Of a DNA stretch of 64,000 nucleotides, positions 1 through 64,000 are shown in pieces. The DNA is taken from positions 32,723-96,722 of the forward strand of contig CAJWEM010000001.1 in NCBI GenBank assembly GCA_913031205.1. Direction: 5' to 3'. Numbering within the stretch: position 1 is the stretch's first letter; each line of letters opens with the position of its first letter. The translations under genes were made by a program, and so were the position numbers. Below the pieces are notes generated by a model that did not search any database, had not been told where the DNA came from, and worked only from the letters and a program-made list of their open reading frames with translations. Source of the stretch: an uncultured Gammaproteobacteria bacterium. Lineage in GTDB: Bacteria; Pseudomonadota; Gammaproteobacteria; Poriferisulfidales; GCA-002705445.

Positions 1-494
1 GTTACGCAAATTTTATTTCCGTGCATGTAATATCCCATAAATCCTGAATCTACATTCACTTGTTGTATTCTTCTGATTTGTACATTCTCACCTAGCTTAC
101 TGATTACCTCCAATCGGATTTCTTCTATTGTTTTACCATTGGCTTGCTTTACCTGGTGAAAATCTTGCAAATTTCCGTTAAATGAATCTAATGATGATTT
201 TGATATTAATTCTGCGAAATCTAAAAAGTTATTGTCTTTTGCAACAAAATCCGTTTCACAATTTATCTCCACCAAATTAAACTTTTCATTGTTTTTTGCT
301 ACAAATTTAATTATACCTTCTGCTGCCACTCTGGAAGATTTTTTGTCTGCTTTGGCTTGGCCCGCTTTTCTCATTGCGTCTACCGCCTTATCCATGTCAC
401 CTTTTGCTTCTGTGAGAGCTTTTTTACACTCCATCATTCCAGCGCCAGTTCTGTCTCTAAGCTGTTTTACCATTTGTGCTGTAATATTACTCAT
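1..494 (-). CDS. tsf: elongation factor Ts, N-terminal part (continues past window start)
   Basis: Minus-strand translation from ATG at 494-492 reads MSNITAQMVKQLRDRTGAGMMECKKALTEAKGDMDKAVDAMRKAGQAKADKK..., the conserved EF-Ts N-terminus. It sits directly downstream of rpsB. It is absent from the ORF track only because it is truncated by the window edge. Confidence 0.85.
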   Translation of the reverse strand, partial: MSNITAQMVKQLRDRTGAGMMECKKALTEAKGDMDKAVDAMRKAGQAKADKKSSRVAAEGIIKFVAKNNEKFNLVEINCETDFVAKDNNFLDFAELISKSSLDSFNGNLQDFHQVKQANGKTIEEIRLEVISKLGENVQIRRIQQVNVDSGFMGYYMHGNKICV

Positions 495-495
495 A

Positions 496-1437
496 CTATT
501 TCTCGTCTTTTTTGGTTGTTGCTTTTTTGGTTGTTGCTTTTTTGGTTGTTGCTTTTTTGGTTGTTGCTTTCTGTGCAGCTGAGCCAGATGATACAGGCTC
601 AGAACTTAATTTTACCTTTTCATCTAAATCATTAGATTTTTCTTGCGATACTTTTTTCGTGGTCTTTTTCTTTTTCACGATAACTTTTTCGTCTGAAGCA
701 TTTTTTGCAGATGCTTCTTTTAACTCATCTTCAGTTACAACTGGTTTCTGAGTTTTCAAGAACTCTTGTCCTTTTGATATTGCATTTGAAATTTGTTTGC
801 AATATAAGTCTATTGCTCTCATAGAATCATCATTGCCTGGGAAAAAGTAATCAATATTTTCAAAGGAATTATTGGTATCGACAACGGCAATAATTGGTAT
901 ATTTAATTTTATTGCCTCTTTCACAGCAATATCTTCATAACCTACATCGATAACGAATAGTGCATCTGGGATTGTCTTCATCTCTTTTATGCCGCCCAAA
1001 CTATTATTTAATTTTTCAATTTCTCGCGACTGAAGTAATTGCTCTTTTTTCGTAAGCTCTTGATTTTCCTTAAAAGACTCCTCCTCTAACGCTTTTAATC
1101 TTTTTATCGATTGTCTAACTGTGTTAAAGTTAGTTAACATTCCTCCAAGCCACCTGTGATTAACATAAGGCATATTACAGTTATTGGCAGATGAAGAAAC
1201 ACTATCTCTAGCCGCTCTTTTTGTGCCAACAAATAAAATTTTTCCGCCCTCAGACGCTATCTTTTCAGCAAAGGAACATGCGTCCTTCATTAAAGGTACT
1301 GTCTTCTGAATATCAATTATATGAATATGGTTTCTGTTACCATATATGTACGGTGCCATTTTTGGGTTCCAATAACTGGTCTGATGCCCAAAATGGACCC
1401 CTGCTTCAAGCAAAGCTGCAATGCTAATATCTGACAT
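496..1437 (-). CDS. rpsB: 30S ribosomal protein S2 with a lysine/threonine-rich C-terminal extension (313 aa)
   Basis: N-terminus MSDISIAALLEAGVHFGHQTSYWNPKMAPYIYG is a canonical S2 signature. The C-terminal ~70 aa are low complexity, with (KKATT)x4. Confidence 0.95.
   Translation of the reverse strand: MSDISIAALLEAGVHFGHQTSYWNPKMAPYIYGNRNHIHIIDIQKTVPLMKDACSFAEKIASEGGKILFVGTKRAARDSVSSSANNCNMPYVNHRWLGGMLTNFNTVRQSIKRLKALEEESFKENQELTKKEQLLQSREIEKLNNSLGGIKEMKTIPDALFVIDVGYEDIAVKEAIKLNIPIIAVVDTNNSFENIDYFFPGNDDSMRAIDLYCKQISNAISKGQEFLKTQKPVVTEDELKEASAKNASDEKVIVKKKKTTKKVSQEKSNDLDEKVKLSSEPVSSGSAAQKATTKKATTKKATTKKATTKKDEK
507..571. repeat. Perfect 15-bp tandem repeat cttttttggttgttg x4 plus a partial copy, in-frame inside the rpsB 3' end (encodes KKATT x4)
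   Basis: Directly visible at 507-566 with a partial fifth unit to about 571. Confidence 0.9.
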
Positions 1438-1619
1438 ATTTTCACCTAGGGTTAATTATCACCTAAAAGAAGTTGTTAAGCTTATAAATAAAGCACCCCA
1501 AAACAACTTGCTAGAATTTAGGCTAGTTTTAGTATCTCGTAGCGATAGCTTTATAACATAGACTTCGTCCAAGAACAATCGTTATAATAAAGCAAATTTT
1601 ATTAAAAAATCAGAATTGT

Positions 1620-2378
1620 ATGATAAAAAATTCAAAAGAAATAGAAAAAATGAGGCTTGCCGGCAGTTTGGCCTCGAAAGTCCTTGTTATGATCGAGGAA
1701 TATGTAAAGCCAGGAGTGACTACACAGCAGCTAAACGATATTTGCCATGAATATATTGTCAATGAGCTTGCTTGTGTTCCAGCTCCTTTAAATTACAGAG
1801 GTTTCCCGAAATCAATTTGCACCTCTATAAATCATCAAGTTTGTCACGGTATTCCAAACGAGAGAGTATTGAAAAAAAAGGATATTGTTAATATCGATGT
1901 AACTGTTATCAAAGATGGATATCATGGTGACACAAGCAAGATGTTTTTTGTTGGTGAACCATCAATTCAAGCAAAAAGATTGGTTGATTTAACTTATGAA
2001 GCTTTAAAAATAGGAATTAATACTGTAAAACCCGGAGCAACTGTTGGTGATATCGGAAATAACATTCAAGAATTTGCTGAGAGAAATCATTTTTCTGTTG
2101 TAAGAGAATACTGTGGGCATGGAATAGGAAAAGATTTTCACGAGGAGCCTCAAATTCTTCACTATGGAAATAAAGGCGAAGGAATTGAATTAAAAGAAGG
2201 CATGACTTTCACAATCGAACCAATGATTAACTTTGGCAAAAGAGAAGTTAAGCTCTTACCAGATAAATGGACAGTGGTAACTAAAGACCACAGTCTGTCT
2301 GCGCAATGGGAACACACCATTCTTGTAACAAAGAAAGGCTATGAGGTTCTAACAATTAGACCTGGTGAAAAGATATAA
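1620..2378 (+). CDS. map: methionine aminopeptidase type I
   Basis: 252 aa with M24 motifs (HGIPN, DIVNIDVT, EYCGHGIG, EPMIN). Divergent from rpsB as in E. coli. Confidence 0.93.
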   Translation: MIKNSKEIEKMRLAGSLASKVLVMIEEYVKPGVTTQQLNDICHEYIVNELACVPAPLNYRGFPKSICTSINHQVCHGIPNERVLKKKDIVNIDVTVIKDGYHGDTSKMFFVGEPSIQAKRLVDLTYEALKIGINTVKPGATVGDIGNNIQEFAERNHFSVVREYCGHGIGKDFHEEPQILHYGNKGEGIELKEGMTFTIEPMINFGKREVKLLPDKWTVVTKDHSLSAQWEHTILVTKKGYEVLTIRPGEKI

Positions 2379-2380
2379 AC

Positions 2381-4969
2381 ATGAAAGACAACTTATTAAG
2401 AAATTTTTCTTTCCAGCATAATAAAAGAAATGTTATTAACGATTTTATTTATAATGAATTTAAAAATAATAAAAACATAAAATCGCTTGTAAAAAATAAA
2501 TCAAATATAATCGATAAACTTATCAAAAAAGCTTGGAAAAATAATAATCTAAATGGAGAAAATATTTGCCTTGTTGCTGTTGGGGGTTACGGAAGAGCAG
2601 AATTATTCCCATTTTCTGATATTGATATACTTATTTTAGTCAAAGATTATGAAGATACTAATACTCTAAAAAACATCGAAAAATTTATTGCCGATATATG
2701 GCACTTTAAAACTCTTGTAGGTCATGCAGTAAGAACAATACAAGAATGTTCAAGAGCAATGAATTCAGATATAACAATATATACTGGATTACTTGAAAGT
2801 AGATGTGTTTGTGGAAGTAGAAAAATGTACAAAGAGTTATCACGGATAATATATAAAGATTCAAGTTGGTCAAATGAAAACTTTCTTAAAGCTAAAAAAG
2901 TTGAACAAGAGCAAAGATACTGGAAATATTCAAATACTGGGTATCTTCTAGAGCCAGATATTAAAGAGGGCCCAGGTGGCTTTAGAGATTTCCAAACTCT
3001 CATGTGGATTACAAAGAAGTATTTCAAAACAAATTCTTTAAATGACTTATATAAATTGAAAATTATTTCAAAGGAAGAACGTTTATTATTATTAAGATCA
3101 TACAGATTTTTATCAAAAGCTCGTTTCTTTCTTCATTTCATTAATGATAAGCCAGAGGAAAGACTTTTTTTTTCAAATCAAAAGAAACTTGCAGAATTTT
3201 TTGGTTACTCATGTGAAACAAATAAAGGTGTAGAAAGATTCATGCAAGAATTTTATAAGCAGATCACTTTGATAAGGCAACTAAATGAAATACTAATAAA
3301 ACATATAGAGGATATAGATAATAAAAATTATTTAAAAAGTGATTTTTCAAAAATTAAGGAAGAATTTATTATTAAAAATAATAACATTTATGTAAAAAAC
3401 AAAGAGTTTTTTATAAATGATCCAACAAAAATTTTTGAAATTTTTCTCTTAAAAGATAAAAAAGGTGATAACTATGAAATTTCAGCCGATACAATTAGAC
3501 ATATTCGAGAAAGCTTGTACCTGATCGATAATAATTTTAGAAATAAGAAGAAAAATAGGGAAATATTTATCAGCATATTTTACCAAAAAACTGGAGTAAC
3601 AAGATGTTTAAGAAAAATGAATGATTATGGTGTTCTTGCTGCATATCTTAAGCCGTTCTCAAAAGTTGTTGGTATGATGCAATTTGATTTATTTCATATT
3701 TACACTGTCGATGAACATACTTTATCCGTGTTATCAAATGTAAGATACATGAGTTCAGATCATTGCATGGATAAGCGCCCTTTTGTTTTTGAAATTTTTA
3801 AAAAAGTTCCATCTCCAGAAATATTGTATTTAGGCGCATTATTTCATGACATAGGTAAAGGGAAAAATAAGGACCATTCAAAAGTTGGGTCGACAGAATC
3901 TCTAAAGTTTTGTGAGAAACATGGAATGAGTAAATATCAAGCCCAAATGGTTAGTTGGCTTGTTGAAAATCATTTAATAATGTCATTAACAATTCAGAAA
4001 AAAGATATTAGTGATTTAGATGTTATAAAAGATTTCGCAAGCATTGTAAAAACACAAGAAAGACTCGATTACCTGTACCTATTAACAATCGCAGATATTA
4101 GGGGAACGAACCCTGAATTGTACACTGATTGGAAAGATTCTTTGTTAAAGGAACTTTATTTAGCTTGTAAGGCATATTTTAGAAGAAATATTTTTGAAGT
4201 TAAAAAGCCTGATAGATATATGAGAAATTTAAAAAGCTCCGTTCAAAAATTTTTATCGAAAAAAGTTAACAAAAAAGATTTTGACAATATATGGTCTTTT
4301 TTAAACACAGATTATCTCAGGAGACACAATGACGATGAAGTTGCATGGCATATTGAGCTTATTAATAGATCTTCGCCAAAAAATGCTGTATCTATTAGGG
4401 AAAGTGAATTTAAAGGATGTACAGAATTATCTATTTATCAAAATAAAAGGAAGAACATTTTTACTTATATTGCAAATATTATTAATAATTTAAATATAAA
4501 TATTGTTGATGCTAGAGTAATAACTCTTAAAGACAACCAAGCCATTGATACTTATTTACTTCTTGATAAAAATGGAAGTTTCATTAAGGACAAACATACT
4601 TTAAAATTTTTAGAAGAAAAGATTGAGGATCTAATTAATAAAGAAGAATATCAAATGAAAAAAATTACCAAAAGGCCTACTGAAAATATCTCTAGTTTTA
4701 AAAAATTTGTAAATATTAGTATATCAAAAAAAATGACTGATCTTCTTATTGAAATTAGCACATTAGATCATCCAGGACTTTTATCAAAAATATGTGAATC
4801 ATTTGATAGTTGCGATTTAATGGTAAAAGATGCGAAAATATCAACTCTGGGTGAGGAGGCTAATGACATATTCGTAGTTTTCCCATTTGAAAAGAATAAA
4901 GATTTTTCTTCAAAAAATATTGATGAATTAAAAAGTAAAATAAAATTGAAAATATCTGAACTATATTAA
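2381..4969 (+). CDS. glnD: [protein-PII] uridylyltransferase/uridylyl-removing enzyme
   Basis: 862 aa. Has a nucleotidyltransferase motif [19 protein letters not shown], an HD domain (HDIGKG) and C-terminal ACT-like regions. Follows map as in enterics. Confidence 0.9.
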
Positions 4970-4986
4970 TAAACCAAAGAGGTCTT

Positions 4987-5805
4987 ATGACAAAAAAAAT
5001 TATCGAAGATGGTTATGAAGATTTAAATAATTCTAAAGACATATCAGAGAATGAGAAATTGATTAATGCAGTCAAAGAAACTATTGCTGATCTTGATAAA
5101 GGTAAAATTAGGGTCGCTGAAAAAGGACAAAATGGCTGGGTTGTCAATGATTGGATTAAAAAAGCTATTTTATTATATTTTTCATTAACAGATAATACAA
5201 AAATTGAGGGTGGGATTTCAGATTTTTACGATAAAGTTCCTCTAAAGTATAATAACCTTTCAGAAGAGCAAGCTCGTGCAAATAAGGTCAGGATTGTGCC
5301 TAGGGCAACTGCAAGATTTGGCTCATATCAAGCTCCAGGAGTAATTTTAATGCCCTCTTATGTCAATATTGGTGCATATGTTGATGAGTATACTATGGTA
5401 GATACTTGGGCTACAGTTGGTTCATGCGCTCAAATAGGAAAACATGTACATTTGTCTGGAGGAGTTGGGATAGGAGGTGTCTTAGAGCCTCTACAGGCAA
5501 CTCCAACAATAATTGAAGATAATTGTTTTATCGGGGCTCGATCAGAAATCGTTGAAGGCGTTATTGTTGAGAAAGGATCTGTAATATCCATGGGGGTTTA
5601 TATTGGCAAAAGCACAAGGATATTTGATCGTACAACAGGCGAAGTTTCTTATGGGGTAGTGCCAGCTGGATCCGTCGTAGTGTCTGGAAACTTGCCATCT
5701 AAAGATGGAAAATACAGTATGTATGCGGCAATCATCGTAAAAAAAGTTGATGAAAAAACTCTTTCAAAAGTTGGCATAAACAATATATTGAGGGATTTAG
5801 ATTAA
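4987..5805 (+). CDS. dapD: 2,3,4,5-tetrahydropyridine-2,6-dicarboxylate N-succinyltransferase
   Basis: 272 aa with hexapeptide-repeat left-handed beta-helix sequence ([38 protein letters not shown]). In the conserved map-glnD-dapD context. Confidence 0.9.
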
Positions 5806-6942
5806 ATGAATGAAAAAGCTAAAGTTATTGATATTGCTTCTCAATTAATTCAAAAAAAATCTGTGACGCCAGATGATGATGGCTGTCAAGAATATATTAA
5901 AGAAGAGTTAGAAGATTTTAATTTTGAATGTGTAAATTTAAATTTAGAAAATGTTTCTAATCTTTGGTTAAAACGAGGAGATAAAAAACCCCTAATTGTT
6001 TTTGCTGGACACACTGACGTTGTTCCCCCAGGAAATCTTGAAGAGTGGAAAACAAATCCGTTCGAGCCAGTAATTAAAGATAACATCCTTTACGGTAGAG
6101 GTGCATCAGATATGAAGTCGAGTATTGCAGCAATGGTTTCTGCCACACAAAAGTTTATTGTGGAGAACCCAAAACATAATGGCTCTATTGGATTCTTGTT
6201 GACAAGCGATGAAGAAGGTCCTGCAAAATATGGTACAAAAAAAGTTATAGAAAAATTCAAAGAAGAACAAATGTCTATCGATTATTGTATTGTTGGTGAA
6301 CCAACTAGCAATAAAATATTTGGCGATACTATAAAAAATGGTCGTAGGGGCTCGATTACAGGAAATTTAAAGATATTTGGTGTTCAAGGTCATATAGCAT
6401 ATCCAGAACTTGCAAAGAACCCAATACATTTGGCAGGAAAATTAATTGATATTTTAAATACATTCAAATGGGATGAAGGAAATAAATATTTTCCTCCAAC
6501 TTCCTTTCAAATATCCTCAATTTCTTCAGATAAAGTAGCATCAAATATGATACCAAGTTGGACAAATTTAGTTTTTAATTTAAGATTTTCTAATGAATTA
6601 ACTCAGCATTCAATAAAGGATATTTTTGAAAAAATTCTTACTAAAAATAACCTTAATTACTCAATTGAGTGGAATTGCTCTGCCGAACCTTTTATTACCA
6701 AAGAAGGTGATCTTACAAAAGTATTGCAAAAGGTTATTGAAAATAAAATAAAAGTTAAAGCGAATTTATCAACTACCGGTGGGACATCTGATGCCAGATT
6801 TATATCAACTCATGCTAATGAAACAATAGAGTTTGGTCCGTTGAACAGCTCTGCCCATAAAATTAACGAGAATATTAAAATAGATGACTTAATTAAGTTA
6901 GAAGATATCTATTACGGCGTTCTTTGCGAACTACTTCTGTAA
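5806..6942 (+). CDS. dapE: succinyl-diaminopimelate desuccinylase (M20 peptidase)
   Basis: 378 aa with motifs AGHTDVVPPG and GRGASDMKSS. Start codon abuts the dapD stop. Confidence 0.9.
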   Translation: MNEKAKVIDIASQLIQKKSVTPDDDGCQEYIKEELEDFNFECVNLNLENVSNLWLKRGDKKPLIVFAGHTDVVPPGNLEEWKTNPFEPVIKDNILYGRGASDMKSSIAAMVSATQKFIVENPKHNGSIGFLLTSDEEGPAKYGTKKVIEKFKEEQMSIDYCIVGEPTSNKIFGDTIKNGRRGSITGNLKIFGVQGHIAYPELAKNPIHLAGKLIDILNTFKWDEGNKYFPPTSFQISSISSDKVASNMIPSWTNLVFNLRFSNELTQHSIKDIFEKILTKNNLNYSIEWNCSAEPFITKEGDLTKVLQKVIENKIKVKANLSTTGGTSDARFISTHANETIEFGPLNSSAHKINENIKIDDLIKLEDIYYGVLCELLL

Positions 6943-7707
6943 ATCTGTATTGCAATTCGAGCAAAATTCTTTCCAATGTTCTTTATCAGAGCTTTTCATG
7001 TGTTCAAATATTTCATCTAAAAGTTCATCATATTTTTTTTGAGAAACTGAACTCGTTATCAAAAGATATCTTAAATAAATAAAATACGTATTTATTACAT
7101 CGGTCTCACAATAATTTCTAATTTCTTCTATATTGCCATTTAAAAAATATTCAGTGACTTTGCTACCATCAATTCCAAACTTTCCAGCGGCTCCTATAAG
7201 TTGCGCAATATCAGTCAGGGGGGCGCCCTTGTTGTAACCTGATAGAATTGGCATTAAATCCAAATGCCTGTCATGATATCTGTTATGATAATTATTCCAT
7301 TTAAAATCTTTATCATCCTCGCCTTTATCCCAGTATTTTAATGAGGATACTTTGTTAAAAAGAGCTCGATAATGAATTACTGGTGCGTCAAAGCCTTTCC
7401 CATTCCAACTGACTAGTTGTGGTTGATACCTGTCTATACCATCAAAAAATTGTTTCAAAATTTCTTTCTCAGAGCTATTTTTGTCGCCAAGAGTTAGAAG
7501 AGATAGTTTCTGATCAGTTTTATGTAGAACTGATATTGCGACAATTTTATGCAAATGTAACGGTTGAAACATTGATCCTGATTTCTGAAATTGGCTATGC
7601 TCCATTGCTTTAATTATTTCCTTGTCATTTAAATTTTTTAGATTTAAAACTTTTGCGCCGGCTTCAGTATCAGGTACTGTTTCGATGTCAAATACCAGAA
7701 TATTCAT
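6931..7707 (-). CDS. predicted DnaQ-like 3'-5' exonuclease (RNase H fold, PolB-exonuclease-related family)
   Basis: 258 aa. The N-terminal MNILVFDIETVPD is an Exo I DxE motif. Size and pattern match the stand-alone COG3298-type exonucleases. The 3' end overlaps dapE by 12 bp, convergent. Confidence 0.5.
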   Translation of the reverse strand: MNILVFDIETVPDTEAGAKVLNLKNLNDKEIIKAMEHSQFQKSGSMFQPLHLHKIVAISVLHKTDQKLSLLTLGDKNSSEKEILKQFFDGIDRYQPQLVSWNGKGFDAPVIHYRALFNKVSSLKYWDKGEDDKDFKWNNYHNRYHDRHLDLMPILSGYNKGAPLTDIAQLIGAAGKFGIDGSKVTEYFLNGNIEEIRNYCETDVINTYFIYLRYLLITSSVSQKKYDELLDEIFEHMKSSDKEHWKEFCSNCNTDLQK

Positions 7708-8591
7708 TTGTTAAATATTCCTGTTGAAATATATCTATCGCCACGATCACATATTATTGAAACTATCAGGGCATTTTTTGTTTTCTTTGCAACTTCTAAT
7801 GCAACATATGTTGTGCCGCCGGATGATGGTCCAGAAAATATTCCCTCTTTTTCAGCAAGATCTCGAGCGGTATTTTCTGCTTGCTCTTGTGAAATATAAA
7901 TAATCTCATCAATATTTTCATCGCTATAAATTTTTGGTATATATTCTTTTGGCCACTTTCTTATTCCAGGAATCGAGCTCTTCTCATCTGGCTGGACGCC
8001 AATTATAACTATATTTGGATTCATTGATTTTAAATATTTTGATGTGCCAACGATTGTTCCTGTCGTACCCATAGATGCGATAAAGTGAGTAACCTTACCT
8101 TCAGTATCTCTCCATATTTCAGGGCCAGTGGAATTGAAATGAGCGTTTACATTATCAAGGTTTGAAAACTGGTTAAGAACTAATCCTCTTTTTTCTTTCT
8201 CCATTTTAAGCGCTAGATCTCGAGCGCCCTCCATACCATCAGCTTCTGAGACAAGTATAATTTCTGCTCCGTAAGCTATCATTGAAGCACGTCTCTCCAG
8301 ACTCATATTGTCAGGCATTATTAATATTAATTTATAACCTTTGATCGCACATACCATTGCTAAAGCAATTCCAGTATTACCACTTGTAGCTTCAATAATA
8401 GTATCCCCAGGTTTAATTTTTCCTTTTTTTTCTGCGCCCTCAATCATATTCATCGCAGCTCTATCTTTAACTGAACCAGCAGGGTTATCACCTTCAAGTT
8501 TCACGAGAATTTGATTTTCAGTTTTATTAAGTCGTTGAATTCTAACGAGAGGTGTATTTCCAATTAAAGAGTTTATTGTCTTATATTTCAT
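7704..8591 (-). CDS. cysM: cysteine synthase (O-acetylserine sulfhydrylase), PLP-dependent
   Basis: 295 aa with PLP-lysine motif SVKDRAA, plus TSGNTGIALA and a glycine-rich loop GTTGT. Whether it is CysK or CysM is uncertain; the size favours CysM-like. Confidence 0.8.
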   Translation of the reverse strand: MKYKTINSLIGNTPLVRIQRLNKTENQILVKLEGDNPAGSVKDRAAMNMIEGAEKKGKIKPGDTIIEATSGNTGIALAMVCAIKGYKLILIMPDNMSLERRASMIAYGAEIILVSEADGMEGARDLALKMEKEKRGLVLNQFSNLDNVNAHFNSTGPEIWRDTEGKVTHFIASMGTTGTIVGTSKYLKSMNPNIVIIGVQPDEKSSIPGIRKWPKEYIPKIYSDENIDEIIYISQEQAENTARDLAEKEGIFSGPSSGGTTYVALEVAKKTKNALIVSIICDRGDRYISTGIFNK

Positions 8592-8593
8592 AA

Positions 8594-8971
8594 TTATTCT
8601 GAAATTATCAATGCGTTCGCGACTGCGTATTTTTTTTCATCTGATAATGAAATATGAATTTCTTTTTTTTCAGTCATATTGAGTTTCTTTATATTATTTA
8701 TATTTACAAATGGTTTTCCATTAAGGTCATTTTTAATCTCTATATTTTTAAGAATTGATCCATTCTTTATACCAACTCCAAGAGCCTTGCCTACAGCTTC
8801 TTTTGCAGCAAATCTTTTTGCCAAAAAAGAAATCTTATTTTTATTTTTATAAAAGTTTCTAAGCTCACTATTGCTTAGAATTTTCCTAGCAAATCTTTCT
8901 CCATATCTCGAGTATGTTTCTTTTATTCTCTGAATCTCAACAATATCTATTCCGACGCCAAAAATATTCAT
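8594..8971 (-). CDS. acpS: holo-[acyl-carrier-protein] synthase
   Basis: 125 aa, N-terminus IFGVGIDIVEIQRI. Conserved pdxJ-acpS arrangement. Confidence 0.85.
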   Translation of the reverse strand: MNIFGVGIDIVEIQRIKETYSRYGERFARKILSNSELRNFYKNKNKISFLAKRFAAKEAVGKALGVGIKNGSILKNIEIKNDLNGKPFVNINNIKKLNMTEKKEIHISLSDEKKYAVANALIISE

Positions 8972-9688
8972 TTACGCATTCTCAATCAAATTTTTCATTT
9001 TCTTTATGGCCTCTGATAATCCTAAAAATATTGATTCAGCAATTATAGAATGGCCGATGTTTAATTCATTTAGGCTGCCAATTCTAGCAATTTCTTGCAC
9101 ATTAGTATAATCAAGTCCATGCCCTGCATTAGCAACCAATGAAATCTCCTTTGCATAATCAGCTGCGGAAGTGATCTCATTTAAAAAATGATTTTTTTTA
9201 TCACCAGAAGCCTCAGCATAGCTTCCAGTATGCAATTCTACAGCGCTAACTCCGAGTTCTTTCGCAAGATCTATAGTTTCGATATCAGGCTCAATAAATA
9301 AAGAAATTTTCGCTTTCGATTTTTTTAAATTCGAAATTGAGGTCTTTAATTTATCAAAATTTCTACTAACATTTAAGCCTCCCTCTGTAGTAAGCTCTTG
9401 TCTTTTTTCTGGAACAATACAAATGAAATCTGGCTGTACTTGATTTGCAATTTCACACATTTCATCGGTCGCAGCCATCTCAAGATTTAATTTTGTATTT
9501 ATATTTTTCTTTGCTATTTTTATATCCTCAAATTGAATATGTCTTCTATCTTCTCTAAGGTGCATTGTAATACTGTCAGCACCACTGCTCTCTGAAATCT
9601 TAATTGCTGTCAGCATGTCAGGATAAGGGGTATATCTTTGCTGTCTTATAGTCGCTACATGATCTAAATTTACACCAAGCTTTATCAT
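8972..9688 (-). CDS. pdxJ: pyridoxine 5'-phosphate synthase
   Basis: 238 aa with LGVNLDHVATIRQQR and a TIM-barrel PdxJ signature. Confidence 0.9.
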   Translation of the reverse strand: MIKLGVNLDHVATIRQQRYTPYPDMLTAIKISESSGADSITMHLREDRRHIQFEDIKIAKKNINTKLNLEMAATDEMCEIANQVQPDFICIVPEKRQELTTEGGLNVSRNFDKLKTSISNLKKSKAKISLFIEPDIETIDLAKELGVSAVELHTGSYAEASGDKKNHFLNEITSAADYAKEISLVANAGHGLDYTNVQEIARIGSLNELNIGHSIIAESIFLGLSEAIKKMKNLIENA

Positions 9689-9695
9689 AATTTAC

Positions 9696-10424
9696 CTAAT
9701 AATCGAATTTAGTGAATTGTAATATTTCTCTTGTCTTAATTTTTTTTGGACGTATATAATAATCTATTAATCTTTTCATTAATAGTCTTGATTCCCTTAA
9801 AGTTTTCTTGTTATATGAAAATTTTCCAGATAAGGCCAAAAATGTTTCACCAGAATAACACTCATTTTCATTTGAATTAATCTTTGGTCCTTGTTCTGGA
9901 ATATAGAGATATTTTAAATTTTTATCTATTTCTTTACCATTTATATCTGATTCAAAATTTAAATAGTTACCAGCTAAGCTTAAAAGTCCTATTTCATAAT
10001 TATTTAAGGTAATCAAAAAATGCTTGGACACTTGAAGCTCATTTAGTGATAAAAAATAATGCTCATAAAGTTTTTCAATTTGATAATCATTTTTTATTAA
10101 ATAGTACATTAATTCATTAAAGTACATTCCAATTACATAATATTTTTTGTCTAATATATTTTCTGAGTTTATTTCAAAGCTCCGCAAAAACTTAACATCT
10201 CCTTTGCCAGACCAGCTTACTTTATATGATGTAAACAATTCTAACTGAAAGTTTTTTTTGTTTGTTTTGATACCTTTGTGTATTAATGTAATCTTTCCAT
10301 AATCTTTGGCTATTGCATCATAAAGATTGCTTGATTCTCTATATGCTGATATTTTAATAATATATATTTCAGAATTATTCATTATTAGTCGTATGAGTTT
10401 AGAAAATACTCGGATTCTTTCCAT
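9696..10424 (-). CDS. recO: DNA repair protein RecO (divergent)
   Basis: 242 aa in the conserved era-recO-pdxJ-acpS position. The N-terminal OB-fold-like segment is present. Sequence is divergent and lacks the zinc motif, so confidence is mostly synteny-based. Confidence 0.6.
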   Translation of the reverse strand: MERIRVFSKLIRLIMNNSEIYIIKISAYRESSNLYDAIAKDYGKITLIHKGIKTNKKNFQLELFTSYKVSWSGKGDVKFLRSFEINSENILDKKYYVIGMYFNELMYYLIKNDYQIEKLYEHYFLSLNELQVSKHFLITLNNYEIGLLSLAGNYLNFESDINGKEIDKNLKYLYIPEQGPKINSNENECYSGETFLALSGKFSYNKKTLRESRLLMKRLIDYYIRPKKIKTREILQFTKFDY

Positions 10425-11263
10425 TTTGGGTCATACTTTACAAATATTTTTAGAAATACTTTTTTGTTCAATAATTTTTCTGAGTAAATTCTTGCCGCTT
10501 TGCTTATCTTCACAAGCATTGAGCCATTCTTTCCAACAACAATACTTAAATGGCTTTTTTTTCTTAAATAAATAGTTGCAGCGATTGAAATTAATTTTCT
10601 GCTTTCTTCGTATTTATTTATCTCAACATGAAGAGAGTATGGTATTTCTTCAGACAAGTATCTTATACATGCCTCCCTAATGTACTCTGCTGTAAAAAAT
10701 TCAATTGGCCTCTTGTTGAAAAGGCTTTCAATCGGATTTTTCTTACTTTTTGACAGAGATTTTTTAATAATCTTTTTCAATATATCAATATTTTTTGAGC
10801 TCTTTGAACTAACTGGAATTATTTCATCGTAATAATCTGATATTTCACTTGGTATTTTTGATAAGATATCCATTAATCTATTTTTATCTCTAATTAAATC
10901 AATTTTATTGAGTACAAGAATTTTAGGTAATTCTAAATTTTTAATATTCTCAAGAACTTTTATATCGTCTTTATTAATTTGGTTATATTTTACTAGGTGC
11001 AAAATAAGATTTGATTGATATATAGCGGATAAAGCATTCTTATTTAGAACTCTGTTAAAATTTTTCTTTATATTAAAATTTAGGCCAGGAGTATCAATAA
11101 ACTGGTATTTTGCATTTTCCTCTTCCAATACTCCATCAATCGTATGTCTTGTTGTCTGTGGTTTTCTTGTTGCTCCAGCTAAATGCTTTTGAACAAGTAA
11201 ATTAAATAAAGTGGATTTTCCAACATTCGGCTTGCCAACAATAGAAATATTTCCGCCTATCAT
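10385..11263 (-). CDS. era: GTPase Era
   Basis: 292 aa with G1 GKPNVGKSTLFN, G3 DTPG and a C-terminal KH domain. Overlaps recO by 40 nt, as is common. Confidence 0.92.
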   Translation of the reverse strand: MIGGNISIVGKPNVGKSTLFNLLVQKHLAGATRKPQTTRHTIDGVLEEENAKYQFIDTPGLNFNIKKNFNRVLNKNALSAIYQSNLILHLVKYNQINKDDIKVLENIKNLELPKILVLNKIDLIRDKNRLMDILSKIPSEISDYYDEIIPVSSKSSKNIDILKKIIKKSLSKSKKNPIESLFNKRPIEFFTAEYIREACIRYLSEEIPYSLHVEINKYEESRKLISIAATIYLRKKSHLSIVVGKNGSMLVKISKAARIYSEKLLNKKVFLKIFVKYDPKWKESEYFLNSYD

Positions 11264-11940
11264 TATGATTTAATGTCCATATTATTAATTTTGTCTAATG
11301 CTCTTGATGCAGCCTCTTGTTGTGATTTTCTTTTACTGGAGCCAACACCTTCCTCGTAAATGTTGTACTTTGAAATTTTACATATTGTTTTAAAATTAAT
11401 TTCATTTTTTAATACCAATTCCTCTGTATCATATTTGGGGAGGTCACAGTTTTGTGACTGGAGTAATTCTTGTAGCTTAGTTTTTGAATCTTTGAGATCA
11501 TCATCGAGAGGAAGTTTCTCTAGATAATTTTTAAAAATATTGTTAATAAATTTTTTGGTCTCGTCATAGCCATCAACAATATAAACGACTGCAATAAGAG
11601 CCTCAAGCGCATCTGAAATAATAGAATCTCTTTTATTACCGCCACTTTTTTTTTCACCTTCGCCAAGAATAATTTTTTTTCCAATGTTAAAGTCTTTAGC
11701 AATTTTGCTTAACGTTTCTTTTCTGACAAGGTATGATCTTTTTCTACTGAGCGAACCTTCGTCATCAGCTGGATATTTGTTAAACAAGAATTCTGCAATA
11801 ATAAAGCCTAAAATAGCATCGCCAAAAAATTCGAGAAGTTCATTGTTTTTATTACTTGCGCTTCTATGTGTGAGTGAATTTAAATACAACTGAGAACTCA
11901 AAACTTTTGGAGATAGTAATTTTTCTATGTCTTTAGTCAT
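11263..11940 (-). CDS. rnc: ribonuclease III
   Basis: 225 aa with catalytic signature ELLEFFGDAILG (ERLEFLGDA type) and a C-terminal dsRBD. Confidence 0.92.
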   Translation of the reverse strand: MTKDIEKLLSPKVLSSQLYLNSLTHRSASNKNNELLEFFGDAILGFIIAEFLFNKYPADDEGSLSRKRSYLVRKETLSKIAKDFNIGKKIILGEGEKKSGGNKRDSIISDALEALIAVVYIVDGYDETKKFINNIFKNYLEKLPLDDDLKDSKTKLQELLQSQNCDLPKYDTEELVLKNEINFKTICKISKYNIYEEGVGSSKRKSQQEAASRALDKINNMDIKS

Positions 11941-11948
11941 TTTTAAAA

Positions 11949-12710
11949 TTAATTAATTGAATCACCAATTCTGTCTAATTTTATACTAAATTTGTTACTA
12001 TCAAAACTTAACCATATCAAAAAGGCTCTGCCAACTAGGTTTTTTTCTGGAACAAAACCCCAGTATCGACTATCGCTGCTATGATCTCTATTATCTCCCA
12101 TCACAAAGTATTTCCCTTCAGGCACAATAAATTTTTCGTCATTAGGTGGACTCATATTATCGTTTAGGGTTGAATAAATTTTTTTTGTATTATTTTCGAA
12201 AAAAATATCAATTTCAGGCCTTGAAAATTCACTAAGATAGTCATGCTCAACTGTTAAAATTTTCTTGTGCTCAAAATTGTTAACAAAAATGGTCTTATTT
12301 TTATATGAGATACTATCACCTGGTAACCCAATAATACGTTTTATAAAATTTATTTTTTCATTACCTGGGTATCTAAAAACAACTACGTCACCTCTTTTTG
12401 GACTTGATATGTCAAAAATTTTTGTCTTGGTTATTGGAAGCCTAATACCATAGGTAAACTTATTTACAAGAATGTAATCACCAATAAGAAGCGTGGGCAA
12501 CATTGAGCCTGAAGGTATTCTGAATGGCTCGGCCAAGAAAGATCTTAAAAAAAGTACAATTAATAGTATTGGCAGAAATGATTTTGCTTGATAAGTAAGC
12601 CAATTCAAAATCTTGCCATCTTTTTTATATCCTTTTTTACTAATTAATATTAAAAGAAAACTAATAAAAATTAATAAAACTAATATAAATTCCAAGTCTA
12701 TGCTGTTCAC
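11949..12710 (-). CDS. lepB: signal peptidase I
   Basis: 253 aa with an N-terminal TM helix, a Ser box (PSGSMLPTL) and a Lys box region (GDNRDHSSDSRYWGFVP). Confidence 0.9.
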   Translation of the reverse strand: MNSIDLEFILVLLIFISFLLILISKKGYKKDGKILNWLTYQAKSFLPILLIVLFLRSFLAEPFRIPSGSMLPTLLIGDYILVNKFTYGIRLPITKTKIFDISSPKRGDVVVFRYPGNEKINFIKRIIGLPGDSISYKNKTIFVNNFEHKKILTVEHDYLSEFSRPEIDIFFENNTKKIYSTLNDNMSPPNDEKFIVPEGKYFVMGDNRDHSSDSRYWGFVPEKNLVGRAFLIWLSFDSNKFSIKLDRIGDSIN

Positions 12711-12735
12711 CTAAATATTTGTATTTTTTATAAAG

Positions 12736-13086
12736 TTAGTCTTTTTTTAGAACTGCCAGAACGTCCTCAAGCTCTGAGACAAGCTGGTGTACTAGTTGAG
12801 ATGATAAAGAATTATCATTATTTGCATCCTCTCCAGATAATTTTTTTCTTGCACCCTCAATCGTATATCCCTGTTCGTAAAGAAGACTTCTAATTTGCCT
12901 TATTAATAAAACATCATGTCTTTGATAATATCTTCTATTTCCTCTCCTTTTTACTGGAGATAACATAGGAAATTCTTGCTCCCAATATCTTAGTACATGA
13001 GATTTAACATCACATAATTCGCTCACTTCTCCGATGGTGAAGTATCTTTTACTTGGTATGGATTCGTTATTCGTTACTAATTGCAT
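12736..13086 (-). CDS. MerR-family HTH transcriptional regulator (small, 116 aa)
   Basis: MerR helix-turn-helix [25 protein letters not shown]...RRGNRRYY. Sits downstream of ihfA, as in the pheST-ihfA-merR cluster of many Gammaproteobacteria. Confidence 0.75.
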
Positions 13087-13366
13087 TATTCTCGACTCTT
13101 GCTTTTAGTTTTTGACCTGCCCTAAAGGTAACAACTCTCCTTGAGCTAATCATTACATCTTCACCGGTCTTCGGATTTCTTCCTGGTCTAGCTTTTTTGT
13201 CCCTCAAAATGAAATTTCCAAAACCAGAAATCTTTACATCGAGTCCAGACACCAATATTTCTGAAATCTCAGAGAAAAATATTTCTACAAACTCTTTTGC
13301 CTCTCTTTTATTCAAGCCTAATTCTTCATAGAGCTGTTCAGCAATGTCTGCTTTGGTTAATGCCAT
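13067..13366 (-). CDS. ihfA: integration host factor subunit alpha
   Basis: 99 aa, [12 protein letters not shown]...[24 protein letters not shown], a canonical IHF/HU fold signature. Confidence 0.92.
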
Positions 13367-13386
13367 TTTTTTTCCGTGTAAAAAGG

Positions 13387-15348
13387 TTATTTTCTTAGTT
13401 CAATATCGAAATGATTCTTTAACTCAAACAATATTCTCTCGATATTTTTATCTGCTTCCTCATGAGTTAAGGTTTTGTTCTCATCTTGAAAAATAAAACC
13501 TATGCCTAAACTTTTTTTTCCTTTTGGAACATTTTTTCCATCATATAAATCAAAGAGTAATATTTTTTTTAGCGAATGTACATTAATTTCTTCTACTAAT
13601 TTTGATATTTTGTTATAACTTACAGTATCGTCAATAAAAAAGGATAAGTCTCTCCTTATATATGGAAATTTTGAATAGTTTTTATAACTTTCAGGTGGGT
13701 TATTTTTTATTTTTTTAGTTAAATCGTCTAAACAAACAGATAGAAAGATATAATCTCTTTTACCCTTCGTAATTGAGGAAATTTCGTATGAAAAATCATT
13801 TTTTTCAAGCCCAAACAATCGAGATAAATCTTCGATAATTGTTGTCATATCATATTTATCAAATTTTCTCTTTTCAGCGTCCCAATTTTCCTCATTTTTT
13901 TTACCACTTACAACACAAGTAAGAATATTTTCTTCTTTTTTGCCAAAAACTGTACTTATTTCAAAAAAGCGATATGAGTCCTTGGGATTTACATTGAAAT
14001 TATGCTCAATATTTTTGATTAAGGAAGATGATATATTGCTTCTTAGCTTATTTTGCTCAATACTCATAAAATTTGAAATTCTCTTATGCTCTTTGAATGG
14101 ATCATTTTTCCAATCAAAATATTCATAAGGATCATCGTTTGTAAAAGAATAATTTATGCACTCTGAAAAATTGTTTTTATATAAGTAATCCTTAACTTGT
14201 CTTGATATATTGTTTGGCAAATATTCGGAATCCGGTTTTAAATCTATTTTTTCAGAAACTATTGGTATATTGTCATAACCATAAAGTCTCGCAACTTCTT
14301 CAACATAGTCTGCATGTATTTCTAAGTCATACCTGAAGCTCGGATTTATTATTTTATTATTTTTTTTATCAAAATTTCCTCCTAAAGATATCAAAATATT
14401 TTCAATCTCGGCGTCAGCAATCTCAAAGCCAAGAGCTTGTCTTATTTTCTCAAAACTTATATCTACCTCTTTTGCCTTTGGTAAAAATTCCTCACTTTCA
14501 AATAAACCAATCTCTGAGAAATTACATATTTGGTTGGAGAATATAATATTACTTAATTCTTTTTGTGCTCTTTTTGGCAGATTATAATCAACTCCTCTTT
14601 CAAATCTTTGTGAGGACTCAGTTTGCAACTTTAATGATCTTGCCTTATTTGCAACTAATCCTGGTGGGAAAAAAGCACTCTCGATCAAGATATTTTTTGT
14701 CGATGAACTAACAGCACAATGCTCTGCCCCAATAATTCCAGCTAAAGAAATTATTTGATCTTTATCGCATATAACAATATTTCCTTGATCAAGTTTATAA
14801 TTCTTTCCGTCTAGCGCAACGAACTCTTCATTTTTTTTCGATAATCGGATTGATATCTGATTGCTAATTTTATCGAGGTCATATGCATGCATCGGTTGGC
14901 CTAAATCGATATTAATATAGTTTAAGATGTCGACAATTGGGTGAACTAAGCCTATCCCAACATCTTGAAGTTTTCTCGCAATATTTTCTGGTGTTTGTTT
15001 TTCTTCTGATAAATCTCTTAAAGTCATAAAAGTAAATCTTGGACATATCTCCTTATCAATTATATTTAGCTGTAAGTTTATATTTTCACATGTTGGCTTT
15101 GGGTCAATTTCTTTCTTTAATTTTTTTAAATTATATTTCTTGTTTATACAATTTAATTCTCTAGCAATTCCCATCACTGATAAACAGTCAGCTCTATTAG
15201 GTGTTAAATCAATATCAATTAAATAGTCGCTTGTTAGAGAAACTACTTCATCTACCTCTAATCCTGCCATTGTTAAATCGTTACAAAGATTCGTGATATT
15301 TTCTTTAATATCTATGTAATCCTCAAGCCAGCTTTTGGTTAATTTCAT
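13387..15348 (-). CDS. pheT: phenylalanine--tRNA ligase beta subunit (short form, 653 aa)
   Basis: N-terminal [14 protein letters not shown] and the B3/B4 and B5 regions are recognisable. Immediately downstream of pheS. Shorter than the ~795-aa enterobacterial PheT. Confidence 0.85.
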
Positions 15349-16364
15349 AACTTTGCTCTTTGAAACTGTTCTAAAAACCTTAAATCGTTTTCATAAAATA
15401 ATCTTAAATCAGATATCTCTAATTTCAACATAGCAAGTCGCTCAACTCCCAAGCCAAAAGCATAACCGCTATGTGTTGAAGAATCTATTTTTGCCATTTC
15501 TAAAACATTTGGATGAACCATTCCGCATCCAAGTATCTCTAACCAGCTTTTTTCTCCCTTACTGTTTATATACTCAATATCTACTTCCGCTGATGGTTCA
15601 GTGAAAGGGAAGTAAGATGGTCTAAACCTAATCTTCAAATCATCATTTTCAAAAAAATTTTTCAAAAAGGTATTTATTATTGATTTAAGGTTTGAAAAGG
15701 AAACATTTGTATCAATATATAGCCCTTCAATTTGATGGAACATTGGAGTATGAGTAATATCTGAATCTTTTCTATAAACTTTTCCTGGGGCGATTACCCT
15801 TATAGGTAAATTTTTCTCACGCATTGCTCTAATCTGGACAGACGAAGTATGTGTTCTTAGTAAATTGCCGTCCTCAAAATAAAATGTATCATGCATTGCT
15901 CTTGCAGGATGAGATTCTGGAATATTTAGAGCGGTAAAATTATGAAAATCATCCTCTATTTCTGGCCCCTCAACACACTCAAACTTTAAAGCTTGAAAAA
16001 TTTCAATTGAGTAATTCATAATTTTTGTAATTGGATGCAGACTTCCAATAGAAGAGTTTCTTCCAGGCAAACTGATATCAAAATTATCATTTGTAGTTTT
16101 TGTTTTACTTGAAAGAGAAAGCTTTTTGTCCTCGAGAAAAGAAGTTAACTTTGCCTTTGCCTCATTTAAATATTTACCGAATTCTGCTTTTTGTTGTGAA
16201 TCTAAGGCCGACAAAGATTTCATCAAAGAATTTATCTGACTCTTCTTACCCAAATAAAGTATTCTTGCTTTCTCAATTTCCCCGGAATTTTCACACTTTT
16301 CAATGGATTCGAATGCTTTTTTTAAAACTTTTTCTAAATCAGATTTTAGTTTCTCAACAGACAT
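15345..16364 (-). CDS. pheS: phenylalanine--tRNA ligase alpha subunit
   Basis: 339 aa with class II aaRS motifs (FRPSYFPFTEPSAEVD, GCGMVHPNVL, GLGVERLAML). Confidence 0.93.
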   Translation of the reverse strand: MSVEKLKSDLEKVLKKAFESIEKCENSGEIEKARILYLGKKSQINSLMKSLSALDSQQKAEFGKYLNEAKAKLTSFLEDKKLSLSSKTKTTNDNFDISLPGRNSSIGSLHPITKIMNYSIEIFQALKFECVEGPEIEDDFHNFTALNIPESHPARAMHDTFYFEDGNLLRTHTSSVQIRAMREKNLPIRVIAPGKVYRKDSDITHTPMFHQIEGLYIDTNVSFSNLKSIINTFLKNFFENDDLKIRFRPSYFPFTEPSAEVDIEYINSKGEKSWLEILGCGMVHPNVLEMAKIDSSTHSGYAFGLGVERLAMLKLEISDLRLFYENDLRFLEQFQRAKL

Positions 16365-16723
16365 TATGCTGCTAACTGAGATTTTGCCTCTTTTGCAATT
16401 GCTGCAAAAGTCTCAATATCATTCATTGCTAAATCTGCAAGGATTTTTCTATCTATTTCAATTTCTGCCTTATTTAAACCATTAATCAAAGAGCTGTAGC
16501 TTAAGTCATACATCCTGGCCGCAGCATTTATTCTCACAATCCAAAGTGATCTAAAAGCTCTCTTTTTTTGCTTTCTGTCTCTATAAGCGTATTGACCAGC
16601 TTTAGTTACTGCTTGGGTCGCAACTCTATAAACGTTTTTCCTCGCGCCGTAATAACCTTTCGCTTTAGATTTGACTTTTTTGTGTTTTGCTCGAGCAGTT
16701 ACGCCCCTTTTTACTCTTGACAT
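16364..16723 (-). CDS. rplT: 50S ribosomal protein L20
   Basis: 119 aa, [30 protein letters not shown]... canonical. Confidence 0.95.
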
Positions 16724-16735
16724 GTCATTCTCCGT

Positions 16736-16933
16736 TTAACTGTATGGTAACAGTTTTTTTACTGATGGGGTATCGACTTTATCGACAATATCAGGAGATC
16801 TTAAACCACGTTTACGTTTCGTGCTTTTTTTTGTCAAAATGTGATTTAAATGTGATTTTTTACATTTAAACTTACCTGAAGAAGTTGATTTAAACCTTTT
16901 TGCGGCTCCTCTATTTGTTTTTAACTTGGGCAT
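16736..16933 (-). CDS. rpmI: 50S ribosomal protein L35
   Basis: 65 aa, [15 protein letters not shown]... canonical. Confidence 0.93.
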
Positions 16934-16955
16934 AAAATTTCCTTAATTTAATTTA

Positions 16956-17471
16956 TTACTTTCTTGGTGCAATTACCATTACTATCTGTCTGCCCTCAAA
17001 TTTTGGGCTTTGTTCAACTTCGGCAATATCTTCTAAATCTTTTTCAATTCTTTCGACTTGCTTCATACCAAGCTCCTTATGAGCTAACTCTCTTCCTCTA
17101 AAACGTATTGTTATTTTTGCCTTATCACCATCTGAAATAAATCTTCTTAAATTTGTTAACTTTGTCTGATAATCATTTTCTTCAGTACTGGGTCTAAGTT
17201 TAATTTCTTTTACTTGTTGTTGTTTTTGTTTCTTTTTTGCTTGCTGAGCTTTTTTATTTTGTTCAAACCTAAACTTTCCATAATTCATTACTTTACAAAC
17301 CGGAGGCTTTGCATTTGGTGTAACTTCAACTAAATCAAGGTCAGCTTCCTTTGCTATTTCTAATGCATCATCAATTTTCACAACTCCTAGATTTTCGCCC
17401 TCAACGCCAATTAACCTTACTTCTGAGGTTTTAATGCTCTGGTTTAATCTTGTATATTTATCTGAACTAAT
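16956..17471 (-). CDS. infC: translation initiation factor IF-3, with non-canonical AUU start (171 aa)
   Basis: The track ORF (GTG/Met at 17381) lacks the IF3 N-domain. Extending the same frame upstream gives [31 protein letters not shown]..., which matches the IF3 N-terminus. It begins at an ATT codon (plus 17469-17471) that is 7 nt downstream of an AGGAGA Shine-Dalgarno. Confidence 0.8.
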
Positions 17472-17492
17472 CTTTTGTCTCCTAAGTAATTA

Positions 17493-19385
17493 TTAATTAT
17501 TTCGAAGTTTTCCTAAAAAATCATTTACACTGATTAGATTATGCTCAGTGCCATCATTCTCTCTTACTGAAATTTTACCGGCTGAAACTTCTTTGTCACC
17601 AATTATTACAATATAAGGAATTTTTGCAATAATTAGTTCACGAATTTTATATCCAATCTTTTCATTTCTCAAGTCAAGCGAGCAACGAAAACCATCTTTT
17701 TTTAGAGTTTCGTTAATTTTCTTTGCAAATTCAGCATGTTTATCGGTAATATTAGCCACAACAATCTGCTGAGGGCTTAGCCAAAGCGGTAATTTGCCAC
17801 CGTAATGTTCAATTAATATGCCAATAAATCGTTCGATAGAACCAAGAATTGCTCTGTGAATCATTACAGGAATAGATTTATCTCCCTTCTCATCAACGTA
17901 AGAAGCATTTAATGAATTCGGCATGGAAAAGTCCAGTTGGATTGTGCCACATTGCCAAACTCTATCTAAAGAATCGGTCAAAGAGAATTCTATCTTTGGT
18001 CCATAAAATGCTCCTTCGCCCTCTTGTACAGAAAAAGATTTAACGCTCTCTGATAAAACGTCTTTTAAAATCTTTTCTGATTTGTCCCATAGAGACTCAT
18101 TTCCAACTCGCTTCTCAGGTCTTGTTGAAAGCGCAATTGAAATATTTTCAAATCCAAAGTGCTTGTAAACCTTAAATGTCATTTCTATTAGATTAGAAAT
18201 TTCTTTACTAAGTTGATTTTCGGTACAAAAAATATGTGCATCGTCTTGCACAAATTGTCTTGCTCTCATTAAGCCGTGCAGTGTTCCTGATGGTTCGTTT
18301 CGATGAACTAGACCAAATTCTGAAATTTTTATAGGTAAATCTTTATAACTTTTTAAACCTTGATTAAATATTTGTACGTGCGCTGGACAATTCATTGGTT
18401 TAATGGCGTAGTCTTTTTTTTCTGAGCTTGTTGTAAAAATCATATCACCAAACTTATCCCAATGGCCTGACTGTTCCCATAATTTTCTATCTAGTATTTG
18501 AGGTGTGTTCACTTCTAAATAATTATTTTTCAATGTGAATTCGCGAATGTAATCAATTAAAATGTTATAAATAGTCCATCCCTTGCTGTGCCAGAAAACC
18601 ATTCCTGGGGCTTCTTCTTGGAAGTGAAACAAATCAAGTTGTTTACCTATTTTTCTATGATCATTTTTCTCGGCCGCTTCAACCTTTGCGATATACGATT
18701 CAAGTTCTTCTTTTGTGTCCCAAGCTGTGCCATAGATTCTTTGCAACATTTTATTATCAGAATTTCCTCGCCAATATGCTCCAGAAACTTTAGTCAATTT
18801 AAAATGTTTTAAAAATTTTGTGTTCGGCACGTGTGGTCCACGACACATATCTACATATTCTTCGTGAAAATATAAGGCTATTTCTTCGCCATCAGGTATT
18901 TCCTTGATGATTTCCTGCTTATAGGGCTCATTTCTTTTTGTAAAAACATCTAAAGCTTCTTTAGGGGTGACAACCTTCCTTACAACATTATAATTTTTTT
19001 TTGTTAACTCAATAATTTTCTTTTCAATTGCTGCAAGATCCTCAATACTAAATGTCTTTTCACAATCGATATCGTAGTAAAAGCCATTTTTAATAACTGG
19101 ACCAATAGCCATTTTCGCTTCAGGATAAAGCTGCTTTATTGCATGGCCAATAAGATGGGCAAAAGAATGTCTTACAATCTCAACCCCTTCATCGTCTGTT
19201 TTTTTAACAATTTCTACTTTTATGCCATCTTTTATCTCAACGGATAAGTCTCTTAATTTACCATTTATTTTTCCCGCAACAGCTTCCTTAGCAAGGGAAT
19301 TACTAATATTTTTTGCAACCTCAAATAAGGTTGTATTTACAGGGAATTCCTTTTCCTGACCATCTGGCAGTGTGATTTTTGGCAT
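17493..19385 (-). CDS. thrS: threonine--tRNA ligase
   Basis: 630 aa with a TGS domain N-terminus, class II catalytic motifs and an anticodon-binding domain. thrS-infC-rpmI-rplT order. Confidence 0.93.
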
Positions 19386-19411
19386 TCTAATATCTATTCA
19401 TATAAAATTAT

Positions 19412-19488
<77 letters not shown>

Positions 19489-19560
19489 TTATAATAAATG
19501 TTAATATAACATTTTAATAATAATCATGCATAATAGAATAAATTAAAATTTGTAAAAATT

Positions 19561-19959
19561 ATGAAATTAATCGTTAAATATACATCTCTATTGATAGTAC
19601 TAAGTTTAATTTGCTTTCCTTCGAAAGCAGATAACTTTGAAAACGAAGATCCAGTTTACCATGTAGTTTTAATTTGGTTGAAAACTTACAGAAACGAAAT
19701 GAGAATTAATAAAATTATCAACGCAAGTAAGGAATTAAAAAATATTCCTGGTGTTTTAGAAGTTTCTACAGGAAAGGTTCTGAGAAGTGCTAGAGTAATT
19801 GTTGATGACACTTTTGACGTAAGTATTATTATTAAATTTGCATCAAAAGAATATTTAAAAGATTATTTAGTTCATCCGATTCATGTCAAGATTGCAAACG
19901 AAGTAATCAAACCTTTAGCAAATAAAATTACTGTTTACGATACAATAATTCAAGAATAA
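19561..19959 (+). CDS. secreted Dabb-type (stress-responsive dimeric alpha/beta-barrel) protein
   Basis: 132 aa with an N-terminal signal peptide (MKLIVKYTSLLIVLSLICFPSKA). The mature part resembles the Dabb domain (YHVVLIWLK...GVLEVSTGKV). Confidence 0.5.
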   Translation: MKLIVKYTSLLIVLSLICFPSKADNFENEDPVYHVVLIWLKTYRNEMRINKIINASKELKNIPGVLEVSTGKVLRSARVIVDDTFDVSIIIKFASKEYLKDYLVHPIHVKIANEVIKPLANKITVYDTIIQE

Positions 19960-19967
19960 GGAAAAAG

Positions 19968-21086
19968 ATGGAACTAATTTTTCATAAATCTGAAAAGTAT
20001 ATCGAAGAAGATATATTTTACTATATTAGTGATCAAAGAGATAAACACTCTATGATAAAACCTAAGAAAGAGAATTTAATCAGCATGACCGTTGATTCTA
20101 ATACTCTTGCTATTCCAAATAAAAACGAAATTGTAAATGTCTTTTATCCGTTTAAAAAAAATAGTATTGACAAAATATATATTGGTCTAAGCTTTCCTCT
20201 TTTCTCAAATAATTGGGCGGCTTCATATCTAAGGTACCTTCTCAAAGTTATAAAGAAAGATGGCTCTATTATTCTGCCAGTTTATCCTGAGGAGCAGGCT
20301 GACGAGAAAGGCATGTGGTCTAGAAGTTTTTTGGAAAATATATTTACTAGCAGAACAGGTTGGACTGGCCGAAATAATGTTTGGGCAGAAAATGACGGCG
20401 TGATGTCAATGAGAATTGGTAAAAAATTTCCAAAAAAACCTGATAGTACTCTTAATTATTATTTAGATGAAATTTCAAATCAATTTTATCGATCCCAACT
20501 CAATGGAAAAAATATTGAAAATATAGACACTATTAAAACTATTTGGTCTACAAGTAAATTAAGCCCTATTCTAGAAAAAATTATTTTAGAAAAATATCAA
20601 AAGAAAAAAGTGGTTTATGCAGACATATGTGAAAACCCATCTTTAGCTTATGAGGTTAGTGTTAGTGACTATATATCTATAAAAAAAACTATAATTTGTT
20701 CTGATAATACTTTGCTATGCAATGATTTTGCTAACTATTTTTCATACAGAAATAAAAATGAGTTTCTTAATTTAAGTATTTCAGAATTAGAAAAGTTAAC
20801 CGTTCATAACCCAGATATAGTATCAATCATAAACAATAAAAGTGACCATAGTTACTTACAAAAAATTCAAGACTTACTACCAGAAGCTACTATTATTTTC
20901 TATGGAGAATCTAATATCATAGAGCCTTTAAAAAAAGACTATGACTTATGTATTTATTCCTCAATTGTTGCAACGAAGTTAGAAGCTGGAAAGACTATTA
21001 ATCATTACTCTGATATTATTGAAGAGGAAATTAATTTAGAAAAAGACAATGATCTTAAGAAAATATATGTCTTGACACCAAAATAA
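19968..21086 (+). CDS. hypothetical protein, 372 aa, no recognisable catalytic motif
   Basis: Long uninterrupted ORF with a 9-bp gap to the upstream gene and a 2-bp gap to the downstream gene. There is a weak, degenerate resemblance to Rossmann/methyltransferase motif III (IKKDGSIILPV) only. Confidence 0.5.
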   Translation: MELIFHKSEKYIEEDIFYYISDQRDKHSMIKPKKENLISMTVDSNTLAIPNKNEIVNVFYPFKKNSIDKIYIGLSFPLFSNNWAASYLRYLLKVIKKDGSIILPVYPEEQADEKGMWSRSFLENIFTSRTGWTGRNNVWAENDGVMSMRIGKKFPKKPDSTLNYYLDEISNQFYRSQLNGKNIENIDTIKTIWSTSKLSPILEKIILEKYQKKKVVYADICENPSLAYEVSVSDYISIKKTIICSDNTLLCNDFANYFSYRNKNEFLNLSISELEKLTVHNPDIVSIINNKSDHSYLQKIQDLLPEATIIFYGESNIIEPLKKDYDLCIYSSIVATKLEAGKTINHYSDIIEEEINLEKDNDLKKIYVLTPK

Positions 21087-21087
21087 T

Positions 21088-21858
21088 ATGGCAGAGAGAA
21101 AGTACTCCAGAAACCTATATAACCCCTTATCAGATAAGCCTTACAGACTGTCACGTTCAAGAATTGATAATTTTCAAAATTGCCCAAGATGTTTTTACAT
21201 GCAGGAGAGGAAAGGTGTGAAAGCACCATCAGGTCCACAATTTAATTTGAATTTAGCTGTTGATAGTTTGTATAAAAATGAATTTGACTATTACAGAAAA
21301 GAGAAAAAATCTCATCCAATAATGATAAAAAATAAAATTGATTGTATTCCATATGAGCATGAAAGTTTGTCAGAATGGCGAAATGCTTTTAAAGGTATCA
21401 AGTTTCATGACGAAAAAACAAATTTTATAATTTTCGGAGGTATTGATGATATTTGGGTTAATAAAAATGAAGAGCTTCATATTGTGGATTATAAAGCAAC
21501 CGCAAAGAACAACTTTAAACCAAATTTTGATACAGGTTGGGAAGTTTGCTATAAAAGGCAAATAGAAATTTATCAATGGCTTTTTAAGAAGAACGGTTTT
21601 AATGTCTCAAATATTGGTTACATTATTTATGCGAACGGGAGGGGTAACGAAAAAGAGTTTGGTGGTAACTTGACCTTTGAAGAATTTCTTTTCCCACTTG
21701 TTTGTGAGACTGATTGGGTAGATAAAATTGTAGATGAAATGTATGAGTGTCTAAATTCTGAAAACCTGCCAAAAACCGGTGGTGGCTGGAATGGTCAAGG
21801 GTGTGAACAATGTGCTTACAAAAAACAACTTTATAACATTTTCAAATCACACTCTTAA
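21088..21858 (+). CDS. Cas4-like PD-(D/E)XK nuclease with probable 4Fe-4S cysteine set (stand-alone)
   Basis: 256 aa. RecB-nuclease motif II is GGIDDIW and motif III is ELHIVDYKAT. The N-terminal cysteines (CPRCFY) plus the C-terminal C-x18-CEQC are arranged like the Cas4/AddB Fe-S cluster ligands. Confidence 0.6.
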   Translation: MAERKYSRNLYNPLSDKPYRLSRSRIDNFQNCPRCFYMQERKGVKAPSGPQFNLNLAVDSLYKNEFDYYRKEKKSHPIMIKNKIDCIPYEHESLSEWRNAFKGIKFHDEKTNFIIFGGIDDIWVNKNEELHIVDYKATAKNNFKPNFDTGWEVCYKRQIEIYQWLFKKNGFNVSNIGYIIYANGRGNEKEFGGNLTFEEFLFPLVCETDWVDKIVDEMYECLNSENLPKTGGGWNGQGCEQCAYKKQLYNIFKSHS

Positions 21859-21867
21859 AAAAAAATT

Positions 21868-22167
21868 CTATACGAATACTGATATAAAATATGGGCTCCA
21901 AGCATAAATTAATATTGCTATAAAACCAATTTCAAATATCATAACCTTTTTAAAAAAAGCTGACTCAAAGTCAGATTCTGAAGAGGAAAATTTTACTATA
22001 ACCATAACAATATCAAACATCAAAACCATTAAATAAATTGGAAAAGTTGCTGGTAAACCTAAAGTGAGAATAGTTTCTATTGATTCGTCCAATACAAGCT
22101 CTGTATCTTTATCTTGAACAAATATAAGAAATATAAATCCAAGTAAAATTAGTAAAAATCTTAACAA
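21868..22167 (-). CDS. small integral membrane protein, function unknown (99 aa, about 3 TM helices)
   Basis: Hydrophobic throughout (LLILLGFIFLIF...IAILIYAWSPYFISVFV). Confidence 0.4.
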   Translation of the reverse strand: MLRFLLILLGFIFLIFVQDKDTELVLDESIETILTLGLPATFPIYLMVLMFDIVMVIVKFSSSESDFESAFFKKVMIFEIGFIAILIYAWSPYFISVFV

Positions 22168-22200
22168 TCCAATGTTTTTTATAAATGTATTGATATTCCT

Positions 22201-23394
22201 TTAACCTTTCATATAGTGTTTCATTAATACCTCTGCAACTTCAGGCCTTGCAAACTCTTTTGGTAAACTCTCTCCTTTTGATAACATTTCTCTAACTTTT
22301 GTGCCAGACAAAATTACAAAATCTTCTTTTGCATGATCTGTAACATCTCTCATCATTACAACTTTATTTAATTTTTTTGAATAAGCTGTGTGGTCAGCCT
22401 TAAAAATATTTATTAATAATGCATCTTTTGGTATTTGATCAAAAATTTCTTGTGCATCAAAGGCGCCATAAAAATCGCCTACTCCAGCGTGATCTCTCCC
22501 AACAATTAAATGGCTACAGCCACAGTTTTGCCTAAAAACCGCATGAAGGAGAGCCTCTCTTGGACCAGCATATAACATATCAAAACCGTACCCAGTTATC
22601 ATCACATAATTTTTAGGGAAATAATGTTCGACCATAGTCCTGATTGCAGAATCTCTTACGTCAGCGGGAATATCTCCAGGTTTTAGTTTTCCTAAAAGCA
22701 TATGTATTAAAATTCCGTCAGCATTTACTCTTTCCCCAGCCATTCGACATAACTCTTCATGAGCGCGATGCATTGGATTTCTTGTTTGAAATGCTACTAC
22801 ATTTTTCCAACCCTTAGATTCTATAGAAGATCGAATTTGCATTGCGGTTCTAAATGTATCTTTGAAATCAATTTCAAAATAACTAAAATTTAAAACACGA
22901 ACACTTCCGCTTAATAATTTGTCGCCCTGCTCATAGAAAGTTTGAACTCCAGGATGTGAGGAGTCTTTTGTGCCATAAACTTTTTCTATTATGTTATCTA
23001 TTTCTTTTGAGTCTAATTTTTCAATTTTATCAATTTTTTGAATTGCTAAAATATTATCGCCATCTAAATTTGGATCAACTAAAGCTATTTCTTCACCCTC
23101 TTTGAAATCAACTTTTTGATTTGTAAGATTTACAACCGGTGTGGGCCAAAACAATCCGTTCTTTAGTTTCATGTCATTCGCAACTGAAACAAGATCATCT
23201 TTATTCATAAATCCATCAAGTGGAGTAAAGTAGCCAGCTCCAAGCATTACTAAATTTGCTGCCGCGGCAGAAGTAACTTTTATTTTTTTCATTTCTGAAG
23301 CTGATTTTAGAAGCGACTCTTTTTCTTCGTCTGTGTTGACTATTCTTGGCATTAGCTCTTGTGAGCCATGTGGTTTTATCATTTTCCCCTCCAA
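22201..23394 (-). CDS. sat: sulfate adenylyltransferase (ATP sulfurylase), single-subunit dissimilatory type
   Basis: 397 aa with motifs QTRNPMHRAHEEL and GRDHAGVG. Alternative start at MIKPHG. Confidence 0.9.
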   Translation of the reverse strand: MEGKMIKPHGSQELMPRIVNTDEEKESLLKSASEMKKIKVTSAAAANLVMLGAGYFTPLDGFMNKDDLVSVANDMKLKNGLFWPTPVVNLTNQKVDFKEGEEIALVDPNLDGDNILAIQKIDKIEKLDSKEIDNIIEKVYGTKDSSHPGVQTFYEQGDKLLSGSVRVLNFSYFEIDFKDTFRTAMQIRSSIESKGWKNVVAFQTRNPMHRAHEELCRMAGERVNADGILIHMLLGKLKPGDIPADVRDSAIRTMVEHYFPKNYVMITGYGFDMLYAGPREALLHAVFRQNCGCSHLIVGRDHAGVGDFYGAFDAQEIFDQIPKDALLINIFKADHTAYSKKLNKVVMMRDVTDHAKEDFVILSGTKVREMLSKGESLPKEFARPEVAEVLMKHYMKG

Positions 23395-23494
23395 TACTTA
23401 CTCTATATACCTTATTATAATTTCTTTATTACCTTCATTACGGTATGATTGGCATATATTAATATAATACTAAAAAAAACACACTTTAATTAAG

Positions 23495-24157
23495 ATGAAA
23501 AATTTTATAGCCCCATCAATTTTGTCTGCAAACTTTGCAGAGCTTGGTAAAGAGGTCAATGACGTTATATTAGCAGGGGCTGATATAATTCATTTTGACG
23601 TCATGGATAATCATTATGTTCCAAATCTTACGGTTGGACCATTAGTTTGTAAATCACTGGTCGATTTTGGGGTAAAAAAACCTATCGATGTTCATTTAAT
23701 GACAACACCTGTTGATGAACTAATAACGCAGTTTTGTGATGCTGGTGCTTCGATGATATCTTTCCACCCTGAGGCAACTCAGCACGTTGATAGAAGTATT
23801 GAACTTATTAAAAGTAAAAACTGCAAAGCTGGTATTGCTCTCAATCCTGCATCGCCACTATCTTTACTTGACCATATTTTGGATAAAATAGACTTCATAT
23901 TAATTATGTCCGTAAATCCTGGTTATGGTGGACAAAAATTCATCGATAATTCACTTGATAAAATTAGAAAATGCAAGGAAATGATTGATAACTCAGGGTG
24001 TAATGTTGAAATTGAAGTTGACGGAGGGATTGGTATAAAAAATATAAAAACAATTCACGATGCTGGAGCGAACATATTCGTTGCTGGTTCAGCAATATTT
24101 AATACTGAAAATTATGAAGAAGCAATTTCAAAAATGAAGCAAGAGATTTCTGCTTAA
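23495..24157 (+). CDS. rpe: ribulose-phosphate 3-epimerase
   Basis: 220 aa with HFDVMDNHYVPNLT and a TIM barrel. Confidence 0.9.
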   Translation: MKNFIAPSILSANFAELGKEVNDVILAGADIIHFDVMDNHYVPNLTVGPLVCKSLVDFGVKKPIDVHLMTTPVDELITQFCDAGASMISFHPEATQHVDRSIELIKSKNCKAGIALNPASPLSLLDHILDKIDFILIMSVNPGYGGQKFIDNSLDKIRKCKEMIDNSGCNVEIEVDGGIGIKNIKTIHDAGANIFVAGSAIFNTENYEEAISKMKQEISA

Positions 24158-24165
24158 TCAACAAA

Positions 24166-25629
24166 ATGCAAAAAGAAGAATTTATAAAACTTGCAAGTGA
24201 AGGAAATACCAGAATATCAGTAAATAAAATCATAGAAAATTTTCACGCAAGCCCTCTCGATACATATAAAAAAATAAAAGATCAAAATTCGTTTTTATTT
24301 GAGTCAGGCTCTCACAAAGGTAAATGGAGCAGATATTCAATCATTGGAACGTGCTCGGATGAAACAATAAAAGTTTTCGGTAATGAAATCCATTATGTGA
24401 GCAAGAATGGAACAGAAAAATTCGAAACAGACAATCCCTTGAACTGGATTGAAAATTTTTATACTCAAAATAAAGTAAAAAATTTGCCCGAAGATTTACC
24501 ATTTGCTGGTGGTTTAGTTGGTTATTTTGGCTATGAGACTATTCAATTTATAGAAAGTAAGTTAAAAATAGAAAAAAAAGATACTCTTGAAGTTCCAGAT
24601 ATTTTTTTATTTGTTTGTAATGAAATTATTATTTTTGATAACCAAGAAAACTGTGCTCATATTATTCTCAATGCTGAGACAAGTAAAGAAAACAGCTATG
24701 AAGAATCAATAGAAAGACTAAAAGAGCTTGAAGAAACTATAAATAGAGAAAAGCAAATTAGTGAAATTAAAGGAGCAGTTTTAAAAAACGAATTTACCTC
24801 ATCGTTCAAAAAAGAGAATTTTTTAAATGCAGTAATAAAAACTAAAGAATATATTTCTGAAGGTGATGTTATGCAGGTTGTCCTATCCCAAAGGCTTTCA
24901 AAAAAGTTTGACGGTGAGCCCATTAGTATGTACGAAGCTTTAAGAAAACTTAATCCATCTCCATATATGTATTTTCTTGATATGGATGGATTTCAAATTA
25001 TTGGATCTTCCCCAGAAATTCTTGTTAAGTTAGAAGATGATAAAGTTACGGTAAGGCCAATTGCAGGAACAAGGCCGAGGGGGGAAAGTGAGCAAAAAGA
25101 TCAAAAAAATGAAAAAGATTTGTTAAGTGATCCTAAAGAGTTAGCAGAGCACTTAATGCTCATTGATCTAGGGAGGAATGATATTGGAAGAATCTCAAAA
25201 GTTGGAACTGTAAAACTTACCGAAAAAATGATAATTGAAAGATATTCTCATGTGATGCATATAGTTTCAAATGTAAATGGTATAGTTGCAGATAAAACAA
25301 GGCCATTAGATGTTTTAAGAGCAACCTTCCCTGCAGGAACCGTTTCAGGTGCTCCGAAAATAAGAGCAATGGAAATTATCAATGAGCTTGAACCTTTAAA
25401 AAGAGGAATATATTCTGGAGCAATCGGTTACTTGTCGTGGACTGGAGATTTAGATACAGCCTTATCGATTAGAACAGCAGTAATAAAAGATGGCTTTGTT
25501 CATGTTCAAGCAGGGGCTGGAATTGTCTACGACTCTGTTCCTGAAACAGAATGGGAGGAAACAATGAATAAGGCAATGGCGCTGTTAAAAGCATCAGAAA
25601 TAGCAAATGCTAAAGAGGAAAATAAATGA
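24166..25629 (+). CDS. trpE: anthranilate synthase component I
   Basis: 487 aa with a chorismate-binding domain ([29 protein letters not shown]). Confidence 0.9.
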
Positions 25630-26207
25630 TTTTAATGATAGACAATTATGATTCATTTACATATAACATCGTCCAATATTTGGGTGAGCTAGGTTGTGAT
25701 GTTAAAGTTGTAAGAAATGATATGATATCTTTAAAAGATATAGAAATTATGGAGCCAGAAAAAATAGTTATTTCTCCCGGGCCTTGCACGCCTAAGGAAG
25801 CAGGTATATCAATTAAAACCATTGACCATTTTCATAAAAAATTGCCAATACTTGGAATCTGTTTGGGACATCAAAGTATTGGAGCAGCTTTTGGAGGTAA
25901 AATCATTAAGGCAAAAAAAATTATGCACGGAAAAACCTCTAAAATTCACCATGATCAATCCTTCATTTTTAAAGATTTGCCTTCACCATACATAGCAACA
26001 AGATATCATTCATTAGTGATTGAAGAAGAAACGATACCAGATTGTTTAGAAGTTATTGCAAGAACACTTTCCGAAGATAAAAAAGACGATGAAATCATGG
26101 CAATTAGGCATAAAGATTATCATACTTATGGTGTACAATTTCATCCAGAATCAATCATGAGCGAGCATGGTCACCAAATTTTAAAAAATTTTCTTGATAT
26201 TAAATGA
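25626..26207 (+). CDS. trpG: anthranilate synthase component II (glutamine amidotransferase)
   Basis: 193 aa with a class I GATase triad (GICLGHQ, HPES). Confidence 0.9.
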
Positions 26208-28015
26208 ATATAAATGAAGCTATAGAAAAAATTTCGTCGGGCGATAGTCTTAAGAAAGAAGAAATAAAAAAAGTATTTTTAAGCATTATGAATAATGAAT
26301 GCAATGATGCTGAAATAATTTCATTTCTAATGACACTGAAAACTAAGGGTGAAAGTGTTGAAGAAATTACTGGGGCAGCAGAAGTTTTAAGAGAAATGTG
26401 CCACAAGTTGAATTTACCATCAGATAAACTTGTTGATACTTGCGGGACAGGTGGTGATGGTCAAAATACCTTTAACGTATCAACAGCTTCTGCAATAGTT
26501 GCATCTGCAGCTGGAGTTAAGATTGCAAAACACGGAAACAAATCTATTTCAAGTAAATCTGGTAGTGCTGATCTTTTAGAACATGCTGGAATAAATATAG
26601 ATTTAAATGAGGAACAATCAAAAAAATGTTTTGAAGAACACGGCATTACTTTTATGTTTGCTCCGAAATACCATAAAGCTATGAAAAATGTTGCGAAAGT
26701 AAGACAATCTATTAAAACCAGAACAATTTTTAATGTTCTTGGGCCTTTATCTAACCCAGCAAATGCAAAATTTCAAATCCTCGGAGTATATGATAAAAAA
26801 CTTGTTACGCCGATTGCAAAAGTTGCTCAAGAACTTGGCGTAAAGAAAGCATTGATTGTTCATTCAGAAGAGGGTTTAGACGAAATTTCTTGTGAGAAAA
26901 ATACCTATGTAGCAGAAATAGATAATGGTGAAATAAAAGAATATAAAATAAATCCTAAAGATTTTGGGCTTGAACCATGTTCGCTTGAATCTCTCAAAGT
27001 AAAAAATGTAGAAGAAAGTTATAAAATTTTTATAGAAATGCTTGAAAATAAAAATAAAGAAGCGGTAAATATGATCTGTTTAAATGCAGGTGCAGCAATA
27101 TATGTTAGTGGTATAAAAAAATCTCTTGAGGAAAGTATTTTATTTGCAAAAGAAATTATAGAATCAGGAGAAGGTTTAAAAAAATATAATGCAATTAAAA
27201 AGTCCATGCCCGAGAGAATTCAAACTCCAAAGATACTTGAAGAGATTTTAGAAAATAAAGCTAAAGAGGTTTCTGAAAGAAAAGTTAAAATACCTCTAGA
27301 AGATTTGGTAGAAATTGATTATATGAAATCTCTCAGAAGAAAGTTTAAACAAGCCTTGCTTCTAAAAATCGAGCAAAACAAAGCAGCAGTGATTGCTGAA
27401 ATAAAAAGAGCCTCTCCCAGTTTAGGTGACATTAACATGAATATAATACCAGCTAAGGTCGCTTCAGATTTTGAAGAAATGGGCGCAGCATGTCTTTCCG
27501 TATTAACTGACGCAAAATATTTTAAGGGCTCAGGTGCAATTTTGGAAATGGCAAAAAAAGGATGTAACCTTCCAATTCTTAGAAAAGATTTCATTATAGA
27601 TGAATATCAAATTGATGAATCAATTGTTATGGGGGCTGATTGCATTCTTTTAATAGCAGCAGCCCTTGATAAAAAAATAATGGAAAAACTTTATAAGGAG
27701 GCTAAACAAAGAAATTTAGATGTAATTGTTGAAGTGCATGACCATAATGAACTTGAAGCGGCTTTAGAAATCAATTGTGATATTATTGGAATTAATAATA
27801 GAAATCTGCATACGTTTGAAGTTGATTTAAATACTACAATTGACCTTATAAAATATATAAATAATGATCAACTTATTATTGCGGAGAGTGGAATACATTC
27901 AAGTAATGATGTAAAAATAATGAATGATTGCGGTATAAATGCCTTTTTGGTTGGTGAATCATTAATGACTGCCAAAGATCCAAAAAATAAATTTAAAGAA
28001 ATATTTATAAATTAA
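26204..28015 (+). CDS. trpDC: fused anthranilate phosphoribosyltransferase / indole-3-glycerol-phosphate synthase (TrpD-TrpC bifunctional, 603 aa)
   Basis: Residues 1-~335 are TrpD ([23 protein letters not shown]). Residues ~340-603 are TrpC ([26 protein letters not shown]). There is no stop codon between the domains. Confidence 0.85.
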
Positions 28016-28016
28016 A

Positions 28017-28589
28017 TTGAAAATTGAGATTAAAAATTGTTGTCAATGCGGATCTAGTGAAATAGATTTTTCTGTCCCACAAGGTGACAACAAACCAAGA
28101 TACATATGTCAAAGTTGTAAGTTTATTCACTATCAAAACCCTAACATTGTCGCAGGTTGCATTCTTGAGTGGGAAAACAAAATACTTCTTTGTAAAAGAG
28201 CAATTGAGCCTCGAATTAATTTTTGGACTTTACCAGCGGGTTTTTTAGAAAATGAGGAGCCTCTTGAAGTAGGTGCTGCAAGAGAGAGTGTAGAGGAGGC
28301 AAACGCATATTCCGATGATTTAAGAATATTCTCGATTTACAGTCTTATTCATATAAGTCAAATTTATATAATGTATTATGGGACTTTAAAAGATGGAAAA
28401 CACAGCCCAGGCCCCGAAGAGTCTTTCGACACAAAATTATTCTCTCAAGATGAGATACCTTGGGATGATTTAGCATTTCCAATAATTACCGAAAATTTAA
28501 AATTGTTTTATGGTCAAGAATTAACAAATAAGCCGCATACAGGGGTTGTTGATAAAATAAATGACGAATACATAATAAAGCGTAATTAA
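28017..28589 (+). CDS. NUDIX hydrolase with N-terminal zinc-ribbon
   Basis: 190 aa. CCQCGS...CQSCKF form 4 Cys. NUDIX box GFLENEEPLEVGAARESVEEANA. Confidence 0.8.
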   Translation: MKIEIKNCCQCGSSEIDFSVPQGDNKPRYICQSCKFIHYQNPNIVAGCILEWENKILLCKRAIEPRINFWTLPAGFLENEEPLEVGAARESVEEANAYSDDLRIFSIYSLIHISQIYIMYYGTLKDGKHSPGPEESFDTKLFSQDEIPWDDLAFPIITENLKLFYGQELTNKPHTGVVDKINDEYIIKRN

Positions 28590-28593
28590 TGTC

Positions 28594-28782
28594 ATGGATG
28601 TATCTGAACAAATCACTTTTTGCCCATATTGTGGAGAAAATATTACAATTCTTGTAGACGGAACCATTGATCAACAGGAATATGTTGAAGACTGTGAAGT
28701 GTGCTGTAGTCCAATTATAATAAATGTTGAAATAAGTCATAATGAAGATATTTTTATTAACACAAGAAAAGAAAATGAATAA
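28594..28782 (+). CDS. small zinc-ribbon protein (CPxCG-type, 62 aa)
   Basis: Has CPYCGENI...CEVCCSP. A 4-bp gap from the NUDIX gene suggests co-transcription. Confidence 0.55.
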   Translation: MDVSEQITFCPYCGENITILVDGTIDQQEYVEDCEVCCSPIIINVEISHNEDIFINTRKENE

Positions 28783-28794
28783 TTTAATATAGAC

Positions 28795-29424
28795 ATGGAT
28801 CTTACATTCTTATTAGCAGTTGGCCCCCCTCTTTTAATAGTTGCTTATATTATTAAAGCTGACAGGTTTCCTGAACCGAAAGGCACATGCTTTCTGACTT
28901 TTGTTGCAGGCACTATTATTATCGTTCCGGCAGCAATTCTAAATGATAAATTAATTCCAGATGCTAGTTATGCTTACTTAGCAGGCTTTACAGAGGAAAC
29001 TTTGAAATTTTTAACAATTTATTTTTATGTTAGTAGAAGCACAAACTTTGACGAGCCTATGGATGCGATTGTATATGGAACATTGGTCTCTTTAGGTTTT
29101 GCAACTTTCGAAAATCTCCAATATGTTTATTACTCTGGCGGATCTCCAGATGCGGTTGCCATCATAAGAGCATTTACTGCCATTCCTTTGCATGCTTGTT
29201 GTGGAATAATTATGGGCTATTACTTTGGTCTTTATATGTTTAAAAATAAAGACACATTAAATTTACTTAAATCTTTATTCTTTGCTATAGGTTTTCACGC
29301 AGTATATAACTACTTTGCAACACGAAATGTTTTCCTTATGATTGTTGTATTAATTATATTGATAAGCTTTGCAAGAAAATTACATAAAATATTACAAAAA
29401 GAACAATTATTATCTGAAAAATGA
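28795..29424 (+). CDS. PrsW-family intramembrane metalloprotease-like protein
   Basis: 209 aa, polytopic, with an E-E-x-x-K-like FTEETLKF motif and conserved His (PLHACCG, GFHAVYNY) typical of PrsW/CPBP-type proteases. Confidence 0.55.
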   Translation: MDLTFLLAVGPPLLIVAYIIKADRFPEPKGTCFLTFVAGTIIIVPAAILNDKLIPDASYAYLAGFTEETLKFLTIYFYVSRSTNFDEPMDAIVYGTLVSLGFATFENLQYVYYSGGSPDAVAIIRAFTAIPLHACCGIIMGYYFGLYMFKNKDTLNLLKSLFFAIGFHAVYNYFATRNVFLMIVVLIILISFARKLHKILQKEQLLSEK

Positions 29425-29469
29425 AAGTAATTACTGATTCAAATCCATGGGCGGATGCTCGAAAATAAA

Positions 29470-29769
29470 TTAGTTGGCACAAGGTGGAGAATCTTTGACA
29501 TACTCTTCTTTTTCTTTCCACTCATCCTTGGTAAATAGATGAAGTGATAGAGCATGTACTCCATTCTCTAATTCAAATTTTAAAAGTTCATTGATTCTTC
29601 TGTGTCGCTGGACTAATTTCACGTCTTTAAATTCATCAGAGACCAAAATAACTTTGAAATGCGAATCAGTGTTAGGCCCGCTATGCATATGACTTTCATT
29701 GATAACCTCAAGATGACTTAAATCAAAATTATCACTTAAAGTATGTTCAATTTTTTTTTCTACGCTCAT
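29470..29769 (-). CDS. BolA-family protein
   Basis: 99 aa with VINESHMHSG...HFKVILVSDEF, a BolA signature. Confidence 0.8.
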   Translation of the reverse strand: MSVEKKIEHTLSDNFDLSHLEVINESHMHSGPNTDSHFKVILVSDEFKDVKLVQRHRRINELLKFELENGVHALSLHLFTKDEWKEKEEYVKDSPPCAN

Positions 29770-30572
29770 TTATCAGTTCCGAAAAAATTCATGTAATTTT
29801 TGTAAGTTATATCACATATATGATCATAAGTTTGATTTCTGTGTTTTGCTAGCGTTTTTGCAATCTCAGTTAAATAAGCAGGTTTATTTAAGTGTTTCAT
29901 CTCAGAAGTGATGTTTGACTCTTTTGACGATATGTAAGGAGATAAATATGGAGAATCAGTCTCAATGAGAAGCCTGTCATCAGGGATAATATTGATAAAA
30001 TCTCTAAGATGCTTGCCTCGCCTATCATCACATATCCATCCGGTTAACCCGATATAAACACCAAGAGATAAGTAGTCTTCTAATGAATTTTTAGTTCCAG
30101 TAAAACAATGCACTACTACTTTCTTACAATCTTTTATGTTTTCACTGATTATTTTATACATCTGATGAAAGGCATCTCTTTCATGGACAAATAACGGTAG
30201 GCCTGACTCTTTTGCCAAATCAATATGTTTAGCAAATACCTCATGCTGTATCTCTGGAGGAGAAAAGTTTCGATTAAAATCTAGGCCACACTCACCTACA
30301 GCTCTAACGTTTTCAAATTCAATTAATTTTTGTAGTTTTGCATAGCTATCCTCTTTCCATTCTTTGGCGTTATGAGGATGGTATCCAACTGTTGAAACAA
30401 AATTATATTTTTTTGCAAGTCTTTGGCATTTCTCGCTCGATGATAAATCATTGCCAACCAATACCATTTTGGTGACATTTTTTTTATTAGCTTCATTAAT
30501 AATAGCGTCTTCTTTTCCTGAAAAAACTTTATCAGTTAGATTTACGCAAATATCAACTAAATTATTATTCAT
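29766..30572 (-). CDS. tatD: TatD-family metal-dependent deoxyribonuclease/hydrolase
   Basis: 268 aa with VGECGLDF, VVHCFTG and ETDSPYL. Confidence 0.85.
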   Translation of the reverse strand: MNNNLVDICVNLTDKVFSGKEDAIINEANKKNVTKMVLVGNDLSSSEKCQRLAKKYNFVSTVGYHPHNAKEWKEDSYAKLQKLIEFENVRAVGECGLDFNRNFSPPEIQHEVFAKHIDLAKESGLPLFVHERDAFHQMYKIISENIKDCKKVVVHCFTGTKNSLEDYLSLGVYIGLTGWICDDRRGKHLRDFINIIPDDRLLIETDSPYLSPYISSKESNITSEMKHLNKPAYLTEIAKTLAKHRNQTYDHICDITYKNYMNFFGTDK

Positions 30573-31372
30573 GAAGTTATACTACAATTACAACTTTTTC
30601 TATCAATGGAATTAATTATGACTTGGCAGTTTGGACACAAATTTTTATAAGTAGGATTTAATTCTTTGTCTATAGTAATTCGATCATCAAATACGAAACA
30701 CTCTCCATCCCAATATTTTCCATCTGTCTCTATCAAATAATTAATTATGCCGCCCTTCAACTGTTTAAAAGAGCTAATCCCATTTTCAGATAAAAAACCT
30801 TGAGCTTTTTCACATCTTATGCCACCGGTGCAAAACATTACAACTTCACCATCCAGATTTTTAAACTCATCAGATTTGTTGACAAAATCCTCAAACTTAA
30901 GAATATTAAGATTCTTTGAATTTTTAAAAGTGCCTATATTTATTTCATAATTATTTCTTGTATCTAATAAATGAATTTGTTGTCCATTATTAAGCATTTT
31001 TTCTAATTCCTTTGGCTCAACATAGTTCTTTTTAACTTGCGACAAGTTCTTAGTTTTCTGCTTGATACTAATAATTTCGGGCTTAATCTTTATTTTGAGT
31101 TTTTTAAAAGGTGGTTGTTTTGAATATGTGTGTTTAAAATGGATTCCAGAAAATATTTTATGATTATTGAAAAAATTTTCTACGCTGATTATTTTATTTT
31201 CAGGGCCAGCCAAATTAATATTTACACCTTCATTAGCTATATATATAGTTCCTAGTAATCCTTTATTATTAGAGCAAATGAGTTTTACTTCTTCGAATGT
31301 TTTATTCAGATCATCTATATTGATAAATTTATATCCGGTTGTGTTTAAGCAGCTTAAGTTACTAGAATTCAT
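30569..31372 (-). CDS. rhodanese-domain protein of UPF0176/TrhO (YceA) type
   Basis: 267 aa. The N-terminal UPF0176 region is GTIYIANEGVNINLAG. The rhodanese active-site loop is CTGGIRCEKAQ. The C-terminal CPNC...CNC cysteines are present. Confidence 0.7.
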   Translation of the reverse strand: MNSSNLSCLNTTGYKFINIDDLNKTFEEVKLICSNNKGLLGTIYIANEGVNINLAGPENKIISVENFFNNHKIFSGIHFKHTYSKQPPFKKLKIKIKPEIISIKQKTKNLSQVKKNYVEPKELEKMLNNGQQIHLLDTRNNYEINIGTFKNSKNLNILKFEDFVNKSDEFKNLDGEVVMFCTGGIRCEKAQGFLSENGISSFKQLKGGIINYLIETDGKYWDGECFVFDDRITIDKELNPTYKNLCPNCQVIINSIDRKSCNCSITS

Positions 31373-31890
31373 TAAAAGCCTTCCGTTGAGGTAAATAAGC
31401 CTACTCTTAAATCTTTTGCAGTGTAAATTTCTCTTCCGTCAACAGATACAATTCCGTCACCAATGCCCATAATTAATTTTCGCGTAATCAATCTTTTTAC
31501 ATGAATTTTGTAGGTTACCTTTTTTGCTGTTGGTAATATTTGTCCAGTAAATTTTACTTCTCCAACACCAAGCGCTCTTCCTTTTCCTGGATATTGAGCC
31601 CAGCCCAAGTAGAAACCAACTAGTTGCCACATAGCATCAAGTCCTAAACAACCTGGCATAACTGGATCATTAATAAAATGACAATCAAAAAACCACAAGT
31701 CTGGTTTAATGTCTAAAGATGCGTCAATAAAACCCTTATTGTATTCGCCTCCTGAGGAGCTAATCTCTGTAATTGTGTCGAACATCAACATTCCAGTATT
31801 TGGAAGCTGTGCGTTACCTTCGCCAAACATGTTTCCTTTTGCACACTCAAGAAGCTCGTCATGCTTATAAGATTTTTTTTGTTGTATCAT
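31372..31890 (-). CDS. fabA: 3-hydroxydecanoyl-[ACP] dehydratase/isomerase
   Basis: 172 aa with the active-site region [21 protein letters not shown], diagnostic for FabA. Confidence 0.9.
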
Positions 31891-32886
31891 TTAGGTTTGC
31901 TCCGGTTGTGCGTGGAGAATTACTGGTTTAAATTCAGTTAGAACTTTAATTCTGTCAAGAGCTAATCTAAGTTCTCCTATATTATTGACTGACGTAAACC
32001 CAGTTTCTCTAATTACATCTTGATATGATGACGCGGTATCTCCAAATATTATAATTTCATCGTCTTTTATAAGACTTCTAATTTTTCTTAATTCGTTTGG
32101 CAAAAACTGCTGATTGCCATTTGGGTCTACGACCACCATTAGCAAATCACATCTTCCTTGTTCATAGCTAAACAAAACCTCGTCTGCTGAAGTTGAAGTG
32201 CCCACATAAATTGGCATCCATTCAGAGTCTTCGCAAACAAGGCATAATCTTAGCATACTTAAATTATCATTATGTGAAATTGGTGAAATTATTAGTATCT
32301 TATTATTAAGAGGTTTTTTTACTTTGCTTGAATTAATTAAAAGAAAAGATTTCATTAATTCAACCACAAATTTTTCTTGAGATTGTCTAAACGATCCAAG
32401 TTTACACTCATCTCTTACGTGTTGAATTAAAGGAGCGAATAAGTCTTCGAGTAAAAAAACTGGACCAAGCTCCTTGTAAGCGATTTCAAAAAGTTGAATT
32501 AATTTTGTAGCATCTAATTCTCTTATGGCTTCAATTGATCCATCGAAGTGTTCCATTACAGATCCAGTGCTTGGTCTATTTGTCAAAGATGTTTTTACAA
32601 TGGTAGCTGATTCATCTGACTCAATTAAATCTTCTAGGTTTTGTATATTTAATTTTGCTATATCACCAATTCTTCTGCCTCCACTTATAATTCTCTGAAG
32701 GAGCATTAATTTTTTTACATCGTTATCTGAATAAAGTCTTCTTCCATTAGAGCTTCTTGTTGGTTTTACTGCTTTATAACGACGCTCCCATGCCCTAATG
32801 ACATCTGTGCTGAGGCCAGTTCTTCTAGATACTATTTGTATAGGGTGTTTTGTTTCACTCATTATTACTCTCTCTGTTATAATCAA
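31891..32886 (-). CDS. MerR-type HTH regulator with large C-terminal sensor-like domain (331 aa)
   Basis: The N-terminus has a MerR HTH (IQIVSRRTGLSTDVIRAWERRYKAV). The ~250-aa C-terminal domain is unassigned. Its stop overlaps the fabA start, indicating an operon. Confidence 0.65.
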   Translation of the reverse strand: MIITERVIMSETKHPIQIVSRRTGLSTDVIRAWERRYKAVKPTRSSNGRRLYSDNDVKKLMLLQRIISGGRRIGDIAKLNIQNLEDLIESDESATIVKTSLTNRPSTGSVMEHFDGSIEAIRELDATKLIQLFEIAYKELGPVFLLEDLFAPLIQHVRDECKLGSFRQSQEKFVVELMKSFLLINSSKVKKPLNNKILIISPISHNDNLSMLRLCLVCEDSEWMPIYVGTSTSADEVLFSYEQGRCDLLMVVVDPNGNQQFLPNELRKIRSLIKDDEIIIFGDTASSYQDVIRETGFTSVNNIGELRLALDRIKVLTEFKPVILHAQPEQT

Positions 32887-33133
32887 CTGTGTTGAAGTTT
32901 AGAAACCTACGGCTAAAGAGTGTACATAATATAAACATTGAACAAATTTCTATTGTTATACCTTTGTTCAACTATATGTCAACCTTCTGTTATAGATAAT
33001 AGCTAAATTTTTGTCATTTGTAAAGTTATTGTCCATAACAATAGGTAAATAAAAATGTAAAAAAGTATTTTCTTTCTTTATAGGTTTGCTATACTGACTT
33101 GGTACTTTTCATTCATTCTGTAAGGAGGACGTA

Positions 33134-34285
33134 ATGAAAAAATTTTTAATAAACGCTAGATACTATCTGGCACCACTATTGATCTTTGCATCGCTTTTCG
33201 GTGTGATCGCAGGTGGACCATGGGTATGGACAGGTGTATTTTTACTTGGTGTAGGTATCATCGTTGATACTATCACTCCTGCTCAAACTATGGGTGCTGG
33301 ATTTGACGAAAATGGTGATACAAACGGAAATCCAACATTGTTAAACATAACAATGTATGCAATGTTAGCTGTATTCGTAATGATACAAATAGCAATCGCT
33401 TGGAGAATTTTTCAATACGTAAATGGTATTGAATATACAGGTGCAACAGCTTCATTCTTAGGAATGACTTATTACACAGGTATTACAGGAGCACAGTTAG
33501 TTGGTGCTGTCGTATCTTCAGGTATATTTGCAGGTATTGGAATCATCTATGGTCACGAACTTGCCCACACAAAAGGGTTCAGTTTCTTAATCGCTAGATG
33601 GATGATGGCATTAAGTGGATCAGCACATTTCTGTTACGCGCACGTATACAACCACCACTTAGAGTTAGGATGTGAAAACGATCCTGCAACAGCTCCAAGA
33701 GGAAGAAGTATATATGCACATTTACCTAAATCGCATTTTGGACAAAGTAAATTCCTATACACAATGGAAAAACAACGTCTAAAAAGATTAGGTGTGCCTT
33801 TCCTATCATGGCAAAACAGATGGATTAGAGGTTATGCAATGTCATTACCTACAATCGCACTATTCTGGTATGCAGGTGCATGGACAGGTATAGCATGTAT
33901 GGCACTAATATGGTTAATTTCTAACTTTGAGCTAGAAGCATTAAACTACTTAGAGCACTACGGCTTGATCAGAGAAACTGGTTCGCCAATCGACTACAGA
34001 CACAGCTGGGATAATTCAACATTATTCACAAGCTGGTTCTTCATCGAAATTGGTAGACAGGCTGATCATCACGACAGAGGTGAAACTCACTTCTGGGAGT
34101 TAGATGAAGTAGGAGCGCCAAACTGTGGTAATGGTTACTTTACATTATTCGCAATGGCTCTAATACCACCTTTATTCCACAAATACATGAATGAGCAATT
34201 AGCTAAGTGGGACGAAGAAGAAGCTTCAGAAGGCGAACTAAAAATCGCTGGCGAGATGAACAAGATCGCTGGTTATACTGGTTAA
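33134..34285 (+). CDS. AlkB-family integral-membrane non-heme di-iron hydroxylase (alkane-1-monooxygenase-like)
   Basis: 383 aa with multiple TM helices. Histidine boxes are HELAHTK, HVYNHH and ADHHDRG. The AlkB/XylM-specific NYLEHYGL motif is also present. Confidence 0.75.
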   Translation: MKKFLINARYYLAPLLIFASLFGVIAGGPWVWTGVFLLGVGIIVDTITPAQTMGAGFDENGDTNGNPTLLNITMYAMLAVFVMIQIAIAWRIFQYVNGIEYTGATASFLGMTYYTGITGAQLVGAVVSSGIFAGIGIIYGHELAHTKGFSFLIARWMMALSGSAHFCYAHVYNHHLELGCENDPATAPRGRSIYAHLPKSHFGQSKFLYTMEKQRLKRLGVPFLSWQNRWIRGYAMSLPTIALFWYAGAWTGIACMALIWLISNFELEALNYLEHYGLIRETGSPIDYRHSWDNSTLFTSWFFIEIGRQADHHDRGETHFWELDEVGAPNCGNGYFTLFAMALIPPLFHKYMNEQLAKWDEEEASEGELKIAGEMNKIAGYTG

Positions 34286-34313
34286 CCTTAGAAGTTTATT
34301 TAGTTATATCAAA

Positions 34314-34341
34314 AACGCCCCCTAAAAAGGGCGTTTTTTTT
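34314..34341 (+). terminator. Rho-independent terminator after the alkB-like gene
   Basis: AACGCCC-cctaaaaa-GGGCGTT stem-loop followed by T8. An A-run precedes it, so it could act bidirectionally. Confidence 0.75.
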
Positions 34342-34387
34342 ATGAAATAGATATATAATAAAAAGAGATAATAACAAGGAAATAAAT

Positions 34388-35341
34388 ATGTTTAAAAGTC
34401 TGAGTGGTTCAAGAAAATTCTTATTAGTAATTCTATTAATGGTCGCAGTATTTTCTGCAGTATCAGCATACAATAAAGAGCCTTACACCGAAGGTATCTT
34501 TTGGCAAGTAAGCAAAGACGGTGAAGTCCTGGGTCATATATACGGAACAATCCATATGAATGACGAAAAGGTAACAAGAATTGATAAAAGTGTAATGAAT
34601 ATATTTGATAACTCTGTAGGTTATTCAATAGAAGCATTTCCAAGCAGTCATTTATGGAATCCCTATCATGGTTTTGAAAACATTAAAAAAAGAATGATGT
34701 TTAGTGGCGGAAAAACATTGGCAGATGTAGCAGGTGAAAAAACTGCAAAAGATGTTTTTCAAATACTAACAAAAAATGGTGTGAGCAAAGAATATGCTAC
34801 AAAAATTAAACCATGGGCTGCAATGTTTAGTATATCTGCTAAATCAAAGCATACTGGCCCAATTGTTGACCATAAGCTTTTAGACTTAGCAAGCATTCAA
34901 GAAAAAGAGATTTATCAAATTGAATCTCCTGAGGAACTTCTTGCTGCTTTTTATGCAATGCCAATGGATTCTCAAGTAGCTTTGTTAAAATCTAAAATAA
35001 AATATTTTCCTGAAATTCAAGAAACTTTAGATAGTATGTTAGCAGCCTACCTTGACGAGGATCTTCAAGCGCTAATGGATGCCAGCACAAATTTTGTTGA
35101 CAAAAATGATCAAACCATGAAAAAGCATCTAGATATCTACCTGAAACATTCAGTTTACAATAGGAATCATGTTATGGCTCACTACATGCTTCTACCTTTT
35201 TTATATGGCCTAGATAGATATAAAGGACAAGGTGGAACATTTGTGTGTATAGGCGCCCTTCACTTATTAGGTAAAAAAGGTGTTTTGTATCTGCTTGAGA
35301 ATCAATATGGTTTTGACATAAAAAGGATAAAAATTAAATAA
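34388..35341 (+). CDS. TraB/GumN-family protein with signal peptide
   Basis: 317 aa. Hydrophobic N-terminus. The FWQVSKDGEVLGHIYGTIHM motif is typical of the GumN/TraB family. Confidence 0.6.
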   Translation: MFKSLSGSRKFLLVILLMVAVFSAVSAYNKEPYTEGIFWQVSKDGEVLGHIYGTIHMNDEKVTRIDKSVMNIFDNSVGYSIEAFPSSHLWNPYHGFENIKKRMMFSGGKTLADVAGEKTAKDVFQILTKNGVSKEYATKIKPWAAMFSISAKSKHTGPIVDHKLLDLASIQEKEIYQIESPEELLAAFYAMPMDSQVALLKSKIKYFPEIQETLDSMLAAYLDEDLQALMDASTNFVDKNDQTMKKHLDIYLKHSVYNRNHVMAHYMLLPFLYGLDRYKGQGGTFVCIGALHLLGKKGVLYLLENQYGFDIKRIKIK

Positions 35342-35441
35342 AATAATTTTTTATTACGCTTAGACTATTTTCATAATTTCACAAAAACTAAAAAAAAAGC
35401 AGTCCTTTGCTAGGGGATCATCTAGGAGTCAGATCAAAACT

Positions 35442-36608
35442 TTACCAGCTTAATGCGCCACCAGTTTGGTACTCAGTAACCCTTGTTTCAAAAAAGTTCT
35501 TCTCTTTTTTAAGATCAAGAACTTCTGACATCCATGGGAATGGGTTTTTAGCATTTTTAAATTCCTCAGGCAATCCAATCTGAGTTAAACGTCTATTTGC
35601 TATATACTTTAAGTATTCTTCAAACATTGGAGCATTTAATCCTAATATACCTCTAGGCATTGTGTCATAAGCATATTTAGTCTCTAACTCAACACCCTCA
35701 AGAATCAACTTAACCATGTCTTTCTTAAAATCATCACTCCATAAGTGTGGATTTTCTAGCTTGATTTGGTTTATTACATCTATACCAAAGTTCATGTGCA
35801 TAGATTCGTCTCTTAAAATATATTGAAATTGTTCAGCGACTCCTGTCATTTTATTTCTTCTGCCCATAGAAAGAATTTGTGTGAAGCCAACATAGAAGAA
35901 TATTCCTTCGAAAACAACATAGAATGCAATAAGGTCTCTTAATAATCGCTGGTCATTTTCCTGGGTACCTGTTTTAAAGTTAATATCTCCCAGACTTTGA
36001 GTATAAGGCAAAGCCCATTGTGCTTTTGTGGCCACTGATGGAATTTCTCTATACATATTAAACAAACGGCTTTCATCCATACCAAGGGATTCAATACAAT
36101 ACTGATATGCATGTGTATGAATTGCCTCTTCAAAAGCTTGTCTTAATAAATACTGTCTGCACTCAGGGTTTGTAATGTGTTTGTAAACAGCAAGAACTAA
36201 ATTATTTGCTACTAAAGAATCTGCGGTGGAGAAGAAACCTAAATTCCTCTCAATTACCATTCTCTCATCATCAGTTAGCCCATCTTCACTTTTCCATAGG
36301 GCAATATCAGCTGTCATATTAACTTCTTGTGGCATCCAATGATTATTACATGCTGATAAATACTTACTCCAAGCCCAGTCGTATTTAAAAGGAACGAGCT
36401 GGTTTAAGTCAGCTCTGCAGTTTATTATCTTTTTATCATCAACCTGAATCCTTCCTGCCCCAGTCTCAATATCCTCAAACCCTGTTAATCCAGCTTCTGC
36501 TGAATGCTCAGCAACATTAGCTTGAGCCTGTTCTGGTTCCTTTTTAACTTCTTCCTTTTTAATAGGTTCTAGCGTCTGTGCTATTGGATCGTCCCATATT
36601 GATGACAT
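35442..36608 (-). CDS. nrdB: ribonucleotide reductase class Ia beta subunit
   Basis: 388 aa with di-iron/tyrosyl radical motifs ([22 protein letters not shown]). Confidence 0.92.
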
Positions 36609-36627
36609 AATTTTACTCCTAAAGTTC

Positions 36628-39498
36628 TTACTGACATGCTTCGCAGTCAGGGTCTAATATCGAGCATGTGCTCGGTTCATTTTCATTATCGACAGCATTC
36701 AACTTGCCATCGGCCATTGTGCTCTTTTCAACATGGGTAGCTCCCATGGTTCTTAAATAATAGGTTGTTTTAAGACCTCGTACCCAAGCCAACTTATAAA
36801 GATTATCTAATTTAGGCCCAGAGGGTTCAGCCATATAAAGGTTTAAAGATTGGCCTTGGTCAATCCACTTTTGTCTTCTAGAAGCAGCCTCAATTAACCA
36901 TCTTGCATCTAGCTCAAACGCAGTAGAATATAGATCTTTTAAGTCCGCGGGAATTCTATCTATCGATTTGAGACTTCCATCAAAATACTTTAAATCATTT
37001 ACCATTACTTCATCCCAAAGACCTTTCTTCTTTAAGTCATCAACTAAAGATAAGTTTATGACAGTAAATTCTCCGGATAGGTTTGATTTAACATATAAAT
37101 TTTGGTAAGTGGGCTCAATGCTCTGAGTTACTCCAGTAATATTAGAAATCGTCGCCGTTGGGGCTATCGCCATTGTGTTTGAATTACGCATACCGACTGA
37201 CTTGATTCTTTCTCGAAGTGATGCCCAGTCCAAGTTTTTAGATTTATCTACTGAGATATATTTTTCTCTTTCTTGTTCTAAAAGTTCTATTGAGTCAATT
37301 GGAAGAATACCTTGAGACCATAATGAGCCATTGTAAGATTCATAAGTGCCTCTCTCTTCAGACAAGTTTGTTGATGCTTTAATAGCAAAGTAGCTTATGT
37401 ATTCCATTGATTCGTCAGCGAACTTAATAGCTTCCTCGCTAGAGTATGGGATAGATAATTTATAGAGGGCATCTTGAAAACCCATCAACCCTAAACCAAC
37501 AGGTCTGTGCTTTGCATTCGAATTTTGAGCCTTATCAACGCTATAATAATTATAGTCAATAACATTATCTAACATTCGCATTGCTGTATTGATTGTTTTT
37601 TCCAGCTTGTCTACCATTATTCCATTTTCATCAACATGAGCAGCAATGTTGACTGATCCTAAATTACAAACAGCTATTTCTTCGTCAGATGTATTCAAGG
37701 TAATTTCGGTGCATAGGTTAGAGGAGTGTACAACGCCTGCATGAGATTGAGGAGATCTGATATTACATGGATCTTTAAATGTTACCCAAGGGTGACCGGT
37801 TTCGAACAACATTCCAAGCATTTTTTTCCAAAGATCTAGTGCATCAACTTCTTTAAACTTTTTAATTTCTCCAGACTTAACTTTACCTTCATACTCTTCA
37901 TATTTTTTCTCGAATTCTTTTCCTGAAAGCTCATGTAACTCAGGCACCTCATCCGGGGAGAAAAGGGTCCATTGTTTTTCTTCAACTACTCTTTTCATAA
38001 ATAGGTCAGGTATCCAGTTAGCAGTATTCATGTCGTGAGTTCTTCTTCTATCATCACCAGTATTTTTCCTTAGATCTAAAAACTCTTCGACATCAAGATG
38101 CCATGTCTCTAGGTAAGCACACATAGCTCCTTTTCTTTTTCCACCTTGGTTAACAGCTACAGCGGTGTCATTGGCAACTTTCAAAAATGGTACTATGCCT
38201 TGTGACTTTCCGTTTGTTCCCTTTATGTGAGTACCCATGCTTCTAACTCTTGACCAATCATTGCCTAAACCGCCAGCAAATTTGGAAAGCATGGCGTCGT
38301 CTGTTATTCCATCAAAGATGCCACGCAGATCATCAGGAATTGTACTTAAGTAACATGATGAGAGCTGCGGGCGTAAAGTTGCGGAGTTAAACAACGTTGG
38401 TGTTGAGCTCATAAAATCAAATGAAGATAAAAGCTTATAGAACTCTATAGCTTTCTCTTCTTTGTTAACCTCGTTATTTGCTAACCCCATTGCTACACGC
38501 ATGAAAAAAGCTTGCGGTAATTCAATTTTAGTATCCTCTGTTTGGATAAAATATCTGTCATATAAAGTTTGAAGTCCTAGATATGTAAATTTCAAATCTC
38601 TCTCTGGCTCAAATGATGCAGCTAAAGTATCTATATTAAATTTATCTACGAGTTCTTTATCTAATAACTCTAATTCACATGCTTTCACTAAATACTTCTT
38701 GAAATAGTCTCCATAAACTTCTTTCATTTGTTTTGAAGTCGCTGATAGGCTCTCCCCATAAATAAACGTTAGAGCTTCTGTTCTTAAATTATCCAGTAAT
38801 AATCTTGCTGTGACGTAGGTGTAATTTGGCTCTCTTTCGATTAAAACTCTTGAAGACATAATCAAAGCAGTTGATACATCATCTTGAGTAATTCCATCAT
38901 ATATATTCTTTTTTAACTCGTTCATAATTGGCTCAGGAGATACGTCATCGATACCAAAGCATGCTTCATTGATTACTACTTCGAGTCTTTTTGTGTCTAG
39001 AGGTGACTTACTTTCTCCACTTGTGACACTAATTTCAACATTGTTATTAATATCCTGAGGCTTTTCTTCAGAAGTCCTCTCCAAATTTCTTTGTTCTCTG
39101 TATAAGACGTAAGATCGTGCAACTTTTTGATGACCATCTCTCATCAAAGCTAATTCTACTTGATCTTGAATATCCTCAATATGAAACGTACCGCCGTCTG
39201 GAATATTTCTTGTTAGACCATTAAAAACGTTATTGCTTAATTTTGAAACAGTCTCATGAATTCTAGATGATGCTGCAGCTTGATTTCCTTCAACTGCTAA
39301 AAAAGCTTTTGTCATAGCAACAGAAATTTTGTCGATATCAAATGAAGCAATACTTCCGTTTCTTCTTACAACTCTATAATTGCCGGGAGCAACCAAGTTA
39401 ATTTCACCCATATCACGGGGACTTTGCATTGCTTCCGATGGTCCTGGAGAAACTGACGATACCCCAAGGCCTAAATCTGACTCGTTATTATTATCCAT
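36628..39498 (-). CDS. nrdA: ribonucleotide reductase class Ia alpha subunit
   Basis: 956 aa with an N-terminal ATP-cone ([20 protein letters not shown]), catalytic Cys/Asn/Glu regions (NLCTEI) and C-terminal redox cysteines (CEAC). Confidence 0.95.
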
Positions 39499-39576
39499 TT
39501 TTTCCTTCCATAATATTATTTTTGTTTATTGTTTTTTTGTAATACTACTATAAGATGTGTTTAGTGTTGTAGTCAA

Positions 39577-39592
39577 GCACAATATGCTGTGT
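39577..39592. promoter_or_regulatory. candidate NrdR box upstream of nrdAB
   Basis: gcacaatatgctgtgt matches 13/16 positions of the NrdR box consensus acacaatatattgtgt. It lies ~80 bp upstream of the nrdA start on the transcribed side. Confidence 0.35.
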
Positions 39593-39736
39593 TTAAGCAT
39601 TGTTTAACATGGTTATAAGCTGTGGATAAAGTTTGAGATAAATTACTAAAAAAAGCTTTATGGATAAGGGTTTTGAGCGTTAATATAAGAAAAATACAAT
39701 ATAAATGAATTACTAAGTTTCAAAAAAAAAGATAAA

Positions 39737-40105
39737 ATGGACTTAACTATGAGTGATATCAAGAATATACCGATTAATGCTATTGGAAGTGAAAATAGTG
39801 GTGAGAATTGCGCAGCTAATGAGCCATTTGCTCTTAGAATCCTTGACTCCAGCATGTCTCCAGAATTTGAAATTGATCACATAATCATTATAGACCCAAG
39901 TATAACCCCTAAGAATGGTGATTTTGTGGTATTTGAGACAAATAATAGCATTATAATCAGAGAGATTACGATATCTGATAAAACTGTGCTAAAGGCTTAT
40001 AGTGAGGAATTCCAGGATATAGAAATAGAAGATACAAGCTCTATAATTGGTGTTGTGACCCAAAGATCTGGGAAAAGAAGGAAATATCATAAAAGATATC
40101 ACTAA
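39737..40105 (+). CDS. stand-alone S24 (LexA/UmuD-like) peptidase-domain protein without DNA-binding domain
   Basis: 122 aa. A LexA C-terminal-domain-like stretch FALRILDSSMSPEF (Ser nucleophile context) and a beta-rich core GDFVVFETNNSIIIREI are present. There is no N-terminal HTH. The catalytic Lys position appears substituted. Confidence 0.5.
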   Translation: MDLTMSDIKNIPINAIGSENSGENCAANEPFALRILDSSMSPEFEIDHIIIIDPSITPKNGDFVVFETNNSIIIREITISDKTVLKAYSEEFQDIEIEDTSSIIGVVTQRSGKRRKYHKRYH

Positions 40106-40110
40106 AAAAA

Positions 40111-40132
40111 AAGCGCAGTGGCTCTGCGCTTT
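40111..40132 (+). terminator. Rho-independent terminator
   Basis: Perfect 7-bp stem AGCGCAG/CTGCGCT with a 5-nt loop, followed by TTTT. Located right after the stop of the S24-like gene. Confidence 0.8.
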
Positions 40133-40265
40133 TAAAACCACTCAAGATTAGTGGTTGGAGGAAATCATATATACTTCTATAGGAGGTCGTAATATATATT
40201 AGTATTTTATGATATTATTATATAGATGTCAACATTAATTATACGACTTTTGAAATTATTGAATA

Positions 40266-41429
40266 ATGAAAAATAGTGCTGCTCCATATCGGATTTTAGA
40301 TCCTGACAACTGTGCGATGTGCGGAATGTGTCTAAATCACTGCCCGACTTATAAAATAAGTAATAATGAATCTGAATCCCCCAGAGGTAGAATTTCAATA
40401 ATACACGGCTTAAATGCCTCTCTTCTTGAACCATCAGAATCTGCACTAAAACACATCAACTCTTGTACACTTTGTTTAGCATGTGAATCTGCTTGTCCAG
40501 CAAAAGTTGATTTTTATGGATTGATTACAAAAGCAAGAGATAGATATTTTAAAAAGCAAAAAGTTTCATTTAAACTTAAATCACTATTGATATCGATCTT
40601 TCTAACAAATAAATTATCTAAAAAAATATTAAGCAAGTTATTTTATTTTCTAGAAGAGACATCTATTATGAATTTAGGTTTTTATAACCAGAAAAGAAAC
40701 CTTGTCAATAAATACTCTAAACACGAAATTAAACTGGCAAAAGATAAAATTGGAATTTTCGCAGGTTGCGCTTCTGATATTTTCCAAAAGAATGTAGCAA
40801 ATGATTGTATCGAAGTTTTACAAAAAAATGGAATAGACTCAGAAATTATTCAAAATGTAGAGTGTTGTGGATCTCTTGACTTTAATTCAGGAAGAATAAA
40901 AAAAGGCCTTGAATATAATCAACATGCGAATAATGAATTTTGTAGTGGCAAATATAAAAAAATTATAGGCTATGCAAGTGGGTGTAGTTCATTTATTAAT
41001 AAAAGAAGTAATACTAAAATTTACCAAGATGCAACTTCATTTATTTTAGATTTAATTGAAAATAAAAAAAATGAATTTAAAATAACAAAAAAAAATATTT
41101 GCATACACAGGCCTTGCACTTCAAAGTCTGCAGAAATTGATTTTAAAAAGTTAATAGATATTCTCAAAATAATTCCTGATTTAAATATTTTCACTTTTGA
41201 AGATAATTATTGTTGTGGAGCTGGTGCTCAAAATCTTATTCATAATTCGGAAAACTCGATTAATATTATTAAGCCAAAGATTGAGTTCATTAAATCAAAT
41301 AACATCGACTTGATTCTTACATATAATATCGGATGCTCATTAAATTTTATTAATTCAATAAATATCAATAATATGAAACAAGTTGAAGTTAAACATCCTA
41401 TAACATTTTTAAATGAGAGACTTAAGTAA
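40266..41429 (+). CDS. Fe-S oxidoreductase of GlcF/HdrD/LutA type (2x[4Fe-4S] + 2 CCG domains)
   Basis: 387 aa with CAMCGMCLNHCP and CTLCLACESACP ferredoxin motifs, then two cysteine-rich CCG domains (CCGSLDFNSG, CCGAGAQN). Confidence 0.7.
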   Translation: MKNSAAPYRILDPDNCAMCGMCLNHCPTYKISNNESESPRGRISIIHGLNASLLEPSESALKHINSCTLCLACESACPAKVDFYGLITKARDRYFKKQKVSFKLKSLLISIFLTNKLSKKILSKLFYFLEETSIMNLGFYNQKRNLVNKYSKHEIKLAKDKIGIFAGCASDIFQKNVANDCIEVLQKNGIDSEIIQNVECCGSLDFNSGRIKKGLEYNQHANNEFCSGKYKKIIGYASGCSSFINKRSNTKIYQDATSFILDLIENKKNEFKITKKNICIHRPCTSKSAEIDFKKLIDILKIIPDLNIFTFEDNYCCGAGAQNLIHNSENSINIIKPKIEFIKSNNIDLILTYNIGCSLNFINSININNMKQVEVKHPITFLNERLK

Positions 41430-42062
41430 ATGCGAAATTATTCTGATATCGACAAACTTATTATAAAAGCCGATGAAATATTAAATATTTTTAATATAAA
41501 GAGTTCGGGAAGACCTTACCCTGCAAAGAAAATAGATGATAGTGAACTATCAAAAGAAGATAAAAAATTGGTAACAAATTTAATGCGAGTTAACCACGCC
41601 GGTGAAGTTGCTGCGCAAGGACTATATATTGGTCATGCTTTAGCGGCAAAATCTTCGAGCCAAAGAAAAATGATGTTAGAAATGGCTTCAGAAGAAAAAG
41701 ATCATCTGCTGTGGTGTGAAAAAAGAATAAACGAGCTGGGCGGAAGAGCAAGCGTATTTGACCCAGTTTGGCTTGTTGGCTCAATTGGACTAGGTATTTT
41801 ATCAAGCTTTACAAATGACAGAAATGCTCTTGGTTTTTTAGAGGAGACAGAAATACAGGTTGCTGAGCACCTTCAGTCGCACTTAAAAAGGTTGCCAGAA
41901 AATGATAAAAAAACAAAGATTGTTCTAGAAAAAATGAAGGCAGATGAAGAAAAACATAGCAACACAGCTCATCAATCAGGGGCTCAAGAAATTCCTAAGC
42001 CAATTAAAAAAATTATGGAATACACAGCAAACATTATGAAAGAAGTATCTTTCAGAATTTAA
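41430..42062 (+). CDS. coq7: demethoxyubiquinone hydroxylase, di-iron Coq7 type
   Basis: 210 aa with the ferritin-like signature NHAGEVAAQGLY...EEKDHL...E..H. Confidence 0.8.
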   Translation: MRNYSDIDKLIIKADEILNIFNIKSSGRPYPAKKIDDSELSKEDKKLVTNLMRVNHAGEVAAQGLYIGHALAAKSSSQRKMMLEMASEEKDHLLWCEKRINELGGRASVFDPVWLVGSIGLGILSSFTNDRNALGFLEETEIQVAEHLQSHLKRLPENDKKTKIVLEKMKADEEKHSNTAHQSGAQEIPKPIKKIMEYTANIMKEVSFRI

Positions 42063-42068
42063 AATATT

Positions 42069-43340
42069 TTAATACTCTAATTCAATAACTTTTTTTAGTT
42101 TATTTAATAAGAAAGTTAAATCTTTCTTTGAAATTACGTATGGTGGCATAATATATATTAGATTTGAATAGGGTCTCAACCAAATCCCATGTTCGACACA
42201 CTTTTTTTGTATTGACTTAACATTTACTTTATTTTTCATTTCTAAGACTCCAATCGCACCAAGAACCCTAAAGTCTTTAACTGATTCATTTTTTGATATT
42301 TCTTTAAACGAATTAAAAACAGCTGATTCAATATTTTTTATCTTTTTTTTCCAATCATATGATAGAAGTAAATTAATATTTGCAAGTGCTACAGAGCATG
42401 CAAGTGGATTTGCCATGTATGTTGGTCCATGCATAAAGATTCCAGGATCTTTATTTGATATTGATTTTGCAATTTCTTTAGAAACCATGGTTGCTGCTAA
42501 ACTCATATAACCGCCAGTTATTGATTTTCCTAAGCACAAGATATCAGGCACAATATTAGAATGCTCGAAGCCAAATAATTTTCCGGTTCTACCAAAACCT
42601 GTTGCAATTTCGTCTAACATCAAAAGTACATTATATTTTTCACATAGTTTTTTTAGTTTTTTTAAATAGTCTGGATGATAAACTCTCATTCCTCCAGCGC
42701 CTTGAAAAATTGGCTCAATAATTACTGCAGCTATTAATGAATGTTTCTCCTTTAATTTCTGTTCGATTTGTTTAAGGCTTTTACTTTTTTTTAAATTAAA
42801 CTCACGCGAGTCTTCTGGCTTTGAAACATATATTTGACTCAGTAAAGTTTTTTTAAAAATAGAATGCATTCCATTAATCGGGTCACTAACTGACATTGTC
42901 GCAAATGTATCGCCATGATACCCACTTTTCACAGTTAAAAACTTTTTTTTCTTCTCCAGATTTTTTGAATACCAGTATTGAATTGCGAATTTCATCCCCA
43001 CTTCAATTGCTACTGAACCTGAGTCAGAAAAAAATACTTTTTGAATAGAGCGTGGAGTAATCTCATTTAATTTTCTTGCAAGGTCTACTGCGGGTTTGTG
43101 TGTAAATCCACCAAACATTACATGGGAAAATTTACTAATTTGATCTTTTATTGCTTTATTTAGCTTCGGGTGATTATATCCATTAATCACACACCACCAA
43201 GAGGACATGCCATCAACCAGCTTTTCTCCAGTTGCCAAATGAATATACACACCTTTTGCTTTCTTAACCGAGTAGACTGGATTCTTATCAATCGCTGCGG
43301 CATATGGATGCCATACATATAATTTGTCATCATTTATCAT
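42069..43340 (-). CDS. bioA: adenosylmethionine-8-amino-7-oxononanoate aminotransferase
   Basis: 423 aa class III aminotransferase with PLP-lysine region DEIATGFGRTGKLF. Confidence 0.88.
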   Translation of the reverse strand: MINDDKLYVWHPYAAAIDKNPVYSVKKAKGVYIHLATGEKLVDGMSSWWCVINGYNHPKLNKAIKDQISKFSHVMFGGFTHKPAVDLARKLNEITPRSIQKVFFSDSGSVAIEVGMKFAIQYWYSKNLEKKKKFLTVKSGYHGDTFATMSVSDPINGMHSIFKKTLLSQIYVSKPEDSREFNLKKSKSLKQIEQKLKEKHSLIAAVIIEPIFQGAGGMRVYHPDYLKKLKKLCEKYNVLLMLDEIATGFGRTGKLFGFEHSNIVPDILCLGKSITGGYMSLAATMVSKEIAKSISNKDPGIFMHGPTYMANPLACSVALANINLLLSYDWKKKIKNIESAVFNSFKEISKNESVKDFRVLGAIGVLEMKNKVNVKSIQKKCVEHGIWLRPYSNLIYIMPPYVISKKDLTFLLNKLKKVIELEY

Positions 43341-43701
43341 CTTTACAACTAAAAATTTTCTTATCTTTTAAAAATAGGTTATCAATATTATTTCCAACAT
43401 ACATTTCATCATACAATACTTTTGTATCAAGATTAAATTCTAAGTAAAACTTTTTAATCAAATTTTCTTTTCTTTGAAAGAAATAAGCGGTTACCTTACT
43501 TTTCGTTTCATTGTCAATAATATAATCAAATCGATAGCCATTTGGTAAAATATTTACTACCTTATAATTTTTATATATCTTGAAAGTATGAACCGAATTA
43601 TTTTCAAAATTTTTGCATTTTAAAATATGTACACTTTTTGAATAGGATTTGGAAAAAGCTAAAAAAAGGAAAAAAATTATTAAAAAAGATCTAAATGACA
43701 T
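43330..43701 (-). CDS. small secreted/lipoprotein-like hypothetical (123 aa)
   Basis: Signal peptide MSFRSFLIIFFLFLAFSKSYS. No known motif. Confidence 0.45.
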   Translation of the reverse strand: MSFRSFLIIFFLFLAFSKSYSKSVHILKCKNFENNSVHTFKIYKNYKVVNILPNGYRFDYIIDNETKSKVTAYFFQRKENLIKKFYLEFNLDTKVLYDEMYVGNNIDNLFLKDKKIFSCKDDK

Positions 43702-43708
43702 TGTTTAA

Positions 43709-44125
43709 TTAAGAACTAATAAGTTCTAAAGAATAACTTATATCTATTGCCTTGCCTAATACGATACAACATGAGCAATGTTTATTTAGCGAGGATTGAA
43801 TAATTTTTTCCAGATCATCTTTATTTTTCTCGTCAGAATCTATTATATAAGTACAATGAATCTTATTAATGATTGATGGTTTTGAATTTGTTCTTTGGGC
43901 ATTAATTTTTAAATTAAAATTTTTAATTTTTATTTTTTTGGTTTTTGCCATACAAACAATATCAAAAGCTGTACAGCCTCCCATGCCTGATATAAGAAGT
44001 TCTGTTGGTCTTGAACCGTTATTATTTCCCCCGTTTTCAACAGGGCCATCCATTAAAATAGTATTTCCACTTTCTGTCAAAGCAGAAAAATTTACTCCAT
44101 CAATCCATTTGATATTTGCTTCCAT
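43709..44125 (-). CDS. OsmC/Ohr-family peroxiredoxin-like protein
   Basis: 138 aa with GMGGCTAFD and a second Cys region, typical of the OsmC fold. Confidence 0.75.
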   Translation of the reverse strand: MEANIKWIDGVNFSALTESGNTILMDGPVENGGNNNGSRPTELLISGMGGCTAFDIVCMAKTKKIKIKNFNLKINAQRTNSKPSIINKIHCTYIIDSDEKNKDDLEKIIQSSLNKHCSCCIVLGKAIDISYSLELISS

Positions 44126-44971
44126 TTATTCTCCCTCTTCAATTTTATTTTCTTCATAACTTGACCAAGCACTCCAAGAGCCTACATATAATTTTGACTT
44201 TCCGAAACCACTATACTCCATCGCTAAATAATTATGGCAAGCCGTTACGCCGGAACCACACATATTTATGATTTTTTCTGCTGAGTCTTTTTTTGTTTTT
44301 TTAAACATTGCAAGAAGCTCAGTTTGAGTTTTAAATTTTCCAAATTCATTTAAATTATTTTTAAAAGGCATATTTAATGCCCCAGGTATATGCCCTGCTT
44401 TTTTGTCTATCGGTTCCTTTTTACCAATAAATCTAACCTTTTCTCTTGCGTCTACGAGGCAAAAGCCCTCTTCATTTATCATCTTTTCTAGGTTTTTTGT
44501 TGTTACAATACTTTCCTTGTTATAAGTATAAATATTATTTTGATGTTGAACATTTTCTGGTAATAAGTTGTCCATAGGCAGATTCTGAGAGCTCCAAGAT
44601 TTAAAACCTCCGTCAAGTACAGCACAATCTTCAATTCCTACAATACGTAACATCCACCAAAATCTTGCTGACATTGAATTGTTTTCGTCATCGTATATCA
44701 CTATTTTTGAATTTCTATTTATGCCATAGCTGTTTAACAAATCTGAAAAATTCTTAATATCAGGTAAAGGGTGTCTCCCAGAGTGTTCCAAAACTTTTGA
44801 AGATAATTGGGATTCTAAATTAATATAATGTGCGTTTTTAATATGCGCGTTAAGATAGTTCTTAAATCCTAATTCTTTTTTTAATAAATGAAATCTACAG
44901 TCAAAAATTATTAAATTTTTATCATCTAAAATTTTATTTAAATTTTTTGGCTTTATAATAAATTTTTCCAT
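44126..44971 (-). CDS. sseA: thiosulfate/3-mercaptopyruvate sulfurtransferase (tandem rhodanese)
   Basis: 281 aa with two rhodanese domains and an active-site loop CGSGVTAC in the C-terminal domain. Confidence 0.8.
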   Translation of the reverse strand: MEKFIIKPKNLNKILDDKNLIIFDCRFHLLKKELGFKNYLNAHIKNAHYINLESQLSSKVLEHSGRHPLPDIKNFSDLLNSYGINRNSKIVIYDDENNSMSARFWWMLRIVGIEDCAVLDGGFKSWSSQNLPMDNLLPENVQHQNNIYTYNKESIVTTKNLEKMINEEGFCLVDAREKVRFIGKKEPIDKKAGHIPGALNMPFKNNLNEFGKFKTQTELLAMFKKTKKDSAEKIINMCGSGVTACHNYLAMEYSGFGKSKLYVGSWSAWSSYEENKIEEGE

Positions 44972-45142
44972 TTATTTCTTTTTATATCTATTTACATAAA
45001 TTACATACATATAGAATATAACAACAAATAAACCTATCAATGAAATTATTTGACCTTGCGTTAAAGTATCTATATTCGCAACAATTGCTGAAGCAAATAT
45101 TAAAATTGCTAATCCAAATCTATTTCTTTGCCATCCTCTCAT
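44972..45142 (-). CDS. unannotated small membrane protein (56 aa), possibly YgaP/DUF2892-like rhodanese partner
   Basis: Not in the ORF track because it is under 60 aa. Minus-strand ATG at 45142 gives MRGWQRNRFGLAILIFASAIVANIDTLTQGQIISLIGLFVVIFYMYVIYVNRYKKK. Its TAA stop is immediately followed by the ATG of the rhodanese gene (TAAATG). Confidence 0.4.
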   Translation of the reverse strand: MRGWQRNRFGLAILIFASAIVANIDTLTQGQIISLIGLFVVIFYMYVIYVNRYKKK

Positions 45143-45157
45143 AACTTATAATTTTTG

Positions 45158-45808
45158 TTAATTTTTTTTCTTTAGGCCATGTTCGACTGCTATAACAGCT
45201 GCCTCAACTCGTGAATGTATATCTAATTTTCTTAATATTGATTTTACATGAAGTTTAACTGTGCCATCCGATATGCCCAAATTCTTCGCGATTAACTTGT
45301 TACTTTGTCCTTCAGCTAATAATTCAAGTATTTCATTTTCTCTAGGAGTTAAAGTACTAATCAAATTACTGATATTAATTTCATCATCATCTCCTTGATG
45401 AAACTTAGCTAATATTTGTACTAAATTTGGAGCAACAATTGTTTCTCCTTTAAGAACATCTTTTAATGCAACAACTAAATTATCTGGCTCCATATCCTTC
45501 AATAAATAACCACTTGCGCCATTACGCAATGCTTCAATTAAGTCTTTCTCGTCATCACTTGTTGTTAACATTACTATTGGTAAAGTCTTATTTTTTTCTC
45601 TTAATTTCTTTAAAACTTCGATACCAGATATATCTGGCATTCTGAGATCTAGCAAAATTATATCTGGCTCGATTTTTTCTATCGATTTGATGCCCTCTTC
45701 ACCATTACTAACCGAAGATATTACATCGATATCATGTCTTACAAGTAATCTCTGTAAGCCTTCTCTAAAAAGCGTATGGTCGTCAATTATTGTTACTTTA
45801 ATTTTCAT
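45158..45808 (-). CDS. two-component response regulator, NarL/FixJ (LuxR-type HTH) family
   Basis: 216 aa with a receiver domain (DDH...D54 LRMPD) and a C-terminal LuxR HTH (LTPRENEILELLAEGQSNKLIAKNLGISDGTVKLH). Confidence 0.9.
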   Translation of the reverse strand: MKIKVTIIDDHTLFREGLQRLLVRHDIDVISSVSNGEEGIKSIEKIEPDIILLDLRMPDISGIEVLKKLREKNKTLPIVMLTTSDDEKDLIEALRNGASGYLLKDMEPDNLVVALKDVLKGETIVAPNLVQILAKFHQGDDDEINISNLISTLTPRENEILELLAEGQSNKLIAKNLGISDGTVKLHVKSILRKLDIHSRVEAAVIAVEHGLKKKN

Positions 45809-45816
45809 TAATAAAA

Positions 45817-46758
45817 TTAATCTTCTTTTTCATTAAAAGAAAGAATAACACGTACTCCCTCGCCTGGCTCACTTTCAATTGCTAAATGACCACCTATTTG
45901 AGCTGCTCTATCTCTCATAATACTTAAACCCACATGTTCCCCCGAATCTTCATTATCATGCCCAATAAAGCATGATTTTGCTATTCCAATACCGTCATCT
46001 TCAATAATAAGAGAATACTTCCCAGTTTCATATGACATTAATAACACTCTAACAATTTTTGCTTGGGAATGCTTCTTAACATTTAGAAGAGCCTCTTGAG
46101 CTATCCTTTTGATGTGAAGCTCATCATTCTTATTTAGATTTATAACTGGAATCTTATTTTGAAAAAATATTTTTATCCCATTATTTTCAGATTTAAAACT
46201 GTCTACAAGATTTGAAATTTCTCTTCCTATATTATCTATTTCTTGAGGAGATCTAAAATGGCCTATTAATTGACGTATTTCTGTATTTGCTAATTCTATA
46301 CTTTCTTCGAGCGTTTCAAGTTCATCTGTTATTCTTTTGTCTGAGTAAAGTTCCGCAGTTTTATATTTACGGTTATTCTTCATATATATTATTCCTTGTA
46401 GACTTTCATCAAGTACTCGAACTTGTAACCTTAAGCTTGCTAAAGTTTGTGCAAGTGAATCGTGTAACTCTGAAGCAATAAAAACTCTTTCTTCCATGAT
46501 AGCCAAACGATTAGCCTCTTTATTTTTATCTTCTTTATATTTGGCAAATTGCTCTAATTGAACATTTGTTTTATTAAGTTGATTCTCAAGCATTTCAGAA
46601 ACAATATTCAAATTACTACATAATGTTTTCAAATCTTCTGATTTTGTTTGGCATTGAATTCTGGAAGTCAAATCCCCTGACATAATATTAAGAACCCATT
46701 CATTAAGATCTTCTATAAATTCACCAAGTTGACTAGTTTTACTCTTTGGGCTCGACAT
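45817..46758 (-). CDS. cytoplasmic sensor histidine kinase (HisKA_3/NarX-type dimerisation + HATPase), no TM segments
   Basis: 313 aa. H-box ELHDSLAQTL. HATPase_c G-boxes DDGIGI and GLSIMRDRAAQIGG. The N-terminal ~100 aa are coiled-coil-like without hydrophobic helices. Confidence 0.85.
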   Translation of the reverse strand: MSSPKSKTSQLGEFIEDLNEWVLNIMSGDLTSRIQCQTKSEDLKTLCSNLNIVSEMLENQLNKTNVQLEQFAKYKEDKNKEANRLAIMEERVFIASELHDSLAQTLASLRLQVRVLDESLQGIIYMKNNRKYKTAELYSDKRITDELETLEESIELANTEIRQLIGHFRSPQEIDNIGREISNLVDSFKSENNGIKIFFQNKIPVINLNKNDELHIKRIAQEALLNVKKHSQAKIVRVLLMSYETGKYSLIIEDDGIGIAKSCFIGHDNEDSGEHVGLSIMRDRAAQIGGHLAIESEPGEGVRVILSFNEKED

Positions 46759-47071
46759 AATTTGGATCTTTAGGATTAAGAAAAATGAAATTGAACTGAT
46801 TTTTTTCTAATTCTACATAATCAACTGTCATTCCATTACATATTTCTAGCGATGCGTTTGACATAATAATTTCGATATCATCAATATTTAGTGTCTTATC
46901 ATTACTAGTAATATTATCATCAAAACCCAAAGCGTAGTGAAAATTATTTCCACCTCTTTTCATGACTGCTATTCTAAGCTTAAAACCTTTATTTTCCTCT
47001 TTTGCAATCTCTTTTTTAAATATTGAAGCTGCTGATTCTGTAATTTTAATCATTTTTGCTCTCTTTAACAT
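46739..47071 (-). CDS. dsrR: DsrR, IscA/HesB-like protein lacking the Fe-S ligating cysteines
   Basis: 110 aa with a HesB fold signature (ESAASIFKK...GFKLRIAV..GG..FHYALGFD). The three conserved IscA cysteines are absent. Sits directly after dsrN, as in the Allochromatium vinosum dsr operon. Confidence 0.75.
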   Translation of the reverse strand: MLKRAKMIKITESAASIFKKEIAKEENKGFKLRIAVMKRGGNNFHYALGFDDNITSNDKTLNIDDIEIIMSNASLEICNGMTVDYVELEKNQFNFIFLNPKDPNYVEPKE

Positions 47072-48422
47072 AGTTAATAAAATATTTTATCCACGGCATT
47101 TTGCTTGTGTGTCTTAAGTGAGAAAAATTTGCTAAAAGCTTTTTATATATAAAACCATCTGCATCACCATTAATTCCATATCCTCTTTTTATTTTATAGG
47201 CAAACTGTATTTTTTCTTTATTACTAAAAGTTAAATCAGCGTGATGAAATTCATGTGCGTTTACTTGAAGACCCTTTTTCAGGCCCCATGGATGCTTTGC
47301 AGAGGTTTCAATTTTTACGTATCCTCTACCTATTGGCTTTTCGGACATCGTTGTTCTTCCAGGCAATATACCAACCATTTTAAAGCTTTTATTTTTAAAC
47401 TTTATACTTCTTGTTAAATACATAAGGCCGCCGCACTCTGCGTAAACTGGAAGACCAGAGTTTATAAAATTTTTGACATCTTGAATTAGAGTTTTATTTT
47501 TTTCTATTTTTTCAGCATAAATTTCAGGAAAACCTCCTCCAATGAAAAGTCCATCGACATTGGGTAGATTTTTATCTTTAAAAGAATTTATAAATACCAA
47601 ATCTGCGCCATATTTTTTAAATTTCTCTAAGTCATCTTTATAATAAAATCCAAAAGACTGATCGTAAAAAATACCAATTTTTATTTTACTGTCTGATAAA
47701 TTATTAATTAAATTTTTTTTCTTAACAGTTTTTTTTGTTTTATTTTTAATATTTAAGCCGATTTTTTTAAAACTTTTTATATCAATAGATTCAGATATAA
47801 TTTTTGATACGGTGTTGATTTTCTTTTCTGCATATTTTTTCTCATTTGCTGGAACTAATCCTAAATGTCTTTCTGATATAAGTAATTCTTTACTCTTTCG
47901 AATTGAACCAAGAACTTTTATATCCGTATAATTATTTACAGCATTTACCAGTTTATCTTCATGGCGATCGGTTTTTACTTTATTTAAAACGACTCCCTGA
48001 ATATTACATTTTTTATTAAAATTTAAATATCCTTGAAGAAGTGGTGCAATTCCACGTGTGATACCTTCCGTGTCTACAATTAATAATACGGGTATCTCTA
48101 GTAAAACTGATAAAGCTGAATTATCGTCTTGACCACTTTCATTTACACCATCGAATAAGCCTTTGTTGCCCTCAATTATGTTGAAATCTAATTTTTTTAA
48201 ATTAAAGAAATTCTTTATTTCTGAATTTGTTTGAGTATTAAAATCAAGATTATAACAATTAGATTTAGAGGCAAGTGATAACCAGCTCATATCAATATAG
48301 TCAGGCCCTTTTTTAAAAGACTGCAGATTATAATTTAGGTTAGACAACATTCTTGAAAATCCAATTGAGAAAATTGTTTTTCCAGAAGATTTGTGGGCGG
48401 CAGATATGAAAAAACTATTCAA
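47046..48422 (-). CDS. dsrN: DsrN, cobyrinic acid a,c-diamide synthase-like amidotransferase (siroheme amidation)
   Basis: 458 aa with a CobB/CbiA-type N-terminal ATPase region and a C-terminal GATase-like domain. Positioned between dsrP and dsrR. Confidence 0.8.
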   Translation of the reverse strand: MNSFFISAAHKSSGKTIFSIGFSRMLSNLNYNLQSFKKGPDYIDMSWLSLASKSNCYNLDFNTQTNSEIKNFFNLKKLDFNIIEGNKGLFDGVNESGQDDNSALSVLLEIPVLLIVDTEGITRGIAPLLQGYLNFNKKCNIQGVVLNKVKTDRHEDKLVNAVNNYTDIKVLGSIRKSKELLISERHLGLVPANEKKYAEKKINTVSKIISESIDIKSFKKIGLNIKNKTKKTVKKKNLINNLSDSKIKIGIFYDQSFGFYYKDDLEKFKKYGADLVFINSFKDKNLPNVDGLFIGGGFPEIYAEKIEKNKTLIQDVKNFINSGLPVYAECGGLMYLTRSIKFKNKSFKMVGILPGRTTMSEKPIGRGYVKIETSAKHPWGLKKGLQVNAHEFHHADLTFSNKEKIQFAYKIKRGYGINGDADGFIYKKLLANFSHLRHTSKMPWIKYFINYVKESKND

Positions 48423-48428
48423 AATAAA

Positions 48429-49793
48429 TTATTCCTCTGCTGGCTTACCTTCGTCTGCAGATTTATTTTTTTCCTCTGTTTCTAATTCTTCAGTTGTTTT
48501 TTGATCAGGGGGAACGCTCGATTTTTCATCAACAACTTCTTCTTGAGATTCCTTTTCTTCCTCAAGCTGTTCTTCTGTAACCGGTTCAGGTACATTTGCC
48601 ATAGCAGTTGCGGCATTATCAAGGCTTCTAGGCGTAAAGTCTAAAACCATGATCGCAAATAAATAAATCGCTGCAGCAATACCAACCCCGCCCAAGCCCA
48701 ACATGAATTCATAAATACTTGGAACATAAGTTGCTTCCACTCCGTCAAAAAAGGAACTTCTTTCAATATAGCCTGGAAATAAATCAAGCGGAAACGCCTG
48801 TCCAGAAATTATAATTACATAAAGCATGGAAAACCCACCAAACAAAACCAGAATAGAGGCATAAAGCAAACCTGAAGCAGATTTTGATAATTTCTTATTA
48901 TATAAAATTAATAATGGGAAAAGCGTGCCTATTATCATTTGGCACCCCCAAAATAAAAAAGTATAAATATTTCCAGAAAATAATAAAAAGAATTCGTAAC
49001 CATGATTCTTTGTTACATACAGATTAGTTAGATGTGAAAGTATTGTGATGTAGAAAACTGTGAATATAAAATATATTAATAATTTTCTAAATCTTTTTAT
49101 TATTTCAGATCCTAAAGGAATCCCAAGTCCTCTATCCATCCAAAATAATATTTTATAAAAAAATGCAGTCCCAACAAGCAGCGATAAAGCTATAAATAAT
49201 GGAGCTAAAAGAGCGCCATTGTATGCCTCTTTTGCTACCAAGAAGGCAAAAATTGAACCTGTACCAGTAGTTAGTGTGACTCGCCAGGCAAAAGCGAAGG
49301 TTCCAACTTTACCAACAAACTTATTGTATCTTGCCTCAAACATCATCCATAAATACAAAGCTACAACGGCCATAAAGCCACTATACAAAAATACGTTCCA
49401 TGCAAAAATTGATTTAAAATTAAAAGTGGTCATTGCCACAATGAGACGATCTGGCCTGCCAAGATCAAGTACTAAAACTATTAATCCTCCGGTTAACAAA
49501 CTTATCGCCAAAAGTGCAGAAAGCCTCCCAAGCGGTTTATATATTTTTATATTAAAAACAGAAGAAATTGAGGCAATATTTAAAACACCTGATGCCGCGA
49601 TAATTAAAAAAATTGCAAATACATGTGGTAAGCCCCAAACAATTTGGTTGTTCATTCCCGTTAGCCAGTGTCCTTCATGTTCAAGTGTCACAAATGAGTA
49701 AAAACCTAATCCAATAAATGACATAGCAACAAGACCATAAATAAATATAGCTTTTGAAAACTCGACTATTATGTAGTCTGTTTTATCTCTCAC
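48429..49793 (-). CDS. dsrP: DsrP, NrfD/PsrC-like integral membrane quinone-interacting subunit
   Basis: 454 aa with ~10 TM helices. Follows dsrO. Confidence 0.85.
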   Translation of the reverse strand: MRDKTDYIIVEFSKAIFIYGLVAMSFIGLGFYSFVTLEHEGHWLTGMNNQIVWGLPHVFAIFLIIAASGVLNIASISSVFNIKIYKPLGRLSALLAISLLTGGLIVLVLDLGRPDRLIVAMTTFNFKSIFAWNVFLYSGFMAVVALYLWMMFEARYNKFVGKVGTFAFAWRVTLTTGTGSIFAFLVAKEAYNGALLAPLFIALSLLVGTAFFYKILFWMDRGLGIPLGSEIIKRFRKLLIYFIFTVFYITILSHLTNLYVTKNHGYEFFLLFSGNIYTFLFWGCQMIIGTLFPLLILYNKKLSKSASGLLYASILVLFGGFSMLYVIIISGQAFPLDLFPGYIERSSFFDGVEATYVPSIYEFMLGLGGVGIAAAIYLFAIMVLDFTPRSLDNAATAMANVPEPVTEEQLEEEKESQEEVVDEKSSVPPDQKTTEELETEEKNKSADEGKPAEE

Positions 49794-49795
49794 TT

Positions 49796-50539
49796 TTATA
49801 TTCCTCTGTAACGAACAGCCGTATTTAAACCCAAGTCGCTTCTTACTTCAGTTGTTTTGTATTTATTTAGTTTTTTTGAAATTTCACTTTCAGGGTCGTT
49901 CAGATCACCAAATAGAATGGCTTGGTGACCATCTTTATTGCATGCTTCTGCACAAGCAGTGGTATTCTCTCCTTTATCTACTTTATGCACGCACAAATTG
50001 CAGCTTTCAACACAACCTTTTCCTCTTGGCGTATGTGGAACTTGATTTTCAAGATTTTCATGAATGAAGGATCTTGCCTTATATGGGCACGACATCATGC
50101 AATATCTACAGCCAATACATGTATGTTTATTTACTAGAACAATGCCATCCGCGCGAATGAATGACGCTCCAGTTGGGCATACATCAACACATGGAGGATT
50201 TTCGCAATGCTGACACATCATTGGTATTGTTAAAGATTCTCCTGAATCTTCATGTGTTAAATTTAACTTTCTAATATATTGTGTATCTGTTGTAGGCCTT
50301 CCAAAATCTTCTATCCCATGTTCCTCATTACAAGCAGTAACACATGCATTACAATCTTCAGAACATTGGTTCGCATCAATTAATAAGCCCCATCGATTTT
50401 TTGACGATGCTGGTTCGTTCAATGGTCTTGCATGCGCAAGTTCTTGAAAAAAAACTCCTGGTGCTAAAGATGACATACCTAACATGCCGCTGGACTTGAG
50501 AAAATTTCTTCTATCTAATTTTATTTTATATTTTTTCAT
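49796..50539 (-). CDS. dsrO: DsrO, periplasmic ferredoxin-like 4x[4Fe-4S] protein with Tat-like signal
   Basis: 247 aa. The N-terminus RRNFLKSSGMLGMSSLA is Tat-like. Multiple CxxCxxCxxxCP motifs. Confidence 0.88.
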   Translation of the reverse strand: MKKYKIKLDRRNFLKSSGMLGMSSLAPGVFFQELAHARPLNEPASSKNRWGLLIDANQCSEDCNACVTACNEEHGIEDFGRPTTDTQYIRKLNLTHEDSGESLTIPMMCQHCENPPCVDVCPTGASFIRADGIVLVNKHTCIGCRYCMMSCPYKARSFIHENLENQVPHTPRGKGCVESCNLCVHKVDKGENTTACAEACNKDGHQAILFGDLNDPESEISKKLNKYKTTEVRSDLGLNTAVRYRGI

Positions 50540-50947
50540 TTATTTAGAAGAATCCTCAATATTTTTTTTTGCTACTTTTTTATAAGGTTTAGACGCATGA
50601 CAATCAAAACATTCAACTTTTACAGCTGCTGCAATGTGACAGGCTGAACAAAAATGTTCCTCGGTTTTTACACTTGGATATGATCCATCTGCAAGTGGTT
50701 TAATATGACAATTAATACAATTATTTAAACTATACTTTTTTGTTCGAATACCATTGACTACAGTTTCATGGCTTTGATGATTTATAAATATGTGGTGTTG
50801 AGCGCGCATAACATCCGTTGGTTCAACACATTTATCACCAGAGGAAGCATCTATATTATGTTTTATATTTTCGTGAGTAATTGATGAACCACTAAAGAGA
50901 ACTAAAAAAAGGGCTAGCGAAATCTTTATAGATAAAATCTTATACAT
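50540..50947 (-). CDS. dsrJ: DsrJ, periplasmic triheme cytochrome c
   Basis: 135 aa with a signal peptide and three CxxCH motifs (CINCH, CSACH, CFDCH). Confidence 0.88.
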   Translation of the reverse strand: MYKILSIKISLALFLVLFSGSSITHENIKHNIDASSGDKCVEPTDVMRAQHHIFINHQSHETVVNGIRTKKYSLNNCINCHIKPLADGSYPSVKTEEHFCSACHIAAAVKVECFDCHASKPYKKVAKKNIEDSSK

Positions 50948-51002
50948 ACTGAATCTCTCCTCATAATTCAGATAATGACTACATGTTTAATAATTACCTA
51001 AA

Positions 51003-52970
51003 TTAATGATCACCAAGAGCCATGTCGATGTAGCCTGTTGGACAAACATCAGAACATATATGACATCCAATACATTTTTTATAATCAGTGTCTACATACC
51101 TTCCAGTGGTACTTTTATCCTTCTTCACTCTAAATACCGCGTCTTGTGGACAATAAATTACACAATTGTCACATTCAAAACACATACCACAACTCATACA
51201 TCTTCCGGCTTCTTCAATTGCTTGCTCTTCTGTGTAGCATTTTAATCTTTCATCAAAATTACCAAGAATATTTTCTGCTTCTGGTCCTACATCTGATCTA
51301 ATATTTCTTGGTGTATATGGGAAATGCCCAAGAAACATCTTATCCGTATTAATTATTTCTTGTGCCGACCTATCTTCATAATTATGAACTGAGAATTCTT
51401 TACTATCACTTCCCCAGTGTGATCCAGATTCGTACTCAGCTGGTTTTAGTCCTGACTCTTTAAGTTTCTCAAGCAAATTGAAATGATGAACATCAACTTT
51501 AGGACGTTTTTTCAATTCTTTTAAGTCAACTTGAGCGAGATACTGATCTATAGTCTCAGCAACAATTGAACCTTGACCAATTGCTGTTGTAAGAAGATGA
51601 GGTCTAATAATATCACCAGCAACAAAGTGTCCAGGCTTTCCTGGTACAGAATAATTACGATCAGCGTCTATAAGATTCTTTCCGTTATTAAATTCTTCGA
51701 GGCCATCTAAAACACCACCTTGCCCTATAGCAGCAACAATTAAGTCGGCTTCTATTTCAAACTCTGTACCTTCAATTTTTTCCGGTCTGCCTTCTTTCAT
51801 TGTGCATTTTGCCATTTTAAGTGCATACGCATTTCCTGTTTTTTCATCAACTAGAACTTCAAGCGGCATAACCTCATCTAAGATTTGAACTCCTTCACGC
51901 ATTGCATCGTGAACTTCATGTTCAGCAGCAGTCATTTCGGACTTCTTAAATAATGTTGTTAATGTTACGTCATTATGTATTCTTTCAGACGATAGTTTTT
52001 CATCTTGTGCAGAGTTTTCTTTTAGAATATTTTCTGGTTTTATATCATTTGGTAACTCCTCTTTAAGAGTTCCCATTCTTCTTGACGAACAAACGACGTC
52101 AATCGAGGTGTCTCCACCGCCTACACAAACTACTTTCTTTGCAGTTACATGAAGTCTTTTTTGTGCAAATGCTTCAAGATATTTAATTGCAGAGATACAG
52201 TTTGGCGCATCACTATTTGGAACTGGTAATGCTCTACCTGTCCAGCATCCTATAGCCCATAAGACTGCATCGTAATCTTTTTCTAAACTTTCTGCTGATA
52301 CGTCTTTTCCAACACTTGTATTCAATTTAACTTCGATATTTCCCATTGCAAGAATTCGATCAATTTCAGGATCTAAATAAGCATCAGGTGTTCTATAACT
52401 AGGAATACCGTATCTCATCATTCCACCCAGCTTGTCATGAGAATCAAAAATTACACTCGCATGCCCAAGCTTTCTTAATTGGTACGCAGCTGACATTCCC
52501 GCAGGGCCACCTCCGATAATTGCTACAGTTTTTCCACTCATTTCTTCAGTACATGAGAAAGTGAATCCTTCAGCAATAGCTTGATCACCTATATATTGTT
52601 CAACAGCGTTAATACCAACAAAATCTTCAACATTATTTCTATTACAGCCATCTTGACATGGTGCAGGACAAACTCTGCCCATCATTGATGGAAATGGATT
52701 TGCAGTAGTTGACCTTCTAAAAGCATACTCTTGCATTTTTATATCAGCTGGTGGTTTCTCGACTCCACGCACAATATCAAGCCAACCACGAATATCTTCT
52801 CCAGATGGGCAACTTCCTTGGCATGGTGGAGTTCTATGAACGTATGTAGGGCATTTATGAGATTTGTCTTGTTGAAAAATTTTATTACCTAAATTTTCAT
52901 AGGTGTGCACACCATCCTGGAACTTCCTGAAGGTAAGCTTTTTTTCAACTACATCTTTATTTGTTGCCAT
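51003..52970 (-). CDS. dsrL: DsrL, NAD(P)H:acceptor oxidoreductase (glutamate-synthase small-subunit-like flavoprotein with C-terminal ferredoxin domain)
   Basis: Has FAD/NAD binding (IIGGGPAGMSAA; VVCVGGGDTSID), N-terminal Fe-S Cys clusters and a C-terminal 2x[4Fe-4S] domain (CMSCGMCFECDNCVIYCP...CIGCHICSDVCP). The track ORF begins at GTG 53003, overlapping the dsrK stop. I place the start at the ATG (MATNKDVV) preceded by GGAGAG at 52975-52980; both starts are plausible. Confidence 0.85.
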   Translation of the reverse strand: MATNKDVVEKKLTFRKFQDGVHTYENLGNKIFQQDKSHKCPTYVHRTPPCQGSCPSGEDIRGWLDIVRGVEKPPADIKMQEYAFRRSTTANPFPSMMGRVCPAPCQDGCNRNNVEDFVGINAVEQYIGDQAIAEGFTFSCTEEMSGKTVAIIGGGPAGMSAAYQLRKLGHASVIFDSHDKLGGMMRYGIPSYRTPDAYLDPEIDRILAMGNIEVKLNTSVGKDVSAESLEKDYDAVLWAIGCWTGRALPVPNSDAPNCISAIKYLEAFAQKRLHVTAKKVVCVGGGDTSIDVVCSSRRMGTLKEELPNDIKPENILKENSAQDEKLSSERIHNDVTLTTLFKKSEMTAAEHEVHDAMREGVQILDEVMPLEVLVDEKTGNAYALKMAKCTMKEGRPEKIEGTEFEIEADLIVAAIGQGGVLDGLEEFNNGKNLIDADRNYSVPGKPGHFVAGDIIRPHLLTTAIGQGSIVAETIDQYLAQVDLKELKKRPKVDVHHFNLLEKLKESGLKPAEYESGSHWGSDSKEFSVHNYEDRSAQEIINTDKMFLGHFPYTPRNIRSDVGPEAENILGNFDERLKCYTEEQAIEEAGRCMSCGMCFECDNCVIYCPQDAVFRVKKDKSTTGRYVDTDYKKCIGCHICSDVCPTGYIDMALGDH

Positions 52971-53002
52971 AATTCTCTCCTTGTAACATAAATTATAAAG
53001 CA

Positions 53003-54550
53003 CTAAGCTGCTTCATCTATATCCTCTTGTGGGTGGTTTTCCTCGTCATTTTCGTCATTCTGACCAGTCAGAATAATTGCGTTACTTACTAACTGATGCA
53101 CACTTACAATTTGATCCATAGTGAAGTCATAGTAAGGGAAAACCTTTGAAAATTGGCTCTTACAAATTGCGCAAATCGCCGCCATATGCGTCACACCTTT
53201 TTCTTCAACAACTCTTCTTAAAGCTTCCATTCTTGGGAGGGCTCCCTTTACTCTCAATTCCATCAAATCGTCTGTTAAAAGGCCACCGCCACCGCCACAA
53301 CAAAATGTCCCTTCTTTAATAGTATCCGAAGACATATCATAAAAATTATTACAGGTTGCTTTTATAATTTCTCTAGGAATTAAAAACTGTCCACCAGCGC
53401 TATCGCCCATTCTTGATGCCCGGGCAACATTGCAAGAGTCGTGGTAAGTTAATACCATATCGTCGTTTAATGACTTATCAAATCTGAGTTTATTTTCTTG
53501 TATTAAATTATATGTTACTTCGCAAATATGCTGTGGCACAGGATATTTAGGATCTAGAAAATCCCACGGGCCCGCAAGTGTATTTAAGAAGCTATATGCA
53601 ACTCTCCATGCATGCCCGCATTCGCCGAATACAATTCTTTTCACACCGAGTTCTAAAGCAGCTTCTCTAATTCTTACTGCAAGTTTTCTCATATTATCGT
53701 AACTACCAATGAACATACCGAAGTTTGCTGCCTCACTTGCATGAGAACTAACTGTCCAAGATATTCCAGCTTCATGAAAAACTTTTCCGTATCCTATTAA
53801 ACCGTCAACATGTGGTTCAGCAAAAAAGTCTGCGGATGGTGTAACTAGAAGAACTTCTGCGCCTTTAACATCGAGAGGATATTTTACAGCTACACCAGTT
53901 TCGTCTTCTACATCTTCCTCTAAACCCTCAAGCGTATCCTCTAATGCAGGTCCTGGAAGTCCCAAGTTATTTCCTATTTTATGAACTTTACTAATAATTT
54001 CATTACAATATTTTTGACCAACACCGATTGTATCCATTACTTCTCTTGCAGCCATTGAAATTTCAGCTGTATCAATACCATACGGACAATAGACAGAACA
54101 TCTTCTGCATTGTGAGCATTGATGAAAATAGGAATACCAATCATCTAAAACTTCTTTTGTAAGATCTGTTGCGCCGACTAATTTTGGAAAATATTTTCCA
54201 GCAAAAGTAAAGTATCTTCTGTAAACCTTCCTATACAAATCTTGTCTTGCTACAGGCATATTTTTTGGATCAGTGGTTCCAACATAATAATGACACTTAT
54301 CTGTACAAGCTCCACACTTGACGCAGGAATCTAAATAAACTTGCAAAGATCTATATTTACCCTGTAGGTCAGCCATTTTTTTTATTGCTACATTTTCCCA
54401 GTCATCAACGAGTTCTCCAGGAAACCCAAGAGGCTCTTGATGAGGCTCTTTTGCAATAAATGGCTTACTATGAGACATTACCCCTTTCTTTAATTTAGGG
54501 ATAATTGGATATTCTCTAAGTTGCGGTGTATCAAATTTACTATCTGCCAT
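53003..54550 (-). CDS. dsrK: DsrK, HdrD-like catalytic Fe-S subunit with CCG domains
   Basis: 515 aa with CVKCGACTDKCHY and CSQCRRCSVYCPYG ferredoxin motifs and a C-terminal CCG domain (FCCGGGGG). Confidence 0.88.
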   Translation of the reverse strand: MADSKFDTPQLREYPIIPKLKKGVMSHSKPFIAKEPHQEPLGFPGELVDDWENVAIKKMADLQGKYRSLQVYLDSCVKCGACTDKCHYYVGTTDPKNMPVARQDLYRKVYRRYFTFAGKYFPKLVGATDLTKEVLDDWYSYFHQCSQCRRCSVYCPYGIDTAEISMAAREVMDTIGVGQKYCNEIISKVHKIGNNLGLPGPALEDTLEGLEEDVEDETGVAVKYPLDVKGAEVLLVTPSADFFAEPHVDGLIGYGKVFHEAGISWTVSSHASEAANFGMFIGSYDNMRKLAVRIREAALELGVKRIVFGECGHAWRVAYSFLNTLAGPWDFLDPKYPVPQHICEVTYNLIQENKLRFDKSLNDDMVLTYHDSCNVARASRMGDSAGGQFLIPREIIKATCNNFYDMSSDTIKEGTFCCGGGGGLLTDDLMELRVKGALPRMEALRRVVEEKGVTHMAAICAICKSQFSKVFPYYDFTMDQIVSVHQLVSNAIILTGQNDENDEENHPQEDIDEAA

Positions 54551-54562
54551 ATCTATTATCTA

Positions 54563-55303
54563 TTAATTTGTTTTCTCTAGTTCTTGCGCCCATTTTGCAA
54601 GATGTCTTTTCTCACGAGCATTATCAACCTGATTTCTCGATGGGCTAAAAAATAACCCAGGTGCATGTAACAATTTACTATATGGGAAAATTATCATTAA
54701 AAAAGCAACCATTACCAAATGAGAAATCAACACAAGGTCAGCTGGAATATTTTGTATATTAAATGTTAACAATCCTACAAAAAAAGATTTGACACTTATA
54801 ACATCAGCCCCAAGATAAAAACTCATTGCCATGCCTGTGGTTGTTATGCATAAAAGCAAAACTAAAATTAAGTGATCTGACGGAGCTGAAATATATCGAA
54901 CTCTATCTACAACTATTCTCCTCGCAAGTAATCCAGCTAATCCAACTAACATCAATATTGAGCCATATTTTCCAAAAGGTTGAATAATTACGACCCAAAA
55001 CCAAACGGGATCAATAAAATATCTCAGGTGTCTTAACATGTCTAAAAATAAACCAAAGTGAAAAAGCCAGCCAAACAACCAGGTGATCTTACTTGACTTA
55101 AAAAGGCTTTCAAAAAAAACAACCTCTTTAGACATTCTAAAAACAACACCCGCCTGCGTCGTAGGAGCAGGCATCGTTGGAATTTTAAGGGGCGCGGGCG
55201 TATTTTTGTATTGTAGAATTTTTACTACAAGACCGTACGCCAAAATAAAAAAAGCTATATAAAATAATGCAGCTATTGAAAAACTTAACATTGATATCTG
55301 CAT
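54563..55303 (-). CDS. dsrM: DsrM, NarI-like dihaem b membrane subunit
   Basis: 246 aa with 5-6 TM helices and conserved His in the helices (HFGLFLDMLRHLRYF; HLVMVAF). Confidence 0.85.
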   Translation of the reverse strand: MQISMLSFSIAALFYIAFFILAYGLVVKILQYKNTPAPLKIPTMPAPTTQAGVVFRMSKEVVFFESLFKSSKITWLFGWLFHFGLFLDMLRHLRYFIDPVWFWVVIIQPFGKYGSILMLVGLAGLLARRIVVDRVRYISAPSDHLILVLLLCITTTGMAMSFYLGADVISVKSFFVGLLTFNIQNIPADLVLISHLVMVAFLMIIFPYSKLLHAPGLFFSPSRNQVDNAREKRHLAKWAQELEKTN

Positions 55304-55319
55304 ATCCTACACTTCTACT

Positions 55320-55652
55320 TTATACGCAACCAGTTGGCTTAGGTAATCCTGCATATTTACAAGCTTGTTTAGCAGGTCCATATGGAAATAATTCATAAAG
55401 ATATTTACTATTTCCTTTATCTTTACCTAGTTTTTTACCAATTTGTTTTGTTAATACTCTAACAGCTGGAGCAATTTGGTATTCCTCGTAATACTCACGA
55501 AGAAAGTTAATTACTTCCCAATGGTTTTCTTCTAAAGGAGCACCATCTATTTCAGCCATTTTATTCGCGACATCGGTATCCCAGTCATTTAAATTTGCTA
55601 GATATCCTTCTTCGTCGACTTCGTATTGTTTACCATTTACTTCTAACGACAC
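55320..55652 (-). CDS. dsrC: DsrC, with both conserved C-terminal cysteines
   Basis: 110 aa. The C-terminus ...KQACKYAGLPKPTGCV carries CysB and the penultimate CysA of the flexible arm. Confidence 0.92.
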   Translation of the reverse strand: MSLEVNGKQYEVDEEGYLANLNDWDTDVANKMAEIDGAPLEENHWEVINFLREYYEEYQIAPAVRVLTKQIGKKLGKDKGNSKYLYELFPYGPAKQACKYAGLPKPTGCV

Positions 55653-55678
55653 ATTAACCTCCGGTTATTAAAAAAAAC

Positions 55679-55987
55679 TTATAGCCAAGATTGAACAGTT
55701 TTATGTTCAGTAGTTAGATCTACGAATTCGTCGTATCCAACTATCTCGACACCCTCTATCACATTATTTAAAGATAAGCCTCTTGCCTCCAAATCAGGTT
55801 TAAGGACATACATTTTAAATTCTTTTAAAGCATTTTCGATTAACTCTGAAAATTTTGTAGACTTCATGACCGATATCACGCCGTCTTCAATAAATAAAAT
55901 ACTGCTATCTTGAGAACACATTGCAATGCATGAAGACATTGTAGAATTTTCAAAAGGCGATTTGTTAATTGTGTGTAGCATATTCAT
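55679..55987 (-). CDS. dsrH: DsrH (sulfur relay, TusB-like)
   Basis: 102 aa. Positioned between dsrF and dsrC. DsrE/F/H fold by size and order. Confidence 0.8.
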   Translation of the reverse strand: MNMLHTINKSPFENSTMSSCIAMCSQDSSILFIEDGVISVMKSTKFSELIENALKEFKMYVLKPDLEARGLSLNNVIEGVEIVGYDEFVDLTTEHKTVQSWL

Positions 55988-55996
55988 ATTTTTTCT

Positions 55997-56413
55997 CTAA
56001 AAACTCAGGACAACATCTTGATTATTCATAATTTCTGATAACTCAGCTCTTGATACTAAGTTTATAGAGCTTTTTTCAGCATAATCTTCGTCTTCATCTT
56101 CCCAAACAAGCTCTTGTAGATCAGATAATGATAGACCTCTTTCTTCTAAGGATTCTTTATCGATAAATATTTTATTAATCTCGTAATCTCCCAATGCTGA
56201 GTATGTAGAAGAGAAATTCTTCATGCCTATGCCTTCTGTTTGCTGGCCTTTCATAAGCTGGTAAACTCCATCATCAGTAAATGTTAAGCTTACGTCTTGA
56301 TCAAATGCCGCAGTTATTAAAACAACTTCTAAAGATTCAAGTGCATAGATTGTCCCGTAAGGACTTTTTCTATTTACGTACATAAACTTTTTTACAACTC
56401 CATCTTCACTCAC
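55997..56413 (-). CDS. dsrF: DsrF (TusC-like)
   Basis: 138 aa. Sits in the dsrE-dsrF-dsrH order. Confidence 0.8.
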   Translation of the reverse strand: MSEDGVVKKFMYVNRKSPYGTIYALESLEVVLITAAFDQDVSLTFTDDGVYQLMKGQQTEGIGMKNFSSTYSALGDYEINKIFIDKESLEERGLSLSDLQELVWEDEDEDYAEKSSINLVSRAELSEIMNNQDVVLSF

Positions 56414-56417
56414 TTAT

Positions 56418-56810
56418 TTAATCTCCAAAAGTAATTAATCTATCTGCTTGAATTCCGGCCTCAACTAACTGTCCGAGCCCTGATATCCTAAAACCATCCT
56501 CAATGTTATCTGAGTCTTTGCCATTTCTTTCGGCCTCGCCTTTATCAAGGATTCCTCTTCTTTGAGCTGCCGCAACACAAACTACTAAATCAATCCCATG
56601 GTCCTTTGCTAAGGAGGCCCATTCTTTTGTAATATTTCTATCGTCTTGAGGTGGCGTAGCTAATCTTGTTGCATTATTAACACCATCATTATAGAAAAAC
56701 ACTCTGTATATTTCGTGACCTTTTTTTAAAGCAGCTTTAACATATTGAAGAGCTGTATCTGATGCTTGATGTTGGTATGGTCCTTCATTGATTAATATTC
56801 CTAATTTCAA
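56418..56810 (-). CDS. dsrE: DsrE (TusD-like, active-site Cys)
   Basis: 130 aa with MKLGILINEGPY and a conserved Cys in DLVVCVAAAQRRG. Confidence 0.85.
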   Translation of the reverse strand: MKLGILINEGPYQHQASDTALQYVKAALKKGHEIYRVFFYNDGVNNATRLATPPQDDRNITKEWASLAKDHGIDLVVCVAAAQRRGILDKGEAERNGKDSDNIEDGFRISGLGQLVEAGIQADRLITFGD

Positions 56811-56830
56811 AATATCTCCTCACTATTTTA

Positions 56831-57919
56831 TTAAAACCTAATGTGTGTTGAAGCATTAAGACTGTTTCTTGCTCCTTTCCAGTTATTGATATGGAATTTT
56901 GTGAATGGAAGACCTGTTAACTCAAAAAATCTTGGCCATCCTATTCTTTCAACCCAGTCACTAATTCTCTCCCAATCTCTGGCATCATCTCTATATGCTC
57001 TTAGTATTTTTTTTACAATCGCAGTAGCTTCTGGCCACCTTGGTGGATTATTAGGTATTCCCGCAGCAACTAATTTCTGAAAAGAAGGTTTGCCTCTTGC
57101 ATTAGAATGGTTTCCACCTACCCATACGGATAATTTTGTATGCTCTGCATCATTAATCTGCATTGGAGGACATGGAGGGAAACAAGCTCCACAACAAATA
57201 CATTTTTTCTCATCGACTTCTAAGGAAGGTTTTCCATTCACTTGTGCTGGTCGAATAGCTGCAACTGGACATCGAGCAACTACAGAAGGTCTCTCACAAA
57301 CATTGGAAACTAAATCGTGATTAATTTTTGGTGGCTTTGTGTGTTGAACATTAATAGCAATATCGCCTTGTCCACCACAATTAATCTGACAACAAGATGT
57401 AGTCATGTGAACTCTGTTCGGCATATTCCAACCTTTAAACTCATCTATTACTTCATCCATCATTGCTTTTACAACACCGGAAGCATCTGTTCCAGGTATA
57501 TCACAATGCAACCAACCTTGCGTATGAGAAATCATTGCAACTGAGTTTTTAGTTCCGCCAACAACGAAACCATTTTTTTCTAACTCTACAATCAATGGTC
57601 CGACTTTTGATTCTTGGTCGATCATATATTCGATATTACTTCTTATGGTAAATCTGACATAACCGTCAGCATACTTATCACCAATGTCGCATAAGATGTT
57701 TAGAGAAGTTACATCTAAAATTCTTTGAGTGCCTGCTCTCACAGTCCATATTGCATCACCACTGTGCGCAACATGCTTTAGTACTCCAGGCCTTGGATCT
57801 TCATGATATGCCCATTGCCCGTAGTTTTTGCGCATTACAGGATGCATATATTGAAATGCGTCTGGGCAACCGGATTCTATCGGTGGTCTATTTGCTTGCT
57901 CTGCTTGCTGTTCTGACAT
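56831..57919 (-). CDS. dsrB: dissimilatory sulfite reductase beta subunit (reverse/oxidative type)
   Basis: 362 aa with siroheme/Fe-S Cys motifs and a ferredoxin insert (CCQINCGGQGD, CPVAAIRP, CICCGACFPPCP). Confidence 0.92.
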   Translation of the reverse strand: MSEQQAEQANRPPIESGCPDAFQYMHPVMRKNYGQWAYHEDPRPGVLKHVAHSGDAIWTVRAGTQRILDVTSLNILCDIGDKYADGYVRFTIRSNIEYMIDQESKVGPLIVELEKNGFVVGGTKNSVAMISHTQGWLHCDIPGTDASGVVKAMMDEVIDEFKGWNMPNRVHMTTSCCQINCGGQGDIAINVQHTKPPKINHDLVSNVCERPSVVARCPVAAIRPAQVNGKPSLEVDEKKCICCGACFPPCPPMQINDAEHTKLSVWVGGNHSNARGKPSFQKLVAAGIPNNPPRWPEATAIVKKILRAYRDDARDWERISDWVERIGWPRFFELTGLPFTKFHINNWKGARNSLNASTHIRF

Positions 57920-57951
57920 CTTTCTCCCTTATTATGTAAATATTTTTGTTC

Positions 57952-59208
57952 TTATGCTTTTGCCGATGATTGAAGTTTATCCTTAAACCATTTCTCAGCT
58001 TCGTCATCCCATCCATCCATACGAACATAGGAACTAGTTGTAGGATCTGCGACCATGTTTGGATCAACATCAACACCAATGCCGTCGAGGAAATTAACAA
58101 GACCAATTCTTTCAATCATTTCACCACAACGCTCGTGTTCTAGTCCATTTTCAGCCCAGAAATCGATTGTTTCTTCGGCTAGCTCAGTAAGTTTTTCGTA
58201 ATCTTCTTCTGTATCAAGTTTCATGAACGGAATAATAACTGTACCCATTAAGTCACCAACTTTAAGTGTTCTCTTGCCGCCCATTAATATTGTTGCTCCT
58301 TTGTCATCCCCAGGACTTAATGCTTTCGGCATTACATTTAGACAATGCATACACTTAACACAATTTCTATTATCTACTTCGAGTGTGTCGTCGTCGTTGA
58401 GTGATAAGCAGTTTGTTGGGCATCTTGTAATTACATTATCAATTACATATTTTCGTCCTTTTGTCTCAACAAAATCTTTAACTTCATCTTGATCAACTTT
58501 CATATCATCTCGCCAAGTCCCTATAATCGCACAGTCTGCTCTTTCGATAGAGTTAACACAATCGTTTGGACATCCGGAAACTTTAAATTTAAATTTATAA
58601 GGCAATGCTGGTCTATGAACATCATCGGTAAAATTATTGAGAAGAGTTCTATGAATTTTAATTTCGTCTATATTGGATTGCTCACATCTTGCAGCACCAA
58701 CACAACACATGCCCGTTCTAACGCATGGTCCAGCACCACCAAGATCCCAACCATACTCATTAATTTCATCAAAAAAGTGTTGGGTGTTTTCAGTTGTAGA
58801 ACCGATAAACATGATATTACCAGTTTGACCATGGAAAGTTTGTAAGCCCGAGCCATGCTTCTCCCAACTTTCGCCAAGTTGTCTTAACATGTCAGTCGTA
58901 TAATAATTTCCGGCTGGAGGTTGTACTCTTAGAGTGTGGAATTCTTTTGATTCTGGAAAAGCATCTCCTACTTCGGAGAAACGAGGTATAATACCACTAC
59001 CATATCCAAACACACTTACAGTTCCGCCTTTCCAATAACCTTTTCTCGTTTCGTAAGAATGTTCCAATTGGCCAAGCAATGAGTTTGCCATGCCAGAAAT
59101 TCTTTCATTAGGATGTTGATCACGTAATCTTTTAAAGCCGGAAATGAAACTAGGCCATGGGCCGTGCTCCAGCTCATCTAACATTGGGGTTTTATGTTTA
59201 TCCGCCAC
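57952..59208 (-). CDS. dsrA: dissimilatory sulfite reductase alpha subunit (reverse/oxidative type)
   Basis: 418 aa with CVRTGMCCVGAARCE siroheme-[4Fe-4S] coupling cysteines and a ferredoxin domain (CPNDCVNS; CPTNCLS; CVKCMHC). Confidence 0.92.
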   Translation of the reverse strand: MADKHKTPMLDELEHGPWPSFISGFKRLRDQHPNERISGMANSLLGQLEHSYETRKGYWKGGTVSVFGYGSGIIPRFSEVGDAFPESKEFHTLRVQPPAGNYYTTDMLRQLGESWEKHGSGLQTFHGQTGNIMFIGSTTENTQHFFDEINEYGWDLGGAGPCVRTGMCCVGAARCEQSNIDEIKIHRTLLNNFTDDVHRPALPYKFKFKVSGCPNDCVNSIERADCAIIGTWRDDMKVDQDEVKDFVETKGRKYVIDNVITRCPTNCLSLNDDDTLEVDNRNCVKCMHCLNVMPKALSPGDDKGATILMGGKRTLKVGDLMGTVIIPFMKLDTEEDYEKLTELAEETIDFWAENGLEHERCGEMIERIGLVNFLDGIGVDVDPNMVADPTTSSYVRMDGWDDEAEKWFKDKLQSSAKA

Positions 59209-59415
59209 TCTATTCTCCTTACATTATCATTATATTTATCTCCAGATAATAATATTTTATGGGTTATTTTTAGGTAATGACATCGTACCTTTGGGAGGGC
59301 GGTTATATCTCTTTTGAACTTTGTCTCATATCTCTATATGGATATAACTTAAAATGCTCGATTTTTGTAAATCATTGAATATATAATCAATTAACTTTAT
59401 CAAATTTAAAATCAA

Positions 59416-60300
59416 ATGTCATATAGTCATAAAATTAATTCTCCTTTTCTACTTGAGAACGAAACAGATTATAAAAAATGGCGTAATGAAAAACTTTCAC
59501 TATATCCAGAGAGTATTTCAAATCTTCTTATTCAACTTAATAAAGACAGTTTGTTATTGAACGATTTAAATAGTATAAAAAAAATTATTGGAAAATATAA
59601 TTTTGCGGTTTACGAATTTAACTCAAAAATCGATGATGAATTTTTGCAAGAATTTTGTAAGAAACTTAAACTTATTGAGTCGGTATCAAATCCTTTATCA
59701 GATATAAATAATATTTCGAATATTACAGACAATTCAGCTTTTAAAAGTAATAACAGTAACAAAACTGAATATATTCCTTACACAAACAAAAAACTGAACT
59801 GGCATACGGATGGTTACTACTACCCAATAGATATTTCTGTAAAGTCTTTTTTACTTCACTGTGAAAGCCAAGCTGAACAAGGCGGGAGAAACTTTCTTAT
59901 AGATCATGAAATTATTTATATATTTCTTAGAGATCATAATCCTGATTACATTGATATCTTAATGCAAAAAGACATTATGGAAATTCCTAGAAATAAAAAC
60001 ATAAAAGATAGTAAAGCTATAAAAGGACCTGTATTTTATATTGATAAAGATGGTAGTCTAAATATGAGATTCACATCAAGGAAACAAAATATTATTTGGA
60101 AAAAAGATGATATTATTAACGATATTAAAAGATTCATAGAAAGTTTTATTAACGATGATAAAAGGTATATTTTTGATTTGTTGCTTAAAGAAAACCAAGG
60201 TTATATAGCTAATAATATTTTACATAGGCGTGAGGAGTTCAATGATGGTAAGAAAAAAAGACTGCTTAAAAGAATACGTTTTTTGAATCGAGTGAGCTAA
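59416..60300 (+). CDS. TauD/TfdA-family Fe(II)/2-oxoglutarate dioxygenase-like protein
   Basis: 294 aa with an HxD facial-triad motif NWHTDGYYYP and a distal HRR (ANNILHRREEF), spaced as in TauD-family enzymes. Confidence 0.6.
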   Translation: MSYSHKINSPFLLENETDYKKWRNEKLSLYPESISNLLIQLNKDSLLLNDLNSIKKIIGKYNFAVYEFNSKIDDEFLQEFCKKLKLIESVSNPLSDINNISNITDNSAFKSNNSNKTEYIPYTNKKLNWHTDGYYYPIDISVKSFLLHCESQAEQGGRNFLIDHEIIYIFLRDHNPDYIDILMQKDIMEIPRNKNIKDSKAIKGPVFYIDKDGSLNMRFTSRKQNIIWKKDDIINDIKRFIESFINDDKRYIFDLLLKENQGYIANNILHRREEFNDGKKKRLLKRIRFLNRVS

Positions 60301-60303
60301 AAA

Positions 60304-60495
60304 ATGTTAACACTGAGTGAAATTTTAATAACAGAATATAAGATGAAGTCCTATAAGGAGCTTAGAAATTTTATATTAAAGAAAATAGATGAAGGCGAGA
60401 GGTTCCTGTCTATAGATATCAAACCAAGTTTTGAAGATACTCCCGACCATTGGGAAACCGATTTAGAAAACTTATTTACCTCACCAAGAAATTAA
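60304..60495 (+). CDS. small hypothetical protein (63 aa)
   Basis: Starts 3 bp after the TauD-like stop and ends 4 bp before the next gene, so it is embedded in the operon. No motif. Confidence 0.4.
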   Translation: MLTLSEILITEYKMKSYKELRNFILKKIDEGERFLSIDIKPSFEDTPDHWETDLENLFTSPRN

Positions 60496-60499
60496 GCTT

Positions 60500-61180
60500 A
60501 TGTATTGGGAAGACGATGATCAAGAGAAGCAAAAGAAATCTAGTGAAAAAATCGTAGATATATCTTTTAAAGTAAATTGCAATAAAATTGCAGCTGATCA
60601 TGCATACGATTTATTTCAAGCTGTTTCAAAAAGATTCCCAAAGATTAATACTATTGATAATTTAGCTATTCACTCCGTTTATGGGGCAGAATCTGGTGCG
60701 GGATGGGAAAGACCAGAGACAGAAATTTACCTTTCAAAACGAACTCGATTTTGTATTCGCACACCTATTGAGCATTCTGAAGAATTTCATGATCTTAATG
60801 GAGAAACTTTAAAAATTGGAAAATATGAAATGTCATTTTCGAAGCCAACAATCAAAAAGTTAGGAATAACCGACACGCTATTTTGCAGAACAGTTGTTGT
60901 TGAAAATAATAATAGCGAAGAAGAATTCCTGAAAGATGTAAGTTTATCCTTAGCTGAGATGAGTATCAGTGTTAAAAAAATGCTTTGTGGAAAAGAGCAT
61001 ATTATTCAAACTCCAAATAAGGCATTAGTCGGAAAAACCCTTCTAATAACTGACCTGGAGAAACATGACTCAATTAAATTACAAGAGCTCGGAATAGGTA
61101 TTGGAAAATTATTTGGATGTGGTATCTTTTTACCTCATAAAAGTATAGCTCCTGTAGCTATCTCGAAAAGTAATGAATAA
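60500..61180 (+). CDS. orphan Cas6-like RAMP protein (no CRISPR array or other cas genes in window)
   Basis: 226 aa. The C-terminal glycine-rich loop GIGIGKLFGCGIF fits the Cas6 consensus GhGxxxxxGhG exactly, at the expected position about 20 aa from the C-terminus. The N-terminus has a beta-strand followed by a His-containing helix (IVDISFKV...AADHAYDLFQAV), like the Cas6 catalytic-His region. Confidence 0.5.
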   Translation: MYWEDDDQEKQKKSSEKIVDISFKVNCNKIAADHAYDLFQAVSKRFPKINTIDNLAIHSVYGAESGAGWERPETEIYLSKRTRFCIRTPIEHSEEFHDLNGETLKIGKYEMSFSKPTIKKLGITDTLFCRTVVVENNNSEEEFLKDVSLSLAEMSISVKKMLCGKEHIIQTPNKALVGKTLLITDLEKHDSIKLQELGIGIGKLFGCGIFLPHKSIAPVAISKSNE

Positions 61181-61203
61181 CATAATTTGTCAAGGAGGTT
61201 AAA

Positions 61204-61545
61204 ATGCCAACAATCGAAATAGCAGGAAAACAAATTGAAACAACAGACATGGGATACTTGATTAACGCCGAAGATTGGTCCGAGGACTTAGCCAAAGAAA
61301 TCGCAGCAAACGAAAAATTGGAATTAACCGAAAGGCATTGGGATGTAATCAACCATTTGAGAGATGAATTTTTTAATAATGGCGGTAATCAACCTAATAC
61401 GAGAAAACTTTGTAAATACTTTGAAAAACTTTGGGGTGAAAAAATTGATGCAAAAGTTCTTTATGATCTTTTCCCTGGGGATCCAAGCAAACAAGGTGGA
61501 AGAATATCTGGTTTACCAGAAAGCCGAAGAAAAGGTGGGTACTAA
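61204..61545 (+). CDS. DsrC/TusE-family paralog lacking both catalytic cysteines
   Basis: 113 aa. It aligns along its whole length with the dsrC at 55320-55652 (GKQ.E....GYL.N..DW..D.A..IA......L.E.HW.VIN.LR......G..P..R.L.K......G.K......LY.LFP..P.KQ....SGLP). The C-terminus is ...KQGGRISGLPESRRKGGY, so CysB and CysA are replaced. Confidence 0.8.
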   Translation: MPTIEIAGKQIETTDMGYLINAEDWSEDLAKEIAANEKLELTERHWDVINHLRDEFFNNGGNQPNTRKLCKYFEKLWGEKIDAKVLYDLFPGDPSKQGGRISGLPESRRKGGY

Positions 61546-61622
61546 ATAACTCAATATAATTGTTGTAGATTTTTTACACTAATTTGGGATATTATATATC
61601 CATAGTTTATATGGGGTGGATT

Positions 61623-61829
61623 ATGAGTGAAGATAAACAAGAGAAAATAAAAAAACTTCTCGCGATGCAAAAAAAATTTATTGCACTGGATCGAGAACAA
61701 GGTGTCGAAGCGTCTGAGTATTTTTCTCCGGATGACGATTCTGAAATAGCGGGATTTAGAGAAGAGTATAGGGATTTGGCAATGGATATTGTTGACCTTG
61801 CTCACAAAGACAAGGGCTCTAAAAAATAA
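61623..61829 (+). CDS. small acidic hypothetical protein (68 aa from ATG at 61623; track ORF starts at upstream TTG)
   Basis: MSEDKQEKIKKLLAMQKKFIALDREQGVEASEYFSPDDDSEIAGFREEYRDLAMDIVDLAHKDKGSKK, preceded by a GGGGTGGA purine-rich RBS. Confidence 0.45.
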   Translation: MSEDKQEKIKKLLAMQKKFIALDREQGVEASEYFSPDDDSEIAGFREEYRDLAMDIVDLAHKDKGSKK

Positions 61830-61833
61830 AAAA

Positions 61834-62154
61834 ATGTATGAACTTACAGTCATTCTCGGCGAGAATGAGTACCCTCTTAAAATAAAAGAAGCTATCGTAA
61901 ATGAGGCAGGGTCGTTTTTTGAAAAAATGGATTCAGATATGAATAAAGGCTGGCAAATGAGTAAAAATTGGGTTGAGAATCCAAGCCAATTTCAAAAATG
62001 CCAAATTGTTGCAGATCGTTTATTTACTTCAATACATCTTAATAAAAAGAAAACTGCTATTATGATGGCAGCTTATATAATCAATCAAATGCCAAATGTA
62101 AAAATTATTGATATTGATATTTCTGGAAATATGGAAGAAACTTCTTTTTCATAA
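61834..62154 (+). CDS. hypothetical protein (106 aa from ATG at 61834)
   Basis: MYELTVILGENEYPLKIKEAIVNEAG... starts 5 bp after the previous stop. No motif recognised. Confidence 0.45.
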   Translation: MYELTVILGENEYPLKIKEAIVNEAGSFFEKMDSDMNKGWQMSKNWVENPSQFQKCQIVADRLFTSIHLNKKKTAIMMAAYIINQMPNVKIIDIDISGNMEETSFS

Positions 62155-62727
62155 CTAAGCAAAGACAACCCAAGTAGTTGCTATATATTTTTTACCACTA
62201 ATTACTTCTTTACCTCTATGCTTATGCGTCCAGAAAGGCGGGAAAAGAATCAACTTGCCTGTTTCTGGTTTAATACTGACATCCTGATAAAAAAATTCTG
62301 TTCCCCCGCCTTGGTCTTCACTTAGATCATTCAAGTAAAAGATCGCGACCAACTGTCGATAACTAAATTCATGACTGCCTCCATCAATATGCCAATGGTA
62401 AAATTGGCCTGGCTCAGTTCTTTGAATCGCATAACCCATGTCTTTGAAAGGCCCTTGAAAAAACTCAATTTCTCTTTTTAATCTTGCCAAAGATTTTGCT
62501 AAAACAGTAAAAAATAGTTTATCTACTTCTTTCCATTCTTTTTTACCGCTAATAAATAAATCTGTAGACTTTTTAATATTCAAATCTTCGTCTAGATTCT
62601 GCCCGATCTTACCTTGATAATGCTCGTCTTTGTTTTGCTCAAACAAATCTATAATAGTCTTACAATCTTGCTTATCAATTGCATTATCAAATTCAAATAT
62701 AAAAGTATTTGGCTTTATCTCTTTCAT
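62155..62727 (-). CDS. prolyl-4-hydroxylase-like Fe(II)/2-oxoglutarate oxygenase (small, 190 aa)
   Basis: HxD...H triad region YHWHIDGG...FWTHKHRGKEV, characteristic of the P4Hc/2OG-FeII_Oxy_3 fold. Confidence 0.65.
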   Translation of the reverse strand: MKEIKPNTFIFEFDNAIDKQDCKTIIDLFEQNKDEHYQGKIGQNLDEDLNIKKSTDLFISGKKEWKEVDKLFFTVLAKSLARLKREIEFFQGPFKDMGYAIQRTEPGQFYHWHIDGGSHEFSYRQLVAIFYLNDLSEDQGGGTEFFYQDVSIKPETGKLILFPPFWTHKHRGKEVISGKKYIATTWVVFA

Positions 62728-62774
62728 TCGTAATAATATATAATGTATTGAATTAATTTATTTAAAAGTCGTCA

Positions 62775-63329
62775 ATGAGTATACAAAGAATACATAGCGG
62801 TTGGAATCAAAAAGGTAAAAAAAGGCAGATTGGTCAAATTGCAAGTGCGTTGGCGGTTAGCATATGGAAAATATCAAAAAAAACTCTTCTGAATTTGGAA
62901 AATGAAGGATTTGATACTGACACATGGACAGATAGAATTGAGATACTTAGAGAAATTTCTTGTTTTCAAGTATACGTAACGATAAATGAGATAACTGGTT
63001 TTGATGACGAAAGAAAAATCGATTTTATTACTGATATTGCAAAGAAACTTAATGAAACAATAAATATAAACCAGGTTGATCTTAAAATCCCAAAAGAAAA
63101 TATTAAGGTAAAATTTATAAATCTTTTAAATGAAAGGATGGATGAATATACTGCGCTTGAATATAAAGATGAGCCAAGTTACAAAGCTAGCATAATTTTA
63201 GGTAATCATCTGATGCAACATATGGGTGAACTTGATAATAATTGGATTCGCATGTATGTAATTGATCAAGAGGTTCCAAAAATTTTGCAATCTCTTAGGC
63301 GCCCGATCAAGTCATTAGTTAATAAATAA
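62775..63329 (+). CDS. hypothetical protein (184 aa)
   Basis: Clean ORF. No recognisable motif. Confidence 0.4.
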   Translation: MSIQRIHSGWNQKGKKRQIGQIASALAVSIWKISKKTLLNLENEGFDTDTWTDRIEILREISCFQVYVTINEITGFDDERKIDFITDIAKKLNETININQVDLKIPKENIKVKFINLLNERMDEYTALEYKDEPSYKASIILGNHLMQHMGELDNNWIRMYVIDQEVPKILQSLRRPIKSLVNK

Positions 63330-63331
63330 GC

Positions 63332-63529
63332 CTATTTTTTCTTCCAATCGCCAATATTGGCTAAGTTATTCTCTTGGCCGTCCTCATAACCAGCATCATA
63401 TGCTTCGTTTGTTCTTTGCTCTTCTCTAGGAGGGTGTCCTAGAAACCCACCCTGCCAGCCGAGAATATATTCCTCGTCAACATCTTGTTCTTCCATTTTA
63501 ACAATGGCATTTCTATATGTTTCATTCAT
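63332..63529 (-). CDS. small acidic hypothetical protein (65 aa)
   Basis: ORF only. Acidic (EEQDVDEEY..EDGQEN). Confidence 0.3.
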   Translation of the reverse strand: MNETYRNAIVKMEEQDVDEEYILGWQGGFLGHPPREEQRTNEAYDAGYEDGQENNLANIGDWKKK

Positions 63530-63567
63530 AATATTTTCACCTTACTTTAATAAATATTTTATCAATT

Positions 63568-64000
63568 TTATTTTTTAAAAGCATTATAAAAAAATTCTTT
63601 TGCTTTTCCACTATCGATAGCCTTCTTAACTTGTTCAGCTGCACTAGTAAAACTAATTTGCTTTACAATTGATAAAGCCAAGGAACCAGTATAAATTAAC
63701 GTATCTTTTGCGGGCCCGTCTTCACCATTTAAAGCCTTAATTCCAATATCTGCAGCTTTTTCTGAAAAGTCTTGAACATTGATATCGCTTGAGATTTCAT
63801 CCAATTTAATTTCCTCAACTTTTTCTAATTCGGGTAACGGAACTGCTCTCATATTTTGAATAATTGAAATCTCTTTGGCATTAAATTTTGTGTCTTGCAT
63901 TTCACTGTTATCGACATAATAAAAAACTTTACCATCACCTCTTAAAGATGGAGAAACCCCACCTTCAACTCCTTTTACTAATATTGCGGAATCAAAGCCC
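63568..64000 (-). CDS. TrpD-family (glycosyltransferase family 3; TrpD2/YbiB-like) protein, C-terminal part; 5' end lies beyond window
   Basis: The track ORF starts at the internal Met at 63900. The same frame continues upstream to the window edge with no stop, reading ...GFDSAILVKGVEGGVSPSLRGDGKVFYYVDNSEMQDTKF... This and the C-terminal ...ALSIVKQISFTSAAEQVKKAIDSGKA resemble the middle and C-terminal regions of the TrpD domain in the trpDC gene at 26204. Confidence 0.55.
   Translation of the reverse strand, partial: GFDSAILVKGVEGGVSPSLRGDGKVFYYVDNSEMQDTKFNAKEISIIQNMRAVPLPELEKVEEIKLDEISSDINVQDFSEKAADIGIKALNGEDGPAKDTLIYTGSLALSIVKQISFTSAAEQVKKAIDSGKAKEFFYNAFKK

Follow-up and report, generated by a model that had tools for sequence, protein, structure and literature searches.

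What does a protein of the DsrC family do beside dsrAB once it has lost both catalytic cysteines? The question is raised by the gene at 61204–61545 in the 64-kb stretch of gammaproteobacterial DNA analysed here ('the window'). The oxidative Dsr pathway, whose known components are DsrAB, DsrC, DsrEFH, DsrMKJOP, DsrL and DsrNRS, is one of the main ways in which sulfur is oxidised in oceans, sediments and symbioses; we know of no dedicated regulator or DsrD-like effector of this pathway, and found none in the literature searched. The preliminary description of the window had placed the gene 1.6 kb from dsrA and divergent from dsrAB. While the gene does lie on the strand opposite to dsrAB, its start is 1,996 bp away from the dsrA start codon (59208), and it is not the first divergent gene but the fourth, in a cluster running from 59416 to 61545: TauD-like, 63-aa protein, Cas6-like and DsrC-like. 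The operon itself, whose Cas6-like protein is CRISPR-independent and whose first gene encodes a TauD-like dioxygenase, had gone unnoticed. The features of the locus are as follows:

55320–55652, minus strand: bona fide DsrC with CysB and CysA (...QACKYAGLPKPTGCV), in the dsr operon
56831–57919, minus strand: dsrB, named from the Pfam labels of the same genes in the related locus L170
57952–59208, minus strand: dsrA, first gene of dsrABEFHCMKL..., named in the same way
59329–59344, no strand assigned: operator-like palindrome TATCTCTATATGGATA, consensus TATCYC-N4-GRGATA, in the intergenic region between dsrA and the TauD-like gene
59416–60300, plus strand: TauD-family Fe(II)/2-oxoglutarate dioxygenase-like protein, 294 aa (PF02668, E=9e-17), first gene of the divergent operon
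60304–60495, plus strand: conserved 63-aa protein of an unnamed family, conserved in 53 loci, no Pfam match
60500–61180, plus strand: Cas6/Cmx6-like protein, 226 aa, immediate upstream partner of the DsrC-like gene, without a CRISPR array
61193–61198, plus strand: Shine-Dalgarno AGGAGG, 5 nt ahead of the ATG of the DsrC-like gene, read directly from the sequence
61204–61545, plus strand: DsrC-like protein of the 'KGGY-tail' subfamily, 113 aa, ATG start, no conserved Cys
61480–61542, plus strand: C-terminal arm of the DsrC-like protein, residues 93–113 (DPSKQGGRISGLPESRRKGGY), tip RKGGY invariant
61611–61829, plus strand: small conserved protein of about 67–72 aa, start uncertain (MSEDKQ... from 61623), no Pfam match
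61834–62154, plus strand: 106-aa protein of an unnamed family, conserved among related loci
62155–62727, minus strand: prolyl-4-hydroxylase (P4H)-like 2OG-Fe(II) oxygenase, 190 aa (PF13640, E=1e-14), conserved in the neighbourhood
62775–63329, plus strand: conserved 184-aa protein of an unnamed family, syntenic, with a homolog inside the Thiobacillus cluster

Both sequence and predicted fold place the 61204–61545 product in the DsrC/TusE/DsvC family (PF04358, TIGR03342), bearing out the earlier view of it as a full-length DsrC paralog. The protein matches Pfam DsrC PF04358 with 108.5 bits (E=2.8e-31; cut-off 24.9) and TIGR03342 with 94.7 bits (cut-off 53.5), and is 41% identical over 105 residues to the operon DsrC encoded at 55320–55652 (BLASTP, E=7e-25); its translation ends, as quoted before, in ...DPSKQGGRISGLPESRRKGGY. 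The AF2 model (pLDDT 85) adopts the DsrC fold, defined here as a β-hairpin and a helical bundle with an HTH-like motif, followed by a flexible C-terminal arm, and Foldseek aligns the model with A. vinosum DsrC (1yx3; TM 0.83, rmsd 1.6 Å, 43% identity) and, further, with 1sau (TM 0.86) and 2v4j_C (TM 0.76). The core residues common to DsrC, LFPxxPxKQ and GLP, are retained in the alignment, and the protein, like DsrC, is acidic (pI 5.2). While family, fold, the flexible arm with its LFPxxPxKQ...GLP base and the dsr locus are thus common to A. vinosum DsrC and the window protein, the latter lacks CysA and CysB, has an arm that is two residues longer and ends in RKGGY, and carries an NQPNTR loop and W77, both of which are invariant residues specific to the subfamily. 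Its location also differs: the dsr-operon position (dsrEFH-dsrC-dsrMK) is held by 55320–55652, whereas 61204–61545 lies outside the operon, on the opposite strand beyond dsrA, in the company of the Cas6-like and TauD-like genes. The single Cys of the window protein, C70, is unconserved, and most homologs have no Cys at all. As judged by sequence and modelled fold, 61204–61545 encodes a folded – and presumably expressed – member of a distinct 'KGGY-tail' subfamily within the DsrC/TusE family.

The arm is where this subfamily departs from DsrC. The penultimate cysteine, CysA, has been reported to be strictly conserved throughout DsrC (PMC3397948). The CysB-X10-CysA arrangement of bona fide DsrC is absent from the window protein, as the preliminary description had correctly read: the tail ends ...RKGGY with no Cys in the arm, Gly aligns with the CysB of the operon DsrC, and the DsrC tip 'KPTGCV' has become 'ESRRKGGY'. 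With both cysteines missing, the protein cannot carry a cysteine persulfide or trisulfide. A tail of the ...(R/K)KGGY type, nearly identical to that of the window protein, ends 118 of the 120 best homologs (of 1,770 in the database). The five C-terminal residues, R-K-G-G-Y, do not vary across 159 independent loci (the last three are always G-G-Y); the position aligned with CysB is Gly, Arg or Thr in them, and the synonymous codons of the invariant tail are saturated, with all six codons used for Arg and four for each Gly. A sequencing error, once named as a possible refutation, is rejected by this recurrence. The codon pattern indicates that purifying selection acts on the RKGGY tail, and such invariance in the face of saturated synonymous change suggests that the arm tip is the working end of the protein, as it is in DsrC. 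The Lys, Arg and Pro of the arm are invariant as well, and its last five residues are predicted by AF2 to be flexible. Nor is the arm a mere loss: it has been re-specialised, and no other part of the protein is as invariant. Exceptions at other arm positions are few: one homolog (P0048) has a Cys at a variable position (RICGLPES) that is neither CysA nor CysB, and in Betaproteobacteria a minority of the members retain Cys at the CysB position, yet end in KGGY. The betaproteobacterial arm, GLPKPYGKGGY, resembles the DsrC arm GLPKPTGCV with a new tip, and this likeness speaks for a docking channel of the same type. In Gammaproteobacteria the arm is basic (SRRK).

The subfamily is large, with 1,770 database homologs and 588 matching stretches in a one-genome-per-species collection, and its gene order is conserved. 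The DsrC-like gene is divergent from dsrA in 62 of the 65 gammaproteobacterial loci with enough flanking sequence, and likewise in the sister clade; beside dsrA the module is also found in Betaproteobacteria (Thiobacillus, Hydrogenophilales), where the DsrC-like gene has a rhodanese as an additional neighbour. The check for conservation next to dsr in relatives that had been suggested earlier thus came out positive, and absence or non-synteny in relatives, which would have spoken against the gene, can be dismissed: it is syntenic with dsrAB. Sponge symbiont Ca. Porisulfidus keeps the DsrC-like gene alone, directly divergent from dsrA, together with the palindrome and with neither a Cas6-like gene nor the TauD-like and P4H-like enzymes nearby. 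Some alphaproteobacterial members lie away from dsr, beside Rrf2-type regulators and Tex. The loss of both catalytic cysteines, taken alone, would suit a decaying, non-functional dsrC duplicate or an annotation or sequencing artefact; this explanation is already refuted by conservation, given the number of homologs, the purifying selection on the tail, the synteny across two proteobacterial classes and the confident fold prediction, and on this sequence record 61204–61545 is not a decayed dsrC copy. From gene order and homology, the TauD-like, small, Cas6-like and DsrC-like genes make up a conserved accessory module divergent from dsrAB in sulfur-oxidising Gamma- and Betaproteobacteria.

The immediate partner of the DsrC-like gene, 23–25 nt upstream of it, has the sequence signature and the fold of Cas6, with two RRM-like domains and a G-rich loop. 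It matches PF09559 with 186 bits (E=8e-55), TIGR02807 with 124.8 bits (cut-off 98.85) and the PDB entry 8fcj_B with E=7e-10, and its AF2 model aligns with 8fcu_B at TM 0.79/0.84. Invariant in the family are H34 (the helix 1 His), R71, R81, R87, R130 and K214, as well as the G-rich loop GIGIGKLFGCG. While it shares the Pfam and TIGR thresholds, the fold, the G-rich loop and the helix 1 His with Cas6/Cmx6 of type I-MYXAN and I-B (for example the type I-B CAST Cas6 of 8fcj/8fcu), it differs from the known proteins in lacking an array and other cas genes, in a subfamily-specific insertion, ESGxGWxRP, and in always adjoining a DsrC-like gene and dsrAB. A search for CRISPR arrays in the window and in 160 related loci (a total of 1.66 Mb) detected none, and there were no cas Pfam families among the called neighbours.

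Several known systems invite comparison with the DsrC-like protein. TusE (PRK11508/NF008562) belongs to the same family, and in some databases the KGGY-type proteins go under the name 'tRNA 2-thiouridine synthesizing protein E'. TusE requires its penultimate Cys and accepts sulfur from TusD. The window protein, in contrast, scores 76 bits against the NF008562 equivalog (cut-off 191), has no Cys in its arm and lacks the tusBCD/mnmA context; neither tus nor mnmA genes were found in the neighbourhoods examined. The terminal Gly-Gly-Tyr recalls ubiquitin-like sulfur carriers (ThiS/MoaD/CysO/QbsE), the C-terminal Gly-Gly of which is adenylated by an E1-like enzyme and thiocarboxylated; the window protein, however, has the DsrC and not the β-grasp fold, Tyr follows its Gly-Gly, and the examined clusters contain no ThiF/MoeB-like or JAMM gene. 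The RspA group of Venceslau et al. 2014 reportedly comprises non-canonical DsrC-family members with a proposed regulatory role. The legend of one figure in the DiSCo paper (PMC8477390) speaks of a 'strictly conserved cysteine' across DsrC/TusE/RspA, and since 61204–61545 has no such residue, identity with RspA is, as far as that legend goes, doubtful. A functional analogy, for a modulator acting at the protein level, is DsrD, a small HTH-like protein without catalytic activity whose gene accompanies dsrAB. For a long time DsrD was taken for a likely DNA-binding regulator, but it proved to activate DsrAB allosterically (PMC8794893). The folds are unrelated, with a winged helix in DsrD and the predicted DsrC fold in the KGGY protein. 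Oxidative Dsr systems, to our knowledge, lack DsrD. In the searchable literature we found no description of a KGGY-tail DsrC or of a link between Cas6 and dsr, and a mention in Venceslau 2014 or Grimm 2010 is possible. Taken together, homology and gene order point to the KGGY DsrC-like/Cas6-like/TauD-like set as an undescribed accessory or regulatory module of oxidative Dsr.

The reading that we prefer, tentatively and with a probability of roughly 0.35, is that the protein is a non-thiol mimic of DsrC. Its arm would dock into a DsrC-client enzyme, DsrAB being the likeliest, and in this way modulate oxidative Dsr. With the DsrC core and the flexible swinging arm kept, the protein would dock as DsrC does, and insertion of the non-reactive arm would gate, activate or protect the oxidative sulfite reductase without any carriage of sulfur – a role functionally analogous to that of DsrD in sulfate reducers. 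The module may also involve modification of the arm by the co-encoded oxygenases and, through the Cas6-like protein, a link to dsr mRNA. Both the binding partner and the direction of the effect are inferred. The DsrC-like gene evolves much more slowly than its operon partners: homologs from other genera are at a median 70% identical to the window protein, compared with 35–47% for the partners and 81–86% for DsrA, DsrB and DsrC; the difference from the partners fits a stoichiometric partner of a conserved enzyme. Docking is further favoured by the retained core residues and fold, the position divergent from dsrA in the gammaproteobacterial, sister-clade and betaproteobacterial loci, the solitary retention in Ca. 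Porisulfidus, the acidic pI and the DsrD precedent. A phage contig carrying the DsrC-like gene alone, with no oxygenases nearby, counts in the same direction. Phages carry DsrC-type effectors, and this contig looks like a genuine phage. We dropped the idea of a common phage auxiliary gene, as only 1 of 2.9 million viral contigs matched the two subfamily-specific peptide patterns. Against docking on DsrAB speaks the charge of the arm: in sulfite reductases, basic residues line the sulfite channel, which would disfavour deep insertion of the basic gammaproteobacterial SRRK arm. A purely protein-level role also leaves open why the gene has been paired so tightly and for so long with that of a Cas6-like RNA-binding protein, and the alphaproteobacterial members beside Rrf2-type regulators, as well as the divergent layout with a palindrome in the shared intergenic region, which has the look of an autoregulated transcription factor, count against it as well.

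These last points lead to the main rival, a nucleic-acid-level regulator of dsr, which we regard as possible if somewhat unlikely. The HTH-like region, together with the basic tail, would bind the TATCYC-N4-GRGATA palindrome at the dsrA promoter, or else a ribonucleoprotein with the Cas6-like protein would bind or process the dsr operon mRNA and so set the relative levels of dsrAB, dsrEFH and dsrC. The palindrome, present in 79 of 93 dsrA-upstream regions, is almost exclusive to them: the site at 59329–59344 is its only match in the 64-kb window, and of 55 exact matches across 1.6 Mb of loci, 53 precede dsrA (the other two lie upstream of another neighbourhood gene). It overlaps a TAnnnT −10-like hexamer on the dsrA strand and is, by position and pattern, a candidate operator at the dsrA promoter. 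Exact copies are absent from the betaproteobacterial dsrA upstream regions, where related GGGTA/TACCC inverted repeats are present; as its counterpart these are suggestive only. A regulator would also fit the shared intergenic region, where Ca. Porisulfidus keeps only the DsrC-like gene, the Rrf2 and Tex neighbours in Alphaproteobacteria, and the tightly spaced partner with its Cas6 fold, G-rich RNA-binding loop, invariant helix 1 His and several invariant Arg. Grimm et al. 2010 reportedly found binding of DsrC itself to dsr promoter DNA. According to PMC3397948, which cites Grimm 2010, the dsrEFH and dsrC transcripts of A. vinosum are more abundant than that of dsrA, which an mRNA-level role could accommodate.

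On the other side, one clade with short intergenic regions keeps the DsrC-like gene without the palindrome, and Ca. Porisulfidus has gene and palindrome without a Cas6-like gene nearby, so neither partner is obligatory. An RNA target is also lacking from what we searched: no conserved hairpin that could serve as a Cas6 substrate was found at the examined intergenic regions, and an Rfam scan of 55000–64000 (E≤1) returned nothing. A TGGGGTG element upstream of dsrA has one invariant half and no compensatory changes, and is thus not an RNA stem, while the hairpins that separate the Cas6-like from the DsrC-like gene vary from clade to clade, with a TATTAGAAT-like −10 box downstream of them, and so resemble a terminator together with the DsrC-like gene's own promoter. 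Furthermore, the protein is acidic and more conserved than typical transcription factors, and an invariant RKGGY tip is hard to rationalise for HTH-mediated DNA contact. A DNA-binding role at the dsrA promoter, as proposed in the preliminary description, is possible, and the pI of 5.2 and the precedent of DsrD, once suspected of the same, advise caution. Should the module tune the activity of DsrAB or the expression of dsr, a gap would be closed in what is understood of the way sulfur oxidisers control the pathway, perhaps in an oxygen-responsive manner, and the Cas6-like protein would be a clear case of Cas6 exapted to a non-immune role.

The oxygenases open another route, which we consider quite unlikely: the protein would be a substrate or carrier whose arm is targeted by the TauD-like and P4H-like enzymes, and once Lys110, Arg109 or Pro105 was hydroxylated or otherwise modified, the arm would bear a new functional group or serve as an O2-dependent switch for Dsr. 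Gamma- and betaproteobacterial clusters alike have conserved the TauD-like gene along with the DsrC-like one, the P4H-like gene is conserved in the gammaproteobacterial neighbourhood, and the Lys, Arg and Pro of the arm are invariant; the betaproteobacterial rhodanese links the cluster to sulfur trafficking. The best NCBIfam matches of the TauD-like protein, gamma-butyrobetaine dioxygenase (E=6e-11) and trimethyllysine dioxygenase (E=2e-8), are suggestive of such chemistry, but lie far below the cut-offs. Ca. Porisulfidus and the phage contig have the DsrC-like gene without oxygenases nearby, and the Cas6-like partner is left unexplained. A bolder version, very improbable in our judgement, has the KGGY arm as a new swinging arm, with its invariant Lys, or Gly-Gly after removal of Tyr, turned post-translationally into a sulfur- or redox-active group, and the protein as a second, cysteine-independent Dsr carrier whose production an exapted Cas6 would couple to dsr mRNA. 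The conversion could be the work of the TauD-like and P4H-like oxygenases, joined in Betaproteobacteria by the rhodanese, and could yield, for instance, a modified lysine acting like the lipoyl-lysine of sHdr/LbpA, or a C-terminal thiocarboxylate. Finally, the decoy suggested earlier, now extended to sequestration of either DsrEFH or a TusBCD/MnmA-type tRNA thiolation relay without acceptance of sulfur, is extremely improbable. It could draw on the DsrC/TusE fold, the arm base and the adjacency to dsrEFH-containing operons, but the interaction of DsrC with DsrEFH has been reported to depend strictly on DsrC CysA and DsrE Cys78 (PMC3397948), and the TusE score and the neighbourhoods free of tus and mnmA, both given above, stand against the thiolation relay.

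Automated pipelines at present label the DsrC-like and Cas6-like genes 'TusE/DsrC sulfur relay protein' and 'type I-MYXAN CRISPR-associated Cas6/Cmx6', respectively, and thereby inflate dsrC counts and CRISPR-Cas calls in metagenomes. The remaining neighbours are less readily named, with Pfam returning no families for the small ORFs (63, about 70, 106, 65 and 184 aa). The 63-aa protein takes the position that DUF6967 has in Betaproteobacteria; homology between the two was not demonstrated (nothing by BLASTP, hhalign probability 7%). The protein of about 67–72 aa follows the DsrC-like gene in 60 of 76 loci and is called as 72 aa in L170. The P4H-like protein matches the PDB prolyl 4-hydroxylases 5c5t and 3itq with E of about 1e-5. 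Compared with the Thiobacillus cluster, the TauD-like protein is 37% identical to the TauD-like protein there, and the 184-aa protein is 28% identical to its homolog (L162:9298-9918; E=6e-26).

Sequence and predicted fold both place the protein encoded at 61204–61545 in the DsrC/TusE/DsvC superfamily. It matches the Pfam DsrC family (PF04358) with 108.5 bits (E=2.8e-31), scores 94.7 bits with TIGR03342 (cut-off 53.5), stays below the TusE equivalog threshold (76 bits, cut-off 191), and shares 41% identity over 105 residues with the operon DsrC (55320–55652, minus strand; E=7e-25). The AlphaFold2 model (19 homologs, pLDDT 85), disordered in the last five residues only, superposes on the DsrC structures of A. 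vinosum (1yx3; TM 0.83, rmsd 1.6 Å) and A. fulgidus (1sau; TM 0.86). When the C-termini are aligned (...KQACKYAGLPKPTGCV in the operon DsrC, ...KQGGRISGLPESRRKGGY in the DsrC-like protein), CysB, the cysteine ten residues before the penultimate CysA, is replaced by glycine, and a cysteine-free tip extends two residues further. The preliminary description, which had called this real ORF a DsrC paralog with both catalytic cysteines replaced, was correct on both points: the product is an acidic (pI 5.2) DsrC-fold protein unable to carry cysteine-bound sulfur. The cysteine features that define DsrC and TusE are both missing, and the DiSCo wording, a ‘strictly conserved cysteine’ across DsrC/TusE/RspA (PMC8477390), argues against identity with the ‘RspA’ group.

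The gene lies 1,996 bp upstream of dsrA, not 1.6 kb as first estimated, and is the fourth gene of the divergent cluster rather than its first. The plus-strand genes, from the TauD-like gene to the small ORFs, are tightly spaced:

57952–59208, minus strand: dsrA, first gene of the minus-strand operon dsrABEFHCMKL...
about 59285–59305: second conserved element, CGTACCTTTGGGAGGGCGG
59329–59344: palindrome, one mismatch, sole match in the 64 kb
59416–60300, plus strand: TauD-family Fe/2-oxoglutarate (2OG) dioxygenase-like gene (PF02668)
60304–60495, plus strand: 63-aa ORF (orf63), between the TauD-like and Cas6-like genes
60500–61180, plus strand: Cas6/Cmx6-like gene (PF09559, E=8e-55; TIGR02807 above the trusted cut-off)
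61204–61545, plus strand: DsrC-like gene, ATG start, 113 aa, AGGAGG 5 nt upstream
after the DsrC-like gene, plus strand: conserved small ORFs, about 70 and 106 aa long
62155–62727, minus strand: prolyl-4-hydroxylase (P4H)-like 2OG-Fe(II) oxygenase, beyond the small ORFs
beyond the P4H-like gene, before the 65-aa ORF: 184-aa ORF
63332–63529: conserved 65-aa ORF with the motif YILGWQGGYLGHP, preceding the TrpD2-like gene
63568–64000, minus strand, running off the window end: TrpD2-like glycosyltransferase family 3 gene (PF02885 and PF00591)

A protein search retrieved 1,770 homologs, and 118 of the best 120 of these end in the nearly identical tail DPSKQGGRI[AGS]GLPES[RK]RKGGY, the two exceptions being truncated or frameshifted entries; most of the same 120 contain no cysteine at all. 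At least 588 stretches encoding a relative occur in a genome collection that represents each species once. The last five residues, R-K-G-G-Y, are invariant across 159 loci even though arginine is encoded there by six codons, each glycine by four, and lysine and tyrosine by both of theirs. Judged by this codon variety, the arm tip is under very strong purifying selection, which excludes the sequencing error that the preliminary description had named as a possible refutation. Pseudogenisation of a decayed paralog is refuted by the same selection and by conservation of the subfamily. Searching the full set of 1.84 billion cluster representatives with an HMM added branches ending in GLPQSTRKGGY, GLPKSTRKGGY, GLPQVMRKGGY and GLPKP[YF]GKGGY, with only the KGGY end common to all, and a neighbour-joining tree of the core alone (tail removed, no support values) contains a bipartition setting KGGY proteins apart from DsrC and TusE sequences. 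Homologs in other genera are, at the median, 70% identical to the window protein, as compared to 38% for the Cas6-like protein, 35% for the TauD-like protein, 43–47% for the small ORFs and 81–86% for DsrA, DsrB and DsrC; by this measure the DsrC-like protein is slower-evolving than the other products of its operon.

We examined synteny by tblastn of the window proteins against 80 genome loci, restricting counts to loci with enough flank. The common layout is dsrKMC(HFE)BA <> TauD-like – orf63 – Cas6-like – DsrC-like – orf81. The Cas6-like gene directly precedes the DsrC-like gene in 63 of 76 loci, an ORF of about 70 aa follows it in 60 of 76, and a divergent dsrA lies within 5 kb in 62 of 65, which rejects the other refutation named in the preliminary description, absence or lost synteny in close relatives. 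The arrangement is the same in a sister clade from sediment (QSTRKGGY; 80 metagenome loci); Betaproteobacteria (Thiobacillus sp., Hydrogenophilales) carry, beside dsrA, DUF6967 – Cas6 – DsrC(KGGY) – rhodanese – 206-aa ORF – TauD-like, the 206-aa ORF being a homolog of the window's 184-aa ORF. The DsrC-like gene is thus linked to dsrAB, Cas6-like and TauD-like genes across two proteobacterial classes. In Ca. Porisulfidus sponge symbionts it is the only cluster gene, directly divergent from dsrA (317-bp spacer in one locus, L018). The KSTRKGGY group and alphaproteobacterial members do not adjoin dsr; the latter adjoin Rrf2 regulators.

The betaproteobacterial rhodanese has two domains and directly follows the KGGY gene (L162:8424–9278, L165:6405–7256, L168:6424–7272), tying the module to sulfur trafficking; the gammaproteobacterial cluster has no rhodanese. 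A phage-like contig, L081 (IMGVR_UViG_3300032087_002997), encodes a KGGY protein (5974–6315) 86% identical to the window protein, alongside a Mom-like DNA modification protein, a phage endonuclease and several PHROG families, and lacks every gene of the host cluster; this KGGY gene may represent a rare auxiliary metabolic gene within the subfamily.

By sequence and model, the Cas6-like protein is a genuine Cas6-fold protein: a sequence search matches it to 8fcj_B (E=7e-10), and the AlphaFold2 prediction (pLDDT 85) superposes on type I-B CAST Cas6 with TM 0.79/0.84 and rmsd 1.9 Å. It retains the glycine-rich loop GIGIGKLFGCG, has invariant His34 (first helix), Arg71/81/87/130 and Lys214, and carries a subfamily-specific insertion, ESGxGWxRP. 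Since neither the window nor 1.66 Mb of related loci contain a CRISPR array, and the called neighbours include no cas family, the protein appears to be a Cas6 exapted for work independent of CRISPR; a search for a conserved RNA substrate candidate found none. The gene passes the NCBI equivalog cut-off and is annotated in MAGs as ‘type I-MYXAN CRISPR-associated protein Cas6/Cmx6’, a label that makes for false calls of CRISPR-Cas among sulfur oxidisers.

The intergenic region upstream of dsrA contains an operator-like 16-bp palindrome, TATCYC-N4-GRGATA, a candidate cis element. With up to two mismatches it occurs in 79 of 93 dsrA upstream regions, Porisulfidus loci included, nearly always as a single match in a fixed place. 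Exact matches number 50 in 36 kb of extracted intergenic regions plus three in further dsrA intergenic regions, so that, of the 55 in 1.6 Mb of related loci that carry the KGGY gene, 53 are upstream of dsrA; the other two both precede the conserved 65-aa gene. The window's single match alone is not significant (37 of 100 shuffles gave at least one match with one mismatch). A TAnnnT –10-like hexamer abuts the palindrome on the dsrA strand. One clade, whose intergenic regions are very short, lacks the palindrome, and in Thiobacillus loci the exact motif is absent but related inverted repeats, GGGTA/TACCC, are present. The second element (...CCTACCYWTGGGGTG...) sits 20–45 nt closer to dsrA, for example at about 1265–1290 of the related locus L101; its right half, TGGGGTG, is invariant and its left half varies without compensation, a pattern that points to an element for a protein or promoter and away from an RNA hairpin.

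We favour, with a probability of about 0.35, a role for the DsrC-like protein in modulating, at the protein level, a client enzyme of DsrC, most probably DsrAB, which would be analogous to DsrD, the allosteric activator of DsrAB in sulfate/sulfite reducers (PMC8794893). The flexible tip is invariant, and the betaproteobacterial arm, GLPKPYGKGGY, nearly matches GLPKPTGCV, the arm of DsrC; both suggest that the KGGY arm would still insert into the active site or a pocket of a partner. Modulation is also favoured by the protein's DsrC-like degree of conservation and its acidity, and by the gene's persistence alone beside dsrA in reduced symbiont genomes and alone on the phage contig. Its main rival, regulation at the nucleic-acid level, with the protein acting either on the palindrome or in an RNP together with the Cas6-like protein, would account for the divergent gene order, the pairing with Cas6 and the Rrf2 neighbours, but is a poorer account of the invariant tip and the acidity, and we consider it doubtful. 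The TauD-like gene is co-conserved, and its product weakly resembles (trimethyl)lysine and butyrobetaine hydroxylases; this would fit an arm that is itself a substrate of the co-encoded oxygenases, possibly an O2-dependent switch, which we regard as improbable. The decoy role proposed in the preliminary description is unlikely toward DsrEFH, because the DsrC–DsrEFH interaction requires CysA (PMC3397948).

The searchable literature, which several key subscription papers fall outside, describes neither a KGGY-tail DsrC nor a Cas6–dsr association, and the novelty of both is therefore provisional.

The P4H-like oxygenase is kept in the neighbourhood, other loci often having a second, weaker copy; with the TauD-like gene it makes two O2-dependent oxygenases beside dsr. 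The TrpD2-like gene is conserved at the neighbourhood edge (full length 368 aa in a related locus, L001:10363–11469). At one locus (L169:8487–9437, minus strand), in a 3.6-Mb gammaproteobacterial genome, a gene of the DDAH/arginine-deiminase family, another side-chain-modifying enzyme family, lies with a DUF6866 protein between the small ORF and the P4H-like gene. Some loci have a third DsrC-family paralog near the cluster (L024:8329–8658, L067:7281–7610, L028:11429–11716, L047, L066, L075), with either a TusE-like tail (…GLPRPKGCS) or a different Cys-less one (…ACKIAGMRQPKKLWLDL). Unrelated to these genes, a 15-nt tandem repeat, CTTTTTTGGTTGTTG, is present in about 4–5 copies at 507–581 of the window, inside or near an ORF at 496–1437 (minus strand).
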